This document shows, piece after piece, positions 1 to 64,000 of a DNA stretch of 64,000 bases (its first letter is position 1; every line of letters starts with the position of its first letter). Origin of the DNA: a virus (taxonomy: Duplodnaviria; Caudoviricetes); IMG/VR virus record IMGVR_UViG_3300031867_000013, positions 32,001 through 96,000 of that record; one strand, given 5' to 3'. Made by a program: the position numbers and the translations under genes. The notes beneath the pieces were generated by a model that saw only the letters and a list, made by a program, of their open reading frames with translations, did not search any database and had not been told where the DNA came from.

Positions 1-1154
1 GCAATATCATTTGATACCTTTTTTACCTCACATTTACGTGCCATAATAGATTCCTGTGGCAAAAATAGGGAACGTAAATACATCTTTATTTTCTCTTGAT
101 TATTATTCCAATCAACATCAAAAATATTAATAAGATGTATTCCCTTTTCTTTTGCACACAAGAATTTATCTCTATGATATGTGTATTCCTTTTCATCAAA
201 ATATCCTAAATACATTTTTGGCAATAAAGAAGCATGGGAAAAAGAGCCATTGTATTCAATACCAATATTATGCTCTTTAGATAAAATATCAATCTCTTTT
301 CCATTCAAAATTCTTTTACCCTTTTCAACACTAATTCCTAATGATTTAACATAATCTTTAATTTCATTTTCTGCTGTAGAACCTTTATGAGAAATATCTA
401 AACAACCACAAGAAGTAGTAAACCCCGCAACTAAATTATAAGCAAATACTACAACTTCTGTCTTATCCTTACAATCACACCTACATAAATATTTATTATC
501 TTCTCCTGCTTCTCTTGGTACTTCCTTAATAACAGTTAAATGTCCAAATTTTTGTCCTGTTAAATCTTTAAAAGCAGAATTATGATGAGGTTCTTTAACA
601 ATACAACCACAAGATTTTATACCGCCTCTTTTTAATTTTTCAGAAGTAGTATATACAATATTTTTATCCGTTTCTTTACAGTCACACTCACACTTCCACT
701 TTCCATTTCCTGCATATTCTAATACAGTTAAATGATTAAATTTTTGTCCAATAAGCCTATCCTCTACATTTTTCTTAATAATATCTTTATTACTATGAGT
801 ACACCCACAAGATTGTGAAGCACCACTTTTAAGATTTTTAGCAGATACAGGTCTATCTACTTTATCACAAGCAGTACAATGACACATCCACATTCTTGTA
901 TATCCTTTATCTTCATGTAATCCTAATACTTTCCAATATCCAAAAGTTTGTCCTGTTAAATCTTCATATTTATTCTTTCTAACACATTTTCCACAAGATT
1001 TAGTATTACCACTTGTAAGATTATTAGTTGGTACAATAGTTTCATTTCCGCACTCACACCTACACTTCCACATAGAACTTCCCCTATTTGTCCCAACATA
1101 CTCTAAAACCTCCAATTTCCCAAAATGCTGACCTACTAAATTTGATTTTTTCAT
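1..1154 (-). CDS. Homing-endonuclease-like protein (repeated DLTGQKFG..CxC..SCG modules plus PD-(D/E)XK-type domain), truncated by window edge
   Basis: ATG at 1154 after GAAAGGA RBS. Manual translation shows several 'DLTGQxFGxxxV...CxCxC...SCG' repeats, then 'EIDILSKEHNIGIEYNGSFSH'. Not in the ORF track because it runs off the window. Confidence 0.7.
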   Translation of the reverse strand, partial: MKKSNLVGQHFGKLEVLEYVGTNRGSSMWKCRCECGNETIVPTNNLTSGNTKSCGKCVRKNKYEDLTGQTFGYWKVLGLHEDKGYTRMWMCHCTACDKVDRPVSAKNLKSGASQSCGCTHSNKDIIKKNVEDRLIGQKFNHLTVLEYAGNGKWKCECDCKETDKNIVYTTSEKLKRGGIKSCGCIVKEPHHNSAFKDLTGQKFGHLTVIKEVPREAGEDNKYLCRCDCKDKTEVVVFAYNLVAGFTTSCGCLDISHKGSTAENEIKDYVKSLGISVEKGKRILNGKEIDILSKEHNIGIEYNGSFSHASLLPKMYLGYFDEKEYTYHRDKFLCAKEKGIHLINIFDVDWNNNQEKIKMYLRSLFLPQESIMARKCEVKKVSNDI

Positions 1155-1260
1155 GTTTATCAATCCTTTCATAATCATTTTATAAAAGGATTATAACATA
1201 CTTTTTATAATTTGTCAAGTGTTTTATTTCAATACAATTATGTATACAAAAATTTACAAT

Positions 1261-1291
1261 AAAAAAAAAGAGACTTCGTAAAGAAGTCTCC
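1261..1291 (-). terminator. Rho-independent terminator after tail tube gene
   Basis: Minus strand GAGACTTC-TTTAC-GAAGTCTC followed by a T run. Confidence 0.8.
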
Positions 1292-1305
1292 CTTTATTTT
1301 TTCTA

Positions 1306-2910
1306 TTAATAATTTGGGTCATATACTCCGCTTGTCTTGGTACTACCATCTGCACGACCAACCATTGTTGCCTTGTAATAGGGGTATGCAGGATGGTTCT
1401 CATAATCTGCTAAGAACCTTATAGTAAGGTTAAATGTTCCGAAGTCACTGGAAATCAATCCCGCAAAGTCCCCGTCGGGTTGGACGCGAACCTTCCAAGC
1501 CTCGATAATGTATTGACCGCCGATATTTGGGTCACCTACGAACAGAAGTTTGCCTCCGATTTCACCCGCACTAGAACCACTAACAGTAACAAAAGCACCT
1601 TCGGGGATAGTAGCAGTTACCATAACCATATCTCCTGCTTTTATTGTACTATTCGCAGGAATTTGTACTATACCACCACGTAGCATTTGTTCATCTATAA
1701 TATAATCTTTTCCTGCTACAAATTCTGATTTTGCGGCTTTTAGTTCTGCTTCTATCATTCCACCGCTTGCGGCAATAGAAGTAGTTGCAGTTACAGTAAA
1801 TGTCATTGTTGCTCCACTTGCTAGTGTAAATACTTCTGACATTGAACCACCTGTAGCTGTAAATGCCTGTGGTGCGCCAAGACCACCTTCGATTACTGTA
1901 AATTGTAATCCTGCAAGGTCTCCTGCGGCTGTTGTACCACTTGTAATATTTACATATACATTTTCATCATCAGTGCCACTAAATGTACCTGTTTTTAATT
2001 GAATTGTACCGCCTGCACTACCTGTACCCGCAGGAACAGCATTTGCTTCAAAGCCTGTAGAAACTACTGTAAATGTATCAGTTGCACCTACTGTAAATGT
2101 CATCTTGCAACCGTTTGAAAGTGTTACATCATAAGAAGTAGCTGTACTTGATACTGTATATGTAGTAGCTGAACCACCATCTTCTGTTACAGAAATTTCC
2201 ATACCGTCAAGGTCTCCTGCCGCAGTTGGAGCAGTTGTAACTTCTACTTCTACATTCATTGGTGCTGTACCTGTCATACCACTTACATCGAGTAGTACCT
2301 TACCGCCACCAGCAACATCTGTAAGCATTGTATCTGTTACAGTGTAATCTGTTGAACTAATTGCACTTGCATCAAACTTAAATGATGCAGGAACAGCTAC
2401 AGCATGATTATCTGTAAGAGTATCATTTGTTGCTGTAGTTGTACTCTTTGCATAATCAGCACTTACATTAGTCCATGCAAATTCAGCAGGAACAGGTGTA
2501 GTAAGACTGATTGTAAGATTTTCTACATTGTAGTATCTTTCACCATTATCATCTGTAATTTCTAATACGCCTGGTACAGAATTAACTTTATAACCCTTTA
2601 CAAGATTACTTGATGCTTGATTATGTACATTTTCTGTACCAAATAGACCAAGTGCCATATTGTAAGGATTATATTCTGTAAGTGTAAGAGTTGCAGATGG
2701 ACTTACTGCTGTTACTACAGAAGCCATTAATTCTCTACGCTTATTCATACTAGAGTTCTTTTCTACAGTTGTTACATCTGTAGTAATATTAAATTCGTCG
2801 CAATTTCCTAAATGGTGGAGACTTTTGTTGTTATCATCATCTCTTAAAAAGTATAATGCACCAGCACCAACCATTAAATCATTAGCGATACTTTGAGCTT
2901 GGTTAGCCAT
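1306..2910 (-). CDS. Major tail (tube) protein with inserted duplicated Ig-like domains
   Basis: N-term 'GAGALYF...HLGNCDEFNI' and C-term 'LLFVGDPNIG..IEAWKVRVQPDGDF.LISSDFG' typical of tail tube proteins; position after head-tail genes. Confidence 0.7.
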   Translation of the reverse strand: MANQAQSIANDLMVGAGALYFLRDDDNNKSLHHLGNCDEFNITTDVTTVEKNSSMNKRRELMASVVTAVSPSATLTLTEYNPYNMALGLFGTENVHNQASSNLVKGYKVNSVPGVLEITDDNGERYYNVENLTISLTTPVPAEFAWTNVSADYAKSTTTATNDTLTDNHAVAVPASFKFDASAISSTDYTVTDTMLTDVAGGGKVLLDVSGMTGTAPMNVEVEVTTAPTAAGDLDGMEISVTEDGGSATTYTVSSTATSYDVTLSNGCKMTFTVGATDTFTVVSTGFEANAVPAGTGSAGGTIQLKTGTFSGTDDENVYVNITSGTTAAGDLAGLQFTVIEGGLGAPQAFTATGGSMSEVFTLASGATMTFTVTATTSIAASGGMIEAELKAAKSEFVAGKDYIIDEQMLRGGIVQIPANSTIKAGDMVMVTATIPEGAFVTVSGSSAGEIGGKLLFVGDPNIGGQYIIEAWKVRVQPDGDFAGLISSDFGTFNLTIRFLADYENHPAYPYYKATMVGRADGSTKTSGVYDPNY

Positions 2911-3032
2911 TGTACTATCACTCCTTTATATACTTGTAAAATATTTTATACACGAACAAAACATTTTACTGTTAAAATTTTCTTTTTATATTTCTATATA
3001 TTATAACATATTTTGGATATTTTGTCAAGTTC

Positions 3033-3533
3033 TTATCTATTTTCATACCACTCTATATTACAAATAATTCTATTCATAGTATTTACAGGGGCATTTTCAT
3101 CACCATCACTAAATATGGCTGGTGTTGTAATATGTACTCCTAATCCATAATCTTTCTGTAATACTTTTTGGAACTCATATAACATATTCATAACATCTTG
3201 TGTTAATTGATACATTTGTCTATAACATATATCATCAAAATCTATTTCGTCTGTTTGACCGCCCTTGACGTATAAATCTATCCAAAATTGTACCATTGCA
3301 CCTATTCGTTGCGATTGATGATTTGTATCTTCTTCGCTACCAAATAATATCCATATTGCAGGAAATTCACCTACATTACCGCTACCTACCTTTATTTTTA
3401 GGTCATCTCTATCTACTAAATAATTAAAAGGTCTTTCTCCGTATTTAGTGTGATAGTTTTTTATAAAATCCCTAAGTCTGATTGCTATATCATACCATCT
3501 TAATTTCTTTAGCATGGAATCATCCTCTAACAT
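3033..3533 (-). CDS. Putative tail terminator / head-tail joining protein
   Basis: Size, 'FPAIWI' motif and synteny immediately upstream of tail tube. Confidence 0.5.
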   Translation of the reverse strand: MLEDDSMLKKLRWYDIAIRLRDFIKNYHTKYGERPFNYLVDRDDLKIKVGSGNVGEFPAIWILFGSEEDTNHQSQRIGAMVQFWIDLYVKGGQTDEIDFDDICYRQMYQLTQDVMNMLYEFQKVLQKDYGLGVHITTPAIFSDGDENAPVNTMNRIICNIEWYENR

Positions 3534-3534
3534 T

Positions 3535-3966
3535 TTAATTTCTTGCTATAGGAACTACCATTGGGAAAGTTCTCTTTTTAGCTTGTATTCCATCTGTAAA
3601 TGTTTCTGCGGTAAGTCCTTGTTCAAATTGGTCTAAAAGTTGTTTATAGTATTTATATTTTAAAGCAAATGAATCTAAGTTTGCATCTTTACCAACACTC
3701 ATTTGCGCTTTATATAAAGCAGTAAGTATATAAGCATAAAATAAAGCTATTTTAGATATTTTATACGGAGTTGGTATTGCTATTTGACTTGCTTTTACTC
3801 CAAAACTTAATGCCAATGCTTCTACATATTCAGATGATTCTTTTATTATTGCAGGAGTTACATATGTTTTTAATAATGAATCTCCTGTTGGCGTTTTTAA
3901 TAATAATGGGTCAAAATATGCTCTATATTCTTCTCCATCTACTATTATTGTATATGTACTTGCCAT
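3535..3966 (-). CDS. Putative head-tail connector protein
   Basis: Synteny between capsid and tail genes. Confidence 0.45.
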   Translation of the reverse strand: MASTYTIIVDGEEYRAYFDPLLLKTPTGDSLLKTYVTPAIIKESSEYVEALALSFGVKASQIAIPTPYKISKIALFYAYILTALYKAQMSVGKDANLDSFALKYKYYKQLLDQFEQGLTAETFTDGIQAKKRTFPMVVPIARN

Positions 3967-3978
3967 TCAATCATCTCC

Positions 3979-4548
3979 TTAATTTAACTGTTTCATTTTA
4001 GTTCTTATGAGAAGCTGTAACTTATCTTCAAATATATTATCTATTTTAACTTTATTTTTTATATAAGCATTTCTTATATAATCTTCACCTTGTATACCTC
4101 TTATATACCCTTGACCATTTTTAGAATTGCTACTTACAGTAATCCATTTATCTCTATAATCACCATGTATACCTCTATAACGAAAAAAAGACGCTGGTTT
4201 CGGAACTATCTCCTTACCATACGCGCCATATAGTCCCGTTCCATATAATTGCCATTTAGCATAATCGGGTCGTGCGTCATCATAAATATAACCAACACTA
4301 CCATACCATGTTTCCATATCTTTAGACCTTGTACCGCTATATACATTATACCTTATTCCACTTGTCAATTTGCCTGTTACATCTTTATAATTATGATGTG
4401 TTCTTGCATAATCTCTTAATAATTTACATGAAGAACGTAGGGCGGCTTTCAAATACCGCCCTATTTCTTCACTTGTTAGAGTTATATCAGACAACTTGGC
4501 TCTGTCTATATAAGGTTTTACAGATAACTTAATTGTTCCTGTTGCCAT
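3979..4548 (-). CDS. Putative neck/tail completion protein (HK97 gp10-like)
   Basis: Basic protein with 'TGKLTSGI', 'YAKWQLYGTG', 'RGIQGEDYIRNA' motifs; synteny. Confidence 0.55.
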   Translation of the reverse strand: MATGTIKLSVKPYIDRAKLSDITLTSEEIGRYLKAALRSSCKLLRDYARTHHNYKDVTGKLTSGIRYNVYSGTRSKDMETWYGSVGYIYDDARPDYAKWQLYGTGLYGAYGKEIVPKPASFFRYRGIHGDYRDKWITVSSNSKNGQGYIRGIQGEDYIRNAYIKNKVKIDNIFEDKLQLLIRTKMKQLN

Positions 4549-5606
4549 TAGTCAACATTCGCAATGAGGATGTCACCTGCTCCATCTTCTATATCAGCAC
4601 CAAAGGAAGGTAAGCAAATCTGTGAAACAATAACTTCTACATTTACAGGGTGGTCGATTGTACGGGTATAAACCGCAACACCTAAATCAACAATAGAAGT
4701 ATTGCTTGCAAACTTAGGATTGGTCTGTAAGTCAACTTCTTCTGGTGTAGTACCAAAAGTCATCTTACCAACAACACCGCCACGTGGCAGGAATGTTACA
4801 ACACCATCTGGGAAGAACTTAACTCCCTTACCACCAACCTTAACTGCATAAGTATTATCATTAAGCAGAATACGAATACCAACATAACGCTCAATAGCAT
4901 CTTTAATCTGCTGTGGTGTAACAATCTGCATAGCAACTGATGTAGCTGTTGGATATAGAATCTTACGAATTTCATCTGTTGCCTTAATAAGATTAAATGT
5001 CTTTGTATTCATTACTGCATATTCCATAACTACACCATACTTAGTACGGAAGTTATCAATCCAATCAATCATATCTTGAATTGGAGTTGCATTTGCACTA
5101 TCTGTCCACTTTGTAGAAGGTTTAACCTTCTGGTCTTTATTAAGATGATAATCATATTCCATATTTACGCCATTACCCTTGACAGAAATCTTACCTGTAG
5201 AGATAAGTTCCATTGCCATACGTTCACGGGCGGCTCTTGCACCACGAATAAGATTATTCGTGTCATCAAAAATACGGGGAATATAAGCCTTTAGAATTGA
5301 ATCTTGGCTAATCATCATAATCTGCTGACGAGTAGTTTCGTCGATTTTCATTCTTTCACGGAACAGAGGCATATTAGTCTTTTCAACTGAAATGCTTAGT
5401 CTGTCGCGATAAGTTGCTTCTGTGTCAAACGCACTAGGAACTAACTGAACTGGTAATCCTGCGCGTCCACTAACTTTATTAAGTTCAAGACCCTGTACCT
5501 TTTCAGCAGGGAAAAGCATTTCGCCCATATATAAAGACTGATTAGCCTTACGAGCGTCCCAATATGCTGAAATATTAGCAGGGGTAACTAATTCCATAAT
5601 ATTCAT
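4548..5606 (-). CDS. Major capsid protein (major capsid E-like, HK97 fold)
   Basis: 352 aa; 'LFPAEKV.GL', 'RERMAMELISTGKI', 'KWTDSANATPIQD', 'GKMTFGTTPEE' motifs; follows scaffold and decoration genes. Confidence 0.85.
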   Translation of the reverse strand: MNIMELVTPANISAYWDARKANQSLYMGEMLFPAEKVQGLELNKVSGRAGLPVQLVPSAFDTEATYRDRLSISVEKTNMPLFRERMKIDETTRQQIMMISQDSILKAYIPRIFDDTNNLIRGARAARERMAMELISTGKISVKGNGVNMEYDYHLNKDQKVKPSTKWTDSANATPIQDMIDWIDNFRTKYGVVMEYAVMNTKTFNLIKATDEIRKILYPTATSVAMQIVTPQQIKDAIERYVGIRILLNDNTYAVKVGGKGVKFFPDGVVTFLPRGGVVGKMTFGTTPEEVDLQTNPKFASNTSIVDLGVAVYTRTIDHPVNVEVIVSQICLPSFGADIEDGAGDILIANVD

Positions 5607-5632
5607 TAGTATCGTCCCTTCCTTTCGTCTAA

Positions 5633-6397
5633 TTAGTCCCTACGACCAAATATAATATGTGGTAACTTAGCTTTAAGTGCCGCACCTGGTTCAGTTGCAA
5701 GATTATCAACATTGATAACACCCTTAATAATCATAGCACCTGTAGCTTCACCCATTGTAACATCAACAGAATGATAAAGAATACCATCAATATCACTTGA
5801 AACTGTTTCAGTACCGCCACCAGCGGTTTCTACTGCACTTGCGCCTGTTTCTTCAACAACAACTTCATCTTCATAACCATCAACAAGTTCTGCTTTTACA
5901 AGGCTATTAACAACCATATCATCATTAATAAGCTGTACAAGCTGACCATATGTAGTTAAAACATCGTCATCATCGTCGACTGCAAGTTTAATTGTAACTG
6001 TAGTAGTTGCACTTGCATATGCAATAGAAGCAACTGCTGTAGTACCCTTACTAATATCAAACTTATAAGCAAGGTCTCCAGACTTCTTTGCTGTTACAAC
6101 AACTGTACCTGTTGAAGAAGCACCTGTAACTCCTGTACCTAACTTTGCACTAGCAAGAACTTCTGTAGGAATTACTGCTACTGCTTTCTGATTTGGATTT
6201 AGGAGTAGGCTTTCCCCATTTTCACCATATAAATAAGTACCCGCAGGAATAATATAATGACCCTTATCGTCGGGGACAAGTCCTGCAATCGTTGACTGAT
6301 CTACAGTGACAGGACGGGCAACATAACCATCATAGATTAACAGCAGTTCCTTATCAAAACCATCAACGGCTTTCATTTGAAAATTTATCATTTTCAT
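5633..6397 (-). CDS. Head decoration protein with inserted domain
   Basis: 'IIPAGT' and 'GILYHSVDVT.G...GAMIIKGVI...L' motifs; directly upstream of capsid. Confidence 0.6.
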   Translation of the reverse strand: MKMINFQMKAVDGFDKELLLIYDGYVARPVTVDQSTIAGLVPDDKGHYIIPAGTYLYGENGESLLLNPNQKAVAVIPTEVLASAKLGTGVTGASSTGTVVVTAKKSGDLAYKFDISKGTTAVASIAYASATTTVTIKLAVDDDDDVLTTYGQLVQLINDDMVVNSLVKAELVDGYEDEVVVEETGASAVETAGGGTETVSSDIDGILYHSVDVTMGEATGAMIIKGVINVDNLATEPGAALKAKLPHIIFGRRD

Positions 6398-6451
6398 TCC
6401 ACCTTTCTAAAGATTTTTTATTTCATTTTCAGATATTTCATACTGAAAACA

Positions 6452-7213
6452 TTAACCAAACATTTCACTTAATGATGTAGAACCTTCACCTTTAGTTTGT
6501 GCTTGTGCTTCTAATACTGCTTGCATAATAGAAGATACTCCGCTATTATCTTTAGAACCACCTTTACCACCAACACCTGTACCCATACCACCTAGTACGT
6601 CTTTCTTTACAAATTCGGGATTTGCTTTCGCCCAATCTGCTACTGCATCTGCTACTGAAAGTTCATTTCCTGCATCGTCTTTTAGGGTTACAGTTACTTC
6701 ATCTTTATCAATAGTTGCCTTATTCATAAAATAATCCATAAACTGTTCGGGCTTAATTACATTATGTGCCTGTAATGCTTTATTTATTGCGTCACGCTTT
6801 ACACCATTTATACGATGTGTCTTTTCTGTAGTAAGCTGTTCTGTAAGTTCTGCAAGTTGCTTATCCTTTGTAGCTACGTCACGCTGAAACTTTGTAACTT
6901 CCCTACGAAGATTTTTAAGTTCTTCGGGAGTTGCACCGCCACCCGCTTCTTTAATCATAGCGTCTTTTACATCATCAAGCATAGCGTCAAAATCTTCTGC
7001 TTCTGCATTAAAATTAAATGCCTTTGAAACAATATCAAACTTTTCAAGAATAGGCTTATTTTCCTCTATCTGTGCTTCTAATGTTTCAATCTTCTTTGCA
7101 GAATCTTTCTGCGCCTTACTCATAGCATTATACTCTTTCTTCAAGATACCAAACTTTTCCTTATTTTCTTCGGTATCAAGACCTAATGCTTTAGATAGTT
7201 CTTCTAATGTCAT
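6452..7213 (-). CDS. Capsid scaffolding protein
   Basis: Coiled-coil, Gly-rich C-term 'GGMGTGVGG'; between portal and capsid. Confidence 0.7.
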   Translation of the reverse strand: MTLEELSKALGLDTEENKEKFGILKKEYNAMSKAQKDSAKKIETLEAQIEENKPILEKFDIVSKAFNFNAEAEDFDAMLDDVKDAMIKEAGGGATPEELKNLRREVTKFQRDVATKDKQLAELTEQLTTEKTHRINGVKRDAINKALQAHNVIKPEQFMDYFMNKATIDKDEVTVTLKDDAGNELSVADAVADWAKANPEFVKKDVLGGMGTGVGGKGGSKDNSGVSSIMQAVLEAQAQTKGEGSTSLSEMFG

Positions 7214-7322
7214 ATTAAATTACCTCCTATATATTTGTCTGATATATTTACCTTCTATATAACATTATGATGTATTATACCATAAATGTTTATATTTGTC
7301 AATATTTATATGTCAATACAAC

Positions 7323-8843
7323 TTAAACTTGTGTACCTGTAGAAGAAGGTTGAACCAATTTTGCTTCTGATTCTAAACCATCTTCTGCCGTTGGTGTATT
7401 TTGTAAATCCTGTATAATTTTATCTACAGCATCAGAATCTATATCTTTTAATGTAGCACGTATTACTTGTTCTTTTAGAGCAACATTATAACTACCACAA
7501 ATATTTAATGCAAGTGCTTGTGTAGCATTTGTAAGAACTGCTGTGGAATCTACAATACCATACTGATTGTTATATGTAATTGATATATTATCCATACTTT
7601 CACCCATATAACGAGAAAATACTCTAGCAATTTTATATTCAGCTTCTTGTAATCCCTGCGCCAATTCTGCTATAGTTTGAAATAAATTTTGTGAATCCCA
7701 CTCTTTAGCTAATCCACTAACATTATATTGATTTACACCTGTAACTAATTGTAAATTAGCCATACGATATATTTCTTTAATCATAAAATTAATCTCATTT
7801 AATAAAACATCACTTGCATCTGTAGGTGGAGTTATAAATTGTGGGTGTGCAGACCCATTTGCTTTATATAATATCATATCTGCTGTACCATATTGTAATG
7901 GTTCATCTCCACTATTATAATCATCATCTTCTGCAACAGGATATATAAGAAGGCTGAACGCTTGGTTACGCCCTAATTCTCTTAATTCTGAGCACACATT
8001 AAACATAGCATAATTTGTTCTTGCTATCGCATATACATCTGATTGCGGTATTAAAGTATCACTATCATTTATTGCTCCATATAAAGGTACAATAGGAATA
8101 ATACCTAATGGATTTACAATCTTTCTTTTTTCTTCACCTTGAATTTGTCTTATACAATAATTATTTGTCCATATATAAGTTTCTCCTAAAGATTTTATAT
8201 TTCCTTCATCATCTACAAAATTACTTGTAATAGTATATGAAAAATAAATAAGATTACCAAATTTATCTAACGCCCAATTATTTACCTGTGAAGGAGAAAC
8301 GAGATACAAATATGGATATAGTCTTTGTTCTATTATATCTTTTTCTGTTACTATTTGTCCTTCTTCTAACTGTTCCATGTCTACTACTATAAATTCTACA
8401 CCGTGAAGTTTTGCTCTTATTGCCGCTTTCTTCATAAATCGTGTAAGAGTAGTTCCATTACCATCTACATCTTTTATAAACTGTTCATATGTAGATGATA
8501 ATCCTTGACGGATAGGTTTATTCTTAAAAATAGGATTTACATGACTATCTACTACAGGTTTTACATAGTTAATATAATAAGACATATTTTTACGCCTTAC
8601 ATATTTTTCTGCTAATTCTCTTGGGTGTGGAATTAAATAACTTCCATCTTCAAATCCACCACTAGCCCTATAAGAATTATCTAATAGTTCATATTTATTT
8701 ACAAGAACACCATTATAGCTTGCGGCTTCATATATTTTCTTTAATTCATTACTCATAAATTGCTCTGTACCTATAAATGTTTGCTCTCTTATTGTATTTC
8801 CTAATTTTAATCTTCTTGCTATTTCTGCCATTTCCTTTATCAC
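7323..8843 (-). CDS. Portal protein
   Basis: About 500 aa downstream of TerL; 'NYVKPVVD', 'DVDGNGT', 'NPLGIIPIVP', 'SGLAK' motifs. Confidence 0.85.
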   Translation of the reverse strand: MIKEMAEIARRLKLGNTIREQTFIGTEQFMSNELKKIYEAASYNGVLVNKYELLDNSYRASGGFEDGSYLIPHPRELAEKYVRRKNMSYYINYVKPVVDSHVNPIFKNKPIRQGLSSTYEQFIKDVDGNGTTLTRFMKKAAIRAKLHGVEFIVVDMEQLEEGQIVTEKDIIEQRLYPYLYLVSPSQVNNWALDKFGNLIYFSYTITSNFVDDEGNIKSLGETYIWTNNYCIRQIQGEEKRKIVNPLGIIPIVPLYGAINDSDTLIPQSDVYAIARTNYAMFNVCSELRELGRNQAFSLLIYPVAEDDDYNSGDEPLQYGTADMILYKANGSAHPQFITPPTDASDVLLNEINFMIKEIYRMANLQLVTGVNQYNVSGLAKEWDSQNLFQTIAELAQGLQEAEYKIARVFSRYMGESMDNISITYNNQYGIVDSTAVLTNATQALALNICGSYNVALKEQVIRATLKDIDSDAVDKIIQDLQNTPTAEDGLESEAKLVQPSSTGTQV

Positions 8844-8851
8844 CTACCTTA

Positions 8852-10198
8852 TTATATACCTATATTCTTTGCGGCATCTTTTATCTTATTCTTATCTTTT
8901 AATTTCTCTACTGCATACCTCATGCTGTCCACACAATGGTCATTACGTTTGAGAGGACGGTCAATACCTCTTTCTTGTGCTTTATCGTCCCATACATATG
9001 TATTTATTTCTCTTAATAAATTTTTACATTCTGTAGATACTTTTAATTTTCCTTCTGCTATATATGTAGCTACATCTCTTATACCATCTATAACAGAGTT
9101 TCTTGCATCTTTTGTTCTCATACCACTTCTATGTAATTGAACTTTGAAACTTGCCGCCGCAGGGTCTACAACAATATCCATTTTATTAAATGGTATTTGC
9201 GTATATTCATATGTTTGACCTAAAAACTCTACCATATCATCTGCAAATTCTAAATCAGTTTTTTGTGTATCATAATTACCGTGTTCATTCGCTTCTGCAC
9301 GACCTTCAAAATAATATTCTCTAACACAATATAATATTCCATTAAATGTTTTCATCCACAACGTAAAAACTGTAGCATTTCCTGTACCATAGTCTACACC
9401 AACGCACCATTTTATTGCTTCATCATAAGGAACTTCATCGGGTCTTACTACATTCTTCTCATTTGTAAACATATCATATATTCTACCCTCTGCTGATACC
9501 CATTTCCCTAAAATATATCTTGAATAGAATACACCACCATACATTTTCTTATATCGCTCTTTTACTTTATCAGATAATGATAAATTATCATCCATAGTAA
9601 AATGAACATATAAACCATTTTTATTATCTAATTGTTGCAATACATTTTTATAAAACCAATGATAAGGCCCAGCAGGATTACAATTACAAAAACATTTTGC
9701 ACCCTCTACCGATAATCTTGCAGTTGCTTGATTAAAAAATGATTCTGGTAATAGAGCGATTTCGTCCATTAGAACCGAGCAGAGTGTCATGCCCTGTATA
9801 TAATCTTGTGAAGATTCATCTTTAGCACCTGCGATGTATATATAATTAGTTATATCACCTTTAGAAACTTCTATATAATTTTCGCTACGATGTTCTAAAC
9901 AATTATATCCTAATGTTAATAACATTTGCTTTAATGGATTTAATACATTTCTTCTAAATGTTCCTACTGATTTTCCTGCCATTAATGCGTCTTGTTGATT
10001 AAAATTATTCATTACAAACATTACAAAAGATAATGCCATGCAAATTGTCTTACCAGACCTTATTGCACCGTCAGCAATAACCATAAACTTATCTTTTACA
10101 GGACTATCTTTGTGCCACCAATTTAATATCTTTTTCTGTTTTTCCGAAAAAGGTTGAAATTGAAAACCTTTTACCTTCCTTTTTTTACTATTTGCCAC
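8852..10198 (-). CDS. terL: Terminase large subunit (PBSX-like)
   Basis: Walker A 'GAIRSGKT', Walker B 'VLMDE', 'NCNPAGPYHW', nuclease 'GVDYG', 'DHCVDSMRY'. Confidence 0.95.
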   Translation of the reverse strand: MANSKKRKVKGFQFQPFSEKQKKILNWWHKDSPVKDKFMVIADGAIRSGKTICMALSFVMFVMNNFNQQDALMAGKSVGTFRRNVLNPLKQMLLTLGYNCLEHRSENYIEVSKGDITNYIYIAGAKDESSQDYIQGMTLCSVLMDEIALLPESFFNQATARLSVEGAKCFCNCNPAGPYHWFYKNVLQQLDNKNGLYVHFTMDDNLSLSDKVKERYKKMYGGVFYSRYILGKWVSAEGRIYDMFTNEKNVVRPDEVPYDEAIKWCVGVDYGTGNATVFTLWMKTFNGILYCVREYYFEGRAEANEHGNYDTQKTDLEFADDMVEFLGQTYEYTQIPFNKMDIVVDPAAASFKVQLHRSGMRTKDARNSVIDGIRDVATYIAEGKLKVSTECKNLLREINTYVWDDKAQERGIDRPLKRNDHCVDSMRYAVEKLKDKNKIKDAAKNIGI

Positions 10199-10214
10199 GA
10201 TATATCACACCTAA

Positions 10215-11033
10215 TTAATCATCTTCTTTTAATGTTTCATTTAAGTCTGCATTTATATCTTCATTTCCCCACGAACTCTTAGAACTTTCACCTAATGCAG
10301 AAAGTATATTACTATCAATATTTTCTTCAACTTTCTTTTGTGCTTTCCACTCAAAGAAATTCCTTATATTTTCCCACGCTTTCATCTTATCGGGTAATTG
10401 AATAGTGATACCATCTTTTCCTTGTTTAATTGAAACAATTATACTTGTATCTACTGTATCGCTATCTACTAAATGCATACGATTTACTTTCTTAAATTTT
10501 TGTTCTCCTGTATCTGGGTCAAATCTTAATGTACCATCTACATTATATTCTGGTATTTCTTCTTCACTAAATTTGATATAATCACCTATATCTGCATTTG
10601 CTATTTTTAATTGTGTTTCTATATATTTTGATGGGTCTATTTCATATCCTATTGTTAATATTTTCTTTAATTTCTTTATAGCATTTTGTATATTTGATTT
10701 ATTTAATAATCTATAACCATATAATGATGCTAACTTCTTATCCCCACCAAAAGATTTTAAGTATGCTTGCGTAGCATTTGTAGATTCTAAATAGTATAGT
10801 ACAAAATCTTGTTGTTTTGGTGTAAGACCTAATCCAACTAATTCATCTACTATTTTATCATTTACTTGATCTTTTCTTATATTTTCTGACCTTCTAAAAT
10901 CATCGTATATATCTTCTACGTCCACATCTTCTTTTCGTGGTCTGCCACGTTTAGGCTTTATTTCTATATTCTTTTCTTCTAACTTTTCATCTATATTTTC
11001 TTTTAAATTATCTGTTAGATATGTTTCTGCCAT
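10215..11033 (-). CDS. terS: Terminase small subunit
   Basis: 'LTPKQQDFVLYYL..NATQAY' HTH and 'DKMKA' motif; upstream of TerL; AT-hook 'KRGRPRK'. Confidence 0.85.
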   Translation of the reverse strand: MAETYLTDNLKENIDEKLEEKNIEIKPKRGRPRKEDVDVEDIYDDFRRSENIRKDQVNDKIVDELVGLGLTPKQQDFVLYYLESTNATQAYLKSFGGDKKLASLYGYRLLNKSNIQNAIKKLKKILTIGYEIDPSKYIETQLKIANADIGDYIKFSEEEIPEYNVDGTLRFDPDTGEQKFKKVNRMHLVDSDTVDTSIIVSIKQGKDGITIQLPDKMKAWENIRNFFEWKAQKKVEENIDSNILSALGESSKSSWGNEDINADLNETLKEDD

Positions 11034-11138
11034 TTATTAGACACTCCTTTCTTATATAAAAATATTATAATTTACTTAAAAATTATCTTATATTATATCA
11101 TATTTTTACACATTTGTCAAGCCTTAAAAATAGACATA

Positions 11139-11169
11139 CTAAAAGCCCCCAACGGACGGGGGCTTTTAG
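11139..11169. terminator. Terminator hairpin ending the RNA-island transcript
   Basis: CTAAAAGCCCCC-AACGGAC-GGGGGCTTTTAG perfect inverted repeat. Confidence 0.75.
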
Positions 11170-11236
11170 CTGTAAAGGAGATGTTAAAAATGAAGGATAG
11201 CTTTAAGGCAATTACCTTATCGCCACCATATTATAT

Positions 11237-11311
11237 TGGCGGGAAATAAGATAATCGAAATCTTGTCTTTAGATTGACAATCTAATATTCTAACCACTGA
11301 ACTAATTTCCC
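11237..11311 (-). tRNA. tRNA-Asp (GTC)
   Basis: GGGAAAT/ATTTCCC acceptor, anticodon arm TTAGA-TTGTCAA-TCTAA, TTCGA T-loop, encoded CCA. Confidence 0.9.
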
Positions 11312-11322
11312 GTTATATACAT

Positions 11323-11394
11323 TGGATGCGGCGGCTGGTAACGCTCCAGCTTAATCTAGCCCATGAAACTAGACGGGTTCTTAACCTCACCGCG
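11323..11394 (-). tRNA. Atypical tRNA with CAT anticodon (Met/fMet-like)
   Basis: CGCGGTG/CGCCGCA acceptor with C1:A72 mismatch, CTAGT-TTCATGG-GCTAG anticodon arm, CCA; short D arm and non-canonical T loop. Confidence 0.65.
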
Positions 11395-11397
11395 ATT

Positions 11398-11712
11398 AGT
11401 GGGCGTATTATAAATCATAATTGTAAACTTCTTACGCCTAAAGTTTTATTTTGAATAAGAGCGCGTCTTACCGATATTGCCTTGTTCCTATTATCGCGCT
11501 GATTAATAGTCATGGAGAGAACCACTTTCGCAATTCTCCCAAGTATATATCCGCAAATATATACCCCAATTAATATTTTAAGACGTATAACACACAAACT
11601 TCTGTCTTTCTGCCTTTCTGAATATATTTAGGCTTTATACACCCATACTAAGCAAAGTTTTACTGATTATGCTAATATAATTGCCTAACTACTATATAGC
11701 ATTTCGTGTGAA
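11398..11712 (-). ncRNA. Unassigned structured RNA (~310 nt) between tRNAs
   Basis: Nested helices: CACACGAA/TTTGTGTG, ACGTCTTA/TAAGACGC, GTATATAT/ATATATAC, GGGAGAA/TTCTCTC, CGATA/TATCG, GGCGTA/TACGCC; no credible ORF. Confidence 0.5.
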
Positions 11713-11740
11713 ATATTTATTTTAAGTTAAGATGTTTCTT

Positions 11741-11815
11741 TGGTAGGGACGATGAGAATCGAACTCATGTTGATGGTTTATAAGACCATTATACTCACCA
11801 TTGTATTACGTCCCA
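11741..11815 (-). tRNA. tRNA-Ile (TAT)
   Basis: Anticodon arm ATGGT-CTTATAA-ACCAT, GTTCGA T-loop, GGGACG/CGTCCC acceptor, CCA. Confidence 0.85.
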
Positions 11816-11849
11816 ATATTATATACATATTAAATGTTTTATACATTAC

Positions 11850-11913
11850 TACAAGATGCTTTTACATTCATCTTCACCCAAGAATTTGTAAAATAATTGC
11901 TGTTAGCATCTTT
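11850..11913 (-). ncRNA. ACAGCAA stem RNA copy A
   Basis: AAAGATGCT-AACAGCAATTA-TTTTACA...TGTAAAA-GCATCTTGTA. Confidence 0.65.
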
Positions 11914-12062
11914 ATAATTTAGGGGGTAGCTAAATAAAATTACTATAAATATTTTTAAATTGGGTTCTATAGTATAATAAATCTACAATTTTAAAACAAG
12001 GTATTCACGCCAATTTTTATAGTTATTATACTATAGAACTCTATTAGATGCCTAAACTTATC

Positions 12063-12168
12063 TACAAGACACATTATAAAAACTGTCTAAAAATACTTTT
12101 GGACTTCTTAGATTTAATTTTTCTGTTATCAAATAAATTATATCAATTCATTTGCTGTTCGTGTCTTT
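12063..12168 (-). ncRNA. ACAGCAA stem RNA copy B
   Basis: AAAGACACG-AACAGCAAA...TGTGTCTTGTA; TTGACA/TATAAT promoter just upstream (12180-12207). Confidence 0.65.
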
Positions 12169-12224
12169 CATTGTCTGTATTATATCATATAATTTTTAAT
12201 TTGTCAACCATTTTTTTATTTTTT

Positions 12225-12309
12225 TGGTGTCGAAGGAGGGAATCGAACCCTCATGGTAAAGACCGCAGAGGCTTAAACTCTGTGCGTATGCCAATTTCGC
12301 CACTCCGAC
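12225..12309 (-). tRNA. tRNA-Leu (TAA)
   Basis: CAGAG-TTTAAGC-CTCTG anticodon arm, long variable arm, GTTCGA, CCA. Confidence 0.9.
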
Positions 12310-12375
12310 ATATCTTATTTACATTTGTATTATACCACACGAATTTTAATTTGTCAATACTTTTTTCTTTTTCTA

Positions 12376-12462
12376 TATGCGCCCCATCCACGCACATAAT
12401 ACACAGCCCCATTAAACTTTGCTATGCTCCCTTTGAGGTTATCCGTGTGGCTACGGTTTAGG
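12376..12462 (-). ncRNA. Small multi-hairpin RNA with its own promoter
   Basis: TTGACA-17-TATATT at 12471-12499; hairpins CCGT/ACGG, GCATAGC/GCTGTGT, TATGTGC/GCGCATA. Confidence 0.45.
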
Positions 12463-12518
12463 ATATTTATAATATAGCACACAATTCTAATTTTGTCAAC
12501 TACTTTTTAAATATTTTT

Positions 12519-12596
12519 CAAAAAGAAAAGCGGGAAGAACCACCAACCCGCTTTCTTTCTTGATTTAGACAAGTTATGTCTGCAATCAACACTCTA
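12519..12596 (-). ncRNA. Candidate small RNA: promoter, hairpin, terminator
   Basis: TTGACA/TGGTATAAT promoter at ~12603-12631, hairpin TTGATT..AGACA/TGTCT..AATCAA, then AAAGCGGG/CCCGCTTT plus T-run. Confidence 0.4.
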
Positions 12597-12627
12597 TTTT
12601 GTATTATACCACAATTTTTATAATTTG

Positions 12628-14412
12628 TCAAATAAATAATGCGTCAATTTGTGCTTTTGTTGCAATAATTGAACCGCCTATTATATCCCATTTTTCTTTT
12701 TCTGTATCTGTAAAAGTTGATTCTGATGTATGTGCTAATTTACATTTATATATAAATTTATCATGCACAACTACTGTATCTAATTGATAATATGTACTTG
12801 CTTGCCAATTCTTTAAGTCACTAAATACTAAATCCCAATTTCCTATATCTGTTTCAAAACTAATATTAGAACTTGTGTGTGAATTATTGCACCTATATAA
12901 ACTATTTGCATAATTTACTACTTGATTGGTTTTATATTCTGTATTTATAGCCCAATCTTCTAATACTAATACAGATTCAGAACCTAATTCATTCCATTTA
13001 GATATATCAAAATTTACCCCGCTTGTATGTGCTGTTTTACACTCATATAAGCAATCATCATATATTACTATTTGATATACTTCATATTGAGTATTTGCCG
13101 CCCAATGTGCCATTTTATTTCCATCATATATTGTAGTTACGTGCTTTGTCCCATCGGGGTCTGTAAATGTTATTTTATGTTGACCTACTACTGTTTCATC
13201 TATAGTAGTTGTTGGGGATTTACCATCTACACCATCATTTATTGTTACAGTTTGTGTTCCATTCTTATCTGTAATACTTAATGTAGAATATTTTGCTCCT
13301 GCGGATTTTGTTAAATTTACAGTAGGACTATAACCATCTGCACCATTAGATATAACTGTTGTAGAAGTTCCTGCCGCCGAAACAATAGTAACTGTATGTG
13401 TACCATTTGGATTATCTACTACTGTTATTGAAGGGCTTACTCCATTTTCTCCTTTATCACCTTTATCACCTTTATCGCCCTTCATACCAATTATCTTACC
13501 GCAATTTTGCCATTCATATTGTTGTGTACTTGTATTTTCTAACCACATATATAAATATGGCACTTCTTCATCTAATGGGTCTCCAACTAAATAAGCATCA
13601 CCTACAGTACCAGTTGGGTGTGCGGCTTCTAAATCTTCTAATGTTTCATATTGCGCTCTTATTGTAAAGGATTTACCATCTTCACCCTTATCGCCTTTAT
13701 CACCTTTTGCGCCATCTCTTATTTTTGCACTTGTTGTGCCATTAACATCTTGAATTGTTATTGTAGCTGTATCTCCTGTTTTAGATACACTTGCAGAAGG
13801 GCTTACACCGCTTGCTCCATTTGTTCCGTTCATTACATTAAAATCTTTTGTTCCCGATTTATCTGTAATTGAAACTTTATGACCATTAGTTATATTAGTT
13901 ATTGCTACTGTAGGACTATAACCATCTGAGCCTTTTGCTCCATTTGTACCATTATATATATTTGCTGTAGTTGTTCCATTTATATCTACTAATGTTATAG
14001 TTGCTCCACTAGCTGTTTGTGTAATTTTTGCTGTAGGAACTGCTTGAACATCTACGTTTAATTTATCGCCTTGCATTTTAAGACCGCTACCTACTTTTGC
14101 GCCACCTTTTATGTTTGCTGACATTGTTGGAAGTGTATATGGCGTACCGCCGCCACCGCCGCCACCACCCCCTTTCCCGTTTACCTTAAAAGGGACTGTT
14201 GTGAATACTGCGTCTTTATTACCCGCACTTCTTACATATACTGTACCATCAAATGCTACTATCTGATTCTCAATTAATTTTATACCTGTATTATCTTCAT
14301 TAGTTGCAGATATTTCAATAGGTACTTTACTTGTGTTTTGAATAGACCCTGTAGTTTCTTCTGGTGAAACCCAAGTTCCTGCTTTTACATTATACTTTGC
14401 CATCAATATCAT
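12628..14412 (-). CDS. Collagen-like repeat protein with three C-terminal CBM5/12-like carbohydrate-binding repeats
   Basis: G-X-Y runs (GDKGDKGE), repeated 'G.DG.SPT' units, three 'W....Y....V.Y...LY.C...HTS' repeats. Confidence 0.7.
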   Translation of the reverse strand: MILMAKYNVKAGTWVSPEETTGSIQNTSKVPIEISATNEDNTGIKLIENQIVAFDGTVYVRSAGNKDAVFTTVPFKVNGKGGGGGGGGGTPYTLPTMSANIKGGAKVGSGLKMQGDKLNVDVQAVPTAKITQTASGATITLVDINGTTTANIYNGTNGAKGSDGYSPTVAITNITNGHKVSITDKSGTKDFNVMNGTNGASGVSPSASVSKTGDTATITIQDVNGTTSAKIRDGAKGDKGDKGEDGKSFTIRAQYETLEDLEAAHPTGTVGDAYLVGDPLDEEVPYLYMWLENTSTQQYEWQNCGKIIGMKGDKGDKGDKGENGVSPSITVVDNPNGTHTVTIVSAAGTSTTVISNGADGYSPTVNLTKSAGAKYSTLSITDKNGTQTVTINDGVDGKSPTTTIDETVVGQHKITFTDPDGTKHVTTIYDGNKMAHWAANTQYEVYQIVIYDDCLYECKTAHTSGVNFDISKWNELGSESVLVLEDWAINTEYKTNQVVNYANSLYRCNNSHTSSNISFETDIGNWDLVFSDLKNWQASTYYQLDTVVVHDKFIYKCKLAHTSESTFTDTEKEKWDIIGGSIIATKAQIDALFI

Positions 14413-14687
14413 TCCTTTCTTTTATATATGCACAAATAGGACATACATATAGTATGCCCTAATATTATTCTTATTAAATTGCTATGTTATATTTCAATAC
14501 TCCATAATTGACTATTACAATTATAGTATCTCGGCACAAAATGTTTCTATCATATAACATAACATAAGTGGTGGTAATCAACCCAACTTTCAGTATCATC
14601 TTTAATAAAGATATGATTGCTGTAAGTGCCTTATATATCAATGAAAAGATAGACATATATTTCTATATGCCTATCCTCATCTACATA

Positions 14688-16214
14688 TTATCCAAAAACT
14701 TTGTCTATTACTGCATATCGAGGTACATTAAGCTGTTCTACAAGAGCCTTATATGGGTCTAATTGTGAACTCATTACCATACTCATAAGGTTCTTACTAA
14801 ACCCGCTAAGAAGAACAACTCCCATTTCATTCTCTGTCAGCGGAATCGTACCTGTACGACTATTTACATTCCAAAATACTAACTTTGGAAGTTTATAACC
14901 TTTTGCCGCAAACCTATTACGTATTGTTTCAAACAATGCTTCATTTACTGTTGGTGTTCTTTCTCCCCAAAAAGAATTACCATTAGCCACTCCGTCAAAT
15001 TCACAATCCGTGATGATAAGCACTGTATTAGGCATTTCGTCCTGCGACATATGATTCTTTACTGCTGTATCAAGAATCAAATCAAATGTTGCTTCGATAT
15101 TTGTATTAGAGCAATCATTATATTTATGCATAATATTAAGATTACCAAATAAGGTATCACTATTTACAGTTACCATTTGTGGCTTACTGCTAAATGTAAT
15201 AAACTTATTCTTAAATTCTCCACTATTATTTTGAGCGCAATATAATGAAATTGCACTTGCTACATCTAATGCAGAAACATTACTATTACCAATAGTAACT
15301 GTCATAGAACCACTACCATCACGTACAACAAGTGTATTTTTGAAACCTTCTACCTTGTCTTGTGCGTTCCATAATGCTTCTAGTGTTTCATCGACACCAT
15401 TAAACCGACCATAGTTAAATGCACCATACTTATGCACAATATCATGTAAAAACATAGCTTGTGCATTAATCTTTGTTTCACCATTTTTAAGTGATTCAAG
15501 ATATTCTATACGACGCTTTTCATCGTGTTTCATAAAAGCAAAACCATAATTAAGATTTGCCTTTGATGGAACAGCACTATATTCAATATCGTTCCACTCA
15601 TTTGCAGACATTTTACGTTCTACAATATCAATATGCTTACGTAACTTGCTAAGAACTTTACGATATTCCTTTGAACTAAATTCAAACCATTTCTTAATGA
15701 TATGACCGCGCTTAACTGTTTCTGCACTTGACGCATTAACAGATGGCATCCACTTAGCCAAAAGTGAAATAGGTTTACCTTCTTTATAGTTCTTCATATC
15801 GTCAATAAATTGTCCGATTACACGACTACGAATTGCAAGTTGTACTTTCTTGCTCTTTGTATTAAAATAAATATCAAGAATATCATCCCAACGACCATAT
15901 TCTGCAATATCCACTTCATTAATTAGCTTTACTGCAATATCTTCGTGTGCCTTTGCAAGATAAACCATAAATTCTCTAAATGATTTACGTTCACCTACAC
16001 CACCACGAACATCACGCAAAAATAGAAGCCATTTTAAAGTAAGCACTTTATCTTCATTAAGTGCTTCTTCAAATAATGCAGTATCTACTTCTGTACGGAA
16101 AGAAGGAATTGCAAAATTAAGGTCTACAATCTTATGACCTTCTGTAGCAAAACCTACTGCACCATTTTCTGTTAGCTTCTTCTCATTCTTCTCCATTGCT
16201 TTGATAAAACTCAT
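14688..16214 (-). CDS. DUF2828-family protein (TROVE/Ro60-like helical domain plus vWA domain)
   Basis: 'TENGA', 'RDVRGGVGER', 'EYGRWDD', 'SLLAKWMPS', MIDAS 'DGSGSM', 'TDCEFD', 'PKLVFWNV', 'LSGFS' motifs. Confidence 0.85.
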   Translation of the reverse strand: MSFIKAMEKNEKKLTENGAVGFATEGHKIVDLNFAIPSFRTEVDTALFEEALNEDKVLTLKWLLFLRDVRGGVGERKSFREFMVYLAKAHEDIAVKLINEVDIAEYGRWDDILDIYFNTKSKKVQLAIRSRVIGQFIDDMKNYKEGKPISLLAKWMPSVNASSAETVKRGHIIKKWFEFSSKEYRKVLSKLRKHIDIVERKMSANEWNDIEYSAVPSKANLNYGFAFMKHDEKRRIEYLESLKNGETKINAQAMFLHDIVHKYGAFNYGRFNGVDETLEALWNAQDKVEGFKNTLVVRDGSGSMTVTIGNSNVSALDVASAISLYCAQNNSGEFKNKFITFSSKPQMVTVNSDTLFGNLNIMHKYNDCSNTNIEATFDLILDTAVKNHMSQDEMPNTVLIITDCEFDGVANGNSFWGERTPTVNEALFETIRNRFAAKGYKLPKLVFWNVNSRTGTIPLTENEMGVVLLSGFSKNLMSMVMSSQLDPYKALVEQLNVPRYAVIDKVFG

Positions 16215-16229
16215 TTTTAATCATCCTTT

Positions 16230-16320
16230 CAAGTTGCCTTTTATTTTTTAACCCTATAAGGGTACGATTAACGCGATGTAATCCAAATTAAATAAAAACT
16301 ATTTTGCTGTATGCAACTTT
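16230..16320 (-). ncRNA. ACAGCAA stem RNA copy C, in the 5' leader of the DUF2828 gene
   Basis: AAAGTTGCAT-ACAGCAAA...GCAACTTG directly followed by AAAGGATG RBS and ATG; promoter at ~16330-16358. Confidence 0.65.
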
Positions 16321-16377
16321 ATATTTTATATTATATCATATTTTTTATATTTTGTCAATATAAATTTTTAATATTTT

Positions 16378-16451
16378 TGGAGCGATTAAGGAGATTTGAA
16401 CTCCTACCGACTACTTGGAAGGAAGTCATGCTACCATTACACTATAACCAC
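16378..16451 (-). tRNA. tRNA-Gly (TCC)
   Basis: Anticodon loop CTTCCAA, GTTCAA T-loop, TCCA 3' end. Confidence 0.85.
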
Positions 16452-16460
16452 ATATAAATT

Positions 16461-16563
16461 TACAAGCCGCCACAAGACGTCGGGTCAGATACAGGATTCT
16501 AACCTGTCTTAATACACATCTGTAAATCCGACAATTATCTTCTTTATTGCTGTTAGTGACTTT
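16461..16563 (-). ncRNA. ACAGCAA stem RNA copy D with T-arm mimic
   Basis: AAAGTCACT-AACAGCAAT...GGCGGCTTGTA; internal CAGAT/ATCTG helix stacked on ACAGG-TTAGAAT-CCTGT. Confidence 0.6.
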
Positions 16564-16605
16564 ATACTGCGAAAGGAGGACTCTCACATTGAAAATACTA
16601 TTTTA

Positions 16606-16728
16606 TACAAGACACATCTCTTTTTAATGCGACCGCACACCGAACAGCATACAACTGTGTTGGGAGTTTAACCCAATCCTTATTTTTTGCAGAAATAATT
16701 AAGAAAAATAATTGCTGTTTGTGTCTTT
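16606..16728 (-). ncRNA. ACAGCAA stem RNA copy E with Cys anticodon-arm and T-arm mimic
   Basis: AAAGACACA-AACAGCAATT...TGTGTCTTGTA; TTATTT-CTGCAAA-AAATAA then TTGGG-TTAAACT-CCCAA. Confidence 0.65.
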
Positions 16729-16748
16729 TTTAAATTATTTACATATTT

Positions 16749-16824
16749 TGGTGACGAATCGGGGAATCGAACCCACGCTCTAGGGATTGAAAGCCCCTCG
16801 TCCTAACCGCTAGACTAATTCGTC
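16749..16824 (-). tRNA. tRNA-Glu (TTC)
   Basis: AGGGG-CTTTCAA-TCCCT anticodon arm, GTTCGA, GACGAAT/ATTCGTC acceptor, CCA. Confidence 0.9.
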
Positions 16825-16830
16825 ATATTA

Positions 16831-16904
16831 TACAAGATGCTAAATGATAAGTAAAATAAAATATGCGCTTTATATACTTGAAAATAATTGCTGTTCGCAT
16901 CTTT
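16831..16904 (-). ncRNA. ACAGCAA stem RNA copy F
   Basis: AAAGATGCG-AACAGCAATTATTTT...AGCATCTTGTA; promoter at ~16911-16939. Confidence 0.65.
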
Positions 16905-16948
16905 TTCTGTATTATAACATATAAAATTTAATTTGTCAATACTTTTTT

Positions 16949-17164
16949 TTAATTTTTTCTTGGTAATCCTAATCTTTTTGCCAAACTATTTGCAAATACA
17001 AGAATATCTAAATTAAATTCATTTGCAATATTACCAATTAAAATAAATACTTGCAAAATAAGTTGAATTGGAACAAAAATTATAAACAATAAACAAAACT
17101 GTAAAAATTGTGTTATTGTCATTTCATAAATATCATATACTATTTTCATCTTTTTGTTCACCAT
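16949..17164 (-). CDS. Small membrane protein (paralog of 17133-17357)
   Basis: Hydrophobic 'YDIYEMTITQFLQFCLLFIIFVPIQLIL'. Confidence 0.55.
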   Translation of the reverse strand: MVNKKMKIVYDIYEMTITQFLQFCLLFIIFVPIQLILQVFILIGNIANEFNLDILVFANSLAKRLGLPRKN

Positions 17165-17357
17165 CTTCTTTTACAGGAAAATTCCATTTTTCTGCAAGTT
17201 CAAAGACATAATTCTTGACAATTTCATCTAATTCTCCCATCTTTGCCCCAACAAAAACAAAAACAGAAAGAAATAGATGAATAGGTACTCCTACAATACT
17301 AAGAAGTAGAAATTCTAAAAATTGTACTATTGTCATTTTCTTTATATCGTATTTCAT
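17133..17357 (-). CDS. Small membrane protein (paralog of 16949-17164)
   Basis: 'YDIKKMTIVQFLEFLLLSIVGVPIHLFL'; GGTGGTG RBS. Confidence 0.6.
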   Translation of the reverse strand: MKYDIKKMTIVQFLEFLLLSIVGVPIHLFLSVFVFVGAKMGELDEIVKNYVFELAEKWNFPVKEDGEQKDENSI

Positions 17358-17393
17358 GTATTTTCACCACCTATAATGTTTTATATATATTAT

Positions 17394-17468
17394 TGGTGGG
17401 CTTATCAGAAGTTGAATCTGAACTAGAAATTTAGAAGATTTCTGTGCTGTCCGTTACACTATAAGCCA
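17394..17468 (-). tRNA. tRNA-Arg (TCT)
   Basis: GAAAT-CTTCTAA-ATTTC anticodon arm, CCA end. Confidence 0.85.
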
Positions 17469-17478
17469 ATTATATTTC

Positions 17479-17794
17479 TGGTGGACTAGACGGAGGCGAA
17501 TCCGTGTCCGAAATTACTACATTTCAAAGAACTATCACAATAGCTATATTAACTGATAGCAACAGTAGTAGAAAAGGAGATTTTATTATGAAAAACTTTG
17601 TTGTATTTATTTAATATTTTTCTGCATTGACCTACAACATAGTATTACAGAAAAAGAAACTGATAGCAACTTATGCCGCTACAGCTTCATATTCAAAAGA
17701 AAAGTTGTCAGTTATTATACTGTTTAGACTTTAACGCTGTACATTCCGTGTGAACTTTGAAATTTCATAACTCCGTCGAAACATAAACTAGCCC
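17479..17794 (-). ncRNA. ssrA: tmRNA; tag (A)DNFSFEYEAVAA* at 17709-17671
   Basis: 5' GGGCTAG...TTTCGAC, 3' GGACACGGATTCGCCTCCGTCTAGTCCACCA, G3:U70 pair, ATAACT-GAC resume context, tag ending in AA-stop. Confidence 0.92.
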
Positions 17795-17807
17795 ATATTA
17801 AATTTTA

Positions 17808-17881
17808 TGGCAGGAGTTGAAGGAATCGAACCCCCATAGGTAGTTCTGGAGACTACCGTATTACCATTATACGAAACTCCC
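17808..17881 (-). tRNA. tRNA-Trp (CCA)
   Basis: GTAGT-CTCCAGA-ACTAC anticodon arm, GTTCGA, GCCA end. Confidence 0.9.
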
Positions 17882-17885
17882 ATTT

Positions 17886-18140
17886 ATGCGCCTTTATAGA
17901 CCCCTCCTGTCTAATGCCGCCACATAGCTTGTGATAGACCGACCCATTAAAAGAAACATAAATGTTTCTCACCTACCCGACCAAGATATATATCTTGAAG
18001 CCCTATCACTCCAATATTGTGAAAATGTATTTAGGTGCTTACCCCACACCACAGGACAAAATCAAAACTGTTTGCGCGACAACCGACAAACCCAAACAAA
18101 TATCCACATGATAGTTGTTTTCGCGCACCTTTATATAGAA
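17886..18140 (-). ncRNA. Unassigned structured RNA (~255 nt) between tRNA-Lys and tRNA-Trp
   Basis: GC-richer island with helices TGCGCGA..ACAAC/GTTGTCGCGCA, TCCTGT/ACAGGA, GTGATAG/CTATCAC, CAAGAT/ATCTTG, GAAACA/TGTTTC. Confidence 0.5.
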
Positions 18141-18158
18141 GATTGGTCTTTTAATTTT

Positions 18159-18235
18159 TGGTGGGACTAATAGGATTCTAACTTATATCTTGCGAATTAA
18201 AAGTTCGCTGTACTTAACAATTATACTATAGTCCC
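18159..18235 (-). tRNA. tRNA-Lys (TTT)
   Basis: GCGAA-CTTTTAA-TTCGC anticodon arm, GGGACTA/TAGTCCC acceptor, CCA. Confidence 0.88.
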
Positions 18236-18239
18236 ATCT

Positions 18240-18312
18240 GTGCGGAAATTATGGAATTTAACCATAACCTTATATCCCATGACATATATGCTAAACATTA
18301 CACCAATTCCCG
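18240..18312 (-). pseudogene. Degenerate tRNA (Pro-TGG-like)
   Basis: CGGGAAT/ATTTCCG acceptor and D arm present; anticodon loop only 6 nt (CATGGG); no CCA. Confidence 0.45.
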
Positions 18313-18319
18313 CATATCA

Positions 18320-18387
18320 TACAAGGCACGTTTGCTTGGATAGATTAAAAGTCTATTACATTAAAAATAATTGCTGTATGTGCCTTT
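18320..18387 (-). ncRNA. ACAGCAA stem RNA copy G with Lys anticodon-arm mimic
   Basis: AAAGGCACAT-ACAGCAATTATTTT...GTGCCTTGTA; internal ATAGA-CTTTTAA-TCTAT. Confidence 0.65.
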
Positions 18388-18475
18388 AGTCAAAAGAAAG
18401 GAGATGTTGAATGTCAATCTTTTTCATTGACAAGCATATTATATCACAAAATTTTACGTTTGTCAATAGGAAAAA

Positions 18476-18658
18476 TTAATTCTGTTTAAACATTTTTTCA
18501 ATTTCCTCTGAACTTGCCAAATATGTTATACATTCTCCACATTTTTGATTATATTCTCTATAAAATTTTTTAATTTCTTTCTTTTTACGCTCTCTTGCAC
18601 GTTTACTATAAAACATAGAACTTGTATTTACTCCTGCACATTTACCTGTATATTTCAT
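18476..18658 (-). CDS. Hypothetical protein
   Basis: ORF with AGGAGAG RBS. Confidence 0.5.
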   Translation of the reverse strand: MKYTGKCAGVNTSSMFYSKRARERKKKEIKKFYREYNQKCGECITYLASSEEIEKMFKQN

Positions 18659-18673
18659 TTTTATCTCTCCTAA

Positions 18674-19084
18674 TCAAAAAGCATTATCATAACATATTTC
18701 ATGTGTTTTCTCATAAGATAAATTTGGATTAAATATAAATTTAAAATTATATCCTTGTGTATTCAAATATAATATTTTTCTCAAAATTGTTTTTAAATAT
18801 CCAAATGCTGTTGATTGTCTTGTATTTAATAATTCTTGTAACATTGTTGCATTATGAATAATATTTATATCTCCTGTATATTTATTCAACTCACAAAGTT
18901 TAAAAAACCTATACAATTCATTTAAAACAAATATTGTTTTATTATATTTAAATTTTGCTTGTGAAGATATAATTCTTTTACAAACACTTTCATTATATTT
19001 CAATTCCAGAAAGTATGTAAAAATAAATCTAGAACCTCTTTTTATATCACTTTCAAAATGTAAATAAATATTTTTCATATTCAT
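18674..19084 (-). CDS. Hypothetical protein
   Basis: ORF with AGGAG RBS. Confidence 0.55.
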   Translation of the reverse strand: MNMKNIYLHFESDIKRGSRFIFTYFLELKYNESVCKRIISSQAKFKYNKTIFVLNELYRFFKLCELNKYTGDINIIHNATMLQELLNTRQSTAFGYLKTILRKILYLNTQGYNFKFIFNPNLSYEKTHEICYDNAF

Positions 19085-19182
19085 TACTCCTAAATAATTT
19101 TTGTATATATTATATTACATTTTTATCTTTTTTGAAATAGCAAAAAAGTCCTATTTATTTTCCAAACACCTTTTCGATTTCC

Positions 19183-19250
19183 TACATATTTATACATATT
19201 TATACATATTTATATTTTAAATACTTATTAAATACTTATTAAATACTTAG
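19183..19250. repeat. Short tandem repeats (TACATATTTA x3; AAATACTTATT x3) in the AT-rich divergent intergenic region
   Basis: Directly visible direct repeats. Confidence 0.6.
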
Positions 19251-19512
19251 ATAAATATAAGATAATAAAATATAAAAACAATATATAACACAAGCATATT
19301 TATATGCTTGTCAGTTATATTATAATAAAGAGTATTTAATATATCTTTCTTAATATTATAGAATATTATTATTATTATTTATTATTACTTATGTATAAAT
19401 ATGTTATATAGGGTAGCACACAAAATTTAATTTGTCAATAGGAAAAAAGTCCTATTTTTAATAAACCAAAAGTCTTATTTTTAATTATTTTCAAAAAGTA
19501 ATAAAAAATATG

Positions 19513-19541
19513 TTGACAAATATAAAATTTTGTGGTATAAT
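19513..19541 (+). promoter_or_regulatory. sigma-A promoter for the plus-strand gene block
   Basis: TTGACA-N17-TATAAT with extended -10 TG. Confidence 0.75.
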
Positions 19542-19633
19542 ACAAACAATTATAGATATTCTCTCCAAAAATTACAGTTTTAATGCATTATATGGAGAAA
19601 ATATATAGATTTTGAAGAAAGGAGGAATCCTTC

Positions 19634-20155
19634 TTGAAACCTGTTATATCAAGCAAAAATACAAAAGGAATGGTAAATTTTACAAAATCTATGGTTCATA
19701 GTATAGCAAATATAGCTTCTGTATCTCCAAGAAGTTTAGCTTTATTTTTAGCTTTATGTTCTTATGCTGATGACAATGGTTCATTAATTACAGACAATAA
19801 AACATTAGCACATTTAGTTAAAACAGAAACAAGAAAAATTGATTATTGTTTAAGAACACTACAGGAACATGGATTAATAGAAATACATAATGTAAATATT
19901 AAATATAATCACGATATATTTGGTAAAATACATGATAAACAAAATTATTATAAAACTAATAAACAAGAATGGAATATTACAGGAGATAGATATTTAACTA
20001 CAATAACTATTAGTGGTACATATAAAAGAATTTATCTTAATAAAGAATATGTTTCTTTTGCTAATGGTTATTATAATACATTATTATTATATGTTAAAAA
20101 TAATTTATACTATGATACAAGATTATCAGACAATCAAATTATTGAAGAAAGGTGA
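19634..20155 (+). CDS. RepL-like winged-helix DNA-binding protein
   Basis: 'LFLALCSYADDNGSLITDNKTLAHLV..ETRKIDYCLRTLQEHGLI'; AAGGAGG RBS, TTG start. Confidence 0.5.
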   Translation: MKPVISSKNTKGMVNFTKSMVHSIANIASVSPRSLALFLALCSYADDNGSLITDNKTLAHLVKTETRKIDYCLRTLQEHGLIEIHNVNIKYNHDIFGKIHDKQNYYKTNKQEWNITGDRYLTTITISGTYKRIYLNKEYVSFANGYYNTLLLYVKNNLYYDTRLSDNQIIEER

Positions 20156-20160
20156 GAATT

Positions 20161-20334
20161 ATGGAAGTACAAAATGCAAACTTAAATATTCGTATTCCTC
20201 TTAAACTTAGGGAGAGATTTGTAGAAGTAGCAAACAATAATGGTTTAACACATTCTGTTGTTTTGCGTACAATGGTAGCAGAATATGTAAGAGCAAATGG
20301 AAAACTAGAAATATTTAAACATATTGGTAAATAA
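20161..20334 (+). CDS. Ribbon-helix-helix DNA-binding protein
   Basis: 'NLNIRIPLKLRERF...NGLTHSVVLR'. Confidence 0.65.
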   Translation: MEVQNANLNIRIPLKLRERFVEVANNNGLTHSVVLRTMVAEYVRANGKLEIFKHIGK

Positions 20335-20359
20335 TTATAAGTAAATAAAGGGTGATTTC

Positions 20360-21157
20360 ATGTTAAATAAAGAGCAAATAGCTTCTGAAAAACTTAACAG
20401 TCACTTATTTACACATCGTATTAGTGCAGATAAAGCATTTATTGTTGTTCTATCTGATATACATGAAGGAATAAATCATAGAGCCTATTTTAAATCTATT
20501 ATTGATTTTATTTTAACAATTCCTAATTGTTATGTCATTATAGGTGGAGATTCTATAAATGCTTCTATTAGAGGTTCTAAAGGAAATACTACAGAAGAAT
20601 GGTCTAGTGGTGATAAACAAATATATGACCTTGTAGATGACTTAAAACCATTAGTAGATGATAATAGAATTATAGCAATAGGTGAAGATGGTAATCATAA
20701 TGATAGAATTTATAATGATGCTTATATTTCTGTAAATAAAATGATTGCAATACTATTAGGTATTCGTGAAAAATATACAGGTAATATGTGTATTGGTATG
20801 ATAAATGTAAATAAGTGTTGTTATACTTTAAGTATTATACATAAGAATAGAAAGACAAATAATTATTATGAATATCAAAGAGTAGATTTATTAATTAAAG
20901 AACATTGGCATGATTTAAAATATGAATGTAAAGCTGTATTTGATTTTAATAAAACAGCTAAAACAATTTCTCTTGTGCCAACATATGAAATTTATAATGG
21001 TTCTTTCTTAAATCTTCCCGATTATGGAATGAAAGCAGGATATAGACCTCAATTCATGGGTACATATTTTATTGAATTAAGTGGTAAAGACCGTAATATT
21101 TCTATTTGGGAAGATAATAAACTTTATATGGCGATAAAAGGTGGATATAAGGTATGA
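20360..21157 (+). CDS. Calcineurin-like metallophosphoesterase
   Basis: 'SDIHEG', 'GGD', 'GNHN', 'HWH' motifs. Confidence 0.75.
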   Translation: MLNKEQIASEKLNSHLFTHRISADKAFIVVLSDIHEGINHRAYFKSIIDFILTIPNCYVIIGGDSINASIRGSKGNTTEEWSSGDKQIYDLVDDLKPLVDDNRIIAIGEDGNHNDRIYNDAYISVNKMIAILLGIREKYTGNMCIGMINVNKCCYTLSIIHKNRKTNNYYEYQRVDLLIKEHWHDLKYECKAVFDFNKTAKTISLVPTYEIYNGSFLNLPDYGMKAGYRPQFMGTYFIELSGKDRNISIWEDNKLYMAIKGGYKV

Positions 21158-21582
21158 AAAATAAACCTATTGAGTATTTTCAGAATGATAAAGAATTTCA
21201 AAAATGTGCAAAAGAATGGCAACATAAACTTTTCTTAGATGATTGGTTTATTAAATTTGAACTTATAGAACAAGAAATATATGCTGATGATAAAGAATCA
21301 AAACTATATGGATATTGTCAAAGAATATGGGAAAATCACGAAGCAGTTATACGTATTTCTCATGTTAAAGGAACAAATGGTATAGTAACTAAAGGTATTG
21401 AAGAATTAACTTTAATACATGAATTATTACATTGTAAACTATTTCCATTAGAAGTAGATGAAGAACATGCTTCTTATGAAGCATCATCTTTGGAATTACA
21501 AAATCATATTCATATTGAACAACTTTCTAAATCTTTACTCATGGCAAAATATAATCTTGACTATAATTATTTTATGAGTTAA
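21154..21582 (+). CDS. HExxH metallopeptidase-like protein
   Basis: 'TLIHELLH'. Confidence 0.55.
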   Translation: MKNKPIEYFQNDKEFQKCAKEWQHKLFLDDWFIKFELIEQEIYADDKESKLYGYCQRIWENHEAVIRISHVKGTNGIVTKGIEELTLIHELLHCKLFPLEVDEEHASYEASSLELQNHIHIEQLSKSLLMAKYNLDYNYFMS

Positions 21583-21595
21583 AGGACTGATTTGT

Positions 21596-22276
21596 TTGGC
21601 AAAACGAACAAAAAAGGATGAATTTTCATTAGAAACAAATAAAGACAGAGAACGATTTTATAAGAAAATGGATAAAGACCAATTAGCTTTATTCAATTCT
21701 ATTCAAGACAATATATTTACTTTTTGTGAAGCTAAAGCCGGAACAGGTAAGACCTTAATATCTGTAAATTCTTTATTACATCTATTATTTTTAGGTGAAA
21801 TAAATCATATAATATATTTACAGAAATGTTCTCAAAGATATTTAAATACTGGGTTCCTCCCTGGGACTATTGAAGAAAAAACTGATGCACTATGGACACC
21901 ATTTTATGAAGCTATGGCTACATTAGGTTATCAACCACAAAAAGTAGATAAATTTATTGAACAAGAATCAATTATACTTACTACTGATTTTAATTTACGT
22001 GGTATTAATTTTGAAAAGTGTGGTATTATAATTGATGAAGCAGAAAATCTTGACACAGAAACATTAAAACTTATATTTACTAGATGCCATGATGATTGTC
22101 ATGTAGTTCTTTTAGGAGATAGACTACAAAAAGACAATAAAGGTAATCATAATCAAGACTTTGTAGAATATGGTGATTATCTTGCAAATAGTAGTGTAGG
22201 TAATAAATGTTATTTAACTAAAAATTATAGAGGTAAATTCAGTCAACTTGCAGAAGAATTTAAGGAGGAATTATAA
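21596..22276 (+). CDS. phoH: PhoH-family ATPase
   Basis: 'AGTGKT', 'GFLPGTIEEK', 'LRGINF', 'IIDEAEN', 'GD..QKD'. Confidence 0.9.
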   Translation: MAKRTKKDEFSLETNKDRERFYKKMDKDQLALFNSIQDNIFTFCEAKAGTGKTLISVNSLLHLLFLGEINHIIYLQKCSQRYLNTGFLPGTIEEKTDALWTPFYEAMATLGYQPQKVDKFIEQESIILTTDFNLRGINFEKCGIIIDEAENLDTETLKLIFTRCHDDCHVVLLGDRLQKDNKGNHNQDFVEYGDYLANSSVGNKCYLTKNYRGKFSQLAEEFKEEL

Positions 22277-22278
22277 TA

Positions 22279-22644
22279 ATGTCAACTTATATTATTTTTT
22301 CAATGGGAGAACCAAAGTATAAAATTAAAGCAGATTTTTATGACGTACATCAACATTTTATGTCATTTTATGATGAAAACGATAATCTTATTTGTTCTAT
22401 CAATGTAGATGAAATTGATTGTGTAGTAGATAAAGAACATATGAATAAACTTGATTTTCTTGAACCTGTAGATGAAGAAGAATGTGATGATTGTAATGAA
22501 ATCGAGTGTGAATATCATCCATCTAATTTTGAAGAACCTAAAAAAGATGAACAAAATAAATTAAAACCAACAGAAAAACAAAAGTCCGAAGTAGATTTTG
22601 ATGAATTATTTAGGCGTGTATTAGGTTTACATGGCGAAAAGTAA
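22279..22644 (+). CDS. Hypothetical acidic protein
   Basis: ORF with AAGGAGG RBS. Confidence 0.55.
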   Translation: MSTYIIFSMGEPKYKIKADFYDVHQHFMSFYDENDNLICSINVDEIDCVVDKEHMNKLDFLEPVDEEECDDCNEIECEYHPSNFEEPKKDEQNKLKPTEKQKSEVDFDELFRRVLGLHGEK

Positions 22645-23212
22645 AGAAACCATAGAATTAGAAAACCTGTTATTTGAGTATAATAAATTTAACGGGTTTT
22701 TCTGTATATTTGAGTGTACAATCGGATTTGGTGGTGGCGGTAGAGTAGATTGTATTTCTATTGACACAAGGAGTTGTATCAGAGCGTTTGAAATTAAGGT
22801 CACTAAATCCGATTTTCACTCTAAACACGGACATAATTTTGTTGGTAATCTTAATTATTATGTTATACCACATAAACTATATAAAGAAGTACAAAATGAA
22901 ATACCAAATGATATTGGTGTTATGTGTCCTAAAAATGGGCAGTTATATATAGTTAAAAGTGCTAAAAAAGTACAATTAAAAGAACCTTTATATAAAATGG
23001 AATTATATATGATTCGCTCTTTATTTCGCGAATATGAAAAATCTATTTATGCGGAAAATAAAGAATTATTAAATTCATATGAACGTGAAAAACGTAGACT
23101 TATGAAAGAACGAGATACTTATTATAGACTTTTACAAACCTTAAACGCAAATATTCGTGAGTATTTAGGATTAAATTATAAAAATTTTAGAAAATGGTTG
23201 CACTCTGATTAA
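22631..23212 (+). CDS. PD-(D/E)XK nuclease-like protein (MmcB-like)
   Basis: 'RVDCISID...AFEIKVTKSDF...NYYVIP'. Confidence 0.65.
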   Translation: MAKSKETIELENLLFEYNKFNGFFCIFECTIGFGGGGRVDCISIDTRSCIRAFEIKVTKSDFHSKHGHNFVGNLNYYVIPHKLYKEVQNEIPNDIGVMCPKNGQLYIVKSAKKVQLKEPLYKMELYMIRSLFREYEKSIYAENKELLNSYEREKRRLMKERDTYYRLLQTLNANIREYLGLNYKNFRKWLHSD

Positions 23213-23242
23213 TTTTGTGGTAATATAAAAAGGAGAATTAAG

Positions 23243-23599
23243 ATGTTCAATTCACAAGCATTTATAAAACTTCATCCCGACGATTTTGATTTTTGTATTC
23301 AACTTTTAGACGCAAAAATGATGAATGTAAATACTAAATTTATCAAGTATAAAATTTTAGTAGATAATTATAAAGAAGCAGAAAAACATAAAAACTTCTT
23401 AAAACAACTTTGGGAAACATTTTCTTTTAAGAATTTTGATTCTTACCATGCTTATCTATGGAACGAACATGAAATGGGAACTTTATATAATAAAAAACAA
23501 CGAATTAAAGCTATGCTTGATTGGTTTGTTGGATTAAAAAGACCTATTTATATTTCGGTAGAAGATTATAAATTTATTCTTGATGAGGAAGATACTTAA
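23243..23599 (+). CDS. Hypothetical protein
   Basis: ORF with AAGGAG RBS. Confidence 0.55.
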   Translation: MFNSQAFIKLHPDDFDFCIQLLDAKMMNVNTKFIKYKILVDNYKEAEKHKNFLKQLWETFSFKNFDSYHAYLWNEHEMGTLYNKKQRIKAMLDWFVGLKRPIYISVEDYKFILDEEDT

Positions 23600-23788
23600 A
23601 TGCTTAAACTTAAAACTAAAGAAGAATATATAGAAGCAATTAAAACAATCAATACAACTCTTTTAAAACTTAAATCCCCTATTGACGCAACAAGAAAAGC
23701 ACAAGGGGATAAATTTGCTAATAGTCTTATTGAACAATTAAAGAATAATAGAAAATATTATATAGAACAATTAGAAAAATTTACTTAA
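23600..23788 (+). CDS. Hypothetical protein
   Basis: Abuts upstream ORF. Confidence 0.5.
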   Translation: MLKLKTKEEYIEAIKTINTTLLKLKSPIDATRKAQGDKFANSLIEQLKNNRKYYIEQLEKFT

Positions 23789-23853
23789 TACACTTTTTCA
23801 TAGGAAAAATGCAAAATTTTTCACATTTTTCATAGGAATAAATGGTGATATAA

Positions 23854-24393
23854 ATGGAAGAATTTATAAATTGGTTAAAGTCTATTGGTTTTGAAGAATT
23901 TAATGATTATTGTAGATTACAAATAAACATTAAAGGTATAAATAAACCTACTTTTTGTTATATAGATAAAAATATTATATATACTAAAGAACAAGTAATA
24001 GATTATATAAATCAAGCTAAATTAAGAGCAATAAAATATAAAATGGGGGAATATACTTTGACAGAAAAAGAATTATTTATGCTTCGTACTTTTATTGAAG
24101 CACTTGGATATGAAAATAAAGATAATGGAATATGGAAACTTCATTTTACTTATAATATGCCAGAAAATACTTATGAAGATTCTGCTATTCTTGATGAAGA
24201 AGATTTGAAGTCTATGACACTTAATGACGCTATGCTACGTGCTATGGATTCTAAAAGGTCTAAAGAAACAGAATTAGAATTTAAGATGAAATATGATACA
24301 GAAATGCCCTTAACTAAAACTGTAGATTTAGATGATTCCGTAAAAGACTTTATTTCAGCAAACAGAAATGCAGATTGTCCTAATTGTCTATAA
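23854..24393 (+). CDS. Hypothetical protein
   Basis: ORF with GGTGA RBS. Confidence 0.55.
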   Translation: MEEFINWLKSIGFEEFNDYCRLQINIKGINKPTFCYIDKNIIYTKEQVIDYINQAKLRAIKYKMGEYTLTEKELFMLRTFIEALGYENKDNGIWKLHFTYNMPENTYEDSAILDEEDLKSMTLNDAMLRAMDSKRSKETELEFKMKYDTEMPLTKTVDLDDSVKDFISANRNADCPNCL

Positions 24394-24409
24394 TAGTTGG
24401 TGATATATT

Positions 24410-24634
24410 ATGTTTATACCACATGAAATTATTATTATAGGTACGATGATACATAATAGAAAACATGATGTAACATATAAAGAAGTACAAGAATATATAA
24501 AACGTAGAGGATTTAATGTAGAATTAGATGAAAATTTTACTACTTTTGAATTTATAAAAACTACAGATAAAGGCTATCATATTGATAATATACCGCCTAT
24601 GAATCCTACAATGGTACAATTTTTAGCACAATAG
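24410..24634 (+). CDS. Hypothetical protein
   Basis: ORF with GGTGA RBS. Confidence 0.5.
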   Translation: MFIPHEIIIIGTMIHNRKHDVTYKEVQEYIKRRGFNVELDENFTTFEFIKTTDKGYHIDNIPPMNPTMVQFLAQ

Positions 24635-24806
24635 AAGGTAAATAACTTTATAAAGGAATGATATAGTTTGGCTCACGCAGAAAATCGTCGTGAACGTGTA
24701 GAATGGCAAAAATATAAAGAAACAGAGAATGAAGAAAGAGATAAATTCTCTAAAAAACGCCATGCACATAATAAAAATAAACGTAAAAACAAAGGAGATT
24801 ATAACA

Positions 24807-25091
24807 ATGAGTGAAAATAATATTAATGATAATCAAAAATTCTTTGAATTTGCAGAGAAACTTAATAATGAAACATTAGAACTTATGAAATTATATGATA
24901 GTGGTATGCCGTCAACTACTAAAAAAGAACTTTTAGAAAAAATTAAATTAAGAATTGATATTTTAAGCCCAATAAAAGAACTTCAATTAAAAGAACAGCA
25001 AATTGCGGCGGCTCAACAATTAACACAAGGGGATTTTATGAAAAATTTTAACCTTAAAGACTTAATAGGCGCATTAAAAGGAAATTCATAA
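24807..25091 (+). CDS. Hypothetical protein
   Basis: Start re-called to the ATG after AAAGGAG. Confidence 0.55.
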   Translation: MSENNINDNQKFFEFAEKLNNETLELMKLYDSGMPSTTKKELLEKIKLRIDILSPIKELQLKEQQIAAAQQLTQGDFMKNFNLKDLIGALKGNS

Positions 25092-25116
25092 TAGAAATAT
25101 ATAAGGACTGATAATT

Positions 25117-25347
25117 ATGATTTTAAGTGGGCGTATTTCTAAAGAAAATGCTAATAAATTAGGATATCAATCTTCATTTTCTTTTCGTCTTGTTGCGGGA
25201 CTAAATAAAAGAAAAGAAGTAGTTATGTGTATCACAAAACAAGACAATAATACACAAGAAACTTATAATTTTATTGTTCCCGATAATATGGTAGATGATT
25301 TATATTTTAATAAAGAACAAATGGAGGAATTACAAAATGATAACTAA
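25117..25347 (+). CDS. Hypothetical protein
   Basis: ORF with AAGGA RBS. Confidence 0.5.
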   Translation: MILSGRISKENANKLGYQSSFSFRLVAGLNKRKEVVMCITKQDNNTQETYNFIVPDNMVDDLYFNKEQMEELQNDN

Positions 25348-25912
25348 TATTCCATTAAATATTAAAAATCCTTATACACATGATTCATATTGTTTTGATT
25401 TACCATTGTTTCCTATTACGTTACTAACAGGGCAGTATAAAACATCTATTATAAATTCCTTACAAAAGCAACATGACCCATATGATAAGATGACTAATTT
25501 TATTGTGTTTGATAATTTTATGTTTAATTCTTCATTAAATAGTAATCGACCAAAAGAAATAAAAAAGCTAATAGAATGTTTACATTCAAATGATATATTT
25601 TTAGTAGATGATATTGATTTATTCTATGACATACATAATAATGCCATAGATATATTTGAAAACGTGCCGAATGATGTACAAATTATATGTTCAGCGCATA
25701 ATTATGATTTTATCTATTATTTCTTAGGCAAAATATTAGATTTACAGCATAATACAGAAGAAAAAACATATGGAGTAACACGTATAAGACAATATAAAAA
25801 TGAAATACGTACTGCTACAATAACAGATATAAATTATAATATAGAACGATATGCAGAAGGACTACAATGGGAATCATATTTAATAGGAGACTATAGCCAT
25901 GCTACAGAATAA
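25337..25912 (+). CDS. Degenerate P-loop ATPase-like protein
   Basis: 'ITLLTGQYKTSII', 'IFLVDDID', 'QIICSAHN'. Confidence 0.4.
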   Translation: MITNIPLNIKNPYTHDSYCFDLPLFPITLLTGQYKTSIINSLQKQHDPYDKMTNFIVFDNFMFNSSLNSNRPKEIKKLIECLHSNDIFLVDDIDLFYDIHNNAIDIFENVPNDVQIICSAHNYDFIYYFLGKILDLQHNTEEKTYGVTRIRQYKNEIRTATITDINYNIERYAEGLQWESYLIGDYSHATE

Positions 25913-26099
25913 AGTATATTTATCTTTATTAGACGTAATAGAATCTATAAAAGATAGTGCGCTACAAGAAGAATTAATGTATCACTATGAAAAAGAAAAG
26001 CGCATACAAAAGAATGAAATAAATAGATTAGAAGATGAAATAGATAATCTAAATGAAGAAATAGATGATTTATATGGTAGACTTGGATATGATGATTGA
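25899..26099 (+). CDS. Hypothetical coiled-coil protein
   Basis: ORF with AGGAG RBS. Confidence 0.5.
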   Translation: MLQNKVYLSLLDVIESIKDSALQEELMYHYEKEKRIQKNEINRLEDEIDNLNEEIDDLYGRLGYDD

Positions 26100-26131
26100 A
26101 TAATATATATAACAGTACATTAAACAGCACA

Positions 26132-26168
26132 TTGGACGGATATATTTTTATCCGTCTATTTTTTTTTA
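26132..26168 (+). terminator. Terminator of plus-strand block
   Basis: GGACGGATA/TATCCGTCT hairpin plus long T run. Confidence 0.75.
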
Positions 26169-26616
26169 TATTTTTATAGTTTTATATTTTTATATGTATA
26201 TACAAAAGGTAATTCAAAATTCTCCAAAAATTTTTCGACACAAAGAGGATATACATATAAGAAGTGAAATATTATTTAGTGTTTTTGAGGCATTTCATTT
26301 AGTATTTTTGGGGTGTATTATTATATGTTTTTGGGATAAATAATGTTCAATATAATAGACATTATAATTTATAGCGCAATAAAATTTATATGGCGCAACA
26401 TAAAGATATAAATACATATATTTAAATAAATTTCGGCAAAAACATAAAGGTGCAGAATTTAATTAAAAATCTATTTGGGCGAAAAAATAAATAAAGAAAA
26501 GAAGATAAGTATATAGATAAAAAATAATATAATATGCTATAATTACATTTTGACATATAGCGTTACATAGGGGTAACTTGAAGTCTGAAAAAATTTGAAC
26601 GACTGGAATAACGTAT

Positions 26617-26772
26617 TGAGAACGATTCTCACTTGAACCCCGCGGAGGTAGTTGAGAATGATGATCAGTTGAGAACGATTCTTAATTGATAATGGATTCT
26701 CATTTGAGAATGGTTTTCATTTGGGAATGATTCGTAATTGATAATACGTTCTCAAATGAGAATGGATTCTCA
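26617..26772. repeat. Array of 8 Fur-box-like palindromes (TGAKAAT-N1-2-ATTCTCA), 17-18 bp period
   Basis: Copies start at 26617, 26653, 26670, 26687, 26705, 26722, 26739, 26757. Confidence 0.75.
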
Positions 26773-26781
26773 ATTAGAACG

Positions 26782-26816
26782 TGCATAAAAATTTATGGTG
26801 TATGAATAAAAATTCA
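26782..26816. promoter_or_regulatory. Tandem ArgR/AhrC-like boxes
   Basis: TGCATAAAAATTTA and TGAATAAAAATTCA, 21 bp apart. Confidence 0.5.
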
Positions 26817-27201
26817 TCACATAAAAGTATGCTTTTTTTGCATAGATTCTTTCATTTTATGCTTTTTTCGTTTTCCTGCATTTTTTCGGCGTTTTCTTTT
26901 TTCGCACATAGCGGAAGGATATTTTCATATATAGCCATAAAACGCGCAGAAAAGCCCCTAGAAACGACTAAAACATCTTGCCCTATAGTTTATACTTAAA
27001 AAATGCTTTAATGGCTTAGAGGTGATCCCAGCGAGTTTAGAAGGAATTTAGATATTTATATAGGACTTTATACTCTACAAAAAAATTTCATAGGACTTTC
27101 GGGCAAAAATGAGAAAAAGATATTGCAAATATATTGTCCCTCTGATATACTTAACATGATCAGAAAATCACACAACAAAACAGCGAAGGGAGGCGAAAAT
27201 A

Positions 27202-27348
27202 ATGGCGTTCAGACATTCTTTCAGCGTTGGATTTATGGCAAGGCAAAACAAGCCTGACATGGTAACAAAGAAAACTCTTGTACACTTCGCAAGCGTACCA
27301 GCAAAAGCAGGACGGACGGCGAAAAAAGCAGACAAGGCGAAGAAGTAA
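27202..27348 (+). CDS. Small basic hypothetical protein (48 aa)
   Basis: GGGAGG RBS; MAFRHSFSVGFMARQ...KKADKAKK; below track cutoff. Confidence 0.45.
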   Translation: MAFRHSFSVGFMARQNKPDMVTKKTLVHFASVPAKAGRTAKKADKAKK

Positions 27349-27408
27349 AAAAGGGCAAAGGGAAGGGCTAATAAGCCCTTCCCGATAATAAAAGAGGAGA
27401 TATATATT

Positions 27409-27528
27409 ATGTGGTACGTATTTTTTAAGGAAGATTCTTGGGAATGTGGATGGAGTGTTAAGAGCAGGGAAGAAGCAGAACGTTATTGTAATGCTAATCC
27501 AGATTATTGCTTCGTATATGTAGGATAG
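27409..27528 (+). CDS. Small hypothetical protein (39 aa)
   Basis: AGAGGAG RBS; MWYVFFKEDSWECGW... Confidence 0.45.
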   Translation: MWYVFFKEDSWECGWSVKSREEAERYCNANPDYCFVYVG

Positions 27529-27542
27529 AGGAGGTTTACAAA

Positions 27543-27809
27543 ATGAAGGTTTATAACATGACAAGTAATAGCACAGGGCGCAAAGTGGCAAATCAGTTTA
27601 TTATCGAGCATGAAGGAAAGGTTTATTTCCAAAGCTACAACACCATTATTGCAATGAAACAAGCAGGGAAAATAATTATTGATACTAACGCCGAAAATTA
27701 TTCTAAAACGACCAGCAAATATCTATATCAATTCTTGAATACTGACAGAAAAAGCCTTTTGCAAGCAGTAAAAGATGGGCGAATTGCACGGGCAGACCTT
27801 AACGCATGA
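27543..27809 (+). CDS. Conserved-looking phage early protein
   Basis: AGGAGG RBS; 'VANQFII...YFQSYNTIIA...YSKTTSKY'. Confidence 0.6.
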   Translation: MKVYNMTSNSTGRKVANQFIIEHEGKVYFQSYNTIIAMKQAGKIIIDTNAENYSKTTSKYLYQFLNTDRKSLLQAVKDGRIARADLNA

Positions 27810-27872
27810 GACAATAGCACAAGGGCGGGGCGAATGTTCCCTGCCCTATAAATTCAAAGGGAGGATTTAAAA

Positions 27873-28145
27873 ATGAAAATGTTTAATGTAACATTCAATA
27901 AAACGGGCGAATATGGCGATATGTATGAGGAAAGCAACGAGGCAGTTTTTCTTGCTGATAATATCGAGGATATTGTCGAATACTTGAAAAAAACTTATCT
28001 TCCCAACGGAGAGCAGAAAACGCTTGAAGAAATGATTATTTTGTCTCACGATGTAGAGGATTTTTCCCCATATGTTATCCATGAAATATTAGTCTATGAG
28101 ATTAATATTAAGCCGATAACAGATAAAATTAGTTATTTGGGATAG
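27873..28145 (+). CDS. Acidic hypothetical protein
   Basis: GGGAGG RBS. Confidence 0.55.
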   Translation: MKMFNVTFNKTGEYGDMYEESNEAVFLADNIEDIVEYLKKTYLPNGEQKTLEEMIILSHDVEDFSPYVIHEILVYEINIKPITDKISYLG

Positions 28146-28389
28146 GAGGGCTTTTTATGTATAAAGTGGTAGGGCGAACCTATACAGGGCAACACGTTGA
28201 AATGATTATTTCTGTCAATGCTCTTTATGCGTGCGCTATTGTGGAATATATTGAAAACATACAAACAGGGGAGCGTGTCTATTATGAAAATAAATGATAT
28301 AATGAATTTATTATTGCTTGTTTTAATGGGTTTTATGTCGTTTCTGTCAATGTTTCGCGCATGTATGAATTTTTAGGAGGTATAATAAT

Positions 28390-28602
28390 ATGAAGCCGAT
28401 TGCTTATTATGCTTTATTCGTTGATTTCCTCATTATGATATATGATATTGAGTACGGGATTAATGATTATATAATATATACATATAAAACACCATCGAAG
28501 GAAAGCAGGAAATTTAAGGCGAAAATTAGATATGATAAGGCAGGAAACGCCTATTTTCGGCAAAAGAATCCTGTACCGCTTTCGGAGTGCATGAAATATT
28601 AA
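28390..28602 (+). CDS. Hypothetical protein
   Basis: AGGAGG RBS, followed by terminator AAGCCCCA/TGGGGCTT. Confidence 0.55.
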   Translation: MKPIAYYALFVDFLIMIYDIEYGINDYIIYTYKTPSKESRKFKAKIRYDKAGNAYFRQKNPVPLSECMKY

Positions 28603-28643
28603 GCCCCATTTGGGGCTTTTTTATTGCCTATAAAACAGTACAT

Positions 28644-29373
28644 AATATTCTGAATATTTTTACTATTTCTTGATACATAATTATCAGAATATTATAAACA
28701 TTATAATATATCACAATATTTTGCCAATGCCATAGAATTATCAGAAAATTAAGATGTGTCATAATATTATGTTAATCATCTGAAATTGTCAGAATATTGT
28801 ATGTATCATAATATTCTGAAAACTAGATGTGCATGAATTGTCAGAATATTAAAAACATTATATGTATTTGAATGAATTGTACATAGAACGAATACAATTT
28901 AATATGTCAATAGGAAAAAAGTCCAAAATGTATGTTCTATATAAAAAATAGGAGTAAAGTCTATTGACACATAAAAACAAGGGCAAATAGTCCTATTATT
29001 TTAGAACAAAAATCGAACACTTCTAAGCCTTGCAATTATTGAAAAATCGTCATAGACGGACGAAAATCTATGTGCCTATATAAATATATGCAGACAACAT
29101 AAAAAACGATTCTAGGGGCATTTACGGGCGAATAAAGGGTATTTCTATATATTCATATATACCCATATTTTCCCTAAAAATATTTTTGTCTTTGACTTTT
29201 TGACTTATATGCAAGTTGTCAGAATATTATAAATACACATAATATTTATAGTATTATTAATATTATACTAATTATTTGATGCTATACATTTGTAAATTAA
29301 CATAATTTTCTGTCAATTTATATATCTATAATATTTTGAAAATTCAATAGATACATAAAGTTGTCAGAATATT
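28644..29373. promoter_or_regulatory. CodY-box-like cluster 1 (about 10 sites)
   Basis: e.g. AATTATCAGAAAATT 28736, AATTGTCAGAATATT 28784 and 28836, AATTTTCTGTCAATT 29304; consensus AATTTTCWGAAAATT. Confidence 0.65.
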
Positions 29374-29670
29374 TTGCAATATATGTGTCAATGGGAAATA
29401 TGTCTTATTTTTATTTGTCAATAGACCATAAGACTTATTTTTATATTTATTATATTTTCGCGTCACATAGGGATATAGAAAAATGTATATGGCTTTTATT
29501 CGTGCATAAATAGGGCTACAATCAATTTTTATATGCTATTGGTATATCTATATAAGGATAAAATAAAAAGGGCTTAAATAGCCCTTTATGCTTGTTATAT
29601 TGAATTGTGTATATAAAAAGACAATTCCCCTGCCGTAATTAGCAGGGGAAATATAGGGAAGATTATTTTA

Positions 29671-30588
29671 TCAGCCTACCAATGTTGAAAGCAATTCTAA
29701 AGCATTGTCAAGCAAAGCATTTCCGCGAATAACGCTTTTCATTTGATTTTCCCTGTAGGTCTTGGTCATGCGGGCAGGTTCAGAATGATAGGCAAAATCC
29801 GATACAGCCTGCAAAAATCCATAAGCTGTGCCGCGCAAATTGCCTAAATCATCAGCGTTATAGGCTGAAATTAAGCCGCTACGTTGATTTTCCACGATGT
29901 CCCGTTTGCGCGGCGTAGCGTCAGCAGGGAGCGGGAGCAAATTCCCAACGAGCGCATTAAACATAGTGTTTGAAACGTGAATACTTGCAAGGCGTTCTGT
30001 TTCTTGCTGAAAAATGGTACGATAGGAATTTTCATGTTCCATGATATTCCCGACCATTTCCAACTTCCCTGCTACGTCTCCTTTGTGGAGAAGGGAAAAC
30101 GACCGAACGGCTTTCTTGAAGGCAAGGTTCAAAGTGTTAGAACAAGCAGGACGGACGGGAGTGATGGCGGCGCGAATTGCGCCTTTCCCATCATGCGTAC
30201 TTGAGAAAACAACATACATTTTCATTGATTCGCCAAGGGTCATAAATTCGGGGACTTCTACGCACATCCATATTGTTTTGCCACCACTGACAATTCCCGC
30301 CGAAACGAATTTGAAATCTGTCAAATACGTTAAGAAGGAAAAAGCATCTTTGTTTTGTACGGTCTGATAACGGTCTGATACCACACCAAGAAAAGCGTTA
30401 TTGTCAGAACGGACGTTTACCTTCATGGGTGTTTCGAGGATATTACCGTCTGCAAGGCGAATCAATGCGGGAGTTTGTACGACTTCCCAGTTCATATCAG
30501 CAAGGGAAATTGCGCTTTCCACATCCACCGCGCCCGAAATATCCTGTCCATACTTCCAAGGCTCTACACGATTCATCATTTTCAACAT
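29671..30588 (-). CDS. DUF932-family phage/plasmid protein
   Basis: 'LGVVSDRYQTVQNKDAFSF', 'STHDGKGA', 'TPVRPACSNTL', 'GTAYGFLQAVSDFAYH'. Confidence 0.85.
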   Translation of the reverse strand: MLKMMNRVEPWKYGQDISGAVDVESAISLADMNWEVVQTPALIRLADGNILETPMKVNVRSDNNAFLGVVSDRYQTVQNKDAFSFLTYLTDFKFVSAGIVSGGKTIWMCVEVPEFMTLGESMKMYVVFSSTHDGKGAIRAAITPVRPACSNTLNLAFKKAVRSFSLLHKGDVAGKLEMVGNIMEHENSYRTIFQQETERLASIHVSNTMFNALVGNLLPLPADATPRKRDIVENQRSGLISAYNADDLGNLRGTAYGFLQAVSDFAYHSEPARMTKTYRENQMKSVIRGNALLDNALELLSTLVG

Positions 30589-30778
30589 TTTCAACACTCC
30601 TTTTTTAAAATAGATGATTAACCTATACATATTAAACCACAAACAAATAATTATTGCAAGCATTTTTTTTATAAAAATCATAAAAAAATTTTCCTTCCTA
30701 TTATAAGGGAAAAATTTTTATAATTTACATATCTATTGAAATTGAGAATAATTTTTATTTGCCCATCGAGGATTTTAT

Positions 30779-31107
30779 AATTTTCTGACAATTCCATAGG
30801 AAGATATAATAATATTCTGAAAATTTCAGGCGAATAGAGGAACACAAAATTTTCTGAAAATTTATAAAAATTTGACTTCCATATAATTGTTTTAAGCGAT
30901 TTTTTCAGACTATTCCATATATTTATACTAATAAGAATTTTTCGTGTCTTAAAACTAATTTCTTAAAGTATTGAAAATACTGACTTTTCAGGCTATTATG
31001 ACAATTATAAACATAAATGTAAATATTCTGAATATTATACTAAATATTTAATGTATGGATTCTTATATATAGTATAATATTCTGACAGATATAATATTCT
31101 GATAATT
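30779..31107. promoter_or_regulatory. CodY-box-like cluster 2, upstream of the DUF932 gene
   Basis: Perfect AATTTTCTGAAAATT at 30848; near-matches at 30779, 30811, 31022, 31076, 31093. Confidence 0.65.
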
Positions 31108-31233
31108 TTATGGCGCAAATAAAGATTTCAAAAAATTATGTGTTCCTTTAATAGATTAAAGTATAAAAATGTCAAGATATATATATACAATAAAAAATTC
31201 CCCCGCAAAAAGCAGGGGAATATGTATATATAT

Positions 31234-31410
31234 TTATTCTTCCTCCTTTTGTACGTCTACGACTTCTTTTACACCCAAGAAACGGAAATTATGCAAGTCA
31301 GAAGGAGTAAACCACTTTTTGCTTGCAATTTTAGCCGCTTCTTTTTCGTTCTTTGCATCAACGTAAATCTCCCCCGTAAAAACAACGTCTACTTGCACTT
31401 GATACGTCAT
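31234..31410 (-). CDS. Small hypothetical protein (58 aa)
   Basis: AAGGAGATGT RBS; MTYQVQVDVVFTGEIYVDAKNEKEAAKIA...; terminator downstream. Confidence 0.6.
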   Translation of the reverse strand: MTYQVQVDVVFTGEIYVDAKNEKEAAKIASKKWFTPSDLHNFRFLGVKEVVDVQKEEE

Positions 31411-31526
31411 AAGAACATCTCCTTTTCATATAATAAATTCAACCTAACTATATTATACACATTACAGGATATAATGCAAGTGTTTTTTATAAAAAATCCT
31501 AAAATATTTTTCTTTCTATTATAAGG

Positions 31527-32667
31527 AATTGTCAGAATATTTAGTGTCTTTTGACAATGCACATTTGTTGGAACATTTTGTATTCTATATATGGTAAAAA
31601 TCATACTATTCTGAATATTTGCCTTGCTAGAGTAAGAGATTAAATTTTCAGAAAATTTCAAATTTGTCCACGGCATATCAAAATTTTCAGAAAAATCTAA
31701 ATAATATAATACGTCAAATATATCTGAAATGTGCATAAATACTGACAATTAGGAATATTTCGGCGCAAACAAAAAGGAAACATAATATTCAGAAAATTAG
31801 GCAATTTTTTCCTATATAGAGAAATACAAATTAGTCAGAAAATTATAAAATATAAGAATAATATAATATGTCAGAATATAGGCGCAACATAAAGGAATAT
31901 GAATTTTCAGATAATTCTTATATATCTTATTATTCTTATATTTCGCGCAAAACAAAAAGGGATAAATATTCAGACAATTATATATAATCATATATTTCTA
32001 TATAATATTATATTTCTATATATAATATAATAATCAGACAATATAGAATATTATATGTATTCTACCAATATACATTTGTCAGAAAGTTTTGTATTTTCCT
32101 ATAGGGAAAATTTATACTTTTCTGAAAACTTTCCTTGCGGCACTAAGGAAGTATAATTATCAGAAAATTATGATTTTGTCCACGAATAATCTGAAATTTA
32201 ATATTCTGACAATTTAAAATAAACTTTTTACTTGACAAATACAAATATAGGCAAATAGTACCAATAAAATAGAATGTATGTACGGGCTGGGAAGCCTTGA
32301 AATTAAAGGAAAATCGTCTGTATTCGACGAAAAAAGACTACCGAATATAAATATATGCGTACCATATAAAAAACGACTGGCAAGGCTGCCAGATAGGTTA
32401 AAATGGATTTTAAGTATTGACAAAAACCTAAAATTTTATCATTCTTTGACTTTTTGTCCAATAAAGTTATATGTCTATATATAATATAAATAGACATAAT
32501 AATATGAATTGTCAGAAAATTAGGGCGCGGCAAAAAACAAAAAAGAGAAAGAGAATCATTATATATAGAGAGAATATATATCAAATGAAAATAATTATTA
32601 TTATATGATAATGATTATAGCTATATATATAGACAATATTGCTATTTTTCATAGTTTTCTGAAAATT
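31527..32667. promoter_or_regulatory. CodY-box-like cluster 3 (about 15 sites)
   Basis: Perfect AATTTTCAGAAAATT at 31643; near-matches at ~31527, 31682, 31784, 31902, 31965, 32155, 32200, 32507, 32653. Confidence 0.65.
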
Positions 32668-33138
32668 TCTATATTTATGGTTCTTTAGTGTATTAAAGCA
32701 CTAAATTAGTATGCTATTAACGTATTTATTCTTCTTTTCTTTAGTATAGTAAAGTAAGCGAGCGAAACAGGGAATATTTTTCACTTTTTGTCAATACTTC
32801 AAATTTTCAAAATTTAATATGAATAAAAACTATTTTCTTAATACTATAAATTTTCTATTTATTATTAATACTCTAAAATATAATTCTATATATTCTTTCT
32901 TTCTATATATCCATATATTTATATACTATCCCTCTTTCTTTTTTGTTTTTTGCGCCCAGGATAGTTTTATATATTATAGTATTATATTTATATATATTAG
33001 ACTTTATATATACTCCCATCTTTTTCTTTGTTTTCCGCGCCAAATATATATTATAGTTATATATAAAACATTATATTATGTATCCTCTTTTCTTTTTATT
33101 TTTGCCGCCAAAATATCCTTGAAATATACTTTATTTTA

Positions 33139-33268
33139 TATATGAAAGTATACTCATATATTCATAAATAAATCAAACATACTTTCTATTATATAAATAT
33201 ATGAACATATAAATATATGAACAATCATTCATATATATTATATTCTTATATGAACATATATTCATATA
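33139..33268. promoter_or_regulatory. Cluster of ATATGAAC-type palindromes (ArsR/SmtB-like)
   Basis: TGAA-N6-TTCA cores at 33218 and 33251, a one-mismatch core (TGAA-N6-CTCA) at 33143, with ATA/TAT flanks. Confidence 0.4.
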
Positions 33269-33427
33269 TAGACAAATAAAAAAGCAGGAAAATTATATTC
33301 CCTGCTTATATATATTATAAGTTTTTTATTCCTTTTATAATATTATCTATTTTTTCATTGTATTCCGTTTCAAGTTTATATTGCCTATAATCATCACTAT
33401 ATTGTGGATAAGGATATTTATAATTTT

Positions 33428-33661
33428 TTAGTTTTTGAATATATTCTTTTTTGCCAAAATATATTCTTTTATTGTAATTAAATCTTTGACTTTTTCTTTA
33501 AATTGTTGATAATAAGAAGTATTTTTATATTCTTTATATATATTATTTAATTCTTCCCTTGTACTAATATATCCATCATTAAAATATATAGTTTTGTTGT
33601 TTTCTGCAATACTTAATAAATATGCTTTTCCTTTTAATTTAACCATTTTAATTTTTAACAT
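33428..33661 (-). CDS. Hypothetical early protein
   Basis: AAGGAGATG RBS, TTGACA promoter. Confidence 0.55.
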   Translation of the reverse strand: MLKIKMVKLKGKAYLLSIAENNKTIYFNDGYISTREELNNIYKEYKNTSYYQQFKEKVKDLITIKEYILAKKNIFKN

Positions 33662-33968
33662 ATAATCATCTCCTTTTATCTTATATTATCATATCTATAG
33701 ATATTTGTCAATAGAAAAATATAAATAAAAAAGCAGGGAATATATATTTCCCTGCCTTTATTGTTTCAGTATGCCATATTTACTTTATATATATTTGTCA
33801 GTGATTGTATAGTTTCTTTATAGTCTATTTCTTCATCTATTTTTCTTTCTATATATTGCTTTTTGTTTTCTTCTCTTTCTTCTTTGCGCTTTTTCTCGAT
33901 AAATGCTTTTAATTTTTCCCTTGCTGTCATTATATATGCACTTCCCTTCTTTTATTTTTATTGTTTCT

Positions 33969-34307
33969 TTATTTCGTCGTGATTGCTTTCATAAACTCCT
34001 TCAAAAGTTTCTTTACAGCCTTTTCTTTTCCTTCCCATGTTTTATAGCGTTTATCCTTATACATGATTTTTTCTGCTTTTCTGTCATATTTCCGCACGAT
34101 TTCATAGTTAACACTTTGTCCGAAAGGTCGATAACCTGTCACAATGGCGTATCCGTTTATGCTGTAAATATCAGCGTTCCAGCCATATGCGCCGCAAGTA
34201 TAGCTTTCTGGCAGTTCAAAATGGAGTAGATTTTGCAATTCACAATAACCAACAGAAAAACAATCATAATACCGCATAATTTCGCTTTTCTTTGCCTTGT
34301 ACTTCAT
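33969..34307 (-). CDS. Phage early protein
   Basis: 'GYCELQNLL...YTCGAYGWNADIY...TGYRPFG'; own promoter. Confidence 0.6.
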   Translation of the reverse strand: MKYKAKKSEIMRYYDCFSVGYCELQNLLHFELPESYTCGAYGWNADIYSINGYAIVTGYRPFGQSVNYEIVRKYDRKAEKIMYKDKRYKTWEGKEKAVKKLLKEFMKAITTK

Positions 34308-34445
34308 TAAAAACATCTCCTTTTTAATATATAGGTTATTTCCATTTACTGATTATATACTAGCACAATATTATATATTTGTCAAGCATTAAAAATAAAA
34401 AAAATATAAGAAAAGGACAAGAATTTTTTCTTGTCCCTTTGTTCT

Positions 34446-34646
34446 TTATATTTCCATGTTTTCTATAGAATCACAAATACTTTCTATTTCAATTCTTTGT
34501 TGCCATAACTTTTTATATACTTCATCTTTTTCATATTTATTTATATCATCATTATATAATTCTTTTATTGTCTTTTCTTCCTGCTTCATTTCTTCGACAA
34601 TCTTCGACAATACTTCATAAATAACTGTATACTGTTTGAACGTCAT
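34446..34646 (-). CDS. Hypothetical protein
   Basis: AAGGAGATGT RBS. Confidence 0.55.
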   Translation of the reverse strand: MTFKQYTVIYEVLSKIVEEMKQEEKTIKELYNDDINKYEKDEVYKKLWQQRIEIESICDSIENMEI

Positions 34647-34991
34647 TATAAAACATCTCCTTTTTATATTGTTACATTTATATTGTTACATTAAAAATAT
34701 AAACTGCAAGAAAAACAATAAAGCTACAAAAAAGAATCATATCTAAAGCAATAAAATCAATTTCTTCGTACTCCTTCGGATTTCTAAAAAATGATTGTTT
34801 CATATAAACATCTCCTTTCTTTATGCTATCATTATATCATATACACATAATGTTTCAATAGTCTTTTTGTCCTATTATATATTTATAGTACATATAATTT
34901 TTAATCAAAAAAAATAGTACGTCTATATAGACGTACTAAAAAGAAAGGAAAGGAATATATATAAATAGAAGGGTAAACAAATATAATATAT

Positions 34992-35384
34992 TTATATCAT
35001 AAATAATATATCTTTCATCCATGTTTTATAAGATTTTACTGCTTGTTTTTCTTCTTTCGTGCTATATGTTTCTATTTTATAACCAAAATTTTTATATACC
35101 ATATCACCATATTTCTTAAATTTCGAGCCGTGATTCATACATCCTCGACAAGTATGGCATAATTCATGCATTATAGTATTAATTAAACTTTGTTTTCCTG
35201 CATATAACGCAATTCCCGAAAAAGTGATTGTATATTTTCCATCATTATTTATTTCTGTTATAGCAAAATACTTGGCGTTTTTCCTTGCAATCTTTATTTC
35301 ACCAATAACGCCACAAGGAATTTTTACTTCTTTCATATCTTTCCTTATCTGCAAGACAAGGTTTTTCAATTCTTCAATTCTCAT
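34992..35384 (-). CDS. SprT-like zinc metalloprotease
   Basis: 'NTIMHELCH...HGSKFK'; start re-called after GGAAAGGGGAG. Confidence 0.7.
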   Translation of the reverse strand: MRIEELKNLVLQIRKDMKEVKIPCGVIGEIKIARKNAKYFAITEINNDGKYTITFSGIALYAGKQSLINTIMHELCHTCRGCMNHGSKFKKYGDMVYKNFGYKIETYSTKEEKQAVKSYKTWMKDILFMI

Positions 35385-35526
35385 TGTATAAACTCCCCTT
35401 TCCTTTGTATGCTTGCATTGTAGCACAAGAAAGGAATTTATACAATAGGACAAAAGACATAAATTATATAATATCTTTTGTCCCATTGTAAAACATTATA
35501 TCTACAGTTTATATATAGTTTATATA

Positions 35527-36150
35527 TTATCCTCTATAGATTGTACCATCACTATTATATATTTCTCTATCATCTTCAAGCAATCTTTCGCGCCAATTTT
35601 CTTCTGAATCATATTCTTCCGCCGCTTCAAGGATAGTTTTGCATAGTTTATCTTCTACATCCTCAATAAAATCCGCTACAGAAAAAGAAACGTGCTTTTT
35701 AATGTTATTAATGTATTCTAAATATATATCATGTACCACGAAATCAATATACAAACCACTGATGGAAGAAAACTCTTTAATTGCCTTGCTATAGCGTTTT
35801 TTATATGTATATTTGCCATTAATATATTTTCCATTTGTACTATAATATTTTCCTTTGACAAACGGGGAAATAAAGTTATTGTAAATATATTTCAATGCTC
35901 TAATATCTTTCAAATCATCTGCAATGTCATCAAAGGAAAATTCAATATGAGACGGCGAACAAGTAGAAAATTCATAGTCTACCTTTTTATCTGCTCCCAT
36001 AGTATAAGCAATGTCAGACAATGCATCAATTTCGGGGCGTACCTCATCCCAATAAAACATATTATCACTTTGCGCTTTTTCTATAATTTTATCCTGCTTA
36101 TCTTTTGACAATTCATCAAACCTATACAGCTTTACCATGATTTCCTTCAT
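35527..36150 (-). CDS. Phage early protein
   Basis: 'LYRFDELSKDKQDK' N-term, acidic C-term. Confidence 0.6.
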   Translation of the reverse strand: MKEIMVKLYRFDELSKDKQDKIIEKAQSDNMFYWDEVRPEIDALSDIAYTMGADKKVDYEFSTCSPSHIEFSFDDIADDLKDIRALKYIYNNFISPFVKGKYYSTNGKYINGKYTYKKRYSKAIKEFSSISGLYIDFVVHDIYLEYINNIKKHVSFSVADFIEDVEDKLCKTILEAAEEYDSEENWRERLLEDDREIYNSDGTIYRG

Positions 36151-36216
36151 TTTATACATCTCCTTTTCTTATTGTAAACACATTATATCATATAATGTTT
36201 TATCTGTCAATATATT

Positions 36217-36471
36217 TTATTCAAAAACATACAAAACTTTTTCGGAAGGAAAAGAAATATTTGCTTTTTCTTTAAGTTTAGCAATAATTTCTTCCTTGTT
36301 CCACTGTGTTGTAATGGAGTTATCGTTATTTATCCTGCCAATACCTATATTTTTCGCTCCTTCCCTTGAAATAACTTTATATTGATTATCCTGCATAAGT
36401 GTATAGATATAAACACGATACAAATGATTTCCATTAATGTCATAACCATTTTCTTTGATTCTTGCAAACAT
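36217..36471 (-). CDS. Hypothetical protein
   Basis: Own promoter and AAGGAGATGT RBS. Confidence 0.55.
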   Translation of the reverse strand: MFARIKENGYDINGNHLYRVYIYTLMQDNQYKVISREGAKNIGIGRINNDNSITTQWNKEEIIAKLKEKANISFPSEKVLYVFE

Positions 36472-36542
36472 ATATAAACATCTCCTTTTCTTTATTCTGA
36501 TTGTATTATATCACAGGAAAATTATTTTGTCAATACTTATTT

Positions 36543-36752
36543 TTATAATTCTTTTATTCCTCCTAATTGATAAATAGCTTTGCCATTATTCCATCCGTTA
36601 AAATGAACATACCAAGTATAACCTTTATAATGAATATAATGGCTATATTCTCCATGATAGACAATACGTTCAATATATTTATATACTCCTATTTTATTCT
36701 TTTCGGGATTGTCACATCTGATAATAATTGTTGCTTTAGTTTTGTGTTTCAT
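36543..36752 (-). CDS. Hypothetical protein
   Basis: Own promoter and RBS. Confidence 0.55.
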   Translation of the reverse strand: MKHKTKATIIIRCDNPEKNKIGVYKYIERIVYHGEYSHYIHYKGYTWYVHFNGWNNGKAIYQLGGIKEL

Positions 36753-36916
36753 ATTTACATCTCCTTTATATAATGGTTCTTTGTTTATCTGTTTATACTA
36801 TATCATACTTTTAATGTTTTTACAATAGGACGATATTCCTAAATGTATATATGTAATTAAAATATGTATGCAAATTAAAAAGGAGTAGGAAATATATCCT
36901 ACTCCTTTTGTGTGTT

Positions 36917-37240
36917 TTACTTCTTTGCTTTCTTGGTATCAGCTTTCTTTTCTGCTTTGACTTCCTGCTTACTTTCCTTGACTTCCTGCTTGTTTTCCAA
37001 AAGCTCCTTCACAACATCTGCTACAGTCTTACCGTTGATTGCCATTGCCTTGATGGCGTCGCGGCTATCCTTATATACCGTAATGTTCACAAGACCCAGC
37101 TTCGCGGCTCGATTTTTCGCGTATTGCTTCTGTTTTTCCTGCCAATTCTTCTTAACTTCAACCTTGCAATCATCACAATACCTTACAGCCGCCGACGTAG
37201 CCTCAAACTCCTTACCGCACATTGCACAAAAACGCTTCAT
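36917..37240 (-). CDS. Zn-ribbon (CxxC...CxxC) plus RHH-like DNA-binding protein
   Basis: 'CAMCGKEF...YCDDC' and 'NITVYKDSRDAIKAMA..GKTVADVVKELL'. Confidence 0.55.
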   Translation of the reverse strand: MKRFCAMCGKEFEATSAAVRYCDDCKVEVKKNWQEKQKQYAKNRAAKLGLVNITVYKDSRDAIKAMAINGKTVADVVKELLENKQEVKESKQEVKAEKKADTKKAKK

Positions 37241-37377
37241 AATTAATACATCTCCTTTTAATATTTTGTTGATTGATTTTTACTGTTTACATTATAGCAT
37301 ATGTTTTTCTGTTTGTCAATACTTTTTTTATTTTTTATTTCAATACACATCACTTCCCTATAATATATACATTGTTA

Positions 37378-37635
37378 TTATCTCATCAGATTTTCCAAGT
37401 TATGCAACACACCTTTTGCAGTATTCATAACGATTGTTTCAACCATTGCTTCAACCATCGCACCATAATGTTGTGGCAAATCGAAAGGATTTTCGCAAGA
37501 CAAAGGGGAAATAATTCCTTCTTGTGTTTCGATTTCACTTCCACCGCCGATAAACAATACAGGCTTGTTTGTTTTTCTGTCAAAATAGATTGTCAATCCC
37601 ATTTGCAAATCTTTGTCCCATTTTCGTTTCTCCAT
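37378..37635 (-). CDS. Hypothetical protein
   Basis: Start re-called after AAGGAGATGT. Confidence 0.5.
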   Translation of the reverse strand: MEKRKWDKDLQMGLTIYFDRKTNKPVLFIGGGSEIETQEGIISPLSCENPFDLPQHYGAMVEAMVETIVMNTAKGVLHNLENLMR

Positions 37636-37824
37636 AACAACATCTCCTTTTAATATTTTATTGTTTCCTTTGATTGTCTTTAGTATATCACAAACATTTC
37701 TATTTGTCAATACTTTTTTTTATTTTTTTTGAAGTTTTTTATTTCCATAAATCACTTCTTTCTTGTTTCATTGTCTGTATTATATCATATTATGTTTTGT
37801 TTGTCAATACATATTTTAATATTT

Positions 37825-38139
37825 TTACAAAAGATTTTTGTTATCCCAAAACCACATCCCAAAAACATCTCCAAAGTATTCCCGCAACATATGAGTATAA
37901 ATAATATATTTTTGGTGATTCGTTACATGGAGAAAATGAATCTTAATATCATCTTTATATATCACTACTTCAAAATCAATATAAGTATCATAAAATCCAT
38001 TTTCATCCATATAATCATATGTATTATAGAAGTGAAGTTTTCCTCTTGTATCAATTTTATGTTCCCATTTGCCATTGAATCCACTACCATGAGGAAGGGA
38101 ATCAATAATACTGTAAATCTTTTCTTCCGTATACTTCAT
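37825..38139 (-). CDS. Hypothetical phage protein
   Basis: 'LPHGSGFN' motif; own promoter. Confidence 0.55.
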   Translation of the reverse strand: MKYTEEKIYSIIDSLPHGSGFNGKWEHKIDTRGKLHFYNTYDYMDENGFYDTYIDFEVVIYKDDIKIHFLHVTNHQKYIIYTHMLREYFGDVFGMWFWDNKNLL

Positions 38140-38205
38140 ATTTATCTCTCCTTTCATATTATGTCTGCATTATATCATAATGTTTTATACTTGTCAATAC
38201 ACTTT

Positions 38206-38391
38206 TTAATTATTTCTTTGTTTCTCCATAATTTCTTCTATTTCTTTATTGATAGAAAGTTTAATATAAATATTGTTTCCTTCTATATCCAATAATTTAC
38301 AATTAATTTCGGGAAGGGAAAGAAGTTTGAAAACCATTTCCTGTAATGTTATCAATTCCCTTTTATACATCTTTACGATTTTATCAAACAT
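38206..38391 (-). CDS. Hypothetical protein
   Basis: AAGGAGATG RBS. Confidence 0.5.
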   Translation of the reverse strand: MFDKIVKMYKRELITLQEMVFKLLSLPEINCKLLDIEGNNIYIKLSINKEIEEIMEKQRNN

Positions 38392-38405
38392 ATTAAACCA
38401 TCTCC

Positions 38406-38669
38406 TTATACTGTATAAACTTTATAATCTTTATTATAAAAGAAATTTTTATATCCGTGTTTATTCATCCATTTATGAATCCAAAACCATACATAATTAG
38501 GAATTGAAACATAATATAAATGTTCTACATAAAATGTTTTATCATTTTCATTTGCTTGTATAAATATCATTTCTTCTTCTAAATAAGATATAACAGCACG
38601 ACGGATTTTTGTTTCATGTTTTTCCTGTTCTTTTTCAAGCATTTTCAATATGTTCATTGAAATATCCAT
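38406..38669 (-). CDS. Hypothetical protein
   Basis: Start re-called after AAGGAGATG. Confidence 0.5.
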   Translation of the reverse strand: MDISMNILKMLEKEQEKHETKIRRAVISYLEEEMIFIQANENDKTFYVEHLYYVSIPNYVWFWIHKWMNKHGYKNFFYNKDYKVYTV

Positions 38670-39009
38670 TAAATCATCTCCTTTTTCATTTTGTACTTGC
38701 ATTATATCATATAATAATCTGTTTGTCAATACATAAAATAAAAAGGGACGTTATATTTCAAACATCCCTTTATATGTAATATAGTCTATATACATGGACA
38801 GTATTTTTATTATACTAATATAGACTATAAAACATCTTATATATCTACTTCAATATGACCATATCGTGTTAATGGTTTTTGTCTTTTCTTTATTTCTTCT
38901 ATATAATAATGCTGAAACATAAAATCCTGCTTATGTTTATTATATTCTATTTCAGCTTTTATAGGAAGAATAGGCTCAATAGGTTTTATTTGTGGTATAT
39001 CTTTTTGTT

Positions 39010-39187
39010 TCAATAAAAATCATCCTCTGTAAAAATAATTCCATTATATTCATTATATACTTCTTCATCACTAATAATGTTGTCTGCTTGTGCTAAAGAT
39101 AACCAATCTGTAGTGGTATCTCTATCGCACAAAATAGATTGTTTCAAGCAAATCATTTGTTCCCGATTCAATTCATGTACACTCATA
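39010..39187 (-). CDS. Small acidic hypothetical protein
   Basis: 'MSVHELNREQM..LKQ...F..DDF'. Confidence 0.5.
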
Positions 39188-39289
39188 TTGTATTCTCCTT
39201 TACAATTTGATATATACAGCATATCATATTTTTATAAGTTTGTCAAGAGAAAATTTAAAAAAGGACGTATAAAAACGTCCTTTTTATTT

Positions 39290-39619
39290 TTATGCAGTTT
39301 TCTTTTTCTCTTTGGGCTTGAAAATCAAATCAATACCATGAGAAGTATTTGCAAATTCAAAACTTCCCTTGTCTTTATTATGCTCAAAATCATATACATC
39401 ATAACCACTTGCATAGGCTTTAGCTTCATTTGCGCGTACTTGTTCGTCAATTCGCTTATAATGTGCTTTCAGCTTCACATAAGGCAACATAGACATTTTA
39501 CGCTCTTTTGCAGTTTGTTCTACAAAAAATCCTGCATCTTTTGAAGGAAAACTATATACTTCTCCTGTGTTTTCATTTCCTTTGTAAACTTTGCCAAGAA
39601 TATCTTTTACTTGTGCCAT
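39290..39619 (-). CDS. Hypothetical protein
   Basis: AAGGAG RBS, terminator downstream. Confidence 0.55.
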   Translation of the reverse strand: MAQVKDILGKVYKGNENTGEVYSFPSKDAGFFVEQTAKERKMSMLPYVKLKAHYKRIDEQVRANEAKAYASGYDVYDFEHNKDKGSFEFANTSHGIDLIFKPKEKKKTA

Positions 39620-39649
39620 AATATTATATCTCCTTTTAATGTTTTATAA

Positions 39650-39907
39650 TTATACTAATGAATTAAATTCTTCCACAAGTTTAGCTTTATATGCTTCAAG
39701 TATTTCTTTGATTCGATTATACATACGCTGTTCAATTTCTTGTACTTTATCATTAGCGTCAGATATTTCTGCTGAACATCTAATAACATCATACATTCCT
39801 ACACCAATAGTGATAGTATTATCCATTGAAATTCCTTCCAATAGATTGTTTACTGCATCAATCTTTTGCTGTAAACTATTAGCTTTATTGAGTTTATCTT
39901 CTGTCAA
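39650..39907 (-). CDS. Hypothetical protein
   Basis: AAGGAG RBS, TTG start. Confidence 0.5.
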   Translation of the reverse strand: MTEDKLNKANSLQQKIDAVNNLLEGISMDNTITIGVGMYDVIRCSAEISDANDKVQEIEQRMYNRIKEILEAYKAKLVEEFNSLV

Positions 39908-40082
39908 TATATATCACTCCTTTATATTTTATTGTCTATATTTATTTACAGGTTTTTTATTATTATGTAACGATACACCAACATCATATATTGCGTCTAC
40001 TGCTATCACACAAGCGTATATAACAGTACCAATTAAACATATTACAGGCAAAACAAAGAGAAGGAAAATCAAAGCAACCATG

Positions 40083-40322
40083 TTATGCTACCTCCTTATG
40101 ATTGTATTCTTTATCATACATATCATAAAGACGTTTCAATGCTTTCATAAATGTTTCTTGCTTTGACACTTTTTGTCCTGCATTATGGATATATGCTTTT
40201 CCGTTTTCAATATCAATAGTAAATTTTGTGTTTTCCTTAATATCGAGAATTTCGCAATAGGCTTTATTATTCCCTTTGTTCTCAAAACCTAACCTAAAAT
40301 TCCCGAACATGATACGCTTCAT
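40083..40322 (-). CDS. Hypothetical protein
   Basis: AAGGAGATGT RBS. Confidence 0.55.
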   Translation of the reverse strand: MKRIMFGNFRLGFENKGNNKAYCEILDIKENTKFTIDIENGKAYIHNAGQKVSKQETFMKALKRLYDMYDKEYNHKEVA

Positions 40323-40452
40323 AACAACATCTCCTTAATATTATTATGTGCTTTCCCCTACACACATATAACGAAATTCATCCTACTTTCCTTAGAAGGG
40401 AAAGTATCGTTATCCTTTTATGCACTTATTATATCACGAAATTTTTAGTTTG

Positions 40453-40869
40453 TCAAGAAAAATATGTTTCCCTGTCATAATCCTGCCATCCCATACTTTC
40501 CTGCAATTCTTCCAATGCTTCAATCAAATCTTTTGTTGTCATACCATCTTCCCAAACATTCCAAATCAAATCACAAGTAACTTCAATAGTAACAATGACT
40601 TGAAACGCTTCGGGCGAAGAAAAAGGATTCAATGCTTCTCCTGTTTCACGTTGATATTCTTCTACTACTTCATCCAAATCATCAAAATGGTTTTTAATCC
40701 ATTCTTTTGATTTCCATGTATTACAAGTAATACTACCATTTATGTTTTCTGTTTCCCATAAGGTAAAAGCAACATCTCTAGGATTGTCCTCAATTTCAGT
40801 ATCACTAGAAACATAGTCATTAAGTTTGCTCAAAATATCCTGCAAAATTTCAGCTTTCAAAGTGTTCAT
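40453..40869 (-). CDS. Highly acidic protein, candidate DNA mimic
   Basis: 32 D/E vs 9 K/R in 138 aa (manual count); own promoter in early region. Confidence 0.4.
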   Translation of the reverse strand: MNTLKAEILQDILSKLNDYVSSDTEIEDNPRDVAFTLWETENINGSITCNTWKSKEWIKNHFDDLDEVVEEYQRETGEALNPFSSPEAFQVIVTIEVTCDLIWNVWEDGMTTKDLIEALEELQESMGWQDYDRETYFS

Positions 40870-40925
40870 ATTTATCTCTCCTTTTCAATTTTGTAAACAC
40901 ATTATAACAGAGAATTTATTATTTG

Positions 40926-41192
40926 TCAAGACAAATTTTCGCTTCTTATAAAATTATAGTTTTCAAAATATCTCTTTTCTTTAGGATAAACTGCAATACA
41001 ATTTCCATTTCCTTTATCCATAGCCTTTTCTATTGCTAAAATATAAGCATTTATATCCAATAAAAAACCTGCAATTTCATTATTATTTAAATCAAATACT
41101 CCATAATATAGGCTTTCTTTTTTACTTATAACTTGTTTTACATAATATACTTCTTTATTGTTTGCATATACACTTAAAAGTTTATCTTTCAT
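40926..41192 (-). CDS. Hypothetical protein
   Basis: Start re-called after GGAGATGT. Confidence 0.45.
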   Translation of the reverse strand: MKDKLLSVYANNKEVYYVKQVISKKESLYYGVFDLNNNEIAGFLLDINAYILAIEKAMDKGNGNCIAVYPKEKRYFENYNFIRSENLS

Positions 41193-41217
41193 GTAAAACA
41201 TCTCCATATATTTATTT

Positions 41218-41472
41218 TTACAATATATCACCAAATCTATTGATAATAAATACTTTATTTCTTCCAACTTGAATACATGATAATCCACAACTATAATCTT
41301 TTTCGCTAAAAATATAATTTATATCTGTTATTCTTTTATTATTGATTTTAATTCCACCCCTTGACAATAGCATATAGGTTTCTCCCATGCCCGTTGTTAA
41401 GTGGTTTCCATCTGTAGTAATTTCATGACATAAAATCTCGTCAAGACGTTTTCCTATAAGTCTATTGTTCAT
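41218..41472 (-). CDS. Stand-alone S4-like RNA-binding domain (TyrRS C-terminal-like)
   Basis: 'RLDEIL...ETYMLLSRGGIKINNKRITD...IQVGRNK'. Confidence 0.55.
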   Translation of the reverse strand: MNNRLIGKRLDEILCHEITTDGNHLTTGMGETYMLLSRGGIKINNKRITDINYIFSEKDYSCGLSCIQVGRNKVFIINRFGDIL

Positions 41473-41564
41473 ATAAAACATCTCCTTCAAATAAAAATGT
41501 GGTATAACGCTCCTTTAATTTGTCTGCATTATACCACATGATTTCTTTTTTGTCAACACACAAA

Positions 41565-42080
41565 TTATTTAATTGTAATAAAATATAATAGAAGTTTTTT
41601 AGCAATCCGTGAAGTGATTTTTCCTGTCAGTACCATATTTATCAGCTTTCCCGATATATTTTTATATTTTCTATTCTGATAATTGTAATACAAAGCATAT
41701 AAAAAGCTAACTATTTCATTATCTTCTATTTCTTTTATAATAGAAATATCATCATAGAATATATTTGCTTTATCTTTAATAGATAATATATTCCTTGACA
41801 TATCAATCATTTTTGACTTTATATATTTATATACGGAAGTCTTTTTGTCTATGTTTTCTATAATACAATATATTTCCTTATCTTGTGCTTTATGCTCCAA
41901 TAATATACAATCTTCTTTGTCTTTTAATTCTTTAGGATTATAAATAAAATATACTATATCATTATTATTTGTATCAAATAATCCAATAGGTTTATTTATA
42001 TATTCTATAATGTCTACATATGTGCCTATATTATATTGTGCTTGAATGTCTTTAATATCTCCACATATATAATGTACCAT
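41565..42080 (-). CDS. Putative clamp-loader accessory subunit (delta-like)
   Basis: Synteny with DnaX-like gene; weak similarity. Confidence 0.35.
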   Translation of the reverse strand: MVHYICGDIKDIQAQYNIGTYVDIIEYINKPIGLFDTNNNDIVYFIYNPKELKDKEDCILLEHKAQDKEIYCIIENIDKKTSVYKYIKSKMIDMSRNILSIKDKANIFYDDISIIKEIEDNEIVSFLYALYYNYQNRKYKNISGKLINMVLTGKITSRIAKKLLLYFITIK

Positions 42081-42605
42081 TTATAATACTTCCTTTAACC
42101 TATATTTTAATTCATCTTGAAGAATATTATTTGTACTTAATTGAATGTCTTTTATAATGTCATTTATTTTTAATAAAGCATTATAATGTTTTGTATCTTT
42201 CATCAATGTCTCGCATAAAGCACATAAAAATCCTATTGTAATTTCTTTTGGAACAATCTTTTTTTGCATAAATGCCGCTATTTCTTCCGAATAAATAGGT
42301 AGAATACGTTTTGTATTGCACCTTGATATGATTGCTTGCTTTATGTCGTGTTTGTCGCTTACAAGAATTATACAGAGGTCACTTTTTTCCAAAATTGGCA
42401 AAAGTGCGTCAAAAATAGGTACTTTAGAAACATCACACATAAATACTACACCATGTATATGTTCTTTAGCTAATTCCACAAGTGTATCTACACCTTTTCT
42501 ATCTCCATTAAAACTATAAAAATCTATTTGTAATTCTTTAGCTTTATTTTTAGCATATTGATATATTGTATCATAATCATCTGTAATGTACAATTCTGAT
42601 TGCAT
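42081..42605 (-). CDS. Putative clamp-loader subunit (delta-prime-like)
   Basis: 'ALLPILE...IILVS...AIISRC' SRC motif. Confidence 0.5.
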   Translation of the reverse strand: MQSELYITDDYDTIYQYAKNKAKELQIDFYSFNGDRKGVDTLVELAKEHIHGVVFMCDVSKVPIFDALLPILEKSDLCIILVSDKHDIKQAIISRCNTKRILPIYSEEIAAFMQKKIVPKEITIGFLCALCETLMKDTKHYNALLKINDIIKDIQLSTNNILQDELKYRLKEVL

Positions 42606-42608
42606 ATA

Positions 42609-43133
42609 TTATTCACCCACTGTTGGTTCTTCTATTGGTTCTTCTATTGGTTCTGATGGCTCTACAGGCTCACTTGGTTCTATAGGTTCTTCGGGTTCTA
42701 CAGGATTACTTGGTTCTATATATTCTCTAATATATCTCCATACTTTATTTTCTTCATCATACTTATATATAAGTATAGCGGCTATACGTTCCCATGTTGG
42801 TTCTAAATGATAATTTATAAGCCAAGATGTTAATGCTTTCTTGTATTCACTCAAAGCATAAGAAAAATAATTATAAGCATCACTATCAATATATTTAAGA
42901 TAATCTTTTGCTTCTTCTCCATATGTTTCTTTTGTATGCTTTTTAATAAGTTCTAATATATCTGCTTCGCATAAAGGATTTATAATACTCTTTGCATCTA
43001 TATGTATGGTACGATACACCTTAAATTCATCTGTAATGTTATTTGCTATCATATATTGTATCATATCATTTACTGCTTCTTGTAATGTATTATATCTTTG
43101 TGTTACATAATCATTGTATTCTGCATAGTACAT
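42609..43133 (-). CDS. Hypothetical protein with C-terminal Glu-Pro repeats
   Basis: EPSNPVEPEEPIEPSEP... Confidence 0.55.
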   Translation of the reverse strand: MYYAEYNDYVTQRYNTLQEAVNDMIQYMIANNITDEFKVYRTIHIDAKSIINPLCEADILELIKKHTKETYGEEAKDYLKYIDSDAYNYFSYALSEYKKALTSWLINYHLEPTWERIAAILIYKYDEENKVWRYIREYIEPSNPVEPEEPIEPSEPVEPSEPIEEPIEEPTVGE

Positions 43134-43137
43134 ACTA

Positions 43138-44145
43138 TCACGCTCCTATAATTTTTAATATAGTTGCAATAAATAGCTGTCTGATAATAGGGCTGTTCTT
43201 ACCTTCATATTGCAAGTTTAATAATTCATCTCTTAATGTTGTTATAATGTCCTTATCTTCCTTTGTAAATCCTTTTAATTCTCCTTCGCAAGCAGAAGGA
43301 ATATCAATTAAATCTAAATTTTGTACATTGAAATATATAGAAACATCAATAATAAAACTAAAAAAGTCTTGAATGTATGATTCATCTATTGTCTTTGTAC
43401 TGTCTATAATTCTTTTTGTATCTTTGTCGCAAATAGCATACAATAAATTGAAATAACTATCATATGTCCCACAACCAAAGTATTTATATGTAGCTTCTTC
43501 TGTTAGGTTTCCATTGTTGATTACATCTAAATATGTAATTGCTTGACGCATACCACCCTTTGCGGCTTTTACAATTCTATGTAATGCATTTGCTTCATAT
43601 TTAATATTCTCTTGTTCACAAATATATTTAAGTCTATTATAGATTCCTTCATAAGAAATAGGTGCAAACATATAAGTTTCACATCTACTCTTAATTGTAT
43701 CTATAATTTTATCTCCTTCTGTAGTACACAATATAAATATACAATGTTTAGGAGGTTCTTCTAATGTCTTTAATAATACTTGTGCCGCCATACTATCTTT
43801 TCTTGACATAGCGGCTTGTACTTCATCAAGTATAACTACATAATAATCATACCCAATAGGTTTATTAGAAATATTATCAATAAGATTTCTCATATCTTCT
43901 GCTGTACCATGACTTGCCATGTCAAGTTCTAATACATAAGCATTTAATGAATGTGCAAATATACGGGAAATTGTGGTTTTGGAAATACCAGCTTGTCCTA
44001 TAAATAAATAAGCATTTTTTAATTTGTTTTCTTTTATTTCTTCCTGTAGCTTATTCTTTACTTCATCTTGCTCTACTATATCTTCAAATGTATTAGGTCT
44101 ATATTTCTGTGCTAATGTCACCAAAAACATCTCCTTATTGTCCAT
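43138..44145 (-). CDS. dnaX: Clamp loader ATPase (DNA Pol III gamma/tau-like)
   Basis: 'LAQKYRP.TF', 'AYLFIG..GISKTT', 'ILDEVQ', 'LLKTLEEPP', 'TIKSRC', 'GGMR'. Confidence 0.85.
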   Translation of the reverse strand: MDNKEMFLVTLAQKYRPNTFEDIVEQDEVKNKLQEEIKENKLKNAYLFIGQAGISKTTISRIFAHSLNAYVLELDMASHGTAEDMRNLIDNISNKPIGYDYYVVILDEVQAAMSRKDSMAAQVLLKTLEEPPKHCIFILCTTEGDKIIDTIKSRCETYMFAPISYEGIYNRLKYICEQENIKYEANALHRIVKAAKGGMRQAITYLDVINNGNLTEEATYKYFGCGTYDSYFNLLYAICDKDTKRIIDSTKTIDESYIQDFFSFIIDVSIYFNVQNLDLIDIPSACEGELKGFTKEDKDIITTLRDELLNLQYEGKNSPIIRQLFIATILKIIGA

Positions 44146-44260
44146 AGATATTGTACATAAAAGTATATAGCCGCATAATTCGCGGCTAATATCATTAAAA
44201 TATATTCAAACATTGTTTATCACACCTTATGTTTTCATTTGTATTTCTCCTTATTATACA

Positions 44261-46468
44261 CTATTTTTCTTGATATGTCAAGTTTAACGTGTCAATATGT
44301 TCACATATAGCTATATATGCCTCTTCTATTGTGTCACGGTCATATACTTGTTCATATCTCTTTTCAAACTTATACTTATCGGGCTTTTTAATTTCATGGT
44401 TTCCTGCTTTTTGTTTAATTGTAGTATAATAATCTTTTTGTGTCCTAATGAACTTTAATTTCTCAAACTCATAGGTTTTTAACTTAAACATATGATTATT
44501 TTTATCTACAGTGACAAAACCTTCAAAACCAATATGAGATTTAAGTGTATCAATATCATCTGTAAAAAAGTCTATTGTCTCATATTTGCACACATATTCT
44601 TTTACTTGTACACCATTAAAAAATGTTTGTGCAATATGATTTAATACAGAATATCGTTCATTACTATATTCAATAGTATTATGCACAACTTCAAGAAGAA
44701 TACACATATCTTCTTTATATTTAATTAAATGTTCATCTTCTTTTGGTGCAATACATTCAAATACTAATGAAAAATTATATTCTTTAAGATGCCTTTTTAA
44801 TTCTTGTTCATCTTTAATTAAAGGTCTAATTTTACTCTCAAAAAGATTAGCATAATCTCCATAAGGTGCAATAGTAGATTTAGAACAGAAAACAAGATTA
44901 TCTGTTTCTTCATCATATCCTATAATACCCAAAAATCCATCGTATTTTTTGTATAAACTTATTGGTGCTTCAAATTTATCTATTGTAGAACATTCATGTT
45001 GTCCTAAATTAAAAAATTTATTATATGAACGTGCTACAATTTTATTTGTATGTGTATTGATAAATAGTCCTCTTGCACGAACGTCAATACCGTCCCAAAT
45101 ATCATCATAAAATGCTTCTTTGGTGAAATTAAAAGAACTAATATGTCCAAATTCATGCTCATTAACATATTTACTATGTCGCATAGCACCTACCATAGTT
45201 TCTACACTATCAATAGGAAATCTATGAGGATATTTTGCTATAGCATGATATAATCCTTCTTTACTGAAAACTTTATTATATTCATATATTTCTTCCATAG
45301 CAATAGTATTTTCATATTTATACATTTTTAATGCTTTTAATGTACCACCATATTCGGGAAAACCACATACATTATAACACATATCATTAATCTTAATAGG
45401 TACATCATTATTATTTCTATGCCCAAAGATTTGAATTTCATCTATATGTGCAAGTTTATTATGTGTTCTATAGAATCCACATACTTTATCCATTTCTTCA
45501 TAAGTACCTATTCCTTTGGTAAAATATACTTCGGGTGTCATAATATTAATATTACTGTTAGATACTCCTGCATGAGACACCAATACATAATTTTCATTAT
45601 AATAAAATCTTACACAAGGAATAAGTTTCTTACAAAATGATTCTATATCTTTATCAGTAATATTATTATCATGAAATTGTTTTAATGTTTCATTACCAAA
45701 TCTGCTTCTTGATACATCTTTTCCCCAAATATAATCAAACATACGAAGTTCATGGTTTCCAATACAACAAAATACATTAGGATTATCCATAATACTATAT
45801 ATTTTATTAAATACTTCTACATTTTGTATTCCACGGTCAAAATAATCTCCAACAAATATTACTGCATCTGTATTCATATTTACACGATTGATAATATTTT
45901 TTAATGGCTCATAGCAACCATGAATGTCACCAATAATCCATATATTTTCATATTTATTAAAATCAATAGGATTATATTTAGAATACACATCATTTATAAA
46001 TTCATCAGAATTTATTTGTCGAATACTATTAGGCAATTCTTCTTTCTTATGTGCCATTTCTTTTATTACTTCGGGAGAAACATAAGAATATGTATTTATG
46101 CGCTTTTTATTATTTTCTAAACAAGTAGGAATATCTGCATTAAAATTAACCACACAAAATTTATAGAAATACTTTTTGCATAGTTTTCTATATTCAAGAA
46201 TATGGTCTTTATGCATATGTGTAGCATCTACAATAGTAAATTCTCCACGTTCCATACGATATTCTAAATCTTCTTTTAGCCGTTTCCATGCTCTGCCCGA
46301 AACATCTTGTGGAATAGATAAATGCCCCTCTGTATCATAAATAATAGAACCACAAATAAGCCTATACTTATCAGAAGATAATGTATAAGCATTAAGATAT
46401 TTATATTGTTCTATAAAATAGCTTTTTCCTGCTCCACTTAATCCGCACAAAACATAAAGGTATCTCAT
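44261..46468 (-). CDS. Polynucleotide kinase / phosphoesterase / RNA ligase fusion (RNA repair)
   Basis: P-loop 'GLSGAGKS'; metallophosphoesterase 'GDIHG', 'GDYFDRG', 'GNHE'; ligase 'ARGLF', 'KFFN', 'KYDG', 'EGFV', 'FKLK'. Confidence 0.85.
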   Translation of the reverse strand: MRYLYVLCGLSGAGKSYFIEQYKYLNAYTLSSDKYRLICGSIIYDTEGHLSIPQDVSGRAWKRLKEDLEYRMERGEFTIVDATHMHKDHILEYRKLCKKYFYKFCVVNFNADIPTCLENNKKRINTYSYVSPEVIKEMAHKKEELPNSIRQINSDEFINDVYSKYNPIDFNKYENIWIIGDIHGCYEPLKNIINRVNMNTDAVIFVGDYFDRGIQNVEVFNKIYSIMDNPNVFCCIGNHELRMFDYIWGKDVSRSRFGNETLKQFHDNNITDKDIESFCKKLIPCVRFYYNENYVLVSHAGVSNSNINIMTPEVYFTKGIGTYEEMDKVCGFYRTHNKLAHIDEIQIFGHRNNNDVPIKINDMCYNVCGFPEYGGTLKALKMYKYENTIAMEEIYEYNKVFSKEGLYHAIAKYPHRFPIDSVETMVGAMRHSKYVNEHEFGHISSFNFTKEAFYDDIWDGIDVRARGLFINTHTNKIVARSYNKFFNLGQHECSTIDKFEAPISLYKKYDGFLGIIGYDEETDNLVFCSKSTIAPYGDYANLFESKIRPLIKDEQELKRHLKEYNFSLVFECIAPKEDEHLIKYKEDMCILLEVVHNTIEYSNERYSVLNHIAQTFFNGVQVKEYVCKYETIDFFTDDIDTLKSHIGFEGFVTVDKNNHMFKLKTYEFEKLKFIRTQKDYYTTIKQKAGNHEIKKPDKYKFEKRYEQVYDRDTIEEAYIAICEHIDTLNLTYQEK

Positions 46469-46731
46469 ATTGTATCTCCTTCAAAACCATCTAATCTTAT
46501 TTTCTTAATAATATCTACTGATTGTTCTCTATGATATACATCACTAAATTTTTGTGCTAATTCTTCTTGTGCTTTATCTATAGAATCAATTATATGTTGT
46601 GGAAATTCTTTACCGTATTGTTTAATCAAATGTTCTTTTGTAGACGTAAATAATGCCGCAATAAGAGAAACATATTCATCTTGTGTTAGTTCTAATGTAT
46701 ATGTAGGTGTCATATGAGTATGTACATTCAT
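46465..46731 (-). CDS. Hypothetical protein, PTYTLEL paralog family
   Basis: 'TPTYTLELTQDEYVSLIAAL'. Confidence 0.5.
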   Translation of the reverse strand: MNVHTHMTPTYTLELTQDEYVSLIAALFTSTKEHLIKQYGKEFPQHIIDSIDKAQEELAQKFSDVYHREQSVDIIKKIRLDGFEGDTI

Positions 46732-46920
46732 TGTTATATCTCCTTTAATTAATCTTATACAAACTTGTATCAATACTATAATTCTTTGTATACATAATGG
46801 CTTCTTTAATAATAAAAATAAAGTTCATAGCTTTTTCTCCTTTTTCTTTTAAGTATAGCACACAAAAAGTTATGTGTCAATCTTTTTCTGTTAAAATTGT
46901 CTTTCTTATGGCGTTCCAAT

Positions 46921-47598
46921 CTAATTTTTTACAAGTGTTGATAGCGTTTTTTCAATACTCCACCTATATAAAAATAATCTTGATTTTAACGTATTATAAT
47001 TTATTCCTAATTTTTCCGACCACTGTTTTAAATTATGTGTTTCTCCATTATAAGTTAATAATTTATTGTTTCTTTTATTATTACATTGTTCTTTTCTTGT
47101 TGCCCAACGACAATTTTCTTTACAATAGTCTCCATTAACATCTATACGGTCAATAGAAGTATCTTTACCATATTTATCAATATGCTCTAAATAACTTTCA
47201 TACATATCATTCTTAAAATCTTCATAGGTTTCCCATAAACATTTTATTCCTCTACCACCATAATCTTTATATCTTTTATCTTTACTATTATTACATCTGT
47301 TTTTAATATTCATATATAGTCTATAAAATTTAGTTTTTGTGTCTCCATGTTTAATTTTACTTTCTATAATTTTCTTTCCTTTTTGACAACCACAAGACGT
47401 TGTATGTCCTTCTGCTTTAAGATTACTCATATGAACTTTAACAATTTTACCACAACCATGACATTTACATACACAAATATGCCTATGTTGAGATTTTGTA
47501 TAATCCATATAATCATATAAAACTTCTAAAAATCCTACTTTTAAACCTTTCAAACTATTAAATTGATTCTTTTTTCTTTCTTCTATGTTTATATTCAT
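46921..47598 (-). CDS. HNH-type homing endonuclease-like protein
   Basis: 'CKCHGCG..SCGC', 'YGGRGIK', 'SIDRIDVNGDYCKENCRWAT'. Confidence 0.75.
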   Translation of the reverse strand: MNINIEERKKNQFNSLKGLKVGFLEVLYDYMDYTKSQHRHICVCKCHGCGKIVKVHMSNLKAEGHTTSCGCQKGKKIIESKIKHGDTKTKFYRLYMNIKNRCNNSKDKRYKDYGGRGIKCLWETYEDFKNDMYESYLEHIDKYGKDTSIDRIDVNGDYCKENCRWATRKEQCNNKRNNKLLTYNGETHNLKQWSEKLGINYNTLKSRLFLYRWSIEKTLSTLVKN

Positions 47599-47993
47599 AT
47601 ATCCACTTCCTGTAATATAAATTTTTTTATTCTTTTCCAATCTAATTTATGTGGGTGTATTCCATATGCTTTATCGTCTATATATAAACTTGTACTAATT
47701 TTAGTAGATATTTGTGCATCTGGATGGTCTTTTAACCATGCTTGATTTATTTCATCTGTATTTTTATTTACAGCATCAAATTCTAAACCATATTTCTTTA
47801 ATTCATCTACAACAATATCAACATCAATTCCACTTCTACAAGTCCATAAAATGCATACTCCACCTTTAGCCTTATATTCATTCAATACTTTTATAGGGTA
47901 CTTAAATACTTTAGTAATTTTAGGATAATCCCTATGACTACTATATCCTAATGTACCATCAAAATCTACTGCTATACTTGGGTATTTTAACAT
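47595..47993 (-). CDS. HAD-superfamily hydrolase
   Basis: 'IAVDFDGTL', 'LWTCR', 'YIDDKA'. Confidence 0.8.
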   Translation of the reverse strand: MLKYPSIAVDFDGTLGYSSHRDYPKITKVFKYPIKVLNEYKAKGGVCILWTCRSGIDVDIVVDELKKYGLEFDAVNKNTDEINQAWLKDHPDAQISTKISTSLYIDDKAYGIHPHKLDWKRIKKFILQEVDI

Positions 47994-48049
47994 ATATAAA
48001 TCTCCTTATTAGTAATAATGGGACAACATAAAGCTGTCCCATTTATATA

Positions 48050-48505
48050 TTATTCTACTTCCATTGTTTTAGGATTATATTGCACTACAATAGGATTATT
48101 ATTTGTCAGCACAAACTTTGCATCTACTTCTTTCCCGTATAACTTTTCTGCAATTTTATGTGCTGTATGCATATAAACATTATCAAGTCTATGTGCAAGT
48201 TCACGCATAATATCATTTTTAAGTACAATAAAACTACGATTTAGGCGATTCCTTGCAATTTCCATTCCCTTTTCTTCTTCCCATGTATCTTCCTTGTGGC
48301 AACGTGCAATACCACATAAAATAAATCGTCCTTGCTTTTCATATTTATCAAGAATCTTATCAATGTCAATATCAATATTTACAATGCTATTGCAGTCAAT
48401 AATCTTATTTAGCATACGGTCAAGAGAATCCCTTACGTCTAGTTCTCCATTAGTATACATAGCTGTGACTACAAGACGATTTTTATCAATTCCATACTTT
48501 ACCAT
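48050..48505 (-). CDS. Hypothetical phage protein
   Basis: 'GIARCHKEDTW...GMEIARNR'. Confidence 0.55.
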   Translation of the reverse strand: MVKYGIDKNRLVVTAMYTNGELDVRDSLDRMLNKIIDCNSIVNIDIDIDKILDKYEKQGRFILCGIARCHKEDTWEEEKGMEIARNRLNRSFIVLKNDIMRELAHRLDNVYMHTAHKIAEKLYGKEVDAKFVLTNNNPIVVQYNPKTMEVE

Positions 48506-48568
48506 AAATGTTTCCTCTTTTCTGTGTAATATTTATAATGTTTCTTATATAAGTTTTATATTACACAT

Positions 48569-48934
48569 TCATAAGCAATCACCTTCCATATATTCTAAAA
48601 GTTTCTTAAATAGTTTTTCATCTATAACATAGTAGTTAGGTGAATTTGGTGCAAATTGAAAAGCTAATGCACAATATGGTTTACCTAACTGCATACGTTC
48701 TAAATTATTTTTTATTATCCATTCTTTCTTTATACTGAAAGATTCTTTAGGCTTCATAGTTGTTTTTGCTTCTATCAAAAAATCATTAGTAGTAATGTCA
48801 CCGCAATTAAATCGTGATGCACCAGAATTACTTGTAGTTTTACCACTTATAGATTTAGCTATATTATTCTCTTGTACTGCGCTAAAATAACGTGTAGCAC
48901 TATGATTCTTTGGTACTTTAGACATATATATCAA
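48569..48934 (-). CDS. PD-(D/E)XK Holliday-junction-resolvase-like nuclease
   Basis: 'SGA..F.CGDI...FLIEAKT'. Confidence 0.65.
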   Translation of the reverse strand: MIYMSKVPKNHSATRYFSAVQENNIAKSISGKTTSNSGASRFNCGDITTNDFLIEAKTTMKPKESFSIKKEWIIKNNLERMQLGKPYCALAFQFAPNSPNYYVIDEKLFKKLLEYMEGDCL

Positions 48935-49203
48935 TCCTTACTATGTTCAATTACCTTTGTATATATTTCATCTAATGAATTATCAACATTTAATGTATTA
49001 CTCAATGATAACCTCATGTTACTATACATATTTTGTGCTACATCATCAAAAGACTTTGCCATATCTATAGAATCACTATATTCTAAACATAATGTTTCAT
49101 AGTCTAATTTTTTAGTTTTACCCAATGCGTGTATTAAAATTGCTATTTCCGTTTCAGTTAAATCTAAAGTATAAATTGGTGTATTCTTAACTTTAATATT
49201 CAT
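48931..49203 (-). CDS. Hypothetical protein, PTYTLEL paralog family
   Basis: 'TPIYTLDLTETEIAILIHALG'. Confidence 0.5.
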   Translation of the reverse strand: MNIKVKNTPIYTLDLTETEIAILIHALGKTKKLDYETLCLEYSDSIDMAKSFDDVAQNMYSNMRLSLSNTLNVDNSLDEIYTKVIEHSKD

Positions 49204-49219
49204 TATTATTCCTCCTAAT

Positions 49220-49507
49220 TTAATCCTTATATGATTTCTTATATTGTTCTGCTAACCAATTTTCACTCGTAAAATATTCACCACTAGGAGGATTAACTTT
49301 ATTTTCAATATAATCATCCATATCTTCATATACATTATAAGAAACAATTTTTAGATGCCCTGTTTGTTCATCTGTAAGTCCATGCTCTTGCTGATAATCT
49401 TCCCAATCATCATTCGACCTAGTACCAATAGCTTCTAATAACACTAAAAATTCTTCTTGTGATAATTCTAAAGTATAAGTAGGATTATTATTTACATTAA
49501 TTTTCAT
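49220..49507 (-). CDS. Hypothetical protein, PTYTLEL paralog family
   Basis: 'NPTYTLELSQEEFLVLLEAIG'. Confidence 0.5.
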   Translation of the reverse strand: MKINVNNNPTYTLELSQEEFLVLLEAIGTRSNDDWEDYQQEHGLTDEQTGHLKIVSYNVYEDMDDYIENKVNPPSGEYFTSENWLAEQYKKSYKD

Positions 49508-49782
49508 TCAAACTCACCCACTAATTTAAACTGCTCATAAACCGCATCTGATGAAATATGTGAAGTATTTTCAATAATTTTTGATATAAGAGCAACATAT
49601 AAATTGTGTTTTATATTTATAAATTCATTAGTATTGTCTCCATCATCAAAATCTTTTAATATATCCTCTATCTCATAGTTATCAAGTGTTCCCAATGCTT
49701 TAATAATTAACCAATATTCTTTTGCATCAATGGTTAATTTAAATGTTGTTTTACTTTTTTGTGTCTCAATTTTCATTTTCAA
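49504..49782 (-). CDS. Hypothetical protein, PTYTLEL paralog family (divergent)
   Basis: 'TTFKLTIDAKEYWLIIKALG'. Confidence 0.45.
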   Translation of the reverse strand: MKMKIETQKSKTTFKLTIDAKEYWLIIKALGTLDNYEIEDILKDFDDGDNTNEFINIKHNLYVALISKIIENTSHISSDAVYEQFKLVGEFE

Positions 49783-50179
49783 TTTCCTCCATACAATAAC
49801 CGTCTTGTGTAGTATAATATATAGTTTTTATACCTTGTAATTTTATTTCTTTCATACATGCCTCACAAGGTCTACAATTTTGTATACCATCTTTATTACT
49901 TCTGTATACATATATAGATGCTCCATGTAAAGGTTGCCAATGACAATTTATAATTGCACTCATTTCTGCATGAAGATAATGATTACACTTATCATGTGTA
50001 TCTTCAAATCTATATTTATTAAGTTCTTTTTGTCTGGGGTGTGATTTCTTATGATTATAACCTACTGCCATAATATCTTTCTTTTTTACTATAACAGCCC
50101 CTATTTTTATACGGTCATAATCAGACAATTCACTTGCGGCTTTAGCAAGCATAAAATATTTTTTATCTCTCTTAAACAT
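49766..50179 (-). CDS. Cytidine/dCMP deaminase-family protein
   Basis: 'IGAVIV', 'HAE', 'PCEAC'. Confidence 0.8.
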   Translation of the reverse strand: MFKRDKKYFMLAKAASELSDYDRIKIGAVIVKKKDIMAVGYNHKKSHPRQKELNKYRFEDTHDKCNHYLHAEMSAIINCHWQPLHGASIYVYRSNKDGIQNCRPCEACMKEIKLQGIKTIYYTTQDGYCMEEIENEN

Positions 50180-50280
50180 ATATACTCCTTAAATATTATA
50201 TACTTCTAATATTTTCTTTATAGTAAATCCAATTACTAATGCAATAAATAAGGCTATTATAAACATTCCAATAATGTATT

Positions 50281-50610
50281 TCATGTATTATGCTCTCTAT
50301 AATATTCCACTAATTGTTTTGCTTTCTTTATAAGATTGGGTGTAGCCTTATGTGCTATTATAAATCCTGTACTGCCATCAAAATCAGCAAATATATCATA
50401 ATGTTTTATTGATTTTGCTTCATTAGGATACTTAGCTTTTAAGTCTACTAACTCTTTTGCCCATTTATCCCACATAGTATCAGAAATAATAGAAGTACCC
50501 ATCTTGTAGTATATAAAACTATGAACCCATATTTGCAACCATCTTCTTTTAATCAAACATACAATATCTTCGTTTAATTTTATAGGTTCATTAATATCAA
50601 ACAATGCCAT
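50281..50610 (-). CDS. Stand-alone NAD-dependent ligase domain Ia-like protein
   Basis: 'HSFIYY...SIISD..WD....EL..L...YP'. Confidence 0.55.
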   Translation of the reverse strand: MALFDINEPIKLNEDIVCLIKRRWLQIWVHSFIYYKMGTSIISDTMWDKWAKELVDLKAKYPNEAKSIKHYDIFADFDGSTGFIIAHKATPNLIKKAKQLVEYYREHNT

Positions 50611-50779
50611 AATGTTAATCCTCTAATTCATGCGGCAAAAGAAGTATCAATATATTAAAAGCAGGAACAAATACTTCTATATAACCATCTTCTCTGTGTG
50701 TATTTACTATAGTACACTCGAATCCGTTAAATGATTTATATTCGTCCCTGTCTGTATTTATCATCATTTTATTTTCCAT

Positions 50780-51055
50780 TTAGATACCCCCATATTTATA
50801 TTCATCGGGTAATATATCTTCGAGAGGATTAATTACCTTCCCCTTTCTTAGTAGTTCTAACCAATATGCATATTGATTAGACTTTCTCATATCTTCTTCA
50901 TACTTACCCTTATATTTTGCTCTCATTCTATATTTAATAATATTTCCCATTAAGAATCCTTCAAACTGTTCATGTGTCATAATTGCTTCCATCACTTGAA
51001 CAGCTTGCATAGCACCTTCCATATAATGTGTTGCGTCTTTAGATGTTCCACTCAT
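50780..51055 (-). CDS. DUF3310-like protein
   Basis: 'HY', 'GFLMGNIIKY..RA..KG...ED..K'. Confidence 0.7.
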   Translation of the reverse strand: MSGTSKDATHYMEGAMQAVQVMEAIMTHEQFEGFLMGNIIKYRMRAKYKGKYEEDMRKSNQYAYWLELLRKGKVINPLEDILPDEYKYGGI

Positions 51056-51070
51056 ATTTTATGTCCCCCA

Positions 51071-51529
51071 TTAATCTTCATCTTCTATTTCATCATTTCC
51101 AATATAATCACTAAATAAATCTTTAGGCTTTATTCCTTTTGGAATACGTGCATCTATTATTTTATAAATATCTTCTACACGGTCTGCAATTTCTTTAAGT
51201 TCATTAGGAACTCTGATTTTATATCTTACTACACCTTTTAATGCTTGTTCTAATGTTCCATACCATAGAAAAGGTTTATCGGGATAATATTCACCTGTTG
51301 TACTTTTCTTTGAATAATTTTTTTGTACAACCATCCAAGACCTACTATCATGTGTAATATAAATATCATCTGTAAGTTTAAGAGCATATTTAGGCATAGG
51401 TTTATTTCCTCTTTTTGCCCTTGAAGAAAGTCCATTAGATTCATATACAATCTTTTGTGCTTTTCTTGTATCTTTAATTTCTTTCATCTTTGGCATACTT
51501 GCAGATTTAGGTTTACGTCCTCTAGGCAT
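51071..51529 (-). CDS. Hypothetical basic protein
   Basis: Start re-called to MPRGRKPK after GGAGG. Confidence 0.5.
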   Translation of the reverse strand: MPRGRKPKSASMPKMKEIKDTRKAQKIVYESNGLSSRAKRGNKPMPKYALKLTDDIYITHDSRSWMVVQKNYSKKSTTGEYYPDKPFLWYGTLEQALKGVVRYKIRVPNELKEIADRVEDIYKIIDARIPKGIKPKDLFSDYIGNDEIEDED

Positions 51530-51530
51530 A

Positions 51531-52001
51531 TTAAATTTCCTCCACTTCATATTGTAATTTAGCATTAGCAATTTGCAATGCCATTTTTTGTGCCTGTTTT
51601 ATATATTTATCTTTATTTTTAGGATTCATTACAATATGAGTAATATATTTAATATATTTATCATACAAATTACCTTTAGTAACAAATTTAGTATTATCTT
51701 TTTCACAATAACCCTTTAAATCAATAGGACACCTATCACAATGATGTTCCCAATCATCACCACAAGAAGTTTTACAAGCATAACAACAATTCATAGGAAT
51801 ATCATCATACAATATATGATTTTGTACAAAAAACTCCATCTTTTTATCATAAAGGCAGTCTCTTGTAATATCACATATGTCAAAAAATGTAGTATAATCT
51901 TTACTATTTGTTACAGAATCAGCAACAAGTTCATTAATAGTTTTTTCTTGTGCCATATATTCCCACAAGGCTTTGTGATGTGTCCTATCAAATTTTTGCA
52001 T
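51531..52001 (-). CDS. Cys-rich hypothetical protein
   Basis: 'CYAC', 'CDRCP'. Confidence 0.5.
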   Translation of the reverse strand: MQKFDRTHHKALWEYMAQEKTINELVADSVTNSKDYTTFFDICDITRDCLYDKKMEFFVQNHILYDDIPMNCCYACKTSCGDDWEHHCDRCPIDLKGYCEKDNTKFVTKGNLYDKYIKYITHIVMNPKNKDKYIKQAQKMALQIANAKLQYEVEEI

Positions 52002-52392
52002 TTATTTCATCTCCAAACAAATTATGTAACACACGAACTTTATATGTTTTTTCTTTTTCTACACTTTCTTTTGCTTTCTTCATTTTACCATAAAGATTAT
52101 CAAGTTCATTGATAAGTTGTTTATGATTATCTGCAAAAGCAAATAGTTCATTTAATACTTGTTCAGCGTTCTTTGCTTTACGCCTTTCAATACTATATTC
52201 ACGTATTGTCTTACATATTGCAGTACGTTCTTTCCTTGTTGTAGGATAATCAAGTTCTATCTTATGTCTGCAATCCCCTATTGCGCTATCTGCTTCGTGA
52301 ATAATAGTATTAAGTGTATTTCGTAGTGTGTCCATTTCTCTCAATGACTTTCTAAAATCATCAAGAGACTTCAAATGTTTATTGTAATCCAT
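51988..52392 (-). CDS. Hypothetical coiled-coil protein
   Basis: 'D.RHKIEL...RRKAKN'. Confidence 0.55.
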   Translation of the reverse strand: MDYNKHLKSLDDFRKSLREMDTLRNTLNTIIHEADSAIGDCRHKIELDYPTTRKERTAICKTIREYSIERRKAKNAEQVLNELFAFADNHKQLINELDNLYGKMKKAKESVEKEKTYKVRVLHNLFGDEINAKI

Positions 52393-52570
52393 GTGCTACT
52401 CTCCTTTCACAAGGATATAATAGCACATAGACTACAAAAAGTCAAGTATTTTTTAATCTTTTTTATTTGTTCTTAATTTATATTTCAAATATTTTCTGTA
52501 CCAATCATAAAATTCTTTAGTTTCTAATTCTTTTCGTTTCTTTTCTATAAGTTTATAGTTAGACATAATT

Positions 52571-53695
52571 TCAATCCTTTTCTACTGCTTCTTCTACTTG
52601 CTTTCTTAATTCCTCAGCAAAATCGGGATTTTCTTTCATAAACGCTATAAAATTCTTTTTACCTTGAAATTTAAGTGTAGTACCATTATATTCTTTTGGC
52701 TCTCCATTAGCATCTAAAATAGAATACCAAGCACCGCCCTTATCAATTAGATTAAGTGCTACACCCATTTCAAATGCATCATTTAACCCATCTACCCCGC
52801 AATCATATGTAATAGAAAATTTACATAAATGTCTATCTGGCTTAGTAGCTTTATTTTTAATTACTTCTACTTCCACTAAATTACCATATGCTTCTTCGGG
52901 ATGTGCATTTAATTCTTTATAATTACTATCATAATATTTACCCTTCTTTAGAACCATTCTAATAAATGCTGTATGCTTCCACATTTTTCCTCCAGGGCTT
53001 ATAATACGATTAAAACCTGCCATATCATCACGTTGCTGATTTACACCAATAATAGATGTTTTATATTTGTTACATAATGGTAATACTTTACTGCAAAATG
53101 TTGATAATGGGGCTGAAATTCCTGCATATGTTTTTTCTTCCATTGTCTTTTCCATAGCTTGTTGTGATACTAATGCAGGAATACTATCAATTACTACTAA
53201 TCCTACTCCATCAGAAGAAATAAGGTCTAATATAATTTGAAATAATTGTTCTGCTGTCTGATTTTCGGGAGCAATATAAAGTAAATCATCTACATCTACA
53301 CCATTTTTAGTAGCCCATTCTTCATCAGTAGAAAATTCACTATCAAGATATACTACTTTCTTTGCACCCCTATCTAATAGATATGCTAATCTTTCTTTTT
53401 CTTCTTTAGATGGTTTAGTTAATTCTTGTAATGCATTAACTTCTTCTTCATATTCTTTTTGTAATACTTTTTGTGCTGAACCACAAATAGAATAACATAA
53501 CGAACTCTTACCACTAGAAGGAAGTCCTAATAATTCTATGATTGTTCTTGGCATACCTCCGCGAAACAAAAAAGTTAAAGCAGGAGTTCTAAAAGGAAAA
53601 GTATCAAAACTACGTTTCTTTACTTCTACCTTACCGACTATATCAAATCCATATTTCTTATTTATATTTTTTACTATTTCATCTAATTTAGCCAT
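52571..53695 (-). CDS. recA: RecA-like recombinase
   Basis: 'GGMPR', Walker A 'GLPSSGKS', 'YLDSE', 'VVIDSIPAL', 'SPGG', 'KNK', 'GAWY'. Confidence 0.9.
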   Translation of the reverse strand: MAKLDEIVKNINKKYGFDIVGKVEVKKRSFDTFPFRTPALTFLFRGGMPRTIIELLGLPSSGKSSLCYSICGSAQKVLQKEYEEEVNALQELTKPSKEEKERLAYLLDRGAKKVVYLDSEFSTDEEWATKNGVDVDDLLYIAPENQTAEQLFQIILDLISSDGVGLVVIDSIPALVSQQAMEKTMEEKTYAGISAPLSTFCSKVLPLCNKYKTSIIGVNQQRDDMAGFNRIISPGGKMWKHTAFIRMVLKKGKYYDSNYKELNAHPEEAYGNLVEVEVIKNKATKPDRHLCKFSITYDCGVDGLNDAFEMGVALNLIDKGGAWYSILDANGEPKEYNGTTLKFQGKKNFIAFMKENPDFAEELRKQVEEAVEKD

Positions 53696-53698
53696 ATA

Positions 53699-53944
53699 TT
53701 ATTCCCCCTGTGTTTCTTTTAACTTAAATTGCAATACAAATGTTTTAATATCTAATTCGACTGTATCTTCATAATCAATATCATAATATACAACTCTATT
53801 ATCTCTTAATGTATCTACAATTACTGTTCTATATCCATTTGTATATGTTGCACCAAGATATACTTTTGATTTTGTTAATACCCAACTTAATACAAAAAAT
53901 CCCATAATAAATCCGATTATAATTCCAATAATTATATCAATCAT
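53699..53944 (-). CDS. Small membrane-anchored protein
   Basis: N-terminal hydrophobic helix. Confidence 0.5.
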   Translation of the reverse strand: MIDIIIGIIIGFIMGFFVLSWVLTKSKVYLGATYTNGYRTVIVDTLRDNRVVYYDIDYEDTVELDIKTFVLQFKLKETQGE

Positions 53945-53956
53945 GTATGTTCCTCC

Positions 53957-54442
53957 TTAACAAAATTCACAACAACTTTGATATTCTACAGGACAATTCT
54001 TTAATTCTTCTTCCCAAAATTCTTTAGGAGTAAATTCTTCATCATATTCATTTACAATAAGTTTTGTTTCTTTTAATCGTCCTTTTACCTCTTCTGCATA
54101 TAGTTTCCTAATTATTTCTTTTTGTTTCATAAATGTCCATGTAAAGGAACATATTATAATTCCTTCTTTTCCACATATAGGACATTTATCATACCAATAA
54201 TATTTTTGTGCTTTTTCATATTCATCTGAAAATAACTCATATGGATTATCATTATAATGTATTCTTGTTGTTCCATGAATACAAAATGTAGTACCACAAT
54301 CCATACAATATTTTCCTGCTCCACTTCTTTTACCAATATGATATAAAGGGTTCATATCTTTATCATTTATTTGTGTTTTTATAAGTTTTTCATATTGCTT
54401 TAATTCTTTTGGTAATTTCTTCCAATAAAAATTAGTTCCCAT
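53957..54442 (-). CDS. Hypothetical phage protein with Zn ribbon
   Basis: 'MGTNFY', 'HIGKRS', CxxC pairs. Confidence 0.55.
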   Translation of the reverse strand: MGTNFYWKKLPKELKQYEKLIKTQINDKDMNPLYHIGKRSGAGKYCMDCGTTFCIHGTTRIHYNDNPYELFSDEYEKAQKYYWYDKCPICGKEGIIICSFTWTFMKQKEIIRKLYAEEVKGRLKETKLIVNEYDEEFTPKEFWEEELKNCPVEYQSCCEFC

Positions 54443-54647
54443 GTTTAACTCCCCTAGTTCTTAAAAATTCTTCTAATCTATATGTCCACGGCTCTCCTGT
54501 AATATAAAATTTACACCTTGAATTTTCTAAAAAAGGACAATCACATATTAAATCACCGAAAGGAAAATTACTATTTTTATAATGTTTCTTACACCATCTT
54601 TGAACATTTAATGCAGACTGTACTACTTCTTCTCTGTTTACAAGCAT
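54432..54647 (-). CDS. Small Cys-rich protein
   Basis: 'WC...CDCPF...C'. Confidence 0.45.
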   Translation of the reverse strand: MLVNREEVVQSALNVQRWCKKHYKNSNFPFGDLICDCPFLENSRCKFYITGEPWTYRLEEFLRTRGVKHGN

Positions 54648-54648
54648 A

Positions 54649-54960
54649 TTATGATTCCTTCTTTTCGTCTGTATATTCGATACTGCTTATTGTATCTGCC
54701 ATAAGGAATTGAAAATCTCTTAGAAATTCATGCAATCCCATAATTACCATGCGTTCTTCTTTAATGTCATATAATGTAGCTTGTATCTTATCATATTGTA
54801 TAAGTTGCCATACGTATACACCGTTTGTATAGTAACCATATAATTTAAGTTTAGTGAAATGTTCTACCCACTTATTAGCATAATACAGAAGAATCGAACT
54901 AATCATAATTATAGCTATAAATACTCCAATTACTTGACCTATGACAACTAAATATTCCAT
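54649..54960 (-). CDS. Membrane-anchored hypothetical protein
   Basis: N-terminal TM; 'YTNG' shared with 53699-53944. Confidence 0.45.
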   Translation of the reverse strand: MEYLVVIGQVIGVFIAIIMISSILLYYANKWVEHFTKLKLYGYYTNGVYVWQLIQYDKIQATLYDIKEERMVIMGLHEFLRDFQFLMADTISSIEYTDEKKES

Positions 54961-54963
54961 AGT

Positions 54964-55455
54964 TTAATTCCCCTTTACGCCGATTTCCAGCAATTTAATA
55001 CGCATGGATAAGATTTTCTTTATTGCGTCAATCCACTTATCTACCGCCGCATATTTATTTTTCATAATCTTATATGCCCTGTCATAGATAACTTTAATTA
55101 CTTCTTCTTCTTTAATTGCATTTAACGCTTGTGATTCTTTAGAAGCTACTGTTCCTGTAGCACCCATAAAAGCTAAATTATATTTTTCATCTCTTAGTGC
55201 GTCTGAAATATCTGCTCTGATTCCTAATAGTTCCTGTTTAGAACCAATAAAATACATATAAGAGCATAGCTTAATCATAATCTGATTTAGGTCATGCTCT
55301 GTCAATCCATCTGTATCATCATCTAATACACACTTAATTTTATTTACATATTCATCTAATTCTTTTGTGTATGAATTTACTATATCATTTACTATATTTT
55401 CTAATGTCTGACTATCTGCTTCTATTGTTGCTTTTGTTACTTCATTGACTACCAT
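54964..55455 (-). CDS. Helical protein, possible recombination mediator (UvsY-like)
   Basis: Helical, 'GTVASKES', near RecA and RecU. Confidence 0.35.
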   Translation of the reverse strand: MVVNEVTKATIEADSQTLENIVNDIVNSYTKELDEYVNKIKCVLDDDTDGLTEHDLNQIMIKLCSYMYFIGSKQELLGIRADISDALRDEKYNLAFMGATGTVASKESQALNAIKEEEVIKVIYDRAYKIMKNKYAAVDKWIDAIKKILSMRIKLLEIGVKGN

Positions 55456-55849
55456 ATGTATTACTCCTTTTCAAATACTCTCTTAAACATACTTGGTGAG
55501 ATAACTATTTGGTTTCCATTATTTATAATAGTAATAGAGCCATATTCATTTTCTTTTGCGTCCCACAATGTTCCTATATCAAAATAAAAAGTTTCTCCAC
55601 CACGTTCAATATAAAAAGATTCTTTACATCTATACATATTATATCTCCCTAAAATGTATATTAAATTTATCTGCGGGTAATGATACTAAAATTGGTTGAA
55701 TTTTACCATCTTGGTCTAATTGTACTGTATCTTTATCTTTATGATTCATATACCATTTACTTAAATAATGTACTTCAATATCGGGAAATTCTTTTCCAAA
55801 TTTTTCATGTGGATTAAATGGTAATTTACATTCATACATAATATATCCC

Positions 55850-56302
55850 TCACTTTATTTGTTTTAGTAATTTCTCAAAGTCATATTTATAATACTTTGA
55901 TTTCTTTTCCCCTTCTACTTCATAAATACCATCTCCTTGTTCATCAAATCTTATAGATTTCTTTCCGTCTTTACGCATTTTTTCTAATGTTTTCATATCA
56001 CACAATAAAGTTTTATCTTGCATATAAAACCATATAAGTACATAAGATTTTACTCCAATAGCTTTCTTAATGGCACTTAACATTCCATGCCATTGTGAAT
56101 CACTAATATTGCTAAAAGGAAATGATTTTAATTGACAGGTCTTACATTCTAAACAAATTAAATGAGGTTTCTTATATACTATAAAATCACTTGGATAATC
56201 TCTTGCTCCTATAAAATCATACAGTCTAATAGGATATACATTCTTTATATTGAATAACTGGTCTTTAATTCTTTTCTCAAATTCTTTCGCTAAACTACTC
56301 AT
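55850..56302 (-). CDS. RecU-like Holliday junction resolvase
   Basis: 'FE', 'PSDF', 'LECKT', 'FPFSNI...Q'. Confidence 0.7.
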   Translation of the reverse strand: MSSLAKEFEKRIKDQLFNIKNVYPIRLYDFIGARDYPSDFIVYKKPHLICLECKTCQLKSFPFSNISDSQWHGMLSAIKKAIGVKSYVLIWFYMQDKTLLCDMKTLEKMRKDGKKSIRFDEQGDGIYEVEGEKKSKYYKYDFEKLLKQIK

Positions 56303-57114
56303 AATTGTACTTCACCTTCCCCATCTGTCCCGCACCTTTGAAAGTAGGAACAATAGTTGCAGAACTTATTCCCTGCTTCTATCGGTTTTGAAGGAATGAT
56401 TTTATTTTTTACACACTTATTACCATATTCTAATTTCTTTATAAGTTCTTCTTTTTCTTTCTTTGTAGGCTCATATATAAATGCTTTTTTACTTAACATA
56501 TCTCTTTCGCTGTAAAAGAATAATACTTTATCTAAATGTAACAATACACAATAACATATAGCTTGCTGTTTATGTTCTTCTAGTACATCTTTCATTGGAT
56601 AAAACTTACCACTACCACAAGTCTTTATTTCAAATATCATGTATTCTTTCTTACCGCGCTTATTTGTATATGATACTATTCCATCACACAAGAATCTTAC
56701 ATTATATTTTTTATTATATAATTTAGTTTCATATACTCCGTGTTCAAAGTCAGACGGTTCTATAATTTCTAGGTCAATTTTGTTGTCTTTTACGTATTGT
56801 CCTACATCTTCATATTTCCAACCAAAACCCATTTTCATTACATTTTCTTGTATAGATAAATGTGTATTTGTACCATTCTGACATATTTCATATAATGTCT
56901 GTGATTGTTTTGTATTATCTTGTGGTATTCCTAAACATTGGTAAACACCGCTTCTTATACACTTTATTGAAGATGGCTTAAACGATTTAGAGGGCGTATA
57001 ATCGTCCTCTAAATGTTCAAGTGTATAAATATAATCAGACTTAAATTTCTCTGCTAGGTCTGTCTTATCGGCTTTACTATTCTGTATTAGGTCAAATAGT
57101 GCTTTACGCCCCAA
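56299..57114 (-). CDS. Cas4-like PD-(D/E)XK exonuclease
   Basis: 'PSSIKCIR', 'GT.TH', 'CDG', 'FEIKT', 'Q..CY', C-terminal 'C..C.....C'. Confidence 0.75.
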   Translation of the reverse strand: MGRKALFDLIQNSKADKTDLAEKFKSDYIYTLEHLEDDYTPSKSFKPSSIKCIRSGVYQCLGIPQDNTKQSQTLYEICQNGTNTHLSIQENVMKMGFGWKYEDVGQYVKDNKIDLEIIEPSDFEHGVYETKLYNKKYNVRFLCDGIVSYTNKRGKKEYMIFEIKTCGSGKFYPMKDVLEEHKQQAICYCVLLHLDKVLFFYSERDMLSKKAFIYEPTKKEKEELIKKLEYGNKCVKNKIIPSKPIEAGNKFCNYCSYFQRCGTDGEGEVQL

Positions 57115-57532
57115 TAGACTTACGTTCCTTTACAATAATAGTAATATCGCCATCTTCTGTTAATTCTTCTTCGGTCTTTTCGATTGATTCCCTGCTATAA
57201 TTCTTTTCCATAGCATGTTTTTCTACCCAAGCATATAAAAATGACGCAATTTCTTTACTTCCATGTACCTTGAATCCATTTGCACCATCTACAAACTTAA
57301 TATCATTAATTTCTACTTCTTTATCTAACATAGGCATATCTACACACATATTAGATTCTTCAAAGCTAATAGGAATAACAGTATATGTCTTTTTAGATGC
57401 CCCTAGAATCTTCTTTTCATTTTCCATTTCTTCACGCAAACGAAGTTTAAGTGCTTCAATATCATCCCAAATATAACCATTATCTAGCCACATACGATTT
57501 CCATCTTCATTATAAACTCTAACCATAAACAT
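57104..57532 (-). CDS. Hypothetical protein
   Basis: ORF with AAGGAG RBS. Confidence 0.5.
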   Translation of the reverse strand: MFMVRVYNEDGNRMWLDNGYIWDDIEALKLRLREEMENEKKILGASKKTYTVIPISFEESNMCVDMPMLDKEVEINDIKFVDGANGFKVHGSKEIASFLYAWVEKHAMEKNYSRESIEKTEEELTEDGDITIIVKERKSIGA

Positions 57533-57534
57533 AA

Positions 57535-58596
57535 TTATCGCTCCTTATTATCCATTGCACTAATAATATAATATTTCTCTGTGTCTTGTACTTTAATTGC
57601 AGTTTTCCCTAGATACAATGTTATTTGTGCGTCCATGCGTCGTAAAACATTTAATAGTTGCTCAATTTTAATTACAACATTTACATCTCCTTTCTGTTTT
57701 ACTTCGCCACTTATAACTTCTTCTATCGTTTTGTCCTTATTATATATTTTATTATCCTCAAAATATACACAAGGAACATTAAACGCACTTTGAAATATAT
57801 TTAATCTTTTAATAATATCTTCAAGTTCTTTCGTATTTATCTCTATAATTGTATTATACATATCTGCACTTAAAATAGGTGCAATCATACTTGAAGGAAA
57901 TTCTTTTGTCTGTTCCATATATATTTGCCCATCATATGTAATATCATCATTTTTATTGTCAAATCTTAATATGCTATTACTTACACAATAAGACATAACT
58001 TCAAATGGCAACTTACATATTTGTGCTACCACATTATTATTAATTTCATTTAATGGTAAACTATAATTAGATACAGACATAACAAAGCTATCTGTTGCTA
58101 TAGTTTTATTATCTATCGTACCATATTTACAGAGTTCAGAATGATTTGTGTCTTTACACAATGCGAACTCCTGCAATTTCTGTACTTTTTTTAAGTTTTC
58201 AAGTTGAAATAATTGTACTTCATTCGTAAAATGTATAAGCGGTAATGGTAAACATATTTCATTCCCCACTTCATCAAACTGTATAGGAATCTTATATTTA
58301 CCATTTCCCTTGAATATAATATGGTCTTTATTTTTCTTTATTTCTATTTCTTCTTTTGTTGTGAGTTTTACAAGTTTATATAGGTCTTGTAAATTTACTA
58401 CAAAATTATCTATTGGTTCTTCTACATTATGTATAGTACCTATAATCTTTGTAATATTATCTGTTGCTCCTATATGACATTCATTATTGTCTGCATAGAT
58501 TTCTACAAGATTGGTAATAGGTTTAATGTTTACATATTTAATCATGTTTGTAAGTGTTCCTAATACATCTTGTAATAGCTTTGTTTTTAACTTCAT
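57535..58596 (-). CDS. DNA sliding clamp (beta-clamp-like)
   Basis: About 350 aa, repeated 'ATD' motifs; next to PolA; clamp loader in same region. Confidence 0.6.
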   Translation of the reverse strand: MKLKTKLLQDVLGTLTNMIKYVNIKPITNLVEIYADNNECHIGATDNITKIIGTIHNVEEPIDNFVVNLQDLYKLVKLTTKEEIEIKKNKDHIIFKGNGKYKIPIQFDEVGNEICLPLPLIHFTNEVQLFQLENLKKVQKLQEFALCKDTNHSELCKYGTIDNKTIATDSFVMSVSNYSLPLNEINNNVVAQICKLPFEVMSYCVSNSILRFDNKNDDITYDGQIYMEQTKEFPSSMIAPILSADMYNTIIEINTKELEDIIKRLNIFQSAFNVPCVYFEDNKIYNKDKTIEEVISGEVKQKGDVNVVIKIEQLLNVLRRMDAQITLYLGKTAIKVQDTEKYYIISAMDNKER

Positions 58597-58805
58597 ATCT
58601 GTATTTCTCCCCGATTCCATGCTTCTACTGCTTTTCTAACACAACTATAAGATAAATTTTGCTCTAAATTACATTTAGGACAAAAACAATTATAATTATA
58701 CCCTTCACCAAACATATTTTTAATATAAATATTATTATTTCCACATTTAGGGCAAACAATTCTTCCATTTGCCGAAAATATTTCATCTACATTAATCATA
58801 GACAT
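58593..58805 (-). CDS. Lar-like Zn-finger protein
   Basis: 'CPKCG...CPKC...AVEAWNR'. Confidence 0.5.
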   Translation of the reverse strand: MSMINVDEIFSANGRIVCPKCGNNNIYIKNMFGEGYNYNCFCPKCNLEQNLSYSCVRKAVEAWNRGEIQI

Positions 58806-59036
58806 TCCCCTATTTTATCCATTTGATAGTTATACCAACCTCTTAATTCATATAATTGTATTTTTGTATCATCACTAAAAACGGGTAAAATCCAATTTCC
58901 TCTCCTTGCTTCATTATCAAATATTTCTTTTCTTCTACGCTCATATTCCTCGTTGATAATTTTTACTTTTTTATTTACCATATAAATTCCCCTTTGTATA
59001 ATATAACACAATCTTTTTTGTATGTCAAGAAAAATT

Positions 59037-61358
59037 TTATTTTTTGACTAAATTATGATTTTCGTCAAATGATAAGGATTCTCCATACCAATGCTCTGCA
59101 ATTTCTACATCACAAGACAAAGGCACTAACAAATCGTGTCCTGCATCTTTAGAACACTGTTCAATAAGTTTAGCACATTCATAAGCATGTTCCTTTGGTA
59201 CACTACACAAAGTTTCATCATGAATAGACATTTGCAATTCACAACCAAGTTCTTGTAAGCGTTTATTATTCATAATATTACGCATTGCTCTTAATGTTAT
59301 TACAGCCGCACCACCTTGAATACAGAAATTGATAATATTACGGCGTTTATCTGCTTTTATCTTTTCATTATTTTTTATTATTATTCCTTTTTGTTTTGCC
59401 ATATTTATTATCTTTTCTTTATCCTCACGCCATCGTGCTTGTTGTAATTTACCTAAATATAGATTGGTATAATATTTCTTTGTACTTTCTACATTATCAC
59501 TAAATTCTATATCAATAGGAAATTCAAATTCATATTGAGGATATAATAATTCGGGTAATCTTCTTCTCCTACCAAACATATTATCAACATATCCCACTTT
59601 AATAGCCTTTTCTTCTGTTTCTTTCATCCATTTAGCCATATCGGGATATGCTGTTAATACTGCATCATATATACTTTGTGCTTTTTTTATTCCTTCTTCT
59701 GTTGTACCATATCCTAAATCTTCACTTAATGTTTTTACACCTTTGCTATACATTAAAGACAAAGTAACTTTTTTAGCATTACTTCTTCTTTCTTTTCCTT
59801 CTTTATTTGTAGTTCCGTCAGCATAATGCTCTAAACATTCTTCATAAGGTAAATTATACATCATAGAAGCTATTTGAGAATAAATATCTAATCCACTATG
59901 GAACGCTTCTACAAGTTTTGGGTCTTTAGAAGTAGATGCTAATATACAAGGTTCTTGTTTACTAAAATCACAACTAATATATACTCTATTTTCTCCTGCA
60001 TAGAACATTTGCCGTATATCTTTTAAATGCGAAGGTATATTTTGTTGATTAGGATTAGACGATGATAGCCTCCCCGTATCTGTGCCTGTAAGATTAAGAT
60101 TAGAAAATATCTTACCACCATGTAATGTTGCATCTTCTGTTAATTTATCTATAAAACTACCTATAACTTTATCATAGGTCTTTACATTTAATAAACATTG
60201 TGCAATAGTTCTTATAGGTTTATTATTAAATTTTTCTAAATGCAAAATAGAATTTATTACATTTTTTCCTGTTCCTGTTGGCTCTTTTCTATATACTACC
60301 CCTATTTTAGCTATCTCATAAAATAATACTTTAATTTGTTCGGGACTATTATAGTTCAATGGGTATTCTAATGGCTTTTCTTTATGGGTTTTATTATATT
60401 CCATTATATCATCTTTATAAAACTCTAATGCTTTATTAAACTCTTTTTCTGCTTCTTCTTTTAATTTTGTATATTTTATTTTTAATTCTTTTGCTTTCTT
60501 AAAATCAAATGGCATACCATATAATTTCATTTGCACTAATACAGGTATCATTGGCAACAATTCTGTATGATATAAATTAGCTACTCTTTCTAATTTATAT
60601 TCTGCACATTCTTCTGTTCCTGCGGTAAGATACGGTTTCTGAAACATATATAAATCATAAGTCATTTTTGCGTCTTTTGCCGCATAAGACATAAATATAT
60701 CATAGGGAACATAACAAGCAGGAATCCCATCGAAAAGTTCCCCAAAATAATGTGCTTCTCCCTGCTGATGTACATACTTTATATATAAATCTTTTAGACT
60801 ATGGCTTTCATTCTCATTTAATGCGTGTCCTGAAACTAATGTGTCCCAATATACATTTAACATTATTCCTGTATTTTGATATATTACTACTAAATCATAA
60901 TAAGCATTATGAAATATAAGTTTACTATCTTTAATTATATTTAATCCTTCTTTGATTGCTTCTATAGATACTTGTGGCTCTATTTTTTGCTCTGTAATTA
61001 CACTTATATGTCCTACAGGCACATAAGCAGGCTTTTGAGATTTACTATAAATACACACACCAACTAAATGTGCAAGAATAGAATCTAATGAATCTGTTTC
61101 TGTATCTATTGCTATATATTCATCTTCTTTAGCTTTCTTACAATATTCTATCCATTCTTCATCTGTTGTAATTAATTGATAATCATTTATATGTTCACCT
61201 AATGTTTCTTTTACTTTTTGTTTTATTGCATTTAATTTAGCTAAAAGACTTGTTCCTTTTAACTTTATTGTAGGCTTTATATCTTTTTGTTCTTTTGTCT
61301 TTCGCATTATTGCTTCTATATTATCTGTTGGTCTTTCTTGTAATTTAAATAAAGCCAT
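59037..61358 (-). CDS. polA: DNA polymerase family A with 3'-5' exonuclease
   Basis: ExoI 'IDTET', 'TGRLSSSNPN.QNIP', motif A 'DFSKQE', motif B 'R..AK.....MY', motif C 'IHDE'. Confidence 0.92.
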   Translation of the reverse strand: MALFKLQERPTDNIEAIMRKTKEQKDIKPTIKLKGTSLLAKLNAIKQKVKETLGEHINDYQLITTDEEWIEYCKKAKEDEYIAIDTETDSLDSILAHLVGVCIYSKSQKPAYVPVGHISVITEQKIEPQVSIEAIKEGLNIIKDSKLIFHNAYYDLVVIYQNTGIMLNVYWDTLVSGHALNENESHSLKDLYIKYVHQQGEAHYFGELFDGIPACYVPYDIFMSYAAKDAKMTYDLYMFQKPYLTAGTEECAEYKLERVANLYHTELLPMIPVLVQMKLYGMPFDFKKAKELKIKYTKLKEEAEKEFNKALEFYKDDIMEYNKTHKEKPLEYPLNYNSPEQIKVLFYEIAKIGVVYRKEPTGTGKNVINSILHLEKFNNKPIRTIAQCLLNVKTYDKVIGSFIDKLTEDATLHGGKIFSNLNLTGTDTGRLSSSNPNQQNIPSHLKDIRQMFYAGENRVYISCDFSKQEPCILASTSKDPKLVEAFHSGLDIYSQIASMMYNLPYEECLEHYADGTTNKEGKERRSNAKKVTLSLMYSKGVKTLSEDLGYGTTEEGIKKAQSIYDAVLTAYPDMAKWMKETEEKAIKVGYVDNMFGRRRRLPELLYPQYEFEFPIDIEFSDNVESTKKYYTNLYLGKLQQARWREDKEKIINMAKQKGIIIKNNEKIKADKRRNIINFCIQGGAAVITLRAMRNIMNNKRLQELGCELQMSIHDETLCSVPKEHAYECAKLIEQCSKDAGHDLLVPLSCDVEIAEHWYGESLSFDENHNLVKK

Positions 61359-61363
61359 ATAGT

Positions 61364-61996
61364 TTACACTTCCTCAATACGATTTTTAGCTATATTAAAA
61401 TAATTAGTATCTTTTTCTATTCCAATAAAATCCCTTCCTAAAGTTCTACAAGCTATTCCTGTCGTACCACTTCCCATAAAAGGGTCTAATACTGTATCTC
61501 CCTCATTAGAACTTGCTAATATAAGTTTTTCAAATAGTTCTATTGGCTTTTGTGTTGGATGAAGTTTATTTCTTCCACATGGAAACCTAAAGACAGTATT
61601 CTTACAATGTTCATTAAATGTTGCTTTTGGGAATTTACCATATACACAACACTCTATACCACTTAACCAGATTTTATCTCCATTCATAGGACTAGGATTT
61701 GTCTTTTCCCATATACAAAGCCTTGTACTCATTTTATTCTGTACCATTGTTTTACGAATATCTGATACTTGCTCTGTACCACAAAATATATAAATACTTC
61801 CTTTTGTTACTTTACATAACATATTTACAAGTTCAATTAAATCAAATGTCACAATATCTGCTTTGTCTTTATCTAAATTACGTAGCCCATTAGACTTTCT
61901 GTTTACTTCTCCATAAGGTATATCTGTTAAAGTTAAATCTGCTATTTTATATTTATCTTTTAAAATATCAAAACAATCTGCATTATATAGTTCCAT
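61364..61996 (-). CDS. N6-adenine/N4-cytosine DNA methyltransferase
   Basis: 'TDIPY', 'HPTQKP', 'VLDPFMGSGTT'. Confidence 0.88.
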   Translation of the reverse strand: MELYNADCFDILKDKYKIADLTLTDIPYGEVNRKSNGLRNLDKDKADIVTFDLIELVNMLCKVTKGSIYIFCGTEQVSDIRKTMVQNKMSTRLCIWEKTNPSPMNGDKIWLSGIECCVYGKFPKATFNEHCKNTVFRFPCGRNKLHPTQKPIELFEKLILASSNEGDTVLDPFMGSGTTGIACRTLGRDFIGIEKDTNYFNIAKNRIEEV

Positions 61997-62007
61997 AAAA
62001 TTACTCC

Positions 62008-62274
62008 TCATTTCGCAGTAATATAAATATTAAATGTTTCTAAATCTAATTTAACAATTATACGTTTATTCATATATCTATATAGTTCTACTACACTACT
62101 ATAATATGTTTTACGCCGACAAAAAGAGAATCCTAAATCATTTAATACTACTCTTACTGTAGTTAATTCATATAATTTATCAAATCTATCTAATACATAT
62201 TCTGTACCTCTATGGTCGATTGCTTTATAAATAATATCTTGTATAGTTTCTTTCATGCTAGTATATTCATCCAA
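62008..62274 (-). CDS. Hypothetical protein
   Basis: ORF track, RBS-like GGAAGG. Confidence 0.45.
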   Translation of the reverse strand: MDEYTSMKETIQDIIYKAIDHRGTEYVLDRFDKLYELTTVRVVLNDLGFSFCRRKTYYSSVVELYRYMNKRIIVKLDLETFNIYITAK

Positions 62275-62330
62275 TACATATCATTCCTTCCTTATACAGC
62301 AGAAAAAAGCCCTATATGGGCTTAATTCTG

Positions 62331-62726
62331 TTAATCAATCCGCGCTACTTCAAGGATTCGCACTTGTGCTTTCCTGCAAGCCTTATAAAGTTCTTTTAGG
62401 TCTACTACGTGCTTTATATTTGTAATACCAATCCAATCACCTTTAGCACGGTCTCTAAGATAATAAGATTCAATAACCTTTTCTTTATTTGTCTTTAGTA
62501 CAAAATGAGAATCACCACATTCATCTTCAACTTTTTCTACTTCGTCCTTAAAATATTCATTTTGTTCCATTGGTTTAAGTTTACAATTATAATCTTTAAA
62601 TACCCTATCTGTTACTTCACCAAAATCATAAATTCCTTTGAGTTTCTCATAAACATCTTTATTAATAGCTTCATCAAATTCTACCAATGCAATCATTTTT
62701 AATCCCTCCACTTGTTTGTCTGCCAT
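62331..62726 (-). CDS. Hypothetical protein
   Basis: ORF track. Confidence 0.5.
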   Translation of the reverse strand: MADKQVEGLKMIALVEFDEAINKDVYEKLKGIYDFGEVTDRVFKDYNCKLKPMEQNEYFKDEVEKVEDECGDSHFVLKTNKEKVIESYYLRDRAKGDWIGITNIKHVVDLKELYKACRKAQVRILEVARID

Positions 62727-62845
62727 ATCTCATTGCTCTGTCGAGGTCAGCTTGTGTTTTCGCGCACAAGATTTTTCCTATCGTGTCTTTATTATAGCAC
62801 AATTCATGTGCAATAGTCAAGGTATTTCTTTGCGCTTTTTGCAAA

Positions 62846-63160
62846 TTAAATACAGCTTTGCTCATACATAATTTCATCTCCTTTAAAATTATTTTCTTCT
62901 AATTCCCACGTAGATTTACGAACTAATGCCTTTGGTAATTCATTTGTTTCTTTGATATTATCATCGGGTATATGAAACCTTGTACCATCAATCGGACATT
63001 TATATACATTATGATTAAATTCTCTATAAGTATAATCAAAATACTCATCTTCATTAATATCATCTGCTTTAAACCAATTATTACATTTAGGGCATTGTAC
63101 CCTAGCACAACGAATCCTTTTAGGTTCATATATTACTGCCGCAGTTCCTTCTTCTAACAC
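62846..63160 (-). CDS. Zn-ribbon protein
   Basis: 'CPKC', 'CPID'. Confidence 0.5.
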   Translation of the reverse strand: MLEEGTAAVIYEPKRIRCARVQCPKCNNWFKADDINEDEYFDYTYREFNHNVYKCPIDGTRFHIPDDNIKETNELPKALVRKSTWELEENNFKGDEIMYEQSCI

Positions 63161-63403
63161 AATTAATTTTCCCCCTTTACAAAAAATGACTTTAATTCAG
63201 CTTTTGTAACATCAAACGAAGCATAAGACGCATCTAACCAAATTCTTCCTTTTCTTGTAAGACAACAATATGGTTGTGTTCTACAAATTGTACCTCTAAA
63301 AATTTTATTATGATGCCAATGATGCCCTGTTGGTATAAAATCTTTTACACATATATACGTTATCATATTTATACTTCCTTTTATTATCTTTATTTCATTT
63401 CAT

Positions 63404-63691
63404 TTATACTGCTTTAATATCCTTTACATATTCAATAGTACCATCTGCAATCATTTCAAACACAATGTCAATCTTTGCACACATATCCATTTCAGTTTCA
63501 TCATCTGAATATGCATATACAAACATTTCATTTTCTGCATGAACCGTATTATATGGATTTACCAACAATGAAATACAATTCTCATTATCTTCATTTACAA
63601 GTATTAGTTCCCAAATAGCACCGTCCTCCCAATCATGGAGTTTCTTAAATCCATGCTTTTCAAGTTTCTCAAAATCTTTGACAATCAACAT
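63404..63691 (-). CDS. Acidic hypothetical protein
   Basis: Own promoter and AAAAGGAGATGTT RBS. Confidence 0.55.
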   Translation of the reverse strand: MLIVKDFEKLEKHGFKKLHDWEDGAIWELILVNEDNENCISLLVNPYNTVHAENEMFVYAYSDDETEMDMCAKIDIVFEMIADGTIEYVKDIKAV

Positions 63692-63835
63692 TTTAACATC
63701 TCCTTTTCTTAACCTTCGATTTGGCGTTGTTTTATCCTTCGATTTGTCTATATAATAACATAATTTTTCTTATTTGTCAATACGTAAAATTAAAAAAGTG
63801 GAGATTTTTTTTAATCCCCACTTTTGTATCTTATA

Positions 63836-64000
63836 TTAAAAACCGTGATTGCTCCTACGATTGCGCGGCTTTACTTCTTCTTCCTTTGTTTCTTCCTTTT
63901 CTTCCTTATTACTCCCCAAAGAAGGATAAACAGAAGGATTTTCAAGAAACATCTCTACTTGCTCTGCTGTCCAAGTACGAATCAAAGAATCAGTACGACC
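63836..64000 (-). CDS. C-terminus of a gene entering from the window edge (possibly SSB)
   Basis: GRTDSLIRTWTAEQV...EEEVKPRNRRSNHGF*, followed by a terminator hairpin. Confidence 0.35.
   Translation of the reverse strand, partial: GRTDSLIRTWTAEQVEMFLENPSVYPSLGSNKEEKEETKEEEVKPRNRRSNHGF

Follow-up and report, generated by a model that had tools for sequence, protein, structure and literature searches.

An array of CodY-box-like sites where two gene arms converge in a virulent-looking phage from the cattle gut

Results

Organization of the box-bearing region

The source of the examined DNA is a 118-kb virulent-looking phage from the cattle gut (bovine gut metagenome; 117,886 bp for the whole record), and positions refer to the 64-kb stretch of it that was analysed, here referred to as the window. 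At the site where two long gene arms converge, about 3.5 kb of non-coding DNA is spanned by an array of 15-bp boxes, and this block makes up about 3% of the genome (Table 1). From the sigma-A-type promoters, the strong Shine-Dalgarno sites and the nearest PolA relatives, which are found in Clostridium phages, we infer a host of Firmicute type.

Table 1 Features of the region from 28.6 to 33.4 kb of the window
Feature	Position	Strand	Remarks
Intrinsic terminator, end of the plus-strand gene arm (19.6-28.6 kb)	28601..28618	+	First box starts 20 nt past its T-run
Block 1a	28644..28850		Seven TCWGA-centred boxes, six with at most 2 mismatches; three boxes 26 bp apart with a conserved ATGTRYAT spacer
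Sigma-A-like promoter-like element, TTGGCA-16-TATAAT (11/12), leftward	28700..28727	-	Consensus match only; box 28679 at about +7, box 28644 at about +42
Element A, about 250 nt	28950..29215	+	TTGACA-16-AATAGT and conserved hairpin TCGTC-N7-GACGA; bracketed by boxes
Block 1b	29214..29373		Four boxes: 29214, 29304, 29330, 29359
Terminator of the DUF932 gene	29625..29650	-	
DUF932 / phrog_1221 gene	29671..30588	-	Likely start ATG at 30588 behind AAGGAG
Predicted promoter of the DUF932 gene	30631-30659		TTGCAA-17-TTTAAT
Block 2	30779..31107		Boxes 30779, 30811, 30848 (perfect), 31022, 31076, 31093; all kept in L072
Promoter-like element, TTCAGA-17-TATAAT	31004..31032	-	Towards DUF932; its -35 is the core of box 31022; 100% identical in L072
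Terminator of the 58-aa gene	31197..31221	-	
58-aa gene	31234..31410	-	No family match
Predicted promoter of the 58-aa gene	31452-31479		TTGCAT-16-TATAAT
Block 3	31527..32214		About 17 boxes including the perfect 31643; interspersed GGCGCAA-type repeats and two TTTGTCCACG words
Element B	32225..32470	+	Paralogue of element A; box 32200 ends 17 nt before its TTGACA
Last two boxes	32507..32667		32507 and 32653
Terminator, end of the long minus-strand arm (33.4 kb to beyond 64 kb)	33282..33307	-	

A sequence-only reading of the window had described three box-dense non-coding blocks, which were recovered here at 28644-28850 with 29214-29373, at 30779-31107 and at 31527-32667. Its statement that no promoter in the first cluster needs regulating was wrong as it stood, as an 11/12 sigma-A-like promoter is present there, with a box at about +7, and the cluster also flanks a promoter-bearing 260-nt element (element A). 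Five promoter-like elements carry boxes at -35, at +1 or downstream. The nearest boxes to the predicted promoters of the DUF932 and 58-aa genes lie about 95 nt or more than 120 nt upstream, and the majority of boxes are clear of any recognisable promoter.

No Rfam family reached the gathering score in the region from 28.4 to 33.4 kb, where a threshold of E <= 1 gave only two chance-level matches. Folding of elements A and B yielded z-scores of only -1.0 to -2.0, and none of the other phages examined contained a further copy of these 250-nt elements.

Enrichment and confinement of the boxes

Within positions 28644-32667, 32 boxes with at most 3 mismatches to AATTTTCWGAAAATT were counted, which bears out the earlier estimate of about 30 CodY-box-like sites; 24 have at most 2 mismatches, 11 at most 1, and the two perfect copies reported at 30848 and 31643 were both confirmed. 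As an AT-matched control we used 3,493 bp of local non-coding DNA (23% GC), from which dinucleotide shuffles gave 0.00, 0.20 and 1.86 boxes at <=1, <=2 and <=3 mismatches, respectively, and order-4 Markov copies gave 0.4 and 2.4 boxes. Enrichment over such a background, which the sequence-only reading had proposed as a check, was thus found, with 24 boxes at <=2 mismatches against 0.2 expected. In the whole window, 47 boxes with at most 3 mismatches were present against 22 expected from shuffles (shuffle maximum 35). When the search covered the whole 117,886-bp genome, every box with at most 1 mismatch fell inside 28644-32667, and only 2 boxes with at most 2 mismatches were located in the other 113 kb.

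Arrays of three boxes are nearly absent from bacteria: 10 matches were detected in 596 Gb of genomes, all of them in MAG contigs, and several of these are coding repeats. The MAG matches labelled Prevotella, Bacteroidales and Ruminococcus were rejected as box arrays since they are coding or other tandem repeats, and thus they provide no evidence for non-Firmicute hosts.

Conservation in a related fragment

Searches for close relatives, with the DUF932 protein and PolA as queries in IMG/VR and by blastn against GenBank phages, returned none. A metagenome scan yielded one 1-kb fragment of a relative, L072, in which 100 of 105 box positions are identical (95%) against 592 of 724 positions of the other non-coding DNA (82%; Fisher p = 2e-4), so that the conservation in related phages for which the earlier reading had suggested looking was observed. 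The few changes within boxes affect only positions 2, 4, 5 and 12. The 58-aa gene is only 59% identical at the nucleotide level, with conserved flanks. Chance ORFs within the blocks are interrupted in L072 by a 38-nt insertion and an 8-nt deletion, and the blocks are therefore considered non-coding. As judged from this comparison, the boxes are under purifying selection. Being above chance and conserved in a relative, they match what is expected of host-regulator sites on a lytic phage of the phi29 Spo0A-box type.

Match to the CodY operator

The empirical motif of the boxes is AATWDTCWGAHWATT, and their identification with the CodY consensus held, as they form a 15-bp pseudo-palindrome near AATTTTCWGAAAATT with two perfect copies. 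According to the position counts, T6, C7, G9, A10 and the outer AAT/ATT are near-invariant (each at least 83% conserved), while positions 4-5 and 11-12 are free. Of the other regulators considered, none of the consensuses known to us for DegU, Spo0A, the ARG-box or ComK fits the 15-bp palindrome.

The CodY operators of Bacillota comprise the 15-nt box AATTTTCWGAAAATT and 24-nt overlapping double sites (PMC10415144, PMC5314169, Wray and Fisher 2011). CodY-DNA crystal structures show a fixed outer ATT, a fixed T before C and readout of the inner AT positions by shape, and the fixed and free positions of the phage boxes fit these contacts (PMC10415144). Furthermore, variants found in the phage, such as AATATTCTGACAATT, are predicted boxes upstream of the CodY-dependent thrC and ilv of Streptococcus salivarius (PMC5966866). 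Consensus, fixed and free positions and variants are alike in the two.

On the other hand, number and arrangement differ. CodY operators lie upstream of host metabolic genes with 1-3 boxes, whereas about 30 predicted sites lie within 3.5 kb in the source phage, and overlapping boxes are typical of the former, whereas most boxes of the latter are solitary. Single 15-nt sites are bound by CodY more weakly and without cooperativity, while higher-order CodY oligomers can assemble at overlapping sites with a 9-bp offset (PMC10415144). This cooperative arrangement (6-nt overlap, 9-bp offset) is absent from the source phage: no pair of boxes is 9 or 18 bp apart, a partner with no more than 5 mismatches is present at only 7 of the 48 positions at +/-9, and the spacings (26, 35, 39 bp and so on) are out of 9-bp register.

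The same box in other phages

The same box forms arrays in five further IMG/VR phages (G001-G005), with position 5 occupied by T, G and A at 72/20/9% compared to 69/21/10% in the source phage. The proteins that the source phage has in common with these five are only a dUTPase, RNR, PhoH and Ro-like and Pnkp-type proteins. The dUTPase was checked as a common binder for the source phage and four others, and was dismissed.

In the other array phages, neighbouring boxes are 9, 18, 27, 36 or 45 bp apart, mostly in 9-bp steps as in overlapping CodY operators, and the 9-bp offset was seen in G001, G002, L068, L062 and others. Gene-free runs in this phase reach about 560 bp, strong promoters have a sharp class of boxes centred near -63, and single boxes in each intergenic region also occur. 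The arrays lie in terminal repeats or adjoin small terminase genes.

Among cultured phages, non-coding matches were detected in those of Bacillus (40 records, often in terminal repeats), Staphylococcus/Mammaliicoccus, Clostridium sporogenes, Listeria and Streptococcus, and all of the non-coding matches listed belong to phages of CodY-bearing Firmicutes. Phages of Acinetobacter, Pseudoalteromonas and Klebsiella were also matched. The Acinetobacter and Pseudoalteromonas matches listed were rejected; they are single stretches of about 31-41 nt, at no more than two places per record, inside annotated genes (portal genes in the case of Acinetobacter). The host label of 'Arcanobacterium phage TPWB06' is doubtful, because this phage has a GC content of 27% and is 80% identical at the nucleotide level to one from Mammaliicoccus. 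In one case, a 140-kb phage contig carrying an array was binned with a MAG that has codY, the binning of phage contigs being unreliable.

The recurrence of one box with the same variants in phages of unrelated proteomes favours a host factor over phage-specific iterons. The phage thus probably senses a host regulator or sequesters it.

Discussion

Host CodY as the putative binder

On balance, we favour, with limited confidence, the reading that the boxes are operators bound by the CodY of the Firmicute-type host. No matches to the CodY HTH, HTH_3 (XRE) or Phage_integrase were found in the whole 118-kb record, and as the phage lacks a CodY HTH, an XRE-HTH and an integrase-fold repressor of its own, host CodY is the best candidate.

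The binder would be a winged-helix regulator that acts as a dimer and shares the DNA specificity of CodY. After DNA entry, CodY dimers loaded with Ile and GTP would occupy the boxes. Locally, the few sigma-A-type promoters of the block, with boxes at -35, at +1 or just downstream, would be placed under nutrient control, as would both small minus-strand genes and both 250-nt elements, and bound dimers could form roadblocks where the gene arms converge. Globally, some 30-35 strong sites per genome, multiplied by replication, would compete for about 10^4 CodY protomers per cell, and late in infection the host CodY regulon, and with it the amino-acid supply, would be derepressed. If CodY does bind, both gating and titration are expected; the sheer number of sites suggests that capacity matters.

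Alternative explanations

A possible, though unlikely, alternative is that the boxes are operators or iterons of a phage-encoded protein, or of a protein that travels with the array as a mobile module. Ribbon-helix-helix and TubR-type proteins coat tandem short repeats, and a small ribbon-helix-helix or winged-helix protein might coat the region and silence the junction promoters; some boxes do lie at -35 or +1 of promoter-like sites. The source phage encodes a ribbon-helix-helix protein (20161-20334) and an HTH_36/DnaD-like protein (19634-20155); however, no box lies near either gene, and thus there is no sign of autoregulation. Many small ORFs lack an assignment, and a small, fast-evolving binder would escape BLAST and Pfam comparisons. 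Nevertheless, BLAST detected no DNA-binding protein common to the array phages, which share with the source phage only enzyme families of nucleotide metabolism and RNA repair. Two further points speak against such a protein from within the block itself: the 58-aa ORF diverges fast while the boxes stay fixed, and no homologue of the DUF932 protein was found in G001-G005. Moreover, motif and variant frequencies are constant across lineages, whereas phage repressor-operator pairs usually drift.

We consider it distinctly unlikely that, with CodY bound, the array is a pure decoy, local promoter control being incidental. Titration of CodY as genomes multiply would then switch on the amino-acid uptake and synthesis of the starving-cell programme in a well-fed cell, a strategy that would be common to many unrelated Bacillota phages. 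The array has about 30 strong sites, 11 of them within 1 mismatch, where 2-4 would suffice for regulation. The roughly 3% of the genome given to the block and the long gene-free phased runs of other phages fit a decoy as well, and by our arithmetic a few hundred genome copies would match the CodY pool. However, the -63 class and the one-site-per-intergenic-region arrangement in other phages look regulatory, and boxes of the source phage coincide with conserved promoter-like elements.

It is very improbable that the boxes have no dedicated binder and serve instead as promoter or UP-like modules, as repeats that bend the DNA, as recombination hot spots where cassettes are exchanged, or within an origin or packaging site. 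A strict 15-bp palindrome in which the TCWGA core is invariant and other positions are free points to a site for a dimeric protein, and the 9-bp phasing of other phages misfits promoter geometry. Moreover, the excess of promoter-like elements is only 73 against 49 expected, and a replication-initiator-like gene with its own direct repeats lies 9 kb away (19.1-20.2 kb). What speaks for such roles is that TTGTCA occurs within box variants and TAATAT arises where a T precedes a box, so that neighbours at 26-bp spacing mimic -35 and -10 elements, that the 58-aa gene is highly diverged between conserved box-rich flanks, as after cassette swapping, and that other phages carry their arrays in terminal repeats or beside small terminase genes. 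Replication-origin iterons were rejected, the boxes being palindromic and the DnaD/Rep-like gene at 19634-20155 having direct repeats at 19.16-19.26 kb.

Relation to known systems

Host-regulator sites are known from the virulent Bacillus phages phi29 and Nf, which carry Spo0A boxes and parS sites. In these lytic phages of Firmicutes, several sites for a host global regulator make development follow host physiology, as they may in the source phage. In phi29, however, a handful of Spo0A sites lie at the main promoters, whereas the source phage has dozens of CodY-type sites in a non-coding block, and to our knowledge no titration role has been proposed for phi29.

High-affinity site clusters lower the free regulator according to copy number at datA, which binds DnaA, and in the handcuffing of plasmid iterons. 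There the replicon's own initiator is titrated, whereas in the source phage a host metabolic regulator would be. Our literature search found neither papers describing such phage arrays nor a published precedent for a virus that titrates a host metabolic regulator.

The SPBRE of SPbeta, a large Bacillus phage, is likewise a repeated 15-bp element; it recurs in many intergenic regions and is bound by one protein, the master repressor MrpR (PMC10516654). MrpR is phage-encoded and has an integrase fold, whereas the source phage, which looks virulent, has no integrase-fold protein, and its motif, unlike SPBRE, is common to unrelated phages. Neither the cognate repressor nor the lineage-specific motif of a phage repressor-operator set, whether of the CI/Cro or the MrpR/SPBRE type, was thus found.

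If CodY binds, many Firmicute phages would tie their development to the host nutrient sensor, or disarm it, by DNA sites alone. This would add a new layer of phage-host metabolic control, explain the long conserved non-coding tracts in such genomes and concern phages ranging from those of the rumen to the Bastille-type and Twort-type phages considered for therapy. The source phage represents a dispersed-site example of the array, and cultured pairs in which the prediction can be tested are B. cereus with Bastille-like phages, Mammaliicoccus sciuri with Sextaecvirus and C. sporogenes with phi8074-B1.

Box sites and architecture of the inter-arm block

The CodY-box-like 15-bp palindromes that the sequence-only reading had reported at 28644-32667, in three non-coding blocks, proved genuine when counted against controls, and their empirical motif in the phage is AATWDTCWGAHWATT. 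They are located where two long gene arms converge; apart from two genes and two paralogous elements, the remainder of this inter-arm block is occupied by boxes. The first block (28.6-29.4 kb) had been described as having no promoter to regulate, which is contradicted by an 11/12 sigma-A consensus match inside it. For the sigma-A-like promoters of the two genes (DUF932 and 58-aa), the closest boxes are ~95 nt and >120 nt upstream.

Features of the box-bearing region (window positions)
Feature	Position	Strand	Remarks
+ arm	19.6-28.6 kb	+	terminated at 28601-28618
Sigma-A-like promoter, 11/12	28700-28727	-	boxes at about +7 and about +42; consensus match only
~250-nt element, first copy	28950-29215		75% column identity between copies; boxes on both sides
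Promoter-like site	-35 = box 29214	+	consensus match only
Promoter-like site	box 30811 at about -2		consensus match only
Promoter-like site	-35 = box 31022		consensus match only; 100% identity in relative L072
58-aa gene	31234-31410, between arms	-	small transcription unit; own sigma-A-like promoter and terminator
DUF932 gene	between arms	-	small transcription unit; own sigma-A-like promoter and terminator
~250-nt element, second copy	32225-32470		75% column identity between copies; boxes on both sides
arm	33.4 kb to past 64 kb	-	terminated at 33282-33307

Conservation of the boxes in a relative

One relative was found, the 1,036-bp metagenome contig L072, which spans 30.62-31.62 kb. In the alignment of the seven boxes common to the phage and L072, 100/105 positions were identical, compared with 592/724 positions of the non-box non-coding DNA (Fisher test, p = 2e-4), and the five box differences, at positions 2, 4, 5 and 12, preserved the motif every time. 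Because the boxes outmatch the other non-coding DNA and their changes retain the motif, this comparison indicates that they are under purifying selection. The 58-aa gene showed just 59% nucleotide identity to L072 (105/177 positions), as against 82-100% for its promoter, flanks and boxes, and its protein keeps the pattern M.YQ.Q.DV.FTGE.Y..AK..KEAA...NFRFL...EEE; from the alignment, it has the appearance of a cassette that was exchanged or evolves fast, with box-rich conserved borders on either side.

Box arrays in other phages and in bacteria

A search of IMG/VR (2.9 million contigs) for pairs of boxes at a distance of 8-38 bp gave 31 loci, many with 13-27 boxes. In the five whole genomes compared (G001-G005, 82-123 kb), boxes were restricted to a single region per genome; just one of the five has direct terminal repeats, and there the region is at the genome ends. 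The reversed pattern, used as a control, scored zero. These genomes have core genes common to one another, and only dUTPase, RNR, PhoH, a Ro-like protein and a Pnkp-type domain in common with our phage. Box position preferences were alike in our phage and in G001-G005, with T at position 4 in ~2/3 of sites and T/G/A at position 5 in 69/21/10% vs 72/20/9%, respectively. Neighbouring boxes in the other phages were mostly spaced by 9, 18, 27, 36 or 45 bp (such spacings in 12/12 cases in L068, 13/17 in G002 and 10/13 in G001), and in some arrays the 9-bp phasing continues unbroken over several hundred bp.

Cultured phages with BLAST matches to array sequence in their non-coding DNA are Bastille-type and other Bacillus phages (40 records, the match often lying a few hundred bp away from an end of the genome), the Sextaecvirus phages that infect Mammaliicoccus and Staphylococcus, Twort (in its long terminal repeat), Clostridium sporogenes phage phi8074-B1, Listeria P70 and Streptococcus phages. 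Acinetobacter phages were rejected as array carriers, the matches listed being short and within portal genes. In 596 Gb of bacterial genomes a triple-box pattern occurred just 10 times, all on MAG contigs; several occurrences were coding repeats and one was a complete 140-kb phage.

In L011 (3700-10860) and G005 (17.9-31.7 kb), each small early-type gene cassette follows the order terminator, 1-2 boxes, conserved ~100 nt and TTGACA-17-TATAAT, and a subset of boxes in this phage group stops 18-19 nt short of the -35, with the centre near -63 (19 cases). At 520-700 of L009, a second array, of GAGAGTTGACSG repeats, adjoins a box array with 9-bp phasing and a gene for the small terminase. In another locus, L077 (2114-4162; genome 98114-100162), an intein that carries a LAGLIDADG endonuclease splits an RNA/DNA-ligase-type gene.

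Phage identity and probable host

The source record is a 117,886 bp IMG/VR virus from bovine gut, estimated as complete by CheckV, of which bases 32001-96000 form the window. The phage (30% GC) encodes portal, major tail and tail-fibre proteins, a replication set (PolA, clamp loader, DnaB-type helicase, primase and SNF2 helicase), ThyX, dUTPase and RNR for nucleotide metabolism, a Pnkp/RNA-ligase fusion, a Ro60-like protein, eight tRNAs and one tmRNA. Homologues of the Ro60-like protein (14688-16214) are present in three array-bearing phages, namely G003, G005 and the 140-kb contig. The phage looks virulent, since neither an integrase fold nor an XRE-type HTH was detected across the whole 117,886-bp record. 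Its closest PolA relatives belong to Clostridium, Streptococcus and Bacillus phages (35-37% identity), and it has sigma-A-type promoters and strong-SD ribosome-binding sites; therefore, we infer a Firmicute host.

Comparison with CodY operators and possible binders

The consensus was correctly identified in the sequence-only reading, as it equals the published CodY box (PMC5314169). In CodY crystal structures each protomer makes only two base-specific contacts, the remainder being shape readout, and two dimers sit on two boxes with a 6 nt overlap, i.e. a 9-bp offset, with extra dimers addable on either side (PMC10415144). These features agree with which positions are fixed and which are free in the phage box, and with the 9-bp phasing of the other array phages. 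Variants favoured by the phage are among the predicted boxes upstream of the CodY-dependent thrC and ilv genes of S. salivarius (PMC5966866). However, the boxes of our phage are solitary, which speaks against equating them outright with CodY operators: no box pairs at 9 or 18 bp were found in it, only 7 of 48 partners at +/-9 have 5 or fewer mismatches, and single boxes bind CodY more weakly and non-cooperatively (PMC10415144).

We lean towards occupancy of the array by host CodY. Those local promoters whose boxes lie at -35, +1 or downstream would then be gated or blocked depending on Ile/GTP levels, and the ~30-35 strong sites of each genome, their number rising as it replicates, would compete for a CodY pool estimated at up to 10,000 protomers per cell (PMC5314169). 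That there are so many sites, taking up 3% of the genome, suggests that capacity (titration) is relevant. In other phages, the sharp site class near -63 of strong promoters and the one site per intergenic region suggest a regulatory role. A binder encoded by the phage itself is the less probable reading. In its favour, small proteins can diverge past BLAST detection and the phage has both an RHH and an HTH_36 protein; against it, protein comparison detected no DNA-binding family common to the phage and G001-G005. Full-text literature searches turned up no publication that describes CodY boxes in phages. The closest precedent for host-regulator-type sites on a phage is phi29, which reportedly uses host Spo0A boxes.

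Other repeats in the window

Both ~250-nt elements contain TTGACA-16-AATAGT and the tail TCTTTGACTTTTTG, which is conserved, as is their hairpin TCGTC-N7-GACGA except for its variable loop; the elements may be small-RNA genes, their fold z-scores are weak, and no further copies were found in the phages compared. At 26617-26772, about eight 7-1-7 palindromes similar to TGAGAAT-N-ATTCTCA stand in tandem. The array resembles Fur/PerR/Zur sites in design, with G/C at the fourth position, and may be a second host-regulator-like site set.

GC-punctuated repeats, GGCGCAA(A/C)A(A/T)AAAGG, occur at 26350-26500, 31108-31960 and 32522-32560, and inverted at 32930-33110, frequently a few bases from a box; in the unrelated phage L011, CGGCA precedes boxes and TGCCG...CGGCA hairpins flank them. 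The family TTGTCAATAGGAAAAAAGTCCTATTTTTA and its variants (18455, 19432, 28903 and 29383-29441) are found at both ends of the + arm and within the first block. Two copies of TTTGTCCACG (31666-31675 and 32176-32185), with two mismatches to the DnaA box, each lie between two CodY-type boxes within a repeated 45-nt unit. Direct repeats at 19160-19260 (CATATTTATA and AAATACTTATT, three copies each) precede genes for a DnaD/Rep-like HTH_36 protein and a ribbon-helix-helix protein (19634-20334), with a consensus promoter in front, and the replication origin is more plausibly placed at this locus than among the boxes.
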